Notes under the pieces: generated by a model
Seen by the model: the letters and a program-made list of their open reading frames with translations, nothing else
Told to the model about the DNA's origin: nothing
Databases searched by the model: none
Assembly: GCA_003223895.1 (NCBI GenBank)
Contig: QHXD01000004.1
Coordinates: 866 to 33,065 of the forward strand
Source: Acidobacteriota bacterium
Lineage (GTDB): Bacteria; Acidobacteriota; Terriglobia; 20CM-2-55-15
Direction of reading: 5' to 3'
DNA length: 32,200 bases
Made by a program: the position numbers and the translations under genes
Shown: piece by piece, positions 1 to 32,200 of the stretch
Numbering within the stretch: the first letter of the stretch is position 1
How the letters are laid out: the number at the start of each line of letters is the position of its first letter

Positions 1-252
1 CCGGGAATCAAATCCCTGGAATTGAAGTCGATCGTCGGCGGAGGGTCCGCACCCGAGATCGACGTACCTTCCTGGGGCGTTACCCTGAATTTTCCGAACC
101 TATCCGATACGGAGCTGGAAAGACGGCTGCGCAGTTCCAATCCGCCCGTCATCGCAAGAATTGAAAACGGGCGCGTAATTCTGGATTTTCGGACCATCTT
201 CCCAGGCGAAGAAGACACGCTCCTGGAGATACTCCGAAAAGTGGGCTCGTAG
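1..252 (+). CDS. selA: L-seryl-tRNA(Sec) selenium transferase, C-terminal fragment (5' end lies outside the window)
   Basis: Frame 1 is open from nt 1 to TAG 250-252. The TTG at 22 in the ORF track is only the first in-window start. The tail ...PSWGVTLNF...PPVIARIENGRVILDFRTIFPGEEDTLLEIL resembles the conserved SelA C-terminus from memory; no search was run. Confidence 0.6.
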   Translation, partial: PGIKSLELKSIVGGGSAPEIDVPSWGVTLNFPNLSDTELERRLRSSNPPVIARIENGRVILDFRTIFPGEEDTLLEILRKVGS

Positions 253-294
253 CGAACGCGGGCTAAAGCCCGCGTTCGCTACGAGCCCATTTTT
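243..294. terminator. Bidirectional intrinsic terminator between convergent selA and the 297-2210 gene
   Basis: Perfect 21-bp stem GGGCTCGTAGCGAACGCGGGC (243-263) / GCCCGCGTTCGCTACGAGCCC (268-288) with a TAAA loop. A T5 run follows at 290-294 on the + strand. An A4 run at 237-240 gives a T-run for the - strand transcript. Confidence 0.7.
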
Positions 295-296
295 GC

Positions 297-2210
297 TTAC
301 CGTCCGGTGCGTCCCACAGAACCCGCAAGCTTGTACGGATATCCCGGTGGGCCGTTCTGATAGTACGCGCCGAGCGTTTCGATCTTATCCATATCGGGAT
401 ACAGCACTCCGATAGCGGGTGCGTTCACGCTTCCTCGTGGTGAGTACCAGATCGCCCCGTCTCTGGTGATCTGTATCTTTGGCGTGTCCGCCGGCTTCTG
501 CGGCTTCGGGTAGAGCGTAAAGGTTGCGTCTTTGGGATTGAACTTCCACAACGCCGCGGCGCTGCCGCCGACATCGGCGCTCCAGATGTTGCCATCAGGG
601 TCCTGAGCCACGTCGTACGGGCTGGCGTTCTGCCGCGGTACTGTCCACTCGGTGATCCTGCCGGTTGTTTGATCCAGCTTCGCCAGCTTGCCGGGACGCT
701 TTCCGGCGGCCCAGATGCCAAACCAGATATTGTTTTGAGCATCCACATTCAATCGTCGAACCTGCGCCGGATACGTCAGTGGCGCAAAGATCGTCCAACC
801 GTTGTTGTGAGTGTCGAACTTCGCAATATTCCCCGAATCCCAGAGAGCCATCCAAATGTTATCGTTTCTGTCTGGGATAACGCCGTACACGATGGCGTTC
901 GGCTGCGGAACGGTAAACACCGACACTTTCTTTGTCTCCCGGTCATATTTGCTGAGCGCTCCCCCCATGATCCAGCCGACATAGATGTTGCTCTTTGAAT
1001 CGAAGGCAATCGACTGCAGCCACTTGATGGGATTTCTGACGACGTTGTCCGGATCCATGGGAATCATTTGCTCGAACTTTTCGGTCTTCGGATTGAATTG
1101 GAGCAGACGCTTCACGTTCGATGGCTGCACGCCCGAATGTTCCGCGAGCCAGATCATGCCGGTCGGATCGATGTTGACTTCGTGGATGCCGTTCTTCGGA
1201 TCCGGCAGCAGGTAGTCTTTCTGTACTCCGGTACGCGGGTCCAGCTTCACCAGACGATGAGGATAGCCGCGATCGGTCAGCCACACATTGCCGTCTGCGT
1301 CGAAACGCACATCCTGGCCGGCGCGCCTGCCCACAAACCCGGCTTGCAGCTTGTTGTATTCCGGCGAATTCGTGCCCTGGCCCGGAGGATCCGGCGGCAG
1401 GTAATACTCGATGTACATGGCCTTGCCAAGCTTTGCCTCATCGAACGGCATTTCCTGATCGATCCGGACTGCCCGAGGTTTGGCATCCGGCCCGAAGTTC
1501 TTCACCATATACGCCAGCAAGTCTTCGCGGTCTTGCCGTGAGAACCTTAAGGCCGAGGCTCGATAGTTGAGGAGGCCCTCGGCGTACGAGGCTGCCGCAC
1601 GATCCCAGTTCGCCTTGCCCATCATGCGGTCTAGACGAGCAGTCCACACTCCGAGGTTTCCAGGCCTCCCGGGCAGAAAGTTTTCGCCATGGCAGATGAT
1701 GCAGGTCCTCTCGGCCACGTCCCGTCCGGGTCCTGGCGGATAGACCTCGTCGTAGCTCTGCTCGATGGTGACCGTCGAATTTGATTCGGTGTTTGTCTCG
1801 AGGGCGTTGACAATCGTGCGCGCCGACGCGCCGCTAATGGCGTGGAGCGACAGCTTCAGCTTCGGGTTTTCCCCGGCTTTCAACGTCAGCTTCTGAACGT
1901 CCGACTCCAGGCCTTTTGTGCTGGCATTGACTTCATAGTTTCCGGGAAACATGGTTACAGCCCGGAACTGGCCGCCGTTGGTGTACACCATGTAAAGGAT
2001 GTGCTTGTCGACGTTGCGGATGAAGACCTGCGCGGCCTTGACCGGCGCGGTCGCATCGACCGTTCCCGTAAGGCTCGCCGTCCCCGCAATTGCGGTCTGC
2101 GCCGGGGCTGGGCTCGCGGCAGCCCATCCTCCGAACACAACGTATGCGACGCCAAGACTGCCCATCAACGCGATGATCAGTAATGGCCTAACCATCTTCC
2201 AATTGCCCAT
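297..2210 (-). CDS. Secreted multidomain protein: signal/anchor, carboxypeptidase-regulatory-like beta-sandwich, mono-heme c-type cytochrome motif, C-terminal beta-propeller (Vgb-lyase/NHL-like repeats)
   Basis: 637-aa ORF; ATG 2210 is preceded by GGAGG with a 7-nt spacer. Hydrophobic N-terminus (LLIIALMGSLGVAYVVFGGWAAA). A single CxxCH motif (CIICHG). Repeated ...DGNVW/GMIW/NNIW/GNIW/GAIW... blades typical of 6-7 bladed propellers. Domain names are from memory of the families. Confidence 0.75.
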   Translation of the reverse strand: MGNWKMVRPLLIIALMGSLGVAYVVFGGWAAASPAPAQTAIAGTASLTGTVDATAPVKAAQVFIRNVDKHILYMVYTNGGQFRAVTMFPGNYEVNASTKGLESDVQKLTLKAGENPKLKLSLHAISGASARTIVNALETNTESNSTVTIEQSYDEVYPPGPGRDVAERTCIICHGENFLPGRPGNLGVWTARLDRMMGKANWDRAAASYAEGLLNYRASALRFSRQDREDLLAYMVKNFGPDAKPRAVRIDQEMPFDEAKLGKAMYIEYYLPPDPPGQGTNSPEYNKLQAGFVGRRAGQDVRFDADGNVWLTDRGYPHRLVKLDPRTGVQKDYLLPDPKNGIHEVNIDPTGMIWLAEHSGVQPSNVKRLLQFNPKTEKFEQMIPMDPDNVVRNPIKWLQSIAFDSKSNIYVGWIMGGALSKYDRETKKVSVFTVPQPNAIVYGVIPDRNDNIWMALWDSGNIAKFDTHNNGWTIFAPLTYPAQVRRLNVDAQNNIWFGIWAAGKRPGKLAKLDQTTGRITEWTVPRQNASPYDVAQDPDGNIWSADVGGSAAALWKFNPKDATFTLYPKPQKPADTPKIQITRDGAIWYSPRGSVNAPAIGVLYPDMDKIETLGAYYQNGPPGYPYKLAGSVGRTGR

Positions 2211-2307
2211 TGTCGTACCTCCCCGAGATACGTAAATTGACGATTTTTCAGACTATTTCTCTGTCCCTGCATTTTCATCGAGAGCAGGTTTTCGAACAAC
2301 AAACTTT

Positions 2308-2442
2308 TTAGCGTGAGCCTCTGCGGGCATGCCTCGCCCAAAGGGCCGCCAGAATTACGAGAGGAATCAGAAACCAGAGGGCTTCCAACGAACCGTTACC
2401 GCCGTCGGGAGACACCCCGAAAATTCGTTCGATGAAATCCAT
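2308..2442 (-). CDS. Small (44 aa) predicted membrane peptide, MDFIERIFGVSPDGGNGSLEALWFLIPLVILAALWARHARRGSR
   Basis: Not in the ORF track because it is under 60 aa. ATG at 2442-2440 is preceded by GGAGG (TTTGGAGGCGCGCCATG); TAA at 2310-2308. The polar N-terminus (F-G-hS-PDGG-GS-E), one TM helix and a basic tail match a widespread small-protein pattern I recall from many genomes; not verified. Confidence 0.5.
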   Translation of the reverse strand: MDFIERIFGVSPDGGNGSLEALWFLIPLVILAALWARHARRGSR

Positions 2443-2552
2443 GGCGCGCCTCCAAAAATTTGGCAGGTCTGATGACCGTCAAACTATAGTCCGCCTCTGG
2501 TTATTCCGCCACTTTCGATTGATTGGTGAAATCCTACGAGCGGTGTATCTGT

Positions 2553-2573
2553 AGGCGCCGGCTTTAGCCGGCG
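2553..2573. repeat. GC-rich TTTA-loop hairpin; 21-nt exact repeat of 27875-27895
   Basis: AGGCGCCGGCTTTAGCCGGCG is identical at 2553-2573 and 27875-27895. It contains the stem CGCCGGC / GCCGGCG around a TTTA loop. Confidence 0.7.
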
Positions 2574-2585
2574 TGATTTCGACGA

Positions 2586-2618
2586 GAGGGCGGATCTGCT
2601 GATTGCAGATCCGCCCTC
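2586..2618 (-). terminator. Stem-loop downstream of efp (putative terminator, no U-tract)
   Basis: 14-bp perfect stem GAGGGCGGATCTGC (2586-2599) / GCAGATCCGCCCTC (2605-2618) with a 5-nt loop, 20 nt past the efp stop. There is no T-run on either strand, so terminator function is assumed from position only. Confidence 0.4.
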
Positions 2619-2638
2619 CGCAGGGAAGAGGGTATGGC

Positions 2639-3202
2639 TTAACTACGAACGCGCTCGACGTACTTTCCTTCCGTCGTGTCGACCCGTATGACTTCGCCTT
2701 CTTGAATGAAGTGGGGAACGCCGACCACGAGTCCCGTTTCCAGCGTTGCCGGTTTCAATACGTTGCTGACTGTTGCAGATGGCATACCTGGATCGGTTTG
2801 AACCACCTTGAGATCGATGGTGGCGGGCAATTCAATACCGAGTGGTTTTCCTTCGTAGAACTCGACTTTGATCTTCGAATTCGGCACAAGGTAGCTGGTT
2901 GCGTCGCCGAGAACGTCTTCGTTGAGGTGCGTCTGTTCGTAGTTCTCGGTATCCATGAAGTAATAATCGGTGCCGTCCTTATAAAGGTATTCCATCTCGC
3001 GCTCGTCCAGAATTGCACGGTCGACGCGGTCTTCCGACCGGAACCGGTGATCGATAATGGAACCTGTGCTGAGCTTGCGCAGCTTCGTCTGCACCATTCC
3101 CCGCCAGTTTCCCGGCGTTATGTGCTGGTAGTCCACCACCTGATAAAGTTCGCCATTGAGCAGGATCGTGTTTCCCCGCCGTAGTTGTGTTGCTTGAATC
3201 AT
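2639..3202 (-). CDS. efp: Translation elongation factor P (187 aa)
   Basis: The ORF-track entry 2639..3379 is trimmed to ATG 3202, preceded by AGGAG (CAACAGGAGTCTTTCTGTAATG). Full-length collinearity with EF-P: ...[15 protein letters not shown]...KLRKL..., ...YLYKDG..YYFMD..YEQ..., ...[34 protein letters not shown]. Confidence 0.9.
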
Positions 3203-3298
3203 TACAGAAAGACTCCTGTTGTTTACTGGAAACGACGATTGTATCCCAGTCGCCACCCGCGCGGAAAGGGCCTGCCAGAAAGTTCTGTCTAATTTTCC

Positions 3299-3323
3299 AG
3301 CACCTGTGCTATAAAACCAGGCA
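3299..3323 (+). promoter_or_regulatory. Candidate extended -10 promoter and operator dyad for the blaI-like gene; mRNA would be (near) leaderless
   Basis: TGc-TATAAA at 3307-3315 ends 8 nt before ATG 3324, and no Shine-Dalgarno is present. The dyad AGCAC-CT-GTGCT (3299-3310) overlaps the -10 box. Sequence pattern only. Confidence 0.3.
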
Positions 3324-3713
3324 ATGCCGAAGTCGCCACATTCCGTTCTCAGCCGCCGCGAGAGGCAAATCATGGACATCGTTTATCGCGTCGGCCGTGC
3401 GACCGTCGGTGAGGTCATGGCCGAGCTCTCGGGGGAGCCCGCCTATTCCACCGTTCGAGCGCAGCTCCGTGTTCTCGAGGAGAAAGGCCAGCTTCGCCAC
3501 GAGGAGCACGGTCTCCGCTATGTATACATTCCTGCGATTCCCCGCCACACGGTCCGGCAATCCGCACTGAAGCACCTGGTCGATACATTCTTCGAAGGCT
3601 CCGCTGAAAAGGTCGTGGCGGCGTTGCTCGGAAGGGAAAGTTCCAGAATCTCAGAAGAGGAATTGGAGCGGATGGCGCAATTAATCGAGAAAGCGAGGAA
3701 GGAGCGTAAATGA
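3324..3713 (+). CDS. BlaI/MecI/CopY-family winged-helix transcriptional repressor
   Basis: 129 aa. The N-terminal L-S-xRE-QIMDIV...ATVGEV...YSTV...L..LEEKG motif is typical of the Penicillinase_R family. The stop overlaps the next ATG (ATGA at 3710-3713), the usual pairing with a BlaR1-like gene. Confidence 0.85.
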
Positions 3714-5344
3714 TCAAAGCTTCGCTAATCCTCGCCGCCGCTTTTTGCATTGCCAGGCTCTTCTGCGGGCGTTCTGCGGCCGAACGCCACATCCTCTGGG
3801 CAGCTGCGATCGGCTCAGCCGCGCTTCTGCCCCTGCTGGCTTCGTTCCTACCTCCATGGCAGCCTGAACTCGTGAGCAGAGTCGCTGCGGTGCTGCCGGC
3901 GATATCCCGGAACGCCGTGCCGCAGGTGTCGACGTTCGGTACCGAGGTCGTCGTACATGCAGAGGGAATCCCGCCCGCCCGATCGCTGGCCTACCTGTTG
4001 TCAGCCATATGGTTTGCAGGCGCCATTATCTCCACCACGCTCCTCATCGCCGCAATTTTCAGGTTGAAACGCTTTGCCGCACGGGCGCAATGCGCGCCGG
4101 ATCCGAGGTGGACAAGAGTTGCCACGGATTTGTCCCGCGCCCTCGGGCTCAAACGAGCAGTTCGTGTTCTGGAAAGCCGCCAGGCCTCGATGCCGGTAAC
4201 GTGGGGCTTTCTCCGTCCCCAGGTACTCTTACCCGCTTCCGCTGCGGAGTGGTCCGACGAGCGGCTGCGCGTGGTACTCGCGCATGAATTGGCGCACGTA
4301 TATCGATTCGACTGGCTCGTTCAGCTTCTGGCAGAAATTGTACGTGCCGTTTACTGGTTCAATCCGCTGTTCTGGATCGCTTCCAGCCGGCTGCATCGGG
4401 AGAGCGAGCGGGCCTGTGACGATGCCGTCGTCAATCTCGGTGTAGATGGCAGGGACTATGCCACCCATCTCCTGGAACTTGCACGCGTGCTGAGAGCTTC
4501 CGACAGGCGATGGTTGCCTGCCTTGGCTATGGCCCGCCAGCCCGATCTTGAAAGGAGGGTTGTCGCCATTGTGGACTCCACCATGAACCGGCGAACGGTC
4601 ACGCGTAGAAGGATATTTGCAGTAATGATCGCCGCATTTTGCCTGGTGGTTCCGCTCGCCGCCATGCGCGCGACCGCGAGACAAGCGGTTCCCACAGTCC
4701 AGCGCATACGGATTGGTGAGTTGCCTTCCGTATCCGAGGGGCCTGTATCTATGCAAACCCCGCCGGAAGTAGTGGTTTACAGCACGCCTCCTTTGTACAG
4801 CGATGAGGCGCGCAGACGTGGCATAGAGGGAGTTGTTACGGCCGAAGTGCACGTGGATGCGAAGGGCAAGGTCAGCGGTTTGCGAGTTGTGAAGGGGCTT
4901 GGCTTTGGCCTCGATCAGAATGCGTTGTTGGCGGTCCGGGATTGGCAATTTGTCGCCGGCAAACGAAACGGCAGTCCTGTGGAAATGACGACCCGGGTCG
5001 ACGTCGAATTCAATCTTCGAAACGAAGAACTCAACGAGATTATCGCGAACGATATGGCACACCGGGTCGGGCCGGACGTGTCTCCTCCGAGAATCATCTA
5101 TCGCGTAGAACCGGAATACTCGGAGAGCGCGAAGGCAGAGCAAATCACAGATACTGTTGTGCTGGATCTCATGATCCGGGAGGACGGGGTGCCTAATGTT
5201 CTGCGAGTCGTCCGGTCACTGCGTTCGGATCTGGATGAAAATGCCATCAACGCGCTCGAACAATGGAGACTGAGCCCGGCGATGAAGGACGGTATGCCCG
5301 TGAAAGTGCGGGTAAACGTGGAAGTGCATTTCAACCTTAAATGA
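3710..5344 (+). CDS. BlaR1-like M56 membrane metalloprotease/sensor fused to two TonB C-terminal domains
   Basis: 544 aa. N-terminal TM helices and the HExxH motif (HELAHV) with downstream ...ERACDD... as in peptidase M56. The C-terminal half has two copies of the TonB_C pattern (PxYxxxAxxxxIEGxVxxxxxVdxxGxV...). AGGAAGGAG precedes the ATG. Confidence 0.85.
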   Translation: MIKASLILAAAFCIARLFCGRSAAERHILWAAAIGSAALLPLLASFLPPWQPELVSRVAAVLPAISRNAVPQVSTFGTEVVVHAEGIPPARSLAYLLSAIWFAGAIISTTLLIAAIFRLKRFAARAQCAPDPRWTRVATDLSRALGLKRAVRVLESRQASMPVTWGFLRPQVLLPASAAEWSDERLRVVLAHELAHVYRFDWLVQLLAEIVRAVYWFNPLFWIASSRLHRESERACDDAVVNLGVDGRDYATHLLELARVLRASDRRWLPALAMARQPDLERRVVAIVDSTMNRRTVTRRRIFAVMIAAFCLVVPLAAMRATARQAVPTVQRIRIGELPSVSEGPVSMQTPPEVVVYSTPPLYSDEARRRGIEGVVTAEVHVDAKGKVSGLRVVKGLGFGLDQNALLAVRDWQFVAGKRNGSPVEMTTRVDVEFNLRNEELNEIIANDMAHRVGPDVSPPRIIYRVEPEYSESAKAEQITDTVVLDLMIREDGVPNVLRVVRSLRSDLDENAINALEQWRLSPAMKDGMPVKVRVNVEVHFNLK

Positions 5345-5380
5345 GTGGCATTAAACACGGAGATACAAAGGCACAAAGAA

Positions 5381-5908
5381 ATGACGCATAAGCTATCGCG
5401 CCGCGCTTTCCTGGCTGCGGCGACTTCAGGATTGGCTGCATCGACCGGCCGGCCCGATGAAGTAACGATCGTCGAATTTTCGGATTCAGGTGTGCGGCAA
5501 AAAAGCGTTCGGGTGTCCAGGATTGTGAAAAGTGAAAGCGAATGGAAAAAACAACTTCCTCGCGACGCGTTCGAGATTACTCGGCATGCAGATACGGAGC
5601 GCGCCTTCACAGGCCGGTATTGGAATCTGCATGAGAAGGGGATCTATCGCTGCGTCTGCTGTGATACGGCGCTTTTCTCTGCGGAAACGAAGTATGATTC
5701 CGGTACCGGCTGGCCCAGTTTCTGGCAGCCCATTGCGAAGGAAAACATCGAGACTGCCGAAGACCGCAGTTTCGGTATGGTGCGCACGTCCGTTTCGTGC
5801 CGCAGATGTGAAGCTCATCTGGGGCATGTGTTCGACGACGGTCCAAAACCGACGGGCTTGCGCTATTGCATGAACTCGGCTTCTTTGCGTTTCGTGAGGT
5901 TGGTATGA
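5381..5908 (+). CDS. msrB: Peptide-methionine (R)-S-oxide reductase MsrB with twin-arginine (Tat) signal peptide
   Basis: SelR/MsrB core: ...GIYRCVCCDTALF...KYDSGTGWPSF...RCEAHLGHVFDDGP.PTGLRYCMNS. The N-terminus MTHKLSRRAFLAAATSGLAAS carries an S-R-R-x-F-L Tat motif. ATG 5381 is preferred over the in-frame GTG 5345 that abuts the upstream stop; the start is uncertain. Confidence 0.85.
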   Translation: MTHKLSRRAFLAAATSGLAASTGRPDEVTIVEFSDSGVRQKSVRVSRIVKSESEWKKQLPRDAFEITRHADTERAFTGRYWNLHEKGIYRCVCCDTALFSAETKYDSGTGWPSFWQPIAKENIETAEDRSFGMVRTSVSCRRCEAHLGHVFDDGPKPTGLRYCMNSASLRFVRLV

Positions 5909-6582
5909 CTTTATTTCACCATTTGTTTCACAGGGCGTTTTTCATGATGTTCTGCTGCTTTGTGATAGCGGCGTGTACGGGTTTGACTGCGGCGGAATCT
6001 TTGCCGAATCCGGCTGTGGACGAACCTCTGGCTACCGCAAAGACCGAGCAAACGGCCGTATTCGCGGGTGGCTGTTTCTGGGGAGTCGAGGCCGTGTTTG
6101 AGCACGTCAAAGGAGTCAAAGACGTCGTGTCCGGGTACTCGGGCGGTTCGGCGGAAACAGCTCAGTACGATACAGTCAGCAGCGGTACGACCGGACACGC
6201 CGAATCCGTACGGATTACCTACGACCCGTCGCAGGTTTCGTACGGTCAACTTCTCAAAGTCTTCTTCTCCGTGGCGCATGATCCTACTGAATTGAACCGG
6301 CAGGGACCGGATGTGGGCACGCAGTATCGATCCGCGATTTTCGTCGCCAACGACCTGCAGAAACGCATCGCGCAGGCCTACATTGATCAGGTCAATCAGG
6401 CCAAAGTCTTCAGGCGTACGATTGTGACCCAGGTCAGCCCTTTGAAGGCTTTTTACAAGGCGGAGGCCTACCATCAGGATTATCTTGTCCATCATCCGAC
6501 TCAGCCGTACATCGTGATCAACGATCTGCCGAAGGTGGATAACCTTCGCAAGCAATTCCCGGAAATGTACGTGAAGAAATAG
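5905..6582 (+). CDS. msrA: Peptide-methionine (S)-S-oxide reductase MsrA with probable lipoprotein signal peptide
   Basis: Core GGCFWGVEAVF...GYSGG...Y..V..G.TGHAE.V.I.YDP..VSY..LL..FF..HDPT..NRQG.D.G.QYRS. ATG 5905 overlaps the msrB stop (ATGA). The N-terminus ...FCCFVIAAC has a lipobox-like I-A-A-C. Confidence 0.9.
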   Translation: MTLFHHLFHRAFFMMFCCFVIAACTGLTAAESLPNPAVDEPLATAKTEQTAVFAGGCFWGVEAVFEHVKGVKDVVSGYSGGSAETAQYDTVSSGTTGHAESVRITYDPSQVSYGQLLKVFFSVAHDPTELNRQGPDVGTQYRSAIFVANDLQKRIAQAYIDQVNQAKVFRRTIVTQVSPLKAFYKAEAYHQDYLVHHPTQPYIVINDLPKVDNLRKQFPEMYVKK

Positions 6583-6586
6583 AGGT

Positions 6587-7165
6587 ATGAAGAAACTCCA
6601 GTCCAGGCATGCGCTGGCGATTCGGTGTTTTCACTGGATCAACTTTGCGGTCCTGGCGGTGATGATCTGGAGCGGCCTTCTGATTTACTGGGCCAATGAC
6701 GTGTATCGGATCGGCATCGGCCGGTTCACGCTGTTCAAATTCTTTCCGGAGTCGTTCTATTCCACCTTTAACATCGGCTTTCGCCTGGCCGAAGGAATGT
6801 CGTGGCATTTCACCTTCATGTGGCTCTTCGCCATTAACGGTTTCCTGTACATCTCATACACGATTTTCTCCAGAGACTGGCGATATGGCGGCATTCAACA
6901 ATTCGCATACCTCACCATCATTTTCATGGGCGCCGGGTCGCTTCTTACAGGCCTGGCGGTCTACAAACCGACTCAGCTTGCATGGCTGACCTCCCTGTTG
7001 GGTGGCTATCAGTTCGCCCGTTTCGAACATTTCTGGCTCACGGTTGGATACGCCCTCTTCTTTTGCGTTCACATCGTGCAGGTCACGAGGGCTGGTTGGA
7101 ACAACTTCCGGAGCATGATCACCGGATACGAACTGGTCGAAGTGGAGAAACCATCCGGTGACTGA
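6587..7165 (+). CDS. Membrane di-heme cytochrome b-type subunit (cytochrome b561 / PhsC / Ni-hydrogenase cyt b-like)
   Basis: 192 aa with about 4 predicted TM helices. Conserved His residues lie at helix ends (CFHWINF, SWHFTF, FEHFW, CVHIVQ). AGAGG precedes the ATG. The gene overlaps the downstream Mo-oxidoreductase by 8 nt. Family assignment is by pattern and context. Confidence 0.65.
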   Translation: MKKLQSRHALAIRCFHWINFAVLAVMIWSGLLIYWANDVYRIGIGRFTLFKFFPESFYSTFNIGFRLAEGMSWHFTFMWLFAINGFLYISYTIFSRDWRYGGIQQFAYLTIIFMGAGSLLTGLAVYKPTQLAWLTSLLGGYQFARFEHFWLTVGYALFFCVHIVQVTRAGWNNFRSMITGYELVEVEKPSGD

Positions 7166-7880
7166 TGAGAAAGCAATGCGCATCCGATCGCGCCGCAGCT
7201 TTCTGAAAGCCGGCGTTGCGGCCCTGGGCGGCGTGGGCTCTTTCCATTGGCTCCGAACGCGCCGCCATGATGATGGCGTGCCGTGGCCGCTGCGCCGTGT
7301 TCTCGAAACCAACGAGCAACTCGCGCGCGAGTATTTCAGCGCCAGTCACCTTGCTCCCACGTTTCCGGAATCGATGGTCAGTCCTCCGCGTGAGAACGGC
7401 GGAGAGGGTTTGAGCAGGGATTTTGACATCCGATCCTGGACGCTAAAGGTGGTGAGCTCTGTGCATTCCAGGCGCCTGGAGCTGACGCTGGACGATATCA
7501 AGAGACTCCCACGGGTTGAAATGGTGACGGAACTACACTGCATCGAAGGATGGAGTCAGGTGGTGCATTGGACCGGAGCAAGGCTCTCAAACCTGGTTGC
7601 AGAGGCCGGTTCCGATGCGCGATACGTCGGTATGGAGACTCCGGATGGCGGTTACTACGTTGGTCTGGACATAGCGAGCGCCGTACATCCCCAAACGCTA
7701 TTGTGTTACGAAATGAACGGACGGGAACTGACGCCAGAACACGGCGCGCCGTTGCGCCTGGCCACGCCTGTCAAGTACGGCATCAAGAACATCAAACGAA
7801 TTGGAACGGTTCACTTTACAAATACCCGCCCTCCCGACTTCTGGGCCGAACGAGGCCACGACTGGTACGCCGGCCTATAA
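7158..7880 (+). CDS. Molybdopterin-dependent oxidoreductase (sulfite-oxidase fold, YedY/MsrP-like, short form) with Tat signal
   Basis: The Tat motif SRRSFLKAGVAALGG is followed by ...LHCIEGWS....W.G.RL..L..........YV....DGGYY..LD........TLL.YEMNG..L...HGAPLRL..P.KYG.KN.K.I, characteristic of the Oxidored_molyb domain. The start is GTG 7158 (GGAGA 9 nt upstream); alternative ATG at 7176. Confidence 0.8.
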   Translation: MTDEKAMRIRSRRSFLKAGVAALGGVGSFHWLRTRRHDDGVPWPLRRVLETNEQLAREYFSASHLAPTFPESMVSPPRENGGEGLSRDFDIRSWTLKVVSSVHSRRLELTLDDIKRLPRVEMVTELHCIEGWSQVVHWTGARLSNLVAEAGSDARYVGMETPDGGYYVGLDIASAVHPQTLLCYEMNGRELTPEHGAPLRLATPVKYGIKNIKRIGTVHFTNTRPPDFWAERGHDWYAGL

Positions 7881-7946
7881 CATATTGTGGATTCCATTTG
7901 AGCAAAAGACCCGTCAGCCCGGGGCTACGCGGCTCCGTTCGGGTTA

Positions 7947-9131
7947 CTACTTGCGCTTTTGAACCAGGGCGTCAATTTCGTCGATTTCCTTGGGAAATGT
8001 CGAGAGGAGGCGGTAACCCGTAGACGTCACAAGTACATCGTCTTCGATGCGGACTCCAAGCTTCTCTTCGGGGATATAGATGCCCGGCTCAACCGTGATG
8101 ACCATGTTGGCTTCGAGCGGCCGGGTCGTTGCTCCGACGTCATGGACCTCGAGTCCGATGTGGTGGCTGGTTCCATGGATGAAATATTTTCCGTAGCCTT
8201 TGGACTCGATATAGCTCTTGGAAGCCTGATGGATTTCGCTAATCGTCACACCCGGCTTCACCTTCGCCATCGCGGCCTTCTGCGCGTCGAGCACGATTTG
8301 ATAGATCTCGCGCTGCCGCGGCGAGAACTTTCCGGAAACAGGATAGGTGCGTGTGACGTCCGCCGCGTAGCCGCCGTATTCCGCGCCGATATCCACGACA
8401 ACGGTATCGCCGGACTCCATGCGCCGCGTATTTTCGTTGTAGTGAAGAATGGTTGAAAACGGCCCGGAACCGACAATGGAAGGAAAGGCTGGACGCTCGG
8501 CGCCATTGTGTCGAAACTCAAATTCGAGCGCCGCTTCAACTTCATATTCCCAGGCTCCCGGGGCAATCTCTCGTGCGGCTGCCTGCTGGGCCTTCATCGT
8601 GATCTGGATTGCTTTCTCGAGAAGGGCGATTTCAGTTCGCGACTTCGTCTGGCGAAGGTAGGCAATATCGCTCTCGGCCTCTTTCAAGCCATATGTGGCC
8701 TTTGCTCGCTCCGAAACTTTTCTCAGTGTCGCGTCGAATTCAGACACCGGCAGGACTTTCGCAAAACCTGTGACTCTTGCTGCATCCGGCCCGGGCCCCA
8801 GCTTTTCGCCCGTCCACCGTTCTTCCGCTGGCTTTCGCTCGGGAATGAAGAGGAACTCCTGCATTGGCTCGGAAACGGCATCCAACAGAAGGATGGCGCC
8901 CGGCTGGTCAAACCCGGTAAGGTAATAGAAATTGCGTTCCTGCTGGTACTCCGTGAGTTCCTGATCCGGCGCCGCCCGCAGCACGAGCACATTTCCCTTG
9001 ATGCGTTCCGCCAGACGCTCCCGCCGGGCCCGGTACTCCGTCAGCGGTTCCTTCTCGATTGCAAACAGCGAGACCGCAGTCAGAAACAACAAACAAACGC
9101 GGGCGAAAGCGGCGCGGCTCGTTCCATTCAT
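7947..9131 (-). CDS. Xaa-Pro aminopeptidase (M24B) with N-terminal signal/anchor
   Basis: Creatinase/AMP_N-like N-domain (F.YLTGF..PGAILLLD) plus the M24 core (DIGAEYGGYAADVTRT.P..GKF...Q...Y......A........PG....I........GYG.YF.HGTSHHIGLEVHD...L...MV.TVEPGIY.....GVRIED.V). The ORF-track entry is trimmed to ATG 9131, which overlaps the upstream GT2 stop (ATGA) and gives MNGTSRAAFARVCLLFLTAVSLFA. Confidence 0.85.
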   Translation of the reverse strand: MNGTSRAAFARVCLLFLTAVSLFAIEKEPLTEYRARRERLAERIKGNVLVLRAAPDQELTEYQQERNFYYLTGFDQPGAILLLDAVSEPMQEFLFIPERKPAEERWTGEKLGPGPDAARVTGFAKVLPVSEFDATLRKVSERAKATYGLKEAESDIAYLRQTKSRTEIALLEKAIQITMKAQQAAAREIAPGAWEYEVEAALEFEFRHNGAERPAFPSIVGSGPFSTILHYNENTRRMESGDTVVVDIGAEYGGYAADVTRTYPVSGKFSPRQREIYQIVLDAQKAAMAKVKPGVTISEIHQASKSYIESKGYGKYFIHGTSHHIGLEVHDVGATTRPLEANMVITVEPGIYIPEEKLGVRIEDDVLVTSTGYRLLSTFPKEIDEIDALVQKRK

Positions 9132-10678
9132 AAGCCTCTCAGCCATCGGTGCAGCGTCATGTGAACAATCGACATCAGACCCATATATGTGAACCCAATG
9201 ACGAACAACATGAGAAAAGGAATCGTTGGGTAGTTCTGGCTCGTAAAAGCATAGAGAACGACGAGGCTGAAATACGCGCCCAGGGACAGTTCGAAAAACG
9301 GCATCATACCTGTCCTGCGCAGGTACTGCTTGGTGGCCCATCGATCTTTCTTACTCTCGATCTTGTATTTGGGCGTCCTCTTGAAGCTGCTTTTAATGCC
9401 GAGCAGCGCTTCCATAACCGCTTTCGAGTTGCTGACTGAAAGGCCTATTCCCACAGACATGAGGAACGGAAGATATTTCAGCCGAATTCTCCAGTCCGGA
9501 TAAAGCTCCTTCTGCGAGATGAGATAGAACATGGAAACGGATGCTGTCGAGGCGAGCCACAGCGGCAGGTCGATGTAGAGCATCTGGAACCAGCCCTGGT
9601 TGAACCTCACGATCATGGCCGGCAGCAGGAGGAACGAAAGCGCGATCATCAGCGGATACGAAATGTTTGCCGTCAGGTGAAAGAAAGCCTCGACCTTGAT
9701 TTTCCAGGGCAGATCGCTTCGCAGAATCCGGGGAAGTAACTTGATGGCCGTCTGCACCAGTCCCTTCGCCCACCGCGACTGCTGTGTCTTGAACGAATTC
9801 ATTTCGACGGGAAGCTCGGCCGGGCAAACGACGTGGGGAAGATATAAAAACTTCCATCCGGCCAGTTGTGCCCGATAGCTGAGATCGGTGTCTTCCGTAA
9901 GCGTGTCGTGTTCCCAGCCACCGGCCGATTCGATCGTCTGGCGCCGCCAGATGCCTGCCGTTCCATTGAAATTGAAGAAGCGGCCAGACAGATGACGTCC
10001 GCCGTGCTCGATCACGAAATGGCCGTCCAGGATCACAGACTCGACCTGCGTCAGGAGGGAATACTCGCGATTGATGTGGCCCCATCGCGTCTGGACCATT
10101 CCCACTTCTGCATCGCTGAAATAATCCACTACATCTTCGAGAAAGCTCGCCCCCGGCGTGAAGTCTGCATCGAAAATTGCGATCAATTCGCCTGCCGCCA
10201 GTTTCAGTCCGTTCTCGAGCGCACCGGCTTTGAATCCGGATCGGTTCGCGCGGTGGACATGACTGATGTTGAAACCCAACCCACGATGCTTCGCCACGCA
10301 GGCCGCCGCAATTTCGACGGTTCCGTCGGTGGAGTCGTCCAGAACCTGAATCTCCAGAAGCTCACGCGGGTAACGGATCCCGCACACCGCTTCGACCAGC
10401 CGCTCGACCACGTACATCTCGTTGTATATGGGAAGTTGAACCGTCACTCGCGGCTTTACATCGAGCCTGGCTTTCGGCTGAGCGACTTTGTCTTTGTTTT
10501 TCAGATACAGGTACACGAGGTAATAGCGGTGGATTCCATAAACCGCAAGAATGCCCAGAATCGTGAGGTAGGGAATGAGGATGAAAGCATCGAAAAGATT
10601 GAGCTGGTATAGGCCATTCCAATGAGTAAGCGGCTGATAAAAACGGGGCCGCTCCGGCGGCAGTATCAAACTCGCCAT
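9128..10678 (-). CDS. Membrane-integrated family-2 glycosyltransferase, processive cellulose-synthase/CslA-like
   Basis: Motifs VTVQLPIYNE, QVLDDSTDGT, FDADF, TEDTDLS and QQSRWAKG (QxxRW), flanked by N- and C-terminal TM helices. Trimmed to ATG 10678 (MASLILPP...), 15 nt after the UbiA stop. Confidence 0.85.
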   Translation of the reverse strand: MASLILPPERPRFYQPLTHWNGLYQLNLFDAFILIPYLTILGILAVYGIHRYYLVYLYLKNKDKVAQPKARLDVKPRVTVQLPIYNEMYVVERLVEAVCGIRYPRELLEIQVLDDSTDGTVEIAAACVAKHRGLGFNISHVHRANRSGFKAGALENGLKLAAGELIAIFDADFTPGASFLEDVVDYFSDAEVGMVQTRWGHINREYSLLTQVESVILDGHFVIEHGGRHLSGRFFNFNGTAGIWRRQTIESAGGWEHDTLTEDTDLSYRAQLAGWKFLYLPHVVCPAELPVEMNSFKTQQSRWAKGLVQTAIKLLPRILRSDLPWKIKVEAFFHLTANISYPLMIALSFLLLPAMIVRFNQGWFQMLYIDLPLWLASTASVSMFYLISQKELYPDWRIRLKYLPFLMSVGIGLSVSNSKAVMEALLGIKSSFKRTPKYKIESKKDRWATKQYLRRTGMMPFFELSLGAYFSLVVLYAFTSQNYPTIPFLMLFVIGFTYMGLMSIVHMTLHRWLRGL

Positions 10679-10692
10679 CAGGCAATAATTGT

Positions 10693-11553
10693 TCACCTTG
10701 TTAGTATGTCTCCTGCAAACGCCAGCAGTAGGAGAATGCTGACGTATCCGTTCAGGTTGAAGAAAGCCACGTTGACACGACTTAGATCGTGCGGTTTCAC
10801 GATCCGATGTTCCCAATACAGAATGATGGCCACTATCGCGATACCCGTGTATGCCATCCATCCGGAGCTGCTAAGGATGGCTGTGGCGGCGAGAAGCAAC
10901 ACGGTTCCCGCATGAAACAGTGCTGAGATTCGCAGCGCCGGAGCCATACCGAATTTCGAAGGCAGTGAAAAAAGCCTGGCCCTGCGATCGAACTCGGTGT
11001 CTTGAAGCGAATAAATCACGTCAAATCCTGCTACCCAGAACGTCACCGCGCCGCTGAGAAGAATCGGCGCCCATGCGAACTCTCCGCGGACGGCGAGCCA
11101 GGCCGCGAGAGGCGCAGAACCAACGGCCAAACCCAGCACGATGTGGCTTAGCGACGTGAACCGTTTGGTGTACGAATAAAAGAACAACAGAGCCAACGCC
11201 GGAAACGACAGATAGAAGCACAGCCTATTCAATTGCCAGGCCGAGAATACGAACAGGGACGACATTGCAACCGTGAAGATCACAGCAAACTGCATGGACA
11301 GCGTGCCTCGCGGCAGCGCGCGTTCGCTGGTTCTCGGGTTCATCCTGTCGTAGTGGAGATCCGCGATTCGATTGAAAGCCATTGCGGCGCTCCTTGCCCC
11401 GACCATGGCAGCTACGATCCAGCCGGTCTGCCAGACAGTCGGCAGGCCTCTCCGGGCCAACAATGCCCCTAAAAATGCAAATGGAAGGGCGAAGACCGTG
11501 TGCTCGAACTTAATCATGTTAAGCGTAATGCTTAACTTGCGCCAAATCAACAC
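10693..11553 (-). CDS. UbiA-family aromatic/polyprenyl prenyltransferase (4-hydroxybenzoate polyprenyltransferase-related; MqnP-like possible)
   Basis: 286 aa polytopic protein. ...IKFEHTVFALPFAFLGALLA...RSAAMAFNRIADLHYD..NPRTS.RALP.G... (first Asp-rich motif) and ...D.IYSLQD.EFD (second motif). GTG start preceded by GGGAG. Confidence 0.8.
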   Translation of the reverse strand: MLIWRKLSITLNMIKFEHTVFALPFAFLGALLARRGLPTVWQTGWIVAAMVGARSAAMAFNRIADLHYDRMNPRTSERALPRGTLSMQFAVIFTVAMSSLFVFSAWQLNRLCFYLSFPALALLFFYSYTKRFTSLSHIVLGLAVGSAPLAAWLAVRGEFAWAPILLSGAVTFWVAGFDVIYSLQDTEFDRRARLFSLPSKFGMAPALRISALFHAGTVLLLAATAILSSSGWMAYTGIAIVAIILYWEHRIVKPHDLSRVNVAFFNLNGYVSILLLLAFAGDILTR

Positions 11554-11591
11554 TTAGCTCCCAATATCCCAGGAACTAAGTCTAACGCAAT

Positions 11592-13070
11592 ATGACCTAC
11601 TCAAAGCAACGACTTAGGGAGGTTTTGGAACTCAAGCGGACAGCGGTGCGCCATATCCAGAGCGATATCGGGGAACTTGGCGCCTCTCCCAGCCGGAAAT
11701 ATATCCACGAATTTAATCGTGAGTTCCAGACTTTTCAGGCCGTTTGTGAGCCTGAGACCGTTTTTGAAGAAGCCCGCACGGCGAACCTGATCTGGATCGG
11801 CGACTACCACGCCCTTCCCAGAAGCCAGACCTACGCTGCACAGTTTATCCGGCAACTGGCCGCCAAAAACGTGAATCTCGCGCTTGCCGTGGAGCCTGTC
11901 TTCGCCCGGAGTCAGAAGATCCTGGACCACTGGATGGCGGGACGAATTTCGGAGCAGGAATTTCTTGACGGTATCCGCTACCAGGAAGAGTGGGGCTGCG
12001 ACTGGAGCGGCTACAAAGGCATCTTCGATACAGCCCGCGAACTTCGCATTCCGGCATACGGCGTCGACTGTCACCCGCGAAATGACATGCGAAGCATCAG
12101 CCGCCGCGACCTCGGAGTGGCGCGACGCATTTCGCGTTTAATCGAAGAAGATCCTTCTCGATGTCTTGTCGTGGTCTTTGGAGAATCCCATCTCGCGACG
12201 GATCATCTGCCTGCACGAGTGCGCGCCATTCTTCAGAGGAAGGAAATCGCTCTGAGGGAAGTCTTCGTCCTGCAAAACGTGGACAGCATTTATTGGAAGC
12301 TTCAGGAACAAGGGCATCATGACGCTCGCTCCGTCCGTGTGCGCGAGGGTGCCTATTGTGTATTCAACGCGACGCCGATCGAGAAGTACGAGTCCTTTCG
12401 CCAGTACCTTCACAATTGTCTTGGAGAAGACTCTTGCGGGGATTGGACGCTGCTCGCGCAAACTCTCATGGAAGTCATGATGGATTTTCTTGCCATGAAG
12501 AAGAATGACTCCGTCGTGAGCTGCATGCCGATGCCTGAGCTCAATCCAGTGATGGTCGACCGGTTTCAGCTCGGCTCCGCCGCCGAGGAATTTGCGCGCC
12601 ACATCCATCAGGCGTGCCGTGGCGAGTTGGACAGGCCTGCCGAACGGGCGGCCAATGATCAGTTCTTCGTGAATGTCATTGAGAGCGGCCTCGGCTATTT
12701 CTGGTCGAAACTGCTCGACTCGTCGCGAGATGGTATCGAGCCCCTCGCGGAACGTGTTCTCGGCCAGATCGGCCGCAACGACCAGCTCACGCGGGCCATC
12801 GAGCTGCTCGTGGATCCGTCCCGGCGGCCCGGTGCACAGCACTTCTCAGTGCTTAGACTGGCAATCGAGGCGAAAATCGGCAAGCAAAAGACAAAGAGAA
12901 TGCTGAGTGAGTTACTTGGATACGCGCTGGGCCGAAGGCTTTACCACGCCTACCTGCAATCGCGAATCTCCAGGAAAGAAATTCAGGCCCTCTTTCATGA
13001 TCCTCTGAATACGCCCAACCGTCCGTTAGAATGTTATCGGGAACTGACGGAACGGCTGGTTCATGACTGA
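11592..13070 (+). CDS. Uncharacterised protein: N-terminal ChaN/DUF399 (Tiki-TraB-erythromycin-esterase superfamily)-like domain plus a roughly 250-aa unknown helical C-terminal region
   Basis: 492-aa ORF. Residues about 60-230 show the ChaN-like pattern ([11 protein letters not shown]...LAVEPVF..Q..LD.W..G.I.E.EFL.......W...W..Y..IF..AR...IP..G.D........VVVFGESHL). Family recall only. The 3' end overlaps larB by 8 nt. Confidence 0.6.
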
Positions 13071-13809
13071 AGAGCAAATCCGAAAAATCCTGGACGAATA
13101 CAAAAGGGGCGCTTTGACGCCTGACGAAGCACTCCACCGCCTGCGCTCATTGCCGTTCGAGGATCTCGGCTTCGCCAACATCGATCACCATCGACCCCTT
13201 CGGCAGGGCTTTCCTGAAGTGGTTTTCGGCGAAGGTAAAACGATCGATCAGGTCGCGCGCATCGTCGAATCGATGTACAGGCACGACCATAACATCCTGG
13301 TTACCCGGAGTACCCCCGCGCACTTCGAGCGTGTGAAAAGGATTGCTCCCGAGGCCGAATACCATGAGGGGGCGCGCGCCATTGTTGTTCAAAAAGATAC
13401 GAAGATTCACGGTAAAGGCACAATCCTGGTGGTTTCTGCCGGGACATCCGACATGCCCGTTGCCGAGGAAGCGGTCGTGACGTTGAAGGTGATGGGCAAC
13501 AACATCGATTCCCTTTACGACGTCGGAGTGGCCGGCCTCCATCGATTGCTCGACCGGCGCGAACGCCTGACCCAGGCGCGTGTCTTGATTGTGGTGGCCG
13601 GCATGGAAGGCGCTCTGCCCAGTGTGGTCGGCGGTCTGGTATCGGTGCCTGTCATTGCGGTTCCAACGAGCATCGGTTACGGCGCCAGCTTCAATGGCGT
13701 CGCCGCTCTCCTTGGCATGCTGAACAGTTGTGCCTCGAATGTAACGGTTGTGAACATCGATAATGGTTACGGCGCCGCTGTTGTGGCGAGCCTGATCAAT
13801 CGGCTGTAA
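13063..13809 (+). CDS. larB: Nickel-pincer cofactor biosynthesis protein LarB (PurE-like NaAD carboxylase/hydrolase)
   Basis: 248 aa. N-terminal ...[37 protein letters not shown] and a PurE-like C-terminal half ([21 protein letters not shown]......YDVGVAG.HRLL.......[30 protein letters not shown]). This is the classic LarB signature. Confidence 0.85.
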
Positions 13810-16172
13810 TGGACTTCTCCCTCGACGCCCTCGAGTATCACCGGCTGAAAGAATTGCTCGGCCGCTATGTGTCGACCGATGCGGGCCGCCTCGCGCTTGC
13901 CGGACTCTCGCCGATGCTCGACGAACAGAAGCTCGATGCGGAGCACGCCATTACGGCCGAAGCGATGGCGTACCTGCGAGAGCACCGGGTTCCGTTCAAC
14001 GACATCGCTCTGTTGTCCCAGGCACTGGAGAAGCTCTCGGTTGCAGGCTCCAGTCTGGAAATTGCCGAGATCGAAGCCATCCAATCGTTCCTTTCCCAGG
14101 TCGAAGGTCTTCGGCTTCGCTGGAAAGAGGAGCGTGAGAAGTTTCCGAAGCTCGCGCAGACCGGACAGCGGCTGCCCGATCTGCGGGACCTGGCAAAGCA
14201 CCTTGGCCGCGCCATCCACAATGGTGAAGTCGACGAGAAGTACAGTCCAGAACTCGCGCGTATCCGGCGCGCGCTCGCGGCGTCGCGCTCGCGTTTGACC
14301 GAGAAGCTCGAATCCATCGTCCGGAGTCCGGCATACGCCTCTCAATTGCAGGAACAGCTCGTGACCATTCGAAACGGCCGGTTCGTGATTCCTGTGCGCA
14401 GCGACCAAAAGCGCGGCGTTGAAGGCATCATTCACGGCAGTTCATCAAGCGGCGCGACGGTGTTCATGGAGCCTCTCGCGGTGCTGGAGATGAACAACGA
14501 ACTGGTCCGGTTGCAGGAAGAAGAGCGATATGAGATCGCACGCATTCTTGCTGAGCTGACGGATCTGATTCAGGCAAGCGCCGGCCCGATCGAGTTTGCG
14601 CGCTCGCTGGCCGCTTACCTGGAGCTGGTTTTTGCGAAGGCGCGGTTTGGCCGTGATTTCGATTGTGTTCGCCCGTCCTTTTCGCGAGGACCGCTGCTCA
14701 GTTTGATCAAAGCAAGGCATCCGCTGCTCGAAGACAATTTGAAACGCGAGGGTGCGTCCGTGTCGCCCGTGTCGCTGGACATGGATTCAACTCGAACCGT
14801 TCTGGTCATCAGCGGCCCCAATGCCGGCGGAAAAACAGTGGTGCTCAAGACGGTCGGACTATTGGCCCTGATGGCGCAGTCCGGCATTCCGGTGCCGTCG
14901 GAAGAGGCGGCCCTGCCGATTTTCGATCGAGTGCTTGCCGACATCGGGGATCAGCAGTCCATCACGAATCACCTCAGCACTTTTTCGGCCCACGTTCTGG
15001 CGATCAAGTCGATGGTCGAATCGGCGACTGCCCGGTCGCTGATTCTCATGGATGAGATCGGCAGCAGCACCGAACCCGGGGAGGGGGCCGCACTCGCTCG
15101 TGCCGTCCTCGAACAATTCCGGGAAATCGGCGCTTTGACGATCGCGACAACCCATTACAACCGGCTGAAGCTCTACGCGGAAACGACGGCGGGCGTGGCG
15201 AACGCCGCAATGGAATTCAATGAAATCACTTTGGAACCGACCTATCGCCTGATTCACGGGCTGGCCGGGGCATCGAGCGGTTTGAAAATTGCAGAACGAC
15301 TGCAGTTGCCGGCGAAGGTACTGCAAAAGGCGACCGGATTCCTGGACACGGCTGATGTAGAAGCGGGGCATTATGTCGAGGAACTGAGGCGCAGGATTGC
15401 GGACCTGGAGGGCGAGAAGACGAGATTAGAAAAGGAACGGAAGGAATTCGAGGACTGGAAGCAAAAGGAGTTGGACCAGGTCACCGCGCAGCACAAAGAG
15501 GAGATTGCGAGGGTAGAGAAAAAGCTGGAGCGGATCGTGAAGGAGATGTCGGAGCGGGCGTCGCGGGAACTGGAGTCCGTGCGTGACGACTCGGTCAAGA
15601 AGTACCAGAAGAAACTGGCAAGTGTTAAGGAGCAGGCGACGTCGGAAATCAAAAGGGAAAGAGAAAAGATCCAACCGGCGTCGAAAACTGAGCCTTCGCC
15701 CGGCGGGCTTCCGGGGCGCATCCAAGTCCCGCTGAGAGAGGGACAGGCCGTACGAGTTGCTTCCCTTGGAGTAACTGGGATAGTTACATCATTAAAAGGC
15801 GACGGTGCTGAAGTGCTGGTGGGGAACATCAAACTACGTAGGCCTGTCGCCGATCTCGAGGTGATCGAGAACCCGCCGATCCGATTGCCCCAGGGAGTTC
15901 ACCTGACTGTTGCATCCAAGCAGCTGGAGAAGAACGAACTCAACCTTCTGGGGCGTAGAGTCGACGAAGCCGTCGATATGACGGACAAATTCCTGGACGA
16001 TGCCTTCCTGGCACAGATGAACCAGATTCGAATCGTCCATGGAACCGGAACTGGCGCCCTGCGGCAGGCGATAACCGAATTGCTGAGCGGCCACCCGCAC
16101 GTGGCGCGTTTCGAGGCTGCGCCGCAGAACCAGGGCGGCCGCGGTGTCACCGTGGTCACGTTGAGGGAATAA
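13809..16172 (+). CDS. mutS2: Endonuclease MutS2 (MutS domain, Walker A, coiled coil, C-terminal Smr domain)
   Basis: 787 aa. ...ARHPLL......PV.L........VISGPNAGGKTV.LKT.GL..LMAQSG..VP...... ...DE.G.GT.P.EGAAL; a long E/K-rich coiled coil; C-terminal Smr (.L.LLG.RV.EA....DKFLD.A.L.....IRIVHG.GTGALR.A...LL..HP.V). The ATG overlaps the larB stop (TAATG). Confidence 0.92.
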   Translation: MDFSLDALEYHRLKELLGRYVSTDAGRLALAGLSPMLDEQKLDAEHAITAEAMAYLREHRVPFNDIALLSQALEKLSVAGSSLEIAEIEAIQSFLSQVEGLRLRWKEEREKFPKLAQTGQRLPDLRDLAKHLGRAIHNGEVDEKYSPELARIRRALAASRSRLTEKLESIVRSPAYASQLQEQLVTIRNGRFVIPVRSDQKRGVEGIIHGSSSSGATVFMEPLAVLEMNNELVRLQEEERYEIARILAELTDLIQASAGPIEFARSLAAYLELVFAKARFGRDFDCVRPSFSRGPLLSLIKARHPLLEDNLKREGASVSPVSLDMDSTRTVLVISGPNAGGKTVVLKTVGLLALMAQSGIPVPSEEAALPIFDRVLADIGDQQSITNHLSTFSAHVLAIKSMVESATARSLILMDEIGSSTEPGEGAALARAVLEQFREIGALTIATTHYNRLKLYAETTAGVANAAMEFNEITLEPTYRLIHGLAGASSGLKIAERLQLPAKVLQKATGFLDTADVEAGHYVEELRRRIADLEGEKTRLEKERKEFEDWKQKELDQVTAQHKEEIARVEKKLERIVKEMSERASRELESVRDDSVKKYQKKLASVKEQATSEIKREREKIQPASKTEPSPGGLPGRIQVPLREGQAVRVASLGVTGIVTSLKGDGAEVLVGNIKLRRPVADLEVIENPPIRLPQGVHLTVASKQLEKNELNLLGRRVDEAVDMTDKFLDDAFLAQMNQIRIVHGTGTGALRQAITELLSGHPHVARFEAAPQNQGGRGVTVVTLRE

Positions 16173-16256
16173 TTCGGGGACAGACGTATAAATCACCTAA
16201 TTACGTCCAAAGGTTCCTGATACGTAATTAGGTGATTTATACGTCTGTCCCCGAAT
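16172..16256. repeat. Palindromic hairpin element, copy A (35-bp perfect arms, 15-nt loop), truncated on its right by the IS
   Basis: ATTCGGGGACAGACGTATAAATCACCTAATTACGT (16172-16206) is the exact reverse complement of 16222-16256. It begins on the last base of the mutS2 TAA. It is 33/34 identical to the arm at 26051-26084. Confidence 0.9.
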
Positions 16257-16273
16257 CCCCGATTAGTCGATAA
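16257..16273. repeat. IS left terminal inverted repeat
   Basis: CCCCGATTAGTCGATAA; reverse-complement match to 18005-18021 (one mismatch, at position 2). Confidence 0.7.
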
Positions 16274-16380
16274 CAAAGGGATGGAAGAAAAAGTATTGGC
16301 GATTGGCGCAGGCAGAGTCGCTGTTTTGTTGTGAAGTGGGGAAACCAGAGGGACCACCCTTGGGGTGATGCGCAGCGAAG

Positions 16381-17820
16381 ATGCGCGGCATGATGAAAGC
16401 GAGACGCCGATCCCCGACAATGAATCCTCTGCCGTTCCAATTAGACCCCGAGCCAGCAACGGAGACATTGACCAGCTATGGGGGAGTGCCGCTGGTAGTG
16501 CGGGCCTTCCGATCACTGGGTTTGCCCGAAGCGGTGGCTCAGCATGTGCGAATCAAGCAACGAGACAGAGGCTATGACGAAGCGACGTTTGTGGAGAGCT
16601 TCGTGATTCTGAATGCGGTGGGAGGCGAATGCCTGGAAGACTTCGAGCAACTGCGAGCCGACGCGGGATTGGCCGAGTTGGTCGGCCATGGGATGCCGTC
16701 GCCGGAGGCGGCGCGGAATTTTCTGTATGCGTTTCATGAAGACGCGAAAATCGAAGAGGCTCAATTGCGGTTGAAAGGGGACGAGAAAGCCTATATCCCC
16801 GACGAGACGATTCCGTTGCAGGGATTGGGAGCGGTGAACCGGACAGCCATTGCGGAAGTGGGAAACCGTTGTCCGGACCAGAAGATCGCGACGGTCGATC
16901 AGGACGCCACGATCATCGAAAGCCGGAAGCAGGAGGCCAAGGCGACCTACGAGGGAGAACGAGGCTATCAGCCGATGCTGGCGGTGTGGGCCGAGACGGG
17001 ATTGATCTTGTCGGATGAGTTTCGAGACGGCAATGTGCCGGCGATGATGAGCCCGCTGAGTGGCGCGAAGGCGGCCTTTGCAGCGCTTCCCAAGACGGTG
17101 GAAACGTTCTATTACCGGGGCGATTCGGCCAGCCACGAACACGAACTGATGGACTGGTTGCGCAATCCATTGCGCGAGGGCGGTCCAGCCGGTTTGATCG
17201 GATTCGCCATATCGGCGCGGATGAGCGCGGAGTTGGCCAAAGCCATCGACGAGGTTAAGGAAGACCAATGGCAGATGGTGAAGGAGGAAACAGACGCGAT
17301 CCGATCCTGCGCGGAAGTCGCGTTTGTCCCTGGCGAACGCAGTGAAAAGAAGGATAGTCAACCGCTGCGTTACATCGCTATTCGGATCGAGAAAAAACAG
17401 GGACATCTCTACGACGACGGTTCCCGAATCCGCCATTTTGCCGTCGTGACCAACATTGAAGGATGGACGGCCCCGAAACTGATCCAGTGGCATCGCGAAA
17501 AAGCCGGCACAGTCGAGATGGTGCATGACATCCTGAAGAATGAACTGGCAGCCGGAGTTTTGCCGTGCGGTCGCTTCGGGGCCAATGCCGCATGGTTGCG
17601 GCTGGCCGTGATTACCCATAACGTACTGACCGCTCTGAAGCGGCTGGCGTTACCGGCAGAGCATCTGTCGGCACGGCCCAAGCGCCTGCGTTTTCTGTAT
17701 CTCAATCTGGCGGGCCGGGTGTTGCATCACGCTCGCAGCCTGCATCTGCGGTTGGCCGCGCTGCTAGCGCGCATAGGAGACATGGTCCAAGCGTTTGAAG
17801 CCTTGCCTCTCCGCGTCTAG
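16381..17820 (+). CDS. IS1380-family DDE transposase
   Basis: 479-aa ORF. It is collinear, from memory, with ISEcp1-type transposases: LTSYGGVPLV (cf. LTSNAGL), VDQDATIIES....A...Y.G.RGYQP (D ... GY.P), FYYRGDSASH (second D), and REKAGTVEMVHDILKNELA.G.LP...FGANAAWLRL.VITHNV (E/K ... AN.A ... NL block). The start could instead be ATG 16420. Confidence 0.85.
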   Translation: MRGMMKARRRSPTMNPLPFQLDPEPATETLTSYGGVPLVVRAFRSLGLPEAVAQHVRIKQRDRGYDEATFVESFVILNAVGGECLEDFEQLRADAGLAELVGHGMPSPEAARNFLYAFHEDAKIEEAQLRLKGDEKAYIPDETIPLQGLGAVNRTAIAEVGNRCPDQKIATVDQDATIIESRKQEAKATYEGERGYQPMLAVWAETGLILSDEFRDGNVPAMMSPLSGAKAAFAALPKTVETFYYRGDSASHEHELMDWLRNPLREGGPAGLIGFAISARMSAELAKAIDEVKEDQWQMVKEETDAIRSCAEVAFVPGERSEKKDSQPLRYIAIRIEKKQGHLYDDGSRIRHFAVVTNIEGWTAPKLIQWHREKAGTVEMVHDILKNELAAGVLPCGRFGANAAWLRLAVITHNVLTALKRLALPAEHLSARPKRLRFLYLNLAGRVLHHARSLHLRLAALLARIGDMVQAFEALPLRV

Positions 17821-18004
17821 CTCCAGCCCGAACGCCAGACAACTCAATTTCGGTGCTCGCTCACGGCGCAGCGTTGTCTGCGAAGACCTAAAAATTCCGT
17901 TCATCGCCCTCGCTGACCACATCACACTACTCTCATCTGAATCTTGGCTGCCCGATCTCCAAAAAATCCGGGCACATTCTCGCCCGTTTAGCCTTACGGC
18001 TGCC

Positions 18005-18021
18005 TTATCGACTAATCGGAG
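18005..18021. repeat. IS right terminal inverted repeat
   Basis: TTATCGACTAATCGGAG, the reverse complement of the left IR apart from one mismatch; followed by CCGAAT. Confidence 0.7.
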
Positions 18022-18036
18022 CCGAATTATCCCCAC

Positions 18037-18066
18037 TTGACTTTTTCGTACAAAAACGTATAGATT
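18037..18066 (+). promoter_or_regulatory. Candidate sigma70-type promoter for dnaG-rpoD
   Basis: TTGACT (18037-18042), then 16 nt, then TATAGA (18059-18064), or TAGATT at 18061-18066 with an 18-nt spacer. It lies 37-44 nt upstream of the dnaG ATG and 15 nt from the IS end. Pattern only. Confidence 0.3.
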
Positions 18067-18102
18067 ACTTGATTTCGCTTTTTCGGTTCCCCCCGGCAGC
18101 TA

Positions 18103-19851
18103 ATGAAAAATTTTTCGGAAACTGTTCGTGACTCTGCCGACATCGTTAGGGTGGTATCGGATTACGTAAGTCTTAAGGGTGCGGGGAACACGTTTAAGGG
18201 GCTTTGCCCTTTTCATTCTGAGAAAACACCTTCGTTTTCGGTTCATCGCGAGAAACAAATTTTTCACTGTTTTGGCTGCCAGGTCGGGGGGGACGTCTTT
18301 TCATTCGTCATGCTGGCGGAGAAAGTATCTTTTCCGGAATCCGTCCGAATTGTCGCGGAGAAATGTGGTATTCCGATTCCCACAAACCCGGGACTGGACG
18401 ACAAACAATCCGAGGAACGTAAACAACTTTTCGTAATCTACGAGCGTGCTTCAACGTATTTCCGTCAGATGCTGTCTACGGAAGAAGCAACGGCCGCCCG
18501 ACAAGTGCTGGAAAAACGGAAAATTCAGCCGAACTTCATCGAACGATTTCGTCTTGGCTATGCGCCTGCGTCAGGTTTGATGTCTCAGTTGCGGCTTACG
18601 GATCCGGTAGGCAGCGGGCTGTTCGTCAAGAATGATCGAGGGGACGTTTACGAACGTTTTCGCCGTCGCCTGATGTTCCCCATATGGAACGAGCGCGGCA
18701 AGACGATTGCATTCGGCGGGCGGGCGCTGGCTGCAGACGCGGTGCCCAAATATCTGAACTCGGCAGAATCGCCGCTTTACTCGAAATCGTACGTCCTGTA
18801 TGCGCTGCACCTCGCACGTGATGCGGCACAGAGGGCAGGACGGTTGATCATTGTGGAAGGCTACTTCGACTGTCTGAGCCTCCATCAGGCCGGAATCGAG
18901 AATGTGGTGGCCTCGTGCGGCACGAGCCTGACGCAACAACAAGTCGGCATTATGGCGCGATATGTCCCCGAGGTCGTTATGAACTACGACCCGGATAGCG
19001 CTGGTCAAAACGCTATGCGGCGATCGATCGATCTGCTGCTGGCCAAGGGATTGCGGGTCCGAATCCTGAAGTTACCAGACGGTCTGGACCCTGATGATTT
19101 CGTCCGCCGCGAAGGGGGGGAAGTTTACAACCGCCTCCTGGCTAATGCCCCCCATTTCTGGCAGTACCTGATGACCGAAGCCGCACGGCAATACGATCTT
19201 GATCAGCCGGCCATGAAGGCTAACGCGGTCAATGATGTTATGGAATACGTAGGCAAAATCCAGGATCGGGTTGAACAATTGGAAGTGGCGCGGGCTGTGG
19301 CGGAGAACTTTAAAATCCCGGAAAGTGTCATTTTTGAAAGGCTTAGAGTAAGTCCGGGGAAGCCGGCCGTCGGCGCTGTTTACAACCGTCCAGCCGCTAA
19401 TAGAGTGACAAGACAGGAAGTTCAGCCCGATCGGAAGCTGACTTTGGCGGAAAAACAGCTAATTCAGGCCTTCATGCAGGACGCGGAGATTGCCCGGGCT
19501 GTACAGCCGTTCCTGAAAGGGGATTTTTTGTCCGGTATCTGGTCCGGAGCCGTGCTGGAGCAACTCGTTAAAGATCCGGCCCGGAACATCGAAACTGTAC
19601 TGGAAACCGTCCAAGATGAAGGACTCAAAAAGGAGGTCCGATCCGCTGTTTTAGAACCATTTGGTCGCATTTCGGGCGAGCAGGCACTGGCTTCGGTTAA
19701 ACGACTCTATGATGCCCATCTCGTCAAAAAAATAGAGGAGATCCGCACAGAACTCCAACAGTATGGCTCAGGGGCTGCGCCAGCCGAACTGTTGAGAAGA
19801 CACAATGAAATAGTTGCGGAAAAGAACCGCGTCGGCGGGTTCAAAGCTTGA
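18103..19851 (+). CDS. dnaG: DNA primase
   Basis: 582 aa. Zinc-ribbon CPFHSEKTPSFSV....Q.FHCFGC..GGDVF.F, RNA-polymerase core, Toprim (IIVEGYFD...L.QAG..NVVAS.GT.LT..Q.....R....V...YD.D.AG..A) and a C-terminal helicase-binding region. Confidence 0.92.
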   Translation: MKNFSETVRDSADIVRVVSDYVSLKGAGNTFKGLCPFHSEKTPSFSVHREKQIFHCFGCQVGGDVFSFVMLAEKVSFPESVRIVAEKCGIPIPTNPGLDDKQSEERKQLFVIYERASTYFRQMLSTEEATAARQVLEKRKIQPNFIERFRLGYAPASGLMSQLRLTDPVGSGLFVKNDRGDVYERFRRRLMFPIWNERGKTIAFGGRALAADAVPKYLNSAESPLYSKSYVLYALHLARDAAQRAGRLIIVEGYFDCLSLHQAGIENVVASCGTSLTQQQVGIMARYVPEVVMNYDPDSAGQNAMRRSIDLLLAKGLRVRILKLPDGLDPDDFVRREGGEVYNRLLANAPHFWQYLMTEAARQYDLDQPAMKANAVNDVMEYVGKIQDRVEQLEVARAVAENFKIPESVIFERLRVSPGKPAVGAVYNRPAANRVTRQEVQPDRKLTLAEKQLIQAFMQDAEIARAVQPFLKGDFLSGIWSGAVLEQLVKDPARNIETVLETVQDEGLKKEVRSAVLEPFGRISGEQALASVKRLYDAHLVKKIEEIRTELQQYGSGAAPAELLRRHNEIVAEKNRVGGFKA

Positions 19852-19885
19852 AAATCCAAGGCAAGCAGCCTATTAGTGAGTATTA

Positions 19886-21682
19886 ATGAAAAAGAGTATT
19901 CAAAAAAACACTCATAAAAAAGCCGCGACGAGTGTGGAGCCGAAAAAGGCTGCCGTCACTTCTTTCGAGGAGGAATTAGGGGGTCTCGAAGAGAAGTACG
20001 ATGGGGTCCAGAAACTCATCGATATCGGCAAGGAGAAAGGATATCTCCTTTACGATGAGGTGAGTGACCTCCTTCCTCCGGAGATCAGCTCCTCCGCCGA
20101 AGATCTGGATGACTTGTTTTCAGCCTTCGGAACGGCCGGCATTGAGGTCATCGACACCGACGATCAGAACTTCGCCCCTCTCGACAAAATACCCAGCGAA
20201 AAGAAATTCGATGGCGATCAACCCGAAGATATGGAACTGGATCTGACGCCGGGCGCGCTAGAGAAGACCAACGATCCCGTGCGCATGTACCTGCGTGAGA
20301 TGGGAACCGTTCCGTTGCTCACTCGCGACGGCGAAGTCGAGATCGCGAAACGAATCGAACGCGGCCAGTTGACCGTGCTGAAGTCGCTGTCCCGGTCACC
20401 TGTGATCGTGCGCGAGATCATTCAGCTCGGCGAGCACCTCAGAAGAGATCCCAGCATCATCAAAGACATCCTTCAGTTCAGCGACGAAGAACTGACTGAC
20501 GAGAAAATCGAAGAGAAGCACCAGGAAACGCTCGACATCATTGATCAGATCGGCAAGACATATAAGAAGGTCAACGTGCTTCGCATCAAGTTCGACGGCA
20601 CACCGAAGTCGAAGAAGCCGCAATTCCGGCGCGCTTCGTGGAACCTCGGCCGAACGCGAGTAGAACTTTCCAAGCTTGTTCGGTCCCTGGAATTCTCGAA
20701 TTCGGAGAAGCTTCGGCTGATGGGCCTGATGAAAGCCACCGTCGAAAGACTTCGTCCGCTGGAACTCGAGCTCGGGCGCCTGGAACGCAAGGCCGACCAC
20801 ACGAAGAAGGAATATCGAAAGTCCGTCCAGAAGGAAATCCGGACAGTGAAATCCAAGATTTCCGTAATGGAAGACGACACGAAGTCCACAGCTCTCGAAC
20901 TCAAGCGAACTCTCCAGACGATCCTGCAGGGACAGATTCAGGCGGAAGTTGCAAAACGCGAGCTCGTCGAAGCCAATCTCCGACTCGTTGTGTCGATTGC
21001 AAAGAAGTACACCAACCGCGGACTGCAGTTCCTGGATCTGATTCAGGAAGGCAACATCGGTCTGATGAAGGCCGTGGACAAGTTCGAGTACCGCCGCGGT
21101 TACAAGTTTTCCACATACGCCACGTGGTGGATCCGGCAGGCCATTACTCGCGCCATTGCGGATCAGGCTCGAACGATCCGCATCCCGGTGCATATGATCG
21201 AAACGATCAACAAGTTGATCCGGACCTCCCGTGCGCTCGTGCAGGAACTCGGACGCGAACCTACCAGTGAAGAAATCGCAAAACGCATGGATATACCGGT
21301 ATCGAAGGTTCGAAAGGTCCTGAAGATTGCGCAGGAGCCGATCTCTCTGGAGACGCCGATTGGCGAAGAAGAAGATTCGCATCTTGGCGACTTCATCGAA
21401 GACCGCGGCGTGGTCTCGCCTGCTGACGCCGTCATCAACATCAATCTGAAGGAGATGACTGAGCAAGTCCTGAACACGCTGACGCCTCGCGAAGAGCGCG
21501 TCATCAAGATGCGCTTCGGTCTCGAAGACGGAACCGAGCACACATTGGAAGAAGTGGGCCAGAACTTTGCGGTCACCCGTGAACGTATCCGCCAGATTGA
21601 GGCGAAGGCCTTGCGAAAGTTGCGGCATCCGAGCCGCAGCCGCCGGCTTCGAGCCTTCCTGGATGGAAGCGGCCGGGACTAA
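19886..21682 (+). CDS. rpoD: Primary RNA polymerase sigma factor (sigma-70)
   Basis: 598 aa. [24 protein letters not shown] (region 1.2), [78 protein letters not shown] (2.1-2.4/3.0), and [25 protein letters not shown] (4.2). Confidence 0.96.
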
Positions 21683-21694
21683 GGTAAACTACGG

Positions 21695-21723
21695 GGGCGC
21701 CTTCAGGCGCCCTTAAGTTTTTT
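21695..21723 (+). terminator. Rho-independent terminator after rpoD
   Basis: Stem GGGCGCC (21695-21701) / GGCGCCC (21706-21712) with a TTCA loop, followed by TTAAGTTTTTT (T6 run at 21718-21723). Confidence 0.65.
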
Positions 21724-21724
21724 C

Positions 21725-21798
21725 GGGCCCATAGCTCAGTTGGTTAGAGCTCCCGGCTCATAACCGGGCAGTCGTAGGTTCAAGTCCTACTGGGCCCA
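21725..21798 (+). tRNA. tRNA with CAT anticodon (elongator tRNA-Met, or tRNA-Ile2 if C34 is lysidinylated); not an initiator
   Basis: The 74-nt cloverleaf was folded by hand: acceptor GGGCCCA/TGGGCCC, D arm GCTC-AGTTGGTTA-GAGC, anticodon arm CCCGG-CTCATAA-CCGGG, variable loop CAGTC, T arm GTAGG-TTCAAGT-CCTAC, discriminator A. CCA is not encoded. The G1:C72 pair and the absence of the three consecutive G:C pairs in the anticodon stem exclude the initiator. Confidence 0.9.
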
Positions 21799-21819
21799 CT
21801 CTATGACGGTCTTATATAA

Positions 21820-22554
21820 ATGAATTCCGATCTCAAGCAGCTTATTCGCCTTCAGTCGATTGATCTCGCCATTCAGGAACTCCGAGCCAGAATCGATAAA
21901 TTTCCGGGTATTTCAAAGGCCCTGGATGAAAAACTGCGCTCTGCCCAGGCCGGCCTTGAAACCGCGAAGGAGAAGGTAAAAAGCAATCAGGCCAACCGGA
22001 AGAAGTTCGAGGGCGAAATCAACAACACGGAATCCAAAATCTCGAAGTACCGCGATCAGATGATGGCCGTTAAAACCAACGACGAGTACCGGGCGCTTCA
22101 GCACGAGATCGAACACGCGCAGAAGGGAATTCGCAAGACCGAAGACGACCTCCTCAACTTGATGATGGAAGCGGAGAGCCTGCAGTCCGAAATCAAAACC
22201 GCCGAGGTCTGCCTGAAGGAGGACCAGCAGAGGGTCAACGAAGAACGCAAACTGCTCGAAGAGGAAAACAAACGCGATCTCACGGGCCTGGAGTCTTACG
22301 TAAAGGAACGTCAGGAGATCGCGACTTCGATATCATCCGACGACCTGCTTCCGCGCTATGAGCGCGTCCGCAAACACAGGGGCGGAATCGCTGTTGCCGC
22401 CGCCCGAAATGAAGTCTGCGAAATCTGCAAGGTTCGGATTCGGCCTCAGGTCTTCCAGGAAATCCTCAAGAATGATCAGATCATCGCCTGCGATGCCTGC
22501 CAGCGCATTCTCTACGATCCCAATAATCTCGATCACCCATTCGAAGTGGCATGA
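21820..22554 (+). CDS. COG1579/DUF164 coiled-coil protein with C-terminal C4 zinc ribbon
   Basis: 244 aa. N-terminal L..L..LQ.ID..I..L pattern, long coiled coil, and C-terminal ...GG.AVA......C..C...I.PQ.......ND.II.C..C.RILY. The stop overlaps the next ATG (ATGA). Confidence 0.8.
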   Translation: MNSDLKQLIRLQSIDLAIQELRARIDKFPGISKALDEKLRSAQAGLETAKEKVKSNQANRKKFEGEINNTESKISKYRDQMMAVKTNDEYRALQHEIEHAQKGIRKTEDDLLNLMMEAESLQSEIKTAEVCLKEDQQRVNEERKLLEEENKRDLTGLESYVKERQEIATSISSDDLLPRYERVRKHRGGIAVAAARNEVCEICKVRIRPQVFQEILKNDQIIACDACQRILYDPNNLDHPFEVA

Positions 22555-22955
22555 ATTTGGAAGCCTACATCGATGGGGGCTCGCGGGGTAATCCCGGCGA
22601 AGGCGGCATTGGTGTCTATTTCCCTGGTGTCGTGCGCATTGCCGAATACCTGGGCACCTGCACCAACAACTTCGCCGAGTATTCCGCGCTTCTCAGCGCT
22701 CTTCGCTTCGCCGTGTACTCGCGCTGTGACGAACTTCAAGTCTCTTCGGATTCGGAACTCGTCGTTAAACAAATCAAGGGCGAATACCAGGTAAGGAATG
22801 AAGGCATCCGACCGCTCCATGATTCCGCCCAGCGATGGATCGCCCTCATCCCCCGCTTTTCAATCCGGCACGTTCGCCGTGAAAGCAACAAGGAAGCGGA
22901 CAAGCTCGCCAATCTGGCAATGGATACCCGCCGCAACACGGTGAAGTGGGAGTAA
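22551..22955 (+). CDS. rnhA: Ribonuclease HI family protein (short, RVT_3/archaeal-type RNase HI)
   Basis: 134 aa. Y.DGGSRGNPG.GGIG ... NN.AEY.AL..AL..A ...... SDSELVVKQI.GEY.V.N ... H..RE.N..AD.LAN.A gives the D-E-D-D catalytic pattern. The COG1579-RNase H pairing is a known conserved neighbourhood, for example in Actinobacteria. Confidence 0.8.
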   Translation: MNLEAYIDGGSRGNPGEGGIGVYFPGVVRIAEYLGTCTNNFAEYSALLSALRFAVYSRCDELQVSSDSELVVKQIKGEYQVRNEGIRPLHDSAQRWIALIPRFSIRHVRRESNKEADKLANLAMDTRRNTVKWE

Positions 22956-22963
22956 GGCGAGAC

Positions 22964-23127
22964 GAAAGGCGGATCTGAAATCTGCAACCGCCGATCGCCA
23001 ATTTGTAATAAGAAGTTCACAATTTTGAATTAGTTAGCCCTTATCGATTTTCGAGAACCGCTGAGCAAATTTGGAATCTTTGTTACAAATTGGCGATCGG
23101 CGGTTGCAGATGTCAGATCCGCCTTTC
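22964..23127. repeat. 164-bp inverted-repeat (MITE-like) element filling the rnhA / dinB-family convergent gap
   Basis: The 45-nt arms 22964-23008 (GAAAGGCGGATCTGAAATCTGCAACCGCCGATCGCCAATTTGTAA) and 23083-23127 are reverse complements at 44/45. They surround a 74-nt AT-rich spacer. The element starts 9 nt after the rnhA stop and ends 3 nt before the dinB-family stop. Confidence 0.85.
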
Positions 23128-23129
23128 TT

Positions 23130-23612
23130 TCAATCCGACCTTATCAGCCGTTTCAAAAGCTGGATCTGGCCCGCGTGGTAAAGGTCGTGGGCGGCGACGC
23201 CCGTGATGAGAGCGAGATTGCTGACTTTGGTGCCCGTGGGTTTTTGAGGTAGAGTTTTGGGATTTAGGTTCGCAATGGCCGACCGGAGCGAGCCGTGGAT
23301 GTCGTCGAGCAGCGCGACATCCTGCTTCCAGGCCGACTGTGTCGCCTCCTGAGGGCGGGAAAACCAGTTGGAACCCTTTAACGCGAACGAACCGGCGGGT
23401 GCTCCCACCAACCGCCGATGCACAACGTATTTCCAGTACGCCGCGTGGACGACAAGCTCCCAAATGTTATGACGACCGGATTGCGGGCGCCGGGCAGCCT
23501 CATCGGCGGTCACATTGCGGAGGGACCCGCGGAGGTTTGTGCCATGCCATGACTTATGGTTGTAGGCCTGGTCGACGACGTCCAGCAGGACTTTGATCTC
23601 GGGCCCGGGCAT
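23130..23612 (-). CDS. DinB-family (DinB_2, four-helix-bundle metal-binding) protein
   Basis: 160 aa. ...SWHG.NL.G.L..V....A..RP..G.H.IWELV.H...W ... and C-terminal ...G.A.HD.YH.GQI..L.R, typical of the DinB/YfiT-like superfamily. Confidence 0.75.
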   Translation of the reverse strand: MPGPEIKVLLDVVDQAYNHKSWHGTNLRGSLRNVTADEAARRPQSGRHNIWELVVHAAYWKYVVHRRLVGAPAGSFALKGSNWFSRPQEATQSAWKQDVALLDDIHGSLRSAIANLNPKTLPQKPTGTKVSNLALITGVAAHDLYHAGQIQLLKRLIRSD

Positions 23613-23634
23613 GACGAAGTATAATCACTGGATC
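23613..23634. promoter_or_regulatory. 22-nt divergent control region with overlapping -10-like boxes (leuS and the dinB-family gene); both mRNAs would be leaderless
   Basis: The whole intergenic region is GACGAAGTATAATCACTGGATC. TATAAT (23620-23625) ends 9 nt before the leuS ATG 23635. On the other strand, TGaTTATAC / TATACT ends 5-6 nt before the dinB-family ATG (23612). No SD is possible for either gene. Pattern only. Confidence 0.3.
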
Positions 23635-26019
23635 ATGTCTGACGAAAGTTATAACCCTGCAGAGACCGAACCGAAGTGGCGTGAATACTGGATTTCAAAC
23701 CACCTGCACGAGGCGCGCGACGACGATCCCCGGCCCAAATATTACTGTCTTGATATGTTTCCCTATCCCTCCGGCTCAGGACTGCACGTAGGGCACTGGC
23801 GAAGCTACGTTCTGCCGGACTGCTGGTCGCGATATAAACGATTGCAAGGTTTCAACGTACTCCATCCTATGGGGTGGGACGCCTTCGGCTCCCCTGCGGA
23901 GAATGACGCCATTCAAAAGGGGATTCATCCGCGCGTCGGTACCCAGCGCAACATCGAGAACTTCAAACGTCAGTTGCACGAGATCGGCGCGATGTACGAC
24001 TGGTCGCGCGAGGTCAACACAACCGATCCGGACTACTACAAGTGGACGCAGTGGATCTTCGTGAAAATGTTCAAAGCCGGCCTTGCCTATAAGACGTATA
24101 TGCCGGTGAACTGGTGCCCAAGCTGCAAAACCGGCATCGCCAACGAAGACGTCGTCAACGGCCGATGCGAGCGCTGCGGTACGGAAGTCACGAAAAAAGA
24201 ACTGAACCAGTGGATGCTGCGTATTACCAAGTACGCCGACAGGCTGCTGGAAGGTCTCCAGAAGCTGGACTGGCCGGAAAAGGTCAAGACCATGCAGACC
24301 AACTGGATCGGCCGTTCTGAAGGCGCCGTAGTCACATTTACCGCGATCGCAGCCGATGGTACCGAGCACCCGTTGAAGATTTTCACAACCCGTCCGGACA
24401 CGCTGTTCGGGGCCACATACATGGTCATGGCGCCCGAGCATCCGTTGGTGCCGGAGCTCACCTCGCCCGCTCAGGCCAGGAACGTTCAGGCTTATGTCGA
24501 GACAGTGAAGCATGAGAAGGACATCGATCGCGCCGCCAACATCGAGAAGACCGGTGTTTTCACGGGCGCGTATGCGCTCAATCCGGTCAATGGCGAGAAG
24601 ATTCCGATATGGATCGCCGACTACGTTTTGATGGCTTACGGCACGGGTGCAATCATGGCCGTACCCGCGCACGACGAACGCGACTACGAGTTCGCAAAGA
24701 AGTTCGGCCTGGAAATCCGGGAAGTGATTTCCTCAAAGCAGGGCATTGATAAGGAGGCGTTTATCGGTGAAGGAACGATGATCAACTCCGGGCAGTTCAC
24801 CGGAACGCCATCCGATGAAGGGCGCAAGGCCATCGTTCGCTGGCTCGAAAGCAAGGAACTCGGCAGCGCGACGGTCAACTACAAGCTGCGGGATTGGGTC
24901 TTTTCGCGCCAGCGGTACTGGGGCGAGCCGATTCCCATCATTCATTGCTCGATTAATTGCGGTCTGGTTCCCGTTCCTGAAAGCGATTTGCCGGTTCAAT
25001 TGCCCGATGTCGAGCGGTATCAACCGACAGGAACTGGAGAATCGCCGTTGGCCGCCATCAAGGACTGGGTGAACGTGAAGTGTCCCAACTGCGGAAACCC
25101 GGCCGAGCGCGAAACCGATACGATGCCCCAATGGGCCGGGTCCTCCTGGTACTTCCTGCGCTATGCGTCACCGAAAGCGAAGGACGCTCTGATCACTGAA
25201 AAAGGAAAGGAGTGGTTGCCGGTCGATCTGTACGTCGGAGGCGTCGAGCACGCGATTCTGCACCTGCTTTACGCCCGTTTTTACACCATGTTCCTGCACG
25301 ATATCGGCGTCGTGGATTTCGACGAACCGTTCGAGCGGTTGTTCAACCAGGGAATGATCACGCATGTCGGCAAGAGCGGGAAAGCCGAGAAGATGTCGAA
25401 GTCGAAGGGCAATGTTGTGAATCCCGACGATCTTGTCCGGCAGTTTGGATGTGACTCGCTTCGCATGTATGAATTGTTCGTCGGGCAGCCCGAACTCGAC
25501 GCCGAGTGGAACGACCATGGCATAGAGGGTGTATACCGATTCCTGAAACGTGCCTGGCATTGGACATTGATGCACAACGGCCGGTGGAACGCCTCTCCTC
25601 CCCGGGAGATGCTCGTTCAACGACACCTGTTAATAAAGAATGTCACCGAGCGCCTGGAGACGTTTCGCATGAATACGATCGTCAGCTCGTTTACCGTTGA
25701 GGCGTTTCTGGTTGCGATTGCGCCGTTCGTGCCGCACTTTGCGGAAGAGCTGTGGCAGCGGACGGGGCATCAACCGTCGATCTTTCTGCAGAAATGGCCG
25801 AAGTGGGATGAGGCGTACACCACGTTCGATACGGTTACGGTTGCCGTGCAGGTCAATGGAAAGCTTCGCGGGACGGTCGTCGTCAAAGCGGAAGCGCCGG
25901 AAGAGTCGGTCCTCGAGGCCGCGACGAAGGATCCCACCATTACCCGTTTCCTGGACGGGAAGCAGATCCGTAAGAAGGTCTATGTTAAGAACAGGATTCT
26001 GAACCTGGTAGTGGGGTAA
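23635..26019 (+). CDS. leuS: Leucine--tRNA ligase
   Basis: Trimmed to ATG 23635 (MSDESYNPAETEPKWREYW... is the standard LeuS N-terminus). HIGH-type motif PYPSGSGLHVGH, CP1 editing domain (TTRPDTLFGATY.V.APEH), zinc motifs CxxC...CxxC, KMSKS, and the C-terminal domain ...VQVNGKLRG. Confidence 0.95.
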   Translation: MSDESYNPAETEPKWREYWISNHLHEARDDDPRPKYYCLDMFPYPSGSGLHVGHWRSYVLPDCWSRYKRLQGFNVLHPMGWDAFGSPAENDAIQKGIHPRVGTQRNIENFKRQLHEIGAMYDWSREVNTTDPDYYKWTQWIFVKMFKAGLAYKTYMPVNWCPSCKTGIANEDVVNGRCERCGTEVTKKELNQWMLRITKYADRLLEGLQKLDWPEKVKTMQTNWIGRSEGAVVTFTAIAADGTEHPLKIFTTRPDTLFGATYMVMAPEHPLVPELTSPAQARNVQAYVETVKHEKDIDRAANIEKTGVFTGAYALNPVNGEKIPIWIADYVLMAYGTGAIMAVPAHDERDYEFAKKFGLEIREVISSKQGIDKEAFIGEGTMINSGQFTGTPSDEGRKAIVRWLESKELGSATVNYKLRDWVFSRQRYWGEPIPIIHCSINCGLVPVPESDLPVQLPDVERYQPTGTGESPLAAIKDWVNVKCPNCGNPAERETDTMPQWAGSSWYFLRYASPKAKDALITEKGKEWLPVDLYVGGVEHAILHLLYARFYTMFLHDIGVVDFDEPFERLFNQGMITHVGKSGKAEKMSKSKGNVVNPDDLVRQFGCDSLRMYELFVGQPELDAEWNDHGIEGVYRFLKRAWHWTLMHNGRWNASPPREMLVQRHLLIKNVTERLETFRMNTIVSSFTVEAFLVAIAPFVPHFAEELWQRTGHQPSIFLQKWPKWDEAYTTFDTVTVAVQVNGKLRGTVVVKAEAPEESVLEAATKDPTITRFLDGKQIRKKVYVKNRILNLVVG

Positions 26020-26030
26020 AAGTACCAGTC

Positions 26031-26156
26031 AGCACGTGGCCGCGGGCTTTAATTCGGGGACAGACGCATAAATCACCTAATTACCTTAAGTCACCATTGA
26101 TTGTAATTAGGTGATTTATGCGTCTGTCCCCGAATTAAAGCCCGCGGCCACGTGCT
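26031..26156. repeat. 126-bp palindrome: hairpin element copy B nested in a locus-specific GC-rich stem (54-bp perfect arms, 18-nt loop)
   Basis: 26031-26084 (AGCACGTGGCCGCGGGCTTTAATTCGGGGACAGACGCATAAATCACCTAATTAC) is the exact reverse complement of 26103-26156. The inner 34 nt of each arm equal copy A apart from one compensated position. The element lies between leuS (stop 26019) and mscL (the stop codon shares nt 26156). Confidence 0.92.
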
Positions 26157-26602
26157 TAACTCGCCTTTTCCAGCAAGACCTGGGACGTGCAGTTCGGGCA
26201 CCTGGTAGCCTTCAGCGGTATCAGCGACACACAATACGGGCATTCCTTCGTAGTGACGGCCGCGGCTGCGGGCTGGGCTCTCAGTTTATTGATCTGCCGG
26301 ACTAACAAAAACACCGCAAATGCCACGATCAGGAAGTCCATGATCGAATTAATGAACAGGCCGTAGTTGATGGTCGCGGCGCCGGCCGCCTTGGCTTCGG
26401 CCAGTGTAGCGTGGTGCGCACCCGACAGGTCGATAAACAAATTCGAAAAATCCACCTTGCCAAGAACACGACCGATCGGCGGCATGAGCAAATCGCTAAC
26501 GAACGACGTTACAATCTTCCCGAACGCGGCGCCGATGACCACGCCCACGGCGAGATCCAGCACGTTTCCTTTTACCGCGAATTCTTTAAAATCTTTCAGC
26601 AT
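26156..26602 (-). CDS. mscL: Large-conductance mechanosensitive channel with C-terminal CxxC...CxxC extension
   Basis: Trimmed to ATG 26602 ([38 protein letters not shown]......DFS.L...... is the canonical MscL N-terminus/TM1). 148 aa. The tail is [24 protein letters not shown]. Confidence 0.9.
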
Positions 26603-26612
26603 AGTGGCACCC

Positions 26613-27905
26613 TCATTCCACTCCAGCGAGCGACAATAAGATGCCCAGTGCAACATTGATTCCTTTCACGCTCGCCGGTTTTTCCACATCGATCCATTCG
26701 TCCAATGCATGAGCCCGGCCACCCCGGCCACCCGAATCGATAGTGATGGCAGGAATCCCCATACTGATGGGAATGTTCGAATCGGTGCTGCTCATGCTGT
26801 AGTACGGAGTCATACCAAAGCCTTTGATGACGGCCGTGGCGGTCTGAACAATTGGAGCGCTAATCGGTATTTCTCCGGAAGGGCGGTCACCGATCAGCTT
26901 CATGTCCATCTCGATCCTGCCTTGACCGGTAGATCTTGCCCTGTTCTCCTCGTCCGCTGCTTCGTGCATTAACCCGAGGAGCGTTTCTGCCGCCTTATTC
27001 AATTCCTCCCGCGATTCCGACCGTATGTCGACTTCCATCCATGCCTCATAAGGAATTGAGTTGACCGAGGTTCCACCGCCGACAACGCCGACGTTGAAAG
27101 TCGTTCGAGGCCGCACCGGGACCTGCATCTTCGAGAACTTATTAATGGCGTTACCCAGAGCGAATGCAGGATTCACAATTCCGAATGCGCCGTAGCTGTG
27201 TCCGCCGGGCCCTCTAAAAGTCACCTTGTATCTTTTGCTTCCGAGGGCGCCATTGCTGACCTCATTGCCGGCACCGGTACCGTCCATGGAGATGAACATT
27301 TTGATTCTGTCTTTATACGGGCCCTTCTGAAACAGGTACTTCATCCCGCGCAGGTCGCCCGGGCCTTCTTCGCCAACGTCGCCGACAAACAGGATGTCGC
27401 TTGCAGTCCGGATCTTCGCGGCGTCCATCGCGCGGATCATCGCAAGCAGGACGGCGAGAGCGCGCGAGTCATCTCCGATTCCCGCCGCTGACAGCCTCGT
27501 GCCCGTGCGTTTCACTTTGACATTGGTTCCTTCCGGAAAAACCGTGTCCAGATGGGCGGCGATGGCGATGAGTGGGGCTCCGCGAGTGCCTTTCCGGATG
27601 CCCATCACGTTGCCCTCCGCGTCCATTTCGACATTCACCAGGCCGGCTTGCCGCAGCATTTCCAGATATGCCGTGCCGCGCTTCTCTTCTTTGAACGGAG
27701 GCGCTTCAATCTCGGTGATCTGGATAGTCTCGCTAATGATGCGATCGTGATCCTTGTCGATGAAATCCTCGGCGGATTGGAATTTCGGATTATTCAGCAC
27801 ACGCTGGAGATCGGGGGCCTGAGCCCGGACAAAACCAGAGAACAGAAGCCAGGCGGCGATGGACCCGGCAATGCAGGCGCCGGCTTTAGCCGGCGCGGTC
27901 TTCAT
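26613..27905 (-). CDS. Exported M20-family metallopeptidase (peptidase T/M20A-like)
   Basis: About 430 aa. ...IEAPPF.E..R..Y......GL..V..D..GNV.G...G......I...AHLDTVFP ... AGIGDD..A......... and VGEEG.GDL.G ... indicate a dinuclear metal-site pattern (H, D, E-E). The signal-like N-terminus is [33 protein letters not shown] 27905 is preferred (GGAGG 11 nt upstream) over ATG 27926; either start overlaps the pyrC 3' end. Confidence 0.8.
27875..27896. repeat. GC-rich TTTA-loop hairpin spanning the pyrC stop codon and the first codons of the M20 gene; 21-nt exact repeat of 2553-2573
   Basis: Stem GCGCCGGC (27877-27884) / GCCGGCGC (27889-27896) with a TTTA loop. The pyrC TAA (27888-27886 on the minus strand) lies in the loop. 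AGGCGCCGGCTTTAGCCGGCG is identical to 2553-2573. Confidence 0.7.
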
Positions 27906-29154
27906 AAACAACTTTTCCTCCGACAATGGTTCCCACGGCCTTTCCTTTCATCTGCCAGCCATGAAATGGGGAATTCCGGCTAAGTGATCGGGACTTATTG
28001 ACGTCGAACGTCCAGCTTCGATTGAGATCAAGCACTGTAAGATCCGCTTCGCTTCCCTCGAAGAGGCCCCAGGGCGCTACTCTCATGATTTTCTGCGCGT
28101 TTGTCGAGAATAATTCGATGAGACGTCCAATGGGAAGCTGAAGCTTCGTCAGCGCCAGGCCGACTGCTGTTTCCAGACCGGTAATTCCAAACGGCGCGAG
28201 ATCGAATTCCAGCATCTTGAGGTTGATGTGATGGGGGGCGTGATCGCTGGCAATAGCGTCGATGGTACCGTCGCGGATTCCATCCAGGACGGCATCCACA
28301 TCGTCGGCGGTTCGGAGCGGTGGATTCATTTTCGCGTTCGTATCGTATTCCGCGACAGCCGCATCCGTGAGCGTGAAGTGGTGGGGAGTGACCTCGGCGG
28401 AAATCCGCAGCCCCCGGACCTTCGCCGCGCGAACCATTTCAACCGAGCGCCGCGTGCTGAGATGGGCCACGTGGTACTTGCCGCCGGTCATTTCGGCGAG
28501 AATGAGGTCGCGCGAGACCATCGTCTCCTCGGCGGCAGCCGGAATACCCTTCAGGCCCAGCCGAGTGGAATACACGCCCTCGTGCATGACGCCGCCCTTC
28601 GAAAGGTGCAGGTCCTCGCAATGCTGAATGACCGGTATGTCGAACATCTGCGAGTACTCGAGAGCGCGTCGAAAGAGCTGGGCATCCATCACAGGCTTGC
28701 CGTCATCGGAAATTCCGACGACTCCCGCTTCGAACATTTCGCCGATTTCCGCCAGCGTCTCGCCCTTTTGCTCTTTCGTGATGGCGCCAATGGGAAAAAT
28801 CCGGGCCGGAGACGAGCGCCGCGCCTCAGAGAGGATGTAGTGCGTGATGGAGGGATTGTCGTTGGAAGGCTTCGTGTTCGGCATCGGGGCGACTGCCGTG
28901 AACCCGCCTGCGACCGCGGCGTTGCCACCGGTGGCAATCGTTTCGGCTTCTTCGGTTCCGGGCTCGCGCAAATGGACATGGATATCAAAGAATCCCGGGG
29001 CGACGATCAGTCCTGTGGCATCGAATATCGGAAGGTCGGAAACACTGCCGTCACCGAGCGCCCGGATCTTCCCGGCACGAATTACAACGTTGGTAACAGT
29101 ATCGACGCCGCGCGCCGGATCCACCAGCCTCGCATTCTTTACGAGCAGGTCCAT
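27886..29154 (-). CDS. pyrC: Dihydroorotase (class I, allantoinase-like)
   Basis: 422 aa. ...PGFFDIHVHLREPG.E..ET..TG..AA..GGFT.V..MPNT.P ... ISDDG.PV ... V.QHCED ... Y.VAHLST..S.E.V..AK..G......EV.PHH..L.D ......KMNPPLR...D..A......DG.ID.IA.DHAPH. The ATG overlaps the pyrB stop by 1 nt. Confidence 0.92.
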   Translation of the reverse strand: MDLLVKNARLVDPARGVDTVTNVVIRAGKIRALGDGSVSDLPIFDATGLIVAPGFFDIHVHLREPGTEEAETIATGGNAAVAGGFTAVAPMPNTKPSNDNPSITHYILSEARRSSPARIFPIGAITKEQKGETLAEIGEMFEAGVVGISDDGKPVMDAQLFRRALEYSQMFDIPVIQHCEDLHLSKGGVMHEGVYSTRLGLKGIPAAAEETMVSRDLILAEMTGGKYHVAHLSTRRSVEMVRAAKVRGLRISAEVTPHHFTLTDAAVAEYDTNAKMNPPLRTADDVDAVLDGIRDGTIDAIASDHAPHHINLKMLEFDLAPFGITGLETAVGLALTKLQLPIGRLIELFSTNAQKIMRVAPWGLFEGSEADLTVLDLNRSWTFDVNKSRSLSRNSPFHGWQMKGKAVGTIVGGKVVYEDRAG

Positions 29155-30083
29155 CAGCCCCCCAGCAGCAGATACAGAATGGACATACGCACGGCAACGC
29201 CCGCGGCCACCTGATCCAGAATCACCGAGTATGGACCGTCCGCGACGTCGGTTGCGATCTCCACGCCGCGATTCATCGGGCCGGGATGCATGATGATCAC
29301 GTCTGGCTTCGCCTGTTCTACGCGCCGCCGGCTGAGCCCGAAGTATCGGAAGTATTCCCGAATCGATGGGAAAAACGACTCGTTCATCCTCTCAAATTGC
29401 ACACGAAGCATCATGATGACGTCGGCAGCTCGCACGGCTTCGTCCATGGAATTCGTCGTATGAAGGAAGTGGCGGTTTTCGCAGACCATGTGTTGGACGC
29501 CCTGGGGCATCAATGTCGGCGTGGAGCAGAGCCACACGTGTGTGCCGAACTTTGTAAGCAGGTGCACATTGGAGCGGGCCACGCGGCTATGAGCGACATC
29601 ACCGATGATGGCCACTTTCAGATCATCCAGCCGGCCCTTTCGCATGCGGATCGTAAAGGCATCGAGTAATGCCTGCGTCGGATGTTCATGCGCGCCGTCG
29701 CCGGCATTGATGATGGAAGCCTTTGTGAGCCTCGCGAGCGTATTCGGCGCTCCCGAGGAAGAGTGCCTGATGACGACGCAGTCCGCCGCCATCGCATCCA
29801 GCGTTTTCGCGGTATCAATCAGCGTCTCGCCTTTCGACACGCTGCTGGTCGAGGCAGACACGTTCACAACGTCTGCCGAAAGCCGCTTCCCGGCGATTTC
29901 AAATGATGTCCGGGTTCGGGTTGAGGCTTCAAAAAACAGATTGATGATGGTCTTGCCGCGTAGTGTGGGAACTTTCTTGATGGGACGTGTCGAAACCTCT
30001 TGGAATGATTCTGCGGTGTCGAGAATTTCCAAAATCTCTTCGCGATCGAGGTCTTGAATTCCCAGCAGGTGTTTTCGCGTCAT
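29154..30083 (-). CDS. pyrB: Aspartate carbamoyltransferase catalytic subunit
   Basis: 309 aa. ...FFE.STRTR.SFE.A.KRL.A......STSS..KGE.L.DT..T..AM......IRH...GA ... [16 protein letters not shown] ... [15 protein letters not shown] ... MHPGP.NRGVEI. These are the canonical ATCase motifs. Confidence 0.95.
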
Positions 30084-30098
30084 TGGCGCAATTTGCGG

Positions 30099-30641
30099 TT
30101 ACGTTTTCTCCATCACATAAATAGCGTCTTCACCGTCGATCTCCGTCAACTTCACTTCGACAACCTCGTTATCTTTTGTCGTGATCTTCTTTCCGATGAA
30201 ATTGGCTTCAATGGGCAGTTCGCGATGCCCACGATCGATCAGGACTGCGAGTTGAATCGTGCGCATCCGTCCAAAATCGCAAAGCGCGTCGAGCGCAGCG
30301 CGGATGGTTCGTCCCGTGTACAGCACATCGTCAACGAGAACGACGTCCCTGTCGTCGATGTTCGGAGGTATATCGGTTCTTCTGACGACCGGTTGGAAAG
30401 CCACGCGGGTGAGATCGTCGCGATAGAGATTGATGTCGAGTGTTCCGATTTGCGGTTTCGTCTGAGTTTTCTCGGCCATTCGCATCGCCATGCGCCGGGC
30501 CATTGGAACGCCACGCCGTTGAATACCGAGCAGTACCAGTGGGCGGCCATCGTTCGCTTTCAGGATTTCCTCCGCCATGTGATCGAGCGTGGCGGTCAAC
30601 TCTGCGGGCTTCATCAACTGGTAGTTGAGCTTCAATGGCAT
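30099..30641 (-). CDS. pyrR: Bifunctional pyrimidine operon regulator / uracil phosphoribosyltransferase PyrR
   Basis: 180 aa. ...L.GI..RG...A.R.A........P.G.LDI.LYRDDL ........ V.LVDDVLYTGRT.RAALDAL.D.GR...IQLAVL.DRGHRELPI.A.F.GK... includes the PRPP-binding motif. Confidence 0.9.
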   Translation of the reverse strand: MPLKLNYQLMKPAELTATLDHMAEEILKANDGRPLVLLGIQRRGVPMARRMAMRMAEKTQTKPQIGTLDINLYRDDLTRVAFQPVVRRTDIPPNIDDRDVVLVDDVLYTGRTIRAALDALCDFGRMRTIQLAVLIDRGHRELPIEANFIGKKITTKDNEVVEVKLTEIDGEDAIYVMEKT

Positions 30642-30674
30642 GGCGGCCGAAATTATATGCTAGATTGACCGGAT
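30642..30674. promoter_or_regulatory. 33-nt divergent pyrR / pyrD control region with back-to-back -10 boxes; no room for a PyrR-type leader
   Basis: The intergenic region is GGCGGCCGAAATTATATGCTAGATTGACCGGAT. Minus strand: TATAAT (30657-30652) ends 10 nt before the pyrR ATG. Plus strand: TGc-TAGATT (30658-30666) ends 8 nt before the pyrD ATG 30675. Neither gene has an SD. Pattern only. Confidence 0.35.
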
Positions 30675-31595
30675 ATGGGTCAGCCTCCGGACCTTGCGGT
30701 TGAAATAGCAGGTATCCGCCTGAGCAATCCCGTTATTGCTGCCAGTGGCACGTTTGGCTACGGAGAAGAGTTCGAACGATTCGCGGATTTACGGCGAATC
30801 GGCGGCATCGCAGTGAAGGGAACCTCGGCTCGACCCATCGATGGCAATCCTCCGCCGAGGCTTCATCCCACACCTTCAGGGATGCTCAACTCCATCGGTC
30901 TGGAGAATGTCGGCGTCGATGCATTCATACGAGACAAGATGCCATTTCTCCGGCAAGCCGGCTCTGCCGTGATCGTCAACGTATTCGGTTTCACGGAGGA
31001 TGAGTACGCCGAAGTCGTGGACAAGCTCAACACATGCGATGGGATCGCTGCTTACGAACTAAACATTTCCTGCCCGAATACCAGGCATGGCGGCATGGTC
31101 TTCGGACAGAGTCCTGATTCCACCCTTCAGCTCACAAAAATGTTGAAGGCTCGCTCCCGGCGTCCGGTTATCGTGAAGCTCTCGCCCAACGTGACCGATA
31201 TCGTCGACCTCGCGCGGGCCGCAGAAGCGGGCGGAGCGGACGCTCTCACGGTCGCGAACACTTTCCTGGCGATGGCCATCGATACGGACACCTTCAAGCC
31301 GCGCATCTATACGATCACCGGCGGTCTTTCGGGTCCGGCCATTCGGCCAATCACATTACGCATGGTGTATCAATGCGCACGGGCCGTGAAAATTCCCATC
31401 ATTGGGTTAGGCGGTATTGTCAGCGCCGAGGATGCCGTAGAATACTTTCTTGCAGGAGCATCGGCAATTCAGGTCGGCACGGCGAATTTCTACGATCCAC
31501 GCGCGCCACTGCATGTTCTGGAGGGTTTGGAAAAATGGCTGAAAAAGAAGGGGCTGTCCTCGATAAAGGATCTCGTCGGTCAAATGAAGCAATGA
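30675..31595 (+). CDS. pyrD: Dihydroorotate dehydrogenase, class 1 (Cys active-site base; 1B-type catalytic subunit-like)
   Basis: 306 aa. ...L.NPV..ASGTFGYG.E...........G....KG.S..P..GNP.PR......GMLNSIGL.N.G ... ELN.SCPN ... KL.PNV.D.......A...GAD....NT ... GGLSGPAI.P...R.V......V..PIIG.GGI....DA.E....GA.A.QVGTA. No pyrK-like gene follows it. Confidence 0.9.
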   Translation: MGQPPDLAVEIAGIRLSNPVIAASGTFGYGEEFERFADLRRIGGIAVKGTSARPIDGNPPPRLHPTPSGMLNSIGLENVGVDAFIRDKMPFLRQAGSAVIVNVFGFTEDEYAEVVDKLNTCDGIAAYELNISCPNTRHGGMVFGQSPDSTLQLTKMLKARSRRPVIVKLSPNVTDIVDLARAAEAGGADALTVANTFLAMAIDTDTFKPRIYTITGGLSGPAIRPITLRMVYQCARAVKIPIIGLGGIVSAEDAVEYFLAGASAIQVGTANFYDPRAPLHVLEGLEKWLKKKGLSSIKDLVGQMKQ

Positions 31596-32200
31596 AAGAG
31601 AAAGTCATCATTGCGCTGGACGTCAGTTCCCGGGAGCAGGCCCTGGCGCTTGTGAAGACCCTCAGGAACATGACCGGAATGTTCAAAGTCGGCGGCCAGC
31701 TGTTCATGGCCGCGGGGCCGGCGATCGTTCGCGAGATTGTGGATCTTGGCGCGAAAGTTTTCCTGGACTTGAAATTCCACGACATACCAAACACCGTGAA
31801 GCATGCGGCCGTGGAAACCGCGAAACTTGGCGCTTCGATGATGACGATTCATGCCAGCGGAGGGCGTGCGATGATCGAGACGACGATTCGCGAGTTGCAC
31901 GACAAATTTGGCGCCAGGAGACCTGCCGTTGTTGCAGTCACTGTCCTTACTAGTCTCGATACACGCGCATTGTTTGAATTAGGGATGGAGCAGCCGATCG
32001 AAGAGCATGTACAACGACTGGGCCTCCTGACGCAGGATTGCGGCGCTGACGGTGGCGTCTGCTCTCCACGTGAAATCCAGGGCCTGCGAAAAGTCGTGAC
32101 GCCCGCGTTCAAGATCGTGACACCCGGGATTCGCATGCCCGATCAATCACTCAATGACCAGCAGCGTATCGCAACACCTCACGAAGCTGTTGCAGCAGGT
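31592..32200 (+). CDS. pyrF: Orotidine 5'-phosphate decarboxylase, N-terminal 203 codons (3' end outside the window)
   Basis: Absent from the ORF track because there is no in-window stop. I translated it by hand from ATG 31592, which overlaps the pyrD stop as ATGA: MKEKVIIALDV...MFKVGGQLF...GAKVFLDLKFHDIPNTV...MMTIHASGG...VLTS...GGVCSP.E....R.....F.IVTPGIR....SLNDQ.R..TP..AV.AG. The frame is open to nt 32200. Confidence 0.88.
   Translation, partial: MKEKVIIALDVSSREQALALVKTLRNMTGMFKVGGQLFMAAGPAIVREIVDLGAKVFLDLKFHDIPNTVKHAAVETAKLGASMMTIHASGGRAMIETTIRELHDKFGARRPAVVAVTVLTSLDTRALFELGMEQPIEEHVQRLGLLTQDCGADGGVCSPREIQGLRKVVTPAFKIVTPGIRMPDQSLNDQQRIATPHEAVAAG

Follow-up and report, generated by a model that had tools for sequence, protein, structure and literature searches.

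Intergenic hairpins of a soil acidobacterial lineage as probable REPIN-like doublets of a TIRYT-type terminal repeat

Two hairpins, A (16171-16256) and B (26051-26136), lie in the 32,200-nt stretch of acidobacterial DNA analysed here (the window). They are very probably copies of a non-autonomous mobile element in which two ~35-nt terminal inverted repeats (TIRs) are joined head to head; the same TIR flanks a TIRYT-type tyrosine transposase gene whose product is RAYT-like and belongs to the HUH/Y1 IS200 superfamily. The host of this hairpin family is a soil Acidobacteriota lineage. Both copies belong to a family dispersed at at least 79 intergenic loci, its arms are physically linked to the transposase gene, and the TIRs co-vary with the transposase orthologues; target-site duplications are generally absent, and site A is polymorphic for presence or absence. 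Since the arms are the TIRs of a Y1 gene and start with GGGGACAG, the hairpins can be read as REPIN-like doublets of a TIRYT terminal repeat. Their organisation is REPIN-like, with two recognition repeats and a short variable spacer making up one long hairpin on single-stranded DNA.

Structure of the two hairpins

Pattern search with the arm TTCGGGGACAGACG[T/C]ATAAATCACCTAATTAC gave four exact occurrences within the window, at 16173-16204 (+), 16224-16255 (-), 26053-26084 (+) and 26103-26134 (-), with none expected according to 100 shuffles. The arms of both hairpins, ~35 nt each, are perfectly paired and differ between A and B by a single base pair, T:A versus C:G. A preliminary description of this DNA had noticed a 34-nt arm repeated at both loci and followed by its exact reverse complement after loops of 15 and 18 nt; these coordinates were borne out, as was T16187/A16241 versus C26067/G26120 as the sole arm difference, paired in both copies. 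It had also placed the hairpins beside mutS2, leuS and mscL, and NCBIfam confirmed the identities of MutS2, LeuS and MscL. The extent that it gave to the hairpins stood only in part: the copies are real, but the palindrome of B is far longer and the right end of A is interrupted by an IS1380-family element.

Copy A, a T-type TIR doublet without assigned strand (16170-16256), comprises a left arm including T-AATTC (16170-16206), a 15-nt loop (16207-16221) and a right arm (16222-16256); 16172-16206 and 16222-16256 form a perfect inverted repeat. The stop codon of mutS2 is furnished by the copy's own TAA (16170-16172), and the arm as originally defined starts on the second base of this codon, not on the last as had been stated. 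Copy B, a C-type doublet likewise without strand (26050-26137), has the conserved core T-AATTC...GAATT-A and an 18-nt loop (26085-26102). Its perfect palindrome, with 54-nt arms, spans 26031-26156, extends into the locus-specific flanks and reaches the mscL stop codon. The left outer flank (26031-26049, AGCACGTGGCCGCGGGCTT) is similar to the stem of a GTAG-type REP, and the right one (26138-26156) is its exact reverse complement, with the last base within the mscL stop codon.

The IS1380-family insertion sequence occupies 16257-18021 on the + strand. Its transposase ORF (16381-17820) matched NCBIfam NF033539 with 237 bits (cut-off 180) and Pfam DDE_Tnp_1_4. The element has inverted repeats of its own (CCCCGATTAGTCGATAA and CTCCGATTAGTCGATAA), is flanked by the 6-bp direct repeat CCGAAT, and is absent in L147 and at the other 78 loci; these features ruled it out as the partner transposase. 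It landed later, secondarily, in the right end of copy A. The displaced end of copy A and its flank lie at 18022-18034 (no strand), where the direct repeat recurs (CCGAAT, 18022-18027) and TA (18028-18029) completes GAATTA; the TCCCC of this segment pairs imperfectly with GGGAA on the left of copy A. Contig L129, which begins exactly at CCGAATTATCCCC, supports this displaced end. Nearby, a possible third, degenerate copy (18042-18076, 66% identity) was discarded because L147 and L148, which both lack the element, have the same stretch conserved upstream of dnaG; this stretch overlaps a promoter-like TTGACT-18-TAGATT. Another hairpin of the window (22964-23127) was rejected as a family member, with no match in any compared locus.

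Folding z-scores of the hairpins ranged from -12.5 to -19.8 as RNA and were -11.8 and -22.4 as DNA, whereas single arms folded no better than shuffles (z = -0.58 and 0.18, DNA). Rfam gave no match at either hairpin, the only match at gathering score in the window being a tRNA (21725-21798), and a consensus scan found no terminator-like site at either of them; the hairpin tails, GTGCTTAACTCG and CCCCGATTAG, contain no U-tract.

Dispersal and variation of the family

Among MAGs of Acidobacteriota (Ca. Sulfopaludibacter and Terriglobia) the arm pattern matched 6 stretches, and among soil metagenomes at least 120. These contained 102 paired hairpins and 34 solo arms, several of the latter cut by contig ends; the excess of doublets over singlets is a REPIN-like trait. 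From these, 79 distinct loci were aligned, in contradiction to the eventuality, raised in the preliminary description, that the two copies might be the only ones and lack homologues. All 79 were found via an exact 20-base arm pattern, so that the apparent arm conservation is inflated for at least one arm per locus. Several contigs terminate inside the element, and such repeats help account for the positions of contig breaks in MAGs.

The family arm can be denoted GGGGACAGACG, with its outer start GGGGACAG invariant in the 79 loci. The T:A versus C:G pair that distinguishes A from B is not a compensatory substitution private to them, as first thought, but a marker dividing two large subfamilies (52 vs 26 of the 79 loci), both present in the window's genome. 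The idea that selection acts on the hairpin and not on primary sequence is not supported either, since 28 of 50 tested pairs are invariant across the loci and primary sequence is thus tightly held too. Symmetry is nevertheless pronounced: the share of paired cells was 90.5%, compared with 78.9% in shuffles, and 0 of 500 shuffles reached the observed value. Concordance between arms is near-absolute, with no G:T intermediates and not a single one-sided (G:U) state at the covarying core pairs. Loops have diverged to ~60-70% identity while the arms are identical; the centres had been called unrelated, and their sequences do differ, but a weak loop consensus runs through the family.

With crude ORF calling, 71 of 77 copies were intergenic, in tandem (36), convergent (17) and divergent (18) gene contexts, counts that match random intergenic placement. 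Many copies lie 5-30 nt from gene ends. Targeting of terminators gained no support from these orientations, though A/T tracts occur in the flanks of L034 and L040. Almost all copies have AATT or TA at each end. They show no general target-site duplication, direct repeats staying within the control level beyond the trivial effect of self-complementary flanks; L052 is the only locus with a 10-bp direct repeat outside the palindromic flank. Duplication of TA or TAA was ruled out because the base at -1 is A, C or G in about one quarter of the loci.

A Y1 transposase gene bounded by the family arms

The only gene found bounded by family arms encodes a Y1 transposase. In L105, inverted arms at 750-783 and 1563-1599 enclose a 241-aa ORF (772-1497, - strand) that matched Pfam Y1_Tnp with 39.1 bits (gathering score 23). 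Its best NCBIfam match was REP_Tyr_transpos (NF047646) with 51.6 bits, below the cut-off of 80 for assignment as a RAYT equivalog. All 8 homologues compared share NHVH, WQGRF and RYVERNPV without variation, including residues N59-H60-V61-H62, W99 and Y119/E121/N123/P124, which correspond to the HUH, catalytic Tyr, RAYT-type WQ and Y..NP signatures. A PDB search with the single sequence found nothing; with a profile, the best match was 4ER8 (TnpA-REP, E = 0.0026). The protein also carries a conserved ~100-aa C-terminal extension, with no Pfam match to HTH or Bac_DnaA_C at E<0.01.

The same arms also bound the orthologue in L132 (P0004; 71% identical), and L105 and L132 are the only two loci with the exact family TIR around the transposase gene. 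Two further orthologues, in L130 (68%) and L131 (64%), occupy a syntenic site with the order ThiF/rhodanese, a 140-aa gene, transposase and radical SAM/SPASM. As TIRs these two carry AATTCGGTGTCAGACTACTAAATCACC and AATTCCTCGTCAGAGGTGTAAATGACC, respectively of the types GGTGTCAGACTACTAAATCAC and CCTCGTCAGAGGTGTAAATGAC, and both ends are altered together in each locus. Between L105 and L130 the neighbouring genes are 94-95% identical, whereas the transposases are only 68% identical and the TIRs differ at ~8 positions. The 32-kb window itself contains no Y1 gene.

Sites A and B across strains

In L147, whose MutS2 is 99% identical, hairpin A is absent and a 29-nt REP stands at the same point. Copy A is a recent insertion, polymorphic in presence between 99%-identical strains. 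Copy B was present in all 10 independent contigs with the same MscL, from strains ~2% diverged and recovered in independent ENA, NCBI and JGI assemblies; a compensated G>A / C>T pair in its outer stem divides two strain haplotypes. At the mscL/leuS junction, three lineages have three distinct palindromes, and L143 (91% identical) is without copy B. Among the contigs compared, none offered a clean orthologous empty site, an excision scar or a transposition intermediate for A or B: L147 holds the REP at A, the 10 MscL contigs are filled, and L143 is too diverged for base-level comparison. L004 was dismissed as an orthologue of site A, as it has no MutS2 match.

Proposed mobilisation, and palindromic flanks

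The doublets may be mobilised in trans, presumably as single-stranded hairpins, by a single transposase gene elsewhere in the genome. Single-strand cleavage and joining of the IS200/IS605 style would take place at the hairpin foot, near T/AATTC. Two forces could keep the arms in strict Watson-Crick symmetry: the need for both ends to be recognised, and hairpin-templated copying, in which the template is switched at the palindrome.

Such copying might also render the flanks symmetrical. In addition to the arms, the locus-specific flanks are mutually reverse complementary, with perfect palindromes of 0-25 nt that vary by locus. Where the element lies in REP hairpins or REPINs (L041, L033, L112 and copy B of the window), these are symmetrised or lack their inner half, and one subfamily with a captured 14-nt outer palindrome is found at at least 15 loci. 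We tentatively consider, as a rather doubtful possibility, that the hairpin renders its surroundings symmetrical. DNA synthesis, either when the element inserts or in a later round of replication, would fold back at the hairpin foot, copy one flank as a reverse complement, and resume on the original template where it first meets homology or microhomology. If true, such fold-back would explain the palindromic flanks, the symmetrised REPs, the 14-nt palindrome subfamily and the joint change of the arms; linked to this reading, the transposase and its TIR might switch specificity quickly. It would also answer an open question about REPINs, namely by what means doublet symmetry is restored once single-strand transposition has taken place, and, if real, would bear on the making and growth of REPIN-like doublets.

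No demonstration of TIRYT movement was found in the literature searched, in which TIRYT systems are named by only two papers. Material for their study in this family comprises 79 or more loci, one syntenic transposase locus whose alleles have diverged, and a presence/absence polymorphism between 99%-identical strains.

Alternative explanations

A host-selected structural element, such as a bidirectional terminator lacking a U-tract, a structure that stabilises mRNA 3' ends, or a cruciform or protein-binding site at the DNA level, whose mobility would be incidental or extinct, seems unlikely. Nearly all copies are intergenic and many end close to genes, all 10 contigs from strains ~2% diverged retain copy B, with a compensated change in its outer stem, the loops have diverged around identical arms, and each of the three lineages has its own palindrome at the mscL/leuS junction, all of which would suit such a function. 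However, the conserved sequence is exactly the TIR of the transposase, site A is polymorphic between nearly identical strains, neither a U-tract nor a terminator call was found, gene orientations follow random intergenic expectation, and the covarying core pairs without G:U states speak against selection at the RNA level. The terminator or 3'-stabiliser role entertained in the preliminary description is disfavoured by the same pairs, by the missing U-tract and by the location of about one quarter of the copies between divergent genes. Its other suggestions, a mobile hairpin of REP/MITE-like kind and a recognition hairpin for a single-strand transposase (RAYT or IS200/IS605-type), are, taken together, supported by arms that are the terminal repeats of a Y1 gene, by the at least 79 loci and by the lack of copy A in a 99%-identical strain. 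Strong intergenic hairpins in contigs of soil Acidobacteriota can be annotated as transposase-linked repeats, not as RNAs or terminators.

Less probable still is a conventional MITE, derived by internal deletion from a DDE-type IS, moved as double-stranded DNA and duplicating a palindromic TA or AATT target. The ~86-nt TIR-spacer-TIR layout, the AATT or TA at nearly all ends and the IS1380-family gene adjoining copy A recall such elements, but that gene belongs to an IS with unrelated inverted repeats and its own direct repeat, missing from L147 and from 78 other loci; no flanking direct repeats exceed the trivial ones of self-complementary flanks, TA duplication fails where A...T replaces T...A beside AATTC (13 of 79 loci), and the sole gene found within the arms is that of a Y1 transposase. 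Chance similarity, or an artefact of fold-back mis-joins in assembly, has a negligible probability and is already refuted for the two copies of the window. The palindromic flank of 49 nt that runs to the end of a short contig in L040 looks as a de Bruijn fold-back error would, and was set aside for that reason, yet such structures are also seen in the interior of long contigs, with genes to either side, one and the same locus recurs in assemblies from the three archives, and shuffles predict no matches.

Comparison with known systems

The hairpin family is a known kind of element with one habit, the palindromic flanks, that is unexplained. With bacterial MITEs (Correia/NEMIS, ERIC, RUP, Nezha) it shares small size, bounding TIRs, intergenic position, lack of coding capacity and a strong hairpin. 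These MITEs are tied to DDE transposases and make regular target duplications, neither of which is seen in the family. As in IS200/IS605 elements (IS608, ISDra2), the catalytic core is HUH/Y1, target sites are not duplicated and DNA hairpins play a part. IS200/IS605 ends consist of two different small subterminal hairpins, and insertion occurs 3' of a specific tetra- or pentanucleotide, whereas the two ends of the family have the same sequence and pair with each other.

REPINs and their RAYTs are closer, with two inverted recognition repeats and a variable spacer forming one long hairpin, extragenic copies, and a transposase gene flanked by the repeat. In REPIN hairpins, compensatory changes were reported to be common and single-strand transposition has been proposed (Bertels & Rainey 2011, PMC3116915). 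The family arms differ in having neither an internal REP palindrome nor a GTAG head, and the 241-aa protein does not reach the NCBIfam cut-off for RAYTs; the same genomes also harbour classical GTAG REPs and REPINs, as separate families.

The closest class is that of the TIRtrons/TIRYT, which probably corresponds to subclass 2.1 of TnpA-Y1 (Quentin et al. 2018, PMC6006769). The TIRtron/TIRYT class was described in 2013 by Di Nocera et al., who singled out an acidobacterial TIRYT group (PMC3733652); the arms therefore belong to an already described class, an eventuality that had been foreseen, but no account of this particular family was found in the literature searched, and neither this TIR sequence nor its Ca. 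Sulfopaludibacter-like soil Acidobacteriota host was found in PMC3733652 or PMC6006769. Subclass 2.1 is marked by a C-terminal HTH domain; Pfam detects none here at E<0.01, though the ~100-aa conserved extension is present. As in TIRtrons, a Y1 (HUH) gene is flanked by plain inverted repeats and not by REP hairpins, the 3' TIR overlaps the gene end, and the TIR is also dispersed as single and dimeric copies. The arm start GGGGACAG fits, at the outer end, the signature motif GGGGWSAS of TIRYT TIRs (PMC3733652; PMC6006769), and the arm is not itself a stem-loop, unlike a REP (z = -0.58 and 0.18). The copy number of the hairpin family exceeds that of the TIR families reported as 'moderately abundant' in PMC3733652, and palindromic flanks and a fast divergence of TIRYT and TIR at a syntenic locus are not described there.

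Paired hairpins and a dispersed repeat family

A ~35-nt arm is found four times in the window, forming two inverted pairs, where chance would give none; this bears out the preliminary description of two perfectly paired hairpins differing by one arm base pair. In copy A, at the end of mutS2, positions 16172-16206 pair perfectly with 16222-16256 around a 15-nt loop. Copy B, between leuS and mscL, has the same arms and an 18-nt loop, the sole arm difference being T16187:A16241 in copy A versus C26067:G26120 in copy B. The perfect palindrome of copy B is longer than first given (26031-26156, arms of 54 nt), and copy A directly adjoins an IS1380-family element that had been missed. Both hairpins folded far above shuffled sequences, as RNA (z of -12.5 to -19.8) and as DNA (z = -11.8 and -22.4). 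The identities of the neighbouring genes (MutS2, LeuS, MscL) were confirmed; copy A does overlap the mutS2 stop codon, by 2-3 bases rather than one. An Rfam search at both hairpins gave no match, in agreement with the earlier view that no familiar riboregulator fits.

The search for the arm in other genomes, proposed earlier as a check, revealed a dispersed family. Six stretches of the species-representative genomes match a 21-base arm pattern, each of them from an Acidobacteriota MAG (Ca. Sulfopaludibacter sp. SbA3 and a Terriglobia bacterium); for a 20-base pattern, soil metagenomes gave at least 120 matching stretches. The MutS2 of the window likewise has its nearest named relatives in Acidobacteria/Terriglobia MAGs. 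In the fetched DNA, 102 hairpins are complete and 34 arms are solo, several of the latter cut off by contig ends. Aligning 80 sequences, 79 of them distinct, gave the core consensus T-AATTCGGGGACAGACG(T/C)ATAAATCACC(T/C)AA(T/A)T(A/T)(G/C), followed by a loop of mostly 16-20 nt and the reverse complement. Three solo arms (L108:431, L108:5755 and L066:3845) are of a CCC variant with G instead of A as outer base; each is followed, ~90 nt downstream, by a small ORF that starts MARKLCVV, and these ORFs are near-identical. The two arm-ORF units of L108 are inverted and 5.3 kb apart. In these cases the arm may belong to a 5' region that was duplicated.

The window holds other repeats as well. A palindrome at 237-294 (arms of 28 nt, AAAAGTGGGCTCGTAGCGAACGCGGGCT..AGCCCGCGTTCGCTACGAGCCCATTTTT) is preceded by an A-tract and followed by a T-tract. 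At its centre stands the core of a family of GTAG-type REPs (AACGCGGGCTAAAGCCCGCGACTAC), and 47 occurrences of that core were counted in the fetched loci. The structure resembles a bidirectional terminator formed around a REP. A GTAG-headed REP has two copies in the window, at 2551-2573 and 27872-27895 ((T)GTAGGCGCCGGCTTTAGCCGGCG and TGCAGGCGCCGGCTTTAGCCGGCG). A separate large hairpin at 22964-23127 (61-nt arms, 87% complementary, 42-nt spacer) lies between ORFs 22551-22955 and 23130-23612 and had no match in the fetched loci.

A Y1 transposase bracketed by the arms

Among the solo arms, one locus (L105) carries two inverted arms 840 nt apart that bracket a 241-aa ORF starting MGRLPRVAVPGCPHHILQRGN. 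This ORF matched Pfam Y1_Tnp above the gathering score; its top NCBIfam match was the REP-associated tyrosine transposase (RAYT) model, but under the model cut-off, and its profile matched best, among solved structures, E. coli TnpA-REP (4ER8). It keeps NHVH, WQGRF and RYVERNPV, invariant across eight homologues, and has 2200 homologues in the protein collection at E≤1e-20. The candidate role of a mobile hairpin recognised by a RAYT or IS200/IS605-type transposase is thus supported.

The terminal inverted repeats (TIRs) of orthologous loci are the same as in L105 for P0004 (L132, transposase 71% identical), read AATTCGGTGTCAGACTACTAAATCACC at each end for P0005 (L130, 68%) and AATTCCTCGTCAGAGGTGTAAATGACC for P0014 (L131, 64%); within each locus both ends are altered together. 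The gene order ThiF/rhodanese, 140-aa gene, transposase, radical SAM/SPASM is common to L105, L130, L131 and two further places. Between L105 and L130 the neighbouring proteins are 94-95% identical, the transposases only 68%, and the TIRs differ at ~8 positions. Therefore, either the divergence of transposase and TIR greatly outpaces that of the surrounding genes, or the allele was replaced in place. Such a replacement is hinted at by the right end of L130, where a piece of the other TIR type, CCCCGAATTG, remains.

History of the two insertion sites

The L147 contig, with a MutS2 99% identical to that of the window, has neither hairpin nor IS at site A (16170-16256). It carries there, between GAGGGAGTAA and TCCCCACTTGAC, a 29-nt GTAG-type REP, related to those at 2551-2573 and 27872-27895. 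The window hairpin occupies the exact point of this REP, and mutS2 uses the TAA of the element as its stop codon. The IS1380-family element (16257-18021; transposase 16381-17820; imperfect 17-nt inverted repeats CCCCGATTAGTCGATAA and CTCCGATTAGTCGATAA) sits in the terminal bases of the hairpin, flanked by the 6-bp direct repeat CCGAAT (16251-16256 and 18022-18027). Removal of the IS and one CCGAAT restores ...CCCCGAATTATCCCC, so the IS came later than the hairpin. The L129 contig starts exactly with CCGAATTATCCCC. A promoter-like stretch upstream of dnaG (18037-18076, TTGACT-18-TAGATT) resembles the TIR core (ACGTATAGATTAC versus ACGTATAAATCAC); since it is conserved in L147 and L148, both without the element, the likeness is probably coincidental.

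At site B (26050-26137), all ten contigs with the same MscL have the element, with flanking genes 97.8% identical to those of the window. They form two haplotypes, which have different bases at two positions of the loop and a compensated difference at one pair of the outer stem, a stem specific to this locus (GTGGCC...GGCCAC in one, GTAGCC...GGCTAC in the other). In addition, the core has an uncompensated change in two contigs. The element is absent from L143 (MscL 91% identical), where the two stop codons flank a small REP-type hairpin at a spacing of 10 nt. L144 (84% identical) has at the mscL/leuS junction an unrelated palindrome with 40-nt arms. This palindrome (L144:1922-2018), which fills the junction and includes both stop codons, belongs to a family rich in CACAGA/CACAAAG units, also seen at L102:2402-2462 (28-nt arms).

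Symmetrical flanks, base-pair covariation and placement

Beyond AATTC...GAATT the flanks are locus-specific, yet left and right are reverse-complementary at each locus. Of 86 de-duplicated loci, 80 have a perfect palindromic extension of 1 nt or more, 57 one of 5 nt or more and 29 one of 10 nt or more; in the 79-locus alignment set the median is 7 nt. Watson-Crick pairing falls from 95% at -1 to 71% at -6 and ~50% at -15 (chance 25%), a weak outer consensus G.GGT accounting for part of it, and complementarity past the first mismatch drops to 34%. No general direct target duplication was found in these flanks.

Comparisons with paralogous loci argue against a simple insertion into palindromes that were already there. 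In L041 the element lies inside a REP whose consensus, AACGCGGGCT-AA-AGCCCGCGACTAC, is seen in most of 47 element-free core matches; the locus reads AACGCGGGCTAAAGCC[element]GGCTTTAGCCCGCGACTAC, the 10 added nt being an inverted copy of the left flank. Copy B of the window has the same REP-type stem, with TTT on the left and AAA on the right. L033 resembles a GTAG REPIN (two inverted REPs and a spacer) with the element in place of the inner 39 nt, and L112 and L039 retain one REP half plus its exact inverted copy. Finally, a subfamily with CTAGCAGCCCGTGG outside the core (15 arms) is never seen without the element, as if a captured flank now travelled with it. We infer that the flank may be copied by DNA synthesis that folds back or switches template at the hairpin foot and is resolved by homology.

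Some loci stand apart. A clear direct repeat flanks one copy alone, L052:8396-8514 (CCAGGAAGTG on both sides of GTAGTGTCCT-element-AGGACACAAC), which may reflect another route of insertion or a duplication at that locus. A family of long perfect palindromes with arms up to 48 nt (L123:5000-5107, L018:4941-5002, the flanks of L047:1627-1712) has a common outer part (AGCCRCGAATTACGC.RATTACGC), while the inner parts, though palindromic as well, are unique; one of these palindromes, in L047, has a TIR doublet at its centre.

The base pair distinguishing the two window hairpins is T:A in 52 of 79 loci and C:G in 26, with one mismatch. The arms are concordant in 75 of 80 copies, and 28 of 50 tested pairs never vary, figures that carry the caveat of loci ascertained by exact arm pattern. 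The T:A/C:G pair is a subfamily marker, with both types in the genome of the window. T and C are both found on each of the three inner-stem haplotypes, which requires repeated two-sided change or arm homogenisation. No one-sided (G:U-type) states exist at covarying core pairs, which points to DNA-level symmetry and not to RNA-fold selection. The invariant pairs indicate constraint on sequence as well as on pairing, contrary to the proposal that selection acts on the hairpin rather than on primary sequence. In one locus seen in different samples (L089 and L109) the loops are in opposite orientation; the spacer appears to flip between strains, as expected of recombination between inverted arms.

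A terminator function had also been considered. No terminator-like site was called at either hairpin. Crude ORF calling placed 71 of 77 copies in intergenic DNA, often ≤30 nt from a gene end, and their contexts (36 tandem, 17 convergent, 18 divergent) match random intergenic placement, which does not support a dedicated terminator role; the copies might nonetheless affect neighbouring transcripts.

Relationship to known repeat systems

Di Nocera et al. (PMC3733652) described 'TIRYTs', Y1 transposases with plain inverted repeats at their flanks, in loci called 'TIRtrons', and drew attention to an acidobacterial TIRYT group; their TIRs share the motif GGGGWSAS and are also dispersed as singles and dimers. 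Most TIRYTs fall in TnpA-Y1 subclass 2.1 (Quentin et al., PMC6006769). The arms studied here open with GGGGACAG, in keeping with GGGGWSAS, and single arms showed no self-folding in a DNA folding test, which identifies the hairpins as TIR doublets of a TIRYT system. Such doublets are REPIN-like (PMC3116915), yet their arms lack the GTAG head and internal palindrome that define REPs.

Classical GTAG REPs and REPINs are separate families in the same genomes. An abundant REPIN family, ACTGTAGCGGCGCTCTATGAGCGCCGG - ~23-nt spacer - CCGGCGGTCATAGACCGCCGCTACAGT (L123:1534-1623, L085:4374-4450, L062:3509-3583 and many more), has differences between its two REPs compensated inside each REP, and in L042 a TIR doublet lies within its spacer. 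The interest of the element would grow if the symmetrising of flanks and the fast co-divergence of transposase and TIR hold true. It is a new family of a known, little-studied kind, the TIRYT/TIRtron repeats, with a REPIN-like organization.

Follow-up and report, generated by a model that had tools for sequence, protein, structure and literature searches.

REPINs, which are mobilised by RAYTs, form dispersed and mostly extragenic non-coding families in which two inverted units, separated by a short and less conserved spacer, make up a single hairpin, and related repeats flank genes for REP-associated tyrosine transposases of the Y1 (HUH) class (Bertels & Rainey 2011, PMC3116915; PMC3337134). 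The element described here is built in the same way, appears to be similarly dispersed and likewise has relatives beside such genes. The two differ in that a REPIN unit is a short imperfect palindrome with a 5' GTAG-type tag, whereas the arm of our element has neither an internal hairpin nor GTAG, and in that REPINs are accompanied by a RAYT gene of their own, usually in single copy, with the repeat on its flanks, an arrangement that is seen here only for sister families sharing GGGGACAGACG. To our knowledge, mirrored locus-specific flanks are not a described feature of REPINs.

The TIRYT or TnpA_REP subclass 2.1 'TIRtrons' (Di Nocera et al. 2013, PMC3733652; Quentin et al. 2018, PMC6006769) share acidobacterial hosts with our element, and their repeats, like those studied here, occur as dimers away from the transposase gene. 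The motif GGGGWSAS (GGGG[AT][CG]A[CG]) has been reported in the inverted repeats flanking genes of this subclass, including those of Acidobacteria (PMC3733652, PMC6006769); our arms have the same box, the match being to the published consensus. Mirroring of flanks is not reported in those two papers. REP dimers within long palindromes have been noted, for which 'empty targets' could not be found (PMC3733652).

Template switching at inverted repeats, as described for quasi-palindrome mutagenesis, has been reported to homogenise the arms, expand them outward and invert the spacer (PMC7202029, PMC8604942, PMC13100816), and all three outcomes are seen here. The described cases involve short repeats and a few nucleotides, whereas the stretches copied next to our 35-bp mobile core measure 20-30 nt; unlike in those cases, adjacent DNA is deleted or duplicated. 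The IS200/IS605-derived PATE have unlike subterminal hairpins at their ends and no TIRs, and insert 3' of a fixed tetra- or pentanucleotide with no duplication of the target, whereas the present element is one symmetric hairpin. IS1397/ISKpn1, IS621 and other IS110-family members are autonomous insertion sequences with strict REP specificity that target the loops of REP hairpins. Insertion into a hairpin loop is also seen at the leuS-mscL locus below, but only one of our four characterised sites is such a loop. Correia/NEMIS, ERIC, RUP and other bacterial MITEs are likewise short, palindromic and intergenic, and can modify transcripts as well as the ends of genes; these have fixed target duplications and imperfect inverted repeats, and we know of no flank mirroring among them.

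Here we analyse a 32,200-nt stretch of DNA from a Terriglobia (Acidobacteriota) genome, referred to as the window, in which two hairpins share a core. This core represents one member of a family of small, non-autonomous palindromic repeats that occurs in Terriglobia and has REPIN architecture: a known kind of element with an unusual mode of growth.

Results

The convergent intergenic region between leuS and mscL is almost entirely occupied by a single hairpin, copy B (Table 1). The initial annotation described a 54-bp inverted repeat at this position, and the arms (26031-26084 and 26103-26156) are indeed complementary at 54/54 positions. It also described a perfect 126-bp palindrome, which does not hold, the central 18 nt being a non-palindromic spacer; the concern that such a structure would be unusually large for stable maintenance was overstated in view of this asymmetric centre and of the many family members of similar or larger size. 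Beyond the 54-nt arms, complementarity is at chance level. As single-stranded DNA copy B folds at -73.6 kcal/mol, compared with -16.3 +/- 2.6 for shuffled sequences (z = -22), and as RNA at -111.6 kcal/mol. When the window was searched against Rfam 15, only a tRNA reached the gathering threshold, and the hairpin had only sub-threshold matches to miRNA precursors; such matches are typical of any long hairpin.

A GGGGACAG box near the outer end of each core arm fits the GGGG[AT][CG]A[CG] consensus, and the reverse complement of the spacer contains a loose family motif, TCAAnG...TTGA/TTAAG. Palindromy in copy B had been said to continue 20 bp past the core that it shares with copy A, and the outer 20 nt of each arm (AGCACGTGGCCGCGGGCTTT and AAAGCCCGCGGCCACGTGCT) are in fact missing from copy A. 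The AGCACGTGGCCGCGGGCTTT flank includes CGCGGGC-TTTA, the left-hand side of a GTAG-REP-type hairpin together with its loop, and the closest syntenic relative (L121) has a homologous hairpin. The mscL stop codon (plus-strand TTA) begins with the final base of AAAGCCCGCGGCCACGTGCT. The hairpins at 258-273, 2557-2572 and 27879-27894, to which the outer stem had been likened as ordinary ones, exist, but they are GTAG-tagged REP family members.

The inner 86-88 nt of copy B (26050-26137) are repeated at 16170-16257 as copy A, which has the same GGGGACAG box, a different spacer, and arms identical to those of copy B except for one compensated C/T difference. It begins with the TAA (16170-16172) that serves as the stop codon of mutS2. 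Its right end is displaced by an IS1380-family element with inverted repeats C(C/T)CCGATTAGTCGATAA, which is flanked by a 6-bp duplication, CCGAAT (16251-16256 and 18022-18027). The TCCCC found to the right of copy A has its counterpart in GGGAA at 16165-16169, and conceptual excision of the IS restores GGGAATAATTC-core-GAATTATCCCC, bearing out the mutual complementarity that had been proposed for these flanks.

Table 1. Coordinates of the two hairpin copies and adjoining features in the window
Feature	Position	Strand	Remarks
Whole hairpin, copy B	26031..26156	.	54-nt perfect arms and 18-nt spacer
Copy B left locus-specific (mirrored) flank, AGCACGTGGCCGCGGGCTTT	26031..26050	.	
Copy B left core arm, AATTCGGGGACAGACGCATAAATCACCTAATTAC	26051..26084	+	GGGGACAG box at 26056-26063
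Copy B asymmetric spacer (loop), CTTAAGTCACCATTGATT	26085..26102	.	
Copy B right core arm	26103..26136	-	GGGGACAG box on minus strand, 26124-26131
Copy B right mirrored flank, AAAGCCCGCGGCCACGTGCT	26137..26156	.	
leuS (leucyl-tRNA synthetase)	23593..26019	+	stop codon 11 nt ahead of copy B hairpin
mscL	26156..26605	-	stop codon adjoins copy B hairpin
Copy A core	16170..16256	.	arms 16171-16206 and 16222-16256, spacer 16207-16221
mutS2, upstream of copy A	13809..16172	+	
IS1380-family insertion sequence	16257..18021	+	transposase 16381-17820; sits in copy A right end
Displaced copy A right end (CCGAATTA), then short mirrored flank TCCCC	18022..18034	.	

The repeat unit of the family consists of two inverted arms of about 35 nt (AATTCGGGGACAGACGYATAAATCACCTAATTA) around a variable spacer of 15-20 nt, and the arms of the window's subfamily carry AATTCGGGGACAGACGYATAAATCACC. 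A metagenome scan with the pattern GGGGACAGACG-N40-70-CGTCTGTCCCC returned at least 120 stretches, 80 of which were listed; among these listed matches, at least 42 copies on soil metagenome contigs have the window's arm sequence. The arms of these 42 are perfectly paired around spacers of 15-20 nt, and the perfect stem measured from the GGGG box has a median of 30 bp. Differences in the arms between copies are always compensated, while spacers vary. Most metagenomic copies lie at gene 3' ends, two copies occur in the window alone, and the palindromes frequently span the whole interval between two stop codons; there are also copies located within genes or between divergently oriented ones. An exact 29-mer of the arm had no match in the genome collection, because the inner end of the arm varies, and a degenerate pattern found only 5 loci in 3 MAGs of that collection, from Ca. 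Sulfopaludibacter and Terriglobia; the LeuS relatives of the window are also Terriglobia. The viral contig and plasmid collections contained no match, and a literature search by sequence gave nothing relevant.

This distribution bears on whether the long stem is maintained or extended by selection, with compensatory changes keeping it perfect, as a structural element of convergent gene pairs that terminates transcription in both directions, stabilises mRNA 3' ends or is cut by RNase III. Its position, its frequent stop-to-stop extent, its very stable RNA fold and the compensated arm differences would all suit such a role. We nevertheless consider it quite improbable. No Rho-independent terminator was found on either strand of 25800-26400, where the nearest T-run is of 4 nt and lies 10 nt from the stem, and the 35-bp core stem is already far above the stability that a terminator needs. 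The mirrored flanks are perfect, not just compensated, and include copies of coding sequence; some copies are between divergent genes or within genes, and, as shown below, strains that are almost identical differ in whether they carry the element.

The closest syntenic relative, L121, is collinear with the window at 88.7% nucleotide identity over 18.3 kb, and collinearity is interrupted at only three places, by core B, by core A with its IS and by one more palindromic insert. Both cores are missing from L121, in which the empty sites can be read directly, and this comparison places the arrival of the two window copies after the divergence from the nearest relative sampled. The leuS-mscL site of L121 has, as the initial annotation envisaged for an empty site, a simple hairpin without the core: the 7-bp GTAG-REP hairpin CGCGGGC-TTTA-GCCCGCG. 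The core of copy B is placed at the edge of the TTTA loop of a hairpin of this type. At site A, L121 has no hairpin; it carries CGGCAACAGGA where the right end of copy A stands in the window, in which about 11 nt have been replaced. The LeuS relatives L123-L129 have lost leuS-mscL synteny and therefore give no polarity for site B.

When these sites are considered together, the proposal that both cores were inserted into pre-existing hairpins survives as regards insertion itself and the hairpin at leuS-mscL, but not as regards site A. In its strictest form this proposal holds that integration is specifically at the tips of terminator or REP hairpins that were already there and that persist unchanged as the outer stem. 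The L121 hairpin, exactly at the window's core site, favours it, as does the abundance of long stop-to-stop hairpins and GTAG-REPs or REPINs at gene ends in these genomes. The stem around the core of copy B is, however, 17 bp in the window as against 7 bp in L121, and the whole 4-nt loop is present on both sides of the core (TTTA...TAAA), so that simple loop insertion is insufficient at site B. A longer hairpin may already have been present in the window's own ancestor before the core was inserted. The template flank of copy B is thus presumed, as the original arm is not readable from L121.

A polymorphic locus gives a closer view. The empty allele L135 and the filled alleles L136-L143/L071 are 99.4-99.7% identical on both sides of the insertion. 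The filled allele has, in place of 39 native nucleotides that include a GTAG-REP hairpin, the core together with an exact 29-nt inverted copy of its left flank. The upstream gene contributes its final five codons and its stop to this copy, which terminates at the stop codon of the convergent gene with a 2-nt microhomology. A de novo inverted duplication has occurred at this locus, where the mirrored flank of the filled allele has no palindromic counterpart in the empty one, contrary to what insertion into an unchanged hairpin would predict. The spacer is found in both orientations at the same locus and has thus been inverted. The change probably ran from empty to filled; L145, considered as an outgroup, is not syntenic.

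Insertion at the exact centre of a hairpin, put forward as the general case, is not the rule. The L135 site lies 20 nt upstream of a REP, and comparison of L117 with L146 places the insertion in coding DNA, inside the 3' end of an ABC transporter gene that it truncates. The junctions are untidy: 39 nt are deleted at the L071 locus, 11 bp are directly duplicated at L117, and about 11 nt are replaced at window site A. Precise IS200/IS605-type transposition does not give such junctions, a point against the transposase-based reading favoured here. The initial annotation had raised target duplications such as AATT/TTAA, and a systematic search of about 40 copies revealed no consistent, fixed target-site duplication; AAATTC is already present at one of the four empty sites (L135) and missing at the other three.

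An ordinary DDE-type MITE, for example one duplicating TA or AATT, could account for the 35-nt terminal inverted repeats, for the TA/AATT-like palindromic junctions (TAATTC...GAATTA) of most copies and for the duplication at L117 and the weaker ones at L096 and L079, with the flank symmetry reflecting a palindromic target preference. This is very improbable given the lack of a consistent duplication and the reach of the mirrored flanks, which at 20-30 nt go far past any target symmetry imposed by a protein. Identical arms also enclose hypervariable spacers, a parent IS sharing these ends was not found in 0.9 Mb of collected sequence, and the ends of the neighbouring IS1380 element are unrelated.

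Mirrored yet locus-specific flanks are a feature of the family as a whole, as is apparent from the 42 metagenomic copies among the matches listed. Complementarity between the two flanks is 0.90 at position -6, approximately 0.7-0.8 at -7 to -11 and approximately 0.55 at -12 to -17, and reaches background by about -25, while sequence information is close to zero past -8. No mirrored-flank signal was present in 83 other GGGGACAGACG hairpins from the same assemblies, which served as a control. Two features of the palindromic flanks argue against unchanged old hairpins: complementarity declines monotonically with distance from the core, next to which no unpaired remnant of a loop is left, and entire REP loops are found on both sides (TTTA/TAAA at window copy B, TATG/CATA at L065, and stem, loop and 3 nt at L087). 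On the other side stand the core at L093, which lies between two inverted and slightly diverged GTAG REPs, the enrichment of GTAG over CTAC in the variable oriented flanks (21/80 and 5/80, respectively) and the earlier report of REP dimers 'inserted within' palindromes (PMC3733652). Taking both sides into account, we regard pure insertion into old hairpins as unlikely. Extension of the palindrome outward by snap-back or templated repair, which the initial annotation had named as its alternative, is the better general explanation in light of the L135/L136 pair and the family-wide decay.

Some mirrored flanks are common to unrelated loci (GTAGTGTCC in L079/L096/L117 and CAGCCCGTGG in L060/L064), indicating that part of the outer stem can travel with the element and need not be made locally. 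GTAG ends the extended arms of one such subfamily (L079/L096/L117). Orthology of these three loci was rejected, as their gene ends differ and L146 shows that GTAGTGTCC is part of the inserted unit.

Mirrored flanks could in principle arise from a de Bruijn fold-back error at an inverted repeat during assembly. The palindromes of L144 and L083 do reach the contig end and L130/L131 break at the hairpin, and these were left out as probable fold-back or contig-end artefacts. In the window and at most loci, by contrast, the contig continues past the palindrome into unique genes at either end, an identical mirrored flank of 29 nt recurs in at least 8 contigs from different samples (JGI assemblies or ENA k141 contigs), and the control family from the same assemblies does not have mirrored flanks. 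An assembly artefact is extremely improbable as a general explanation.

Repeats with GGGGACAGACG are associated with Y1 transposase genes. Two Y1_Tnp or REP-associated tyrosine transposase genes (L002 and L041), both disrupted and thus pseudogenes, are flanked by inverted GGGGACAGACG units, which belong to sister hairpin families that share GGGGACAGACG with that of the window. A DnaA_C-like HTH, which TIRYT-type enzymes have at the C terminus, was not detected in the two Y1 proteins. Searches with tblastn found no Y1 gene flanked by the window subfamily's own arms in 0.85 Mb of collected locus sequence and no Y1 transposase gene in the window itself. The genes between paired hairpins in L014 and L016 are not transposases, and a single arm at L134, considered as a transposase flank, was rejected as a decayed copy. 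A Y1 transposase may nonetheless move the window's subfamily, as suggested by the published consensus and by the common 11-mer, which the search pattern itself required.

Discussion

Taken together, insertion of the cores and family-wide mirroring of their flanks are directly observed, and the locus-specific outer stem is, in the main, not an old terminator. We consider it probable that copy B is a recently inserted copy of a REPIN-like mobile repeat, the outer stem of which was mostly made by inverted copying of one flank. Under this model, copy B would have entered a short GTAG-REP hairpin of the leuS-mscL interval at its TTTA loop, and copy A would have inserted at the mutS2 stop codon, a site without a hairpin. 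A long perfect inverted repeat, once in place, would allow one flank to be copied, inverted, to the other side, most plausibly by polymerase template switching (snap-back) in the hairpin or by hairpin-primed synthesis during integration. Such copying would both perfect the palindrome and extend it outward, would sometimes delete or duplicate adjacent DNA, and would halt where a neighbouring gene would suffer. The same process may invert the spacer. We infer template switching as the copying mechanism from its known outcomes at inverted repeats.

It is also conceivable, if doubtful, that the mirrored flank is a direct product of integration, with an end-joined hairpin element priming the copying of the flank, and not the outcome of later decay and repair. 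A hairpin-shaped single-stranded element would be joined at one end only, for example by an HUH/Y1 enzyme; its folded-back 3' end would then prime synthesis along the newly joined flank, and an inverted copy of the target would be written before the strand was re-joined by microhomology. If true, a variable-length 'inverted target-site duplication' would be a new signature of transposition, the missing empty 'target palindromes' of REP dimers nested in palindromes would be explained, and the element would enlarge its own arms and carry host stop codons and C-terminal codons to new loci.

Inverted flank copying, by whichever route, fits the earlier account of REP dimers inside long palindromes (PMC3733652) and suggests an answer to the puzzle of why these have no detectable empty targets. 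The filled and empty alleles of near-identical strains offer a natural before-and-after view of how palindromes grow and spacers invert, for which reporter constructs have otherwise been used. For metagenomics, family elements break or fold back assemblies and can be mistaken for regulatory RNAs. In the genomes that carry it, the mobile palindrome rewrites its surroundings: native REP or terminator hairpins are deleted, last codons are copied across, and stop codons are supplied (mutS2) or genes truncated (the ABC transporter gene at L117). Long 'terminator-like' intergenic hairpins in abundant soil bacteria therefore need not be terminators, and can instead be the footprint of a mobile palindrome.

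Insertion of both hairpins

The features described in the initial annotation, the fully complementary 54-nt arms of the leuS-mscL hairpin (copy B), a second copy of its core at mutS2-dnaG (copy A) and the insertion sequence (IS) interrupting copy A, are all present in the sequence. Copy B occupies the convergent leuS-mscL gap and folds at -73.6 kcal/mol as single-stranded DNA (z = -22 vs shuffles) and at -111.6 kcal/mol as RNA; pairing beyond its arms is at chance level. The two copies differ by a single compensated arm change and in their spacers. The mutS2 stop codon TAA (16170-16172) is created at the junction with copy A, whose terminal CCGAAT is the target of the IS1380-family element (transposase of 479 aa, NCBIfam 237 bits); conceptual removal of this IS gives GGGAATAATTC[core]GAATTATCCCC.

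Features and insertion sites (L-numbers denote the metagenome or genome loci compared)
Feature	Sequence	Coordinates	Strand	Remarks
Copy A	window	16170-16257		immediately 3' of mutS2; repeats inner 86-88 nt of copy B
IS1380-family element	window	16257-18021		interrupts right end of copy A; 6-bp duplication CCGAAT
leuS	window	23593-26019		convergent with mscL; left neighbour of copy B
Copy B arms	window	26031-26084 and 26103-26156		54 nt each, fully complementary
Copy B spacer	window			18 nt between 54-nt arms; asymmetric
mscL	window	26156-26605	-	stop codon includes final base of copy B
Y1_Tnp / REP-associated tyrosine transposase gene	L002	~3453-4184	-	inverted GGGGACAGACG units both sides; in-frame stop
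Y1_Tnp / REP-associated tyrosine transposase gene	L041	8807-9626	+	inverted GGGGACAGACG units both sides; frameshift
Insertion site B	window			element in REP loop; empty state read in L121
Insertion site A	window			element at stop codon; empty state read in L121
Insertion site	L135			13 nt past a stop codon, 20 nt ahead of a REP
Insertion site	L117 vs L146			17 nt ahead of ABC-transporter gene's stop codon

When the window is compared with L121, a soil contig from JGI with a LeuS of 92% identity, the two are collinear at 88.7% nucleotide identity across 18.3 kb, and collinearity is broken only by core A (together with the IS), by core B, and by an unrelated 174-nt palindromic insert (22956-23129). 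At mutS2-dnaG, L121 reads GAGAGAGTAGCGGCAACAGGACTTGACA; core, IS and hairpin are all absent. At leuS-mscL it reads TAG-AA-CGCGGGC-TTTA-GCCCGCG-GTCC..., with the mscL stop codon in the loop, where the window has CCGCGGGC-TTTA-[ATTC...GAAT]-TAAA-GCCCGCGG. The initial annotation had proposed that the core entered the loops of pre-existing hairpins. The empty simple hairpin predicted at leuS-mscL is indeed found in L121 (7-bp stem, TTTA loop); at the copy A site L121 has none. Judged by this comparison, both window copies are insertions, and the empty sites show that the element is mobile.

The 174-nt insert (arms ~45 nt, GAAAGGCGGATCTGAAATCTGCAACCGCCGATCGCCAATTTGTAA / complement) fills the convergent gap between RNase H-like and DinB-family genes, which measures about 16 nt in L121 and 0 nt in L122. 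Downstream of leuS, each relative has a different long hairpin: 95 nt and ACAGAG-rich in L122 (5132-5226), a GTAG-REP doublet in L125 (3945-4023) and an imperfect stop-to-stop hairpin in L128 (3935-3995); the region looks like a hotspot of palindromic elements. The GTAG-tagged REP family (consensus GTAGTC-GCGGGC-TTTA/TAAA-GCCCGC-GTTC, loop in both orientations) is frequent at gene ends in these Terriglobia, and the small leuS-mscL hairpin of L121 is one of its members. Including GCCGGC-stem variants (window 2557 and 27879), its pattern has 27 matches in 0.92 Mb of collected sequence, and members or variants include the window's "ordinary" hairpins (237-294, with 258-273; 2550-2573; 27872-27895), L121 12434-12465, L135 2834-2860 and many other loci.

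Four sites could be compared with their empty state, and at each of them a stop codon is no more than about 20 nt away. The unit inserted in L117 has extended arms (GTAGTGTCC...GGACACAAC) and an 11-bp direct repeat on its flanks; it shortens the ABC-transporter gene by 17 nt, giving a new end, ...VVS*, within the element arm (8407-8440). The same extended arms recur at the unrelated loci L079 and L096, so part of the outer stem can travel to new sites. A systematic search of family copies found no consistent target duplication. The element does not qualify as a standard DDE MITE or an IS200/IS605 PATE; neither is it a canonical terminator, and it matches no curated RNA family.

The repeat family and its transposases

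A metagenome scan for GGGGACAGACG-N40-70-CGTCTGTCCCC returned at least 120 stretches; the 80 matches listed are all from soil-type metagenomes. The 11-mer common to the subfamilies is a requirement of the search pattern itself. Among the matches listed, 42 copies have the window arm, AATTCGGGGACAGACGYATAAATCACCTAA(T/A)TT, with a median of 30 bp of perfect stem counted from the GGGG box and arm divergence of ~1 nt in 27, all differences being compensated. Family spacers, of 15-20 nt, are highly variable, with TCAARG...TTGA as a loose motif. Counted crudely from ORFs, most palindromes adjoin a gene's 3' end. Searching a collection of species-representative genomes for the arm recovered it from Ca. 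Sulfopaludibacter and Terriglobia MAGs alone; the window LeuS shares 92% identity with a Terriglobia protein. Rfam holds no family matching the hairpin. As an extragenic inverted pair of units around a short variable spacer, the core has, in sequence terms, the architecture of a REPIN or repeat dimer, although unlike in REPINs the arm carries no GTAG-tagged mini-palindrome.

Within the arm, GGGGACAG matches the GGGGWSAS / GGGG[AT][CG]A[CG] box which, according to PMC3733652 and PMC6006769, belongs to inverted repeats around genes for TIRYTs, RAYT-like tyrosine transposases that include a separate acidobacterial clade. The repeat superfamily is associated with Y1 transposase genes; those of L002 and L041, both disrupted, belong to sister hairpin families, and no cognate gene was found for the window's subfamily among the loci examined. 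We place the element beside REPINs and TIRYT-associated repeat dimers, and suggest that it works like them. In sister families (GGGGACAGACGGRACGTTCCCC...), short junction tandem repeats of ~11-15 nt each (GGGGAC plus flank) lie just beyond the hairpin (L002 2487-2582, L041 9500-9560; also L005, L007, L014, L018, L047 and L118), for example a run of ~9 copies (two degenerate) of the ~11-nt unit GGGGACGACAC.

Origin of the outer stem

The outer stem of copy B measures 17 bp in the window vs 7 bp in L121, and simple insertion into a 4-nt loop is inadequate here because the entire loop stands on both sides (TTTA and TAAA). In the 42 copies among the matches listed, flank complementarity is 0.90 at -6, 0.7-0.8 at -7 to -11 and ~0.55 at -12 to -17, reaching background by about -25, while sequence conservation is nil past -8; the mirroring is therefore locus-specific, maximal beside the core and decaying outward. 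No unpaired loop remnant adjoins the core, and in further copies (L065, L087) REP loops are mirrored whole, or as loop plus partial stem. The signal is absent from 83 other GGGGACAGACG hairpins in the same assemblies, which also counts against an assembly effect. Mirrored flanks are a trait of the family.

The origin of such a flank can be read at the L071 locus, where strains are 99.4-99.7% identical on either side of the polymorphism. The empty allele (L135) reads ...CGCGAAAAATGGGGTCGTAAAACAAATAAATTC / ATTTGCCTTCCAATGTAGTCGCGGGCTTTAGCCCGCGTT / CAGCAGCAG...; in the filled alleles (at least eight contigs from different samples, plus L071) the left flank is retained and the middle 39 bases, among them a GTAG-REP hairpin, are swapped for the core and GAATTTATTTGTTTTACGACCCCATTTTT. 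The latter repeats the left 29 nt exactly in inverted orientation, including the upstream gene's last five codons and stop, and terminates at the convergent gene's stop codon with 2-nt microhomology. Since this exact copy replaces native bases, the mirrored arm is new and no pre-existing hairpin supplied it: an inverted duplication arose de novo with loss of native DNA, the change having run, we infer, from empty to filled. The outer stem is more than an old hairpin; at window site B, where L121 has the small hairpin, either arm may have been the template.

The 19-nt spacer of this locus occurs in both orientations across samples (L136-L143, L140, L144, L071), as GAATCAACGGCGATTTACC in seven contigs (one with a single substitution) and as its reverse complement in three; the spacer has inverted. 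We excluded L083, L144 and L130/L131 as fold-back artefacts: these contigs fold back or break at hairpins (L144 2806-3052, L083 1245-1427, ends of L130/L131) and look like inverted-repeat assembly artefacts. An intergenic 52-bp perfect palindrome without spacer in L027 (3084-3135, centre AAATTC|GAATTT) may be an excision footprint, as it matches a mirrored-flank copy after precise GGGG...CCCC excision.

Mechanism and implications

Template switching at inverted repeats homogenises and expands arms and inverts spacers (PMC7202029, PMC8604942, PMC13100816). We suggest that the flanks are copied by polymerase template switching (snap-back) at the long perfect inverted repeat, akin to the outward extension that the initial annotation had held as its alternative. 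Mirroring might occur either during integration, by hairpin-primed synthesis following one-ended joining, or later. Selection would remove events harmful to neighbouring genes, and such trimming would account for the stop-to-stop palindromes. Deletion, duplication and replacement make the junctions untidy, which is easier to reconcile with a step of replication or repair than with a transposase acting precisely at two ends.

Di Nocera et al. (PMC3733652) had already described REP dimers nested in long palindromes and had been unable to find the corresponding empty targets. An explanation for such palindromes is offered by the present data, whose main value lies in clear before/after evidence of palindrome growth.
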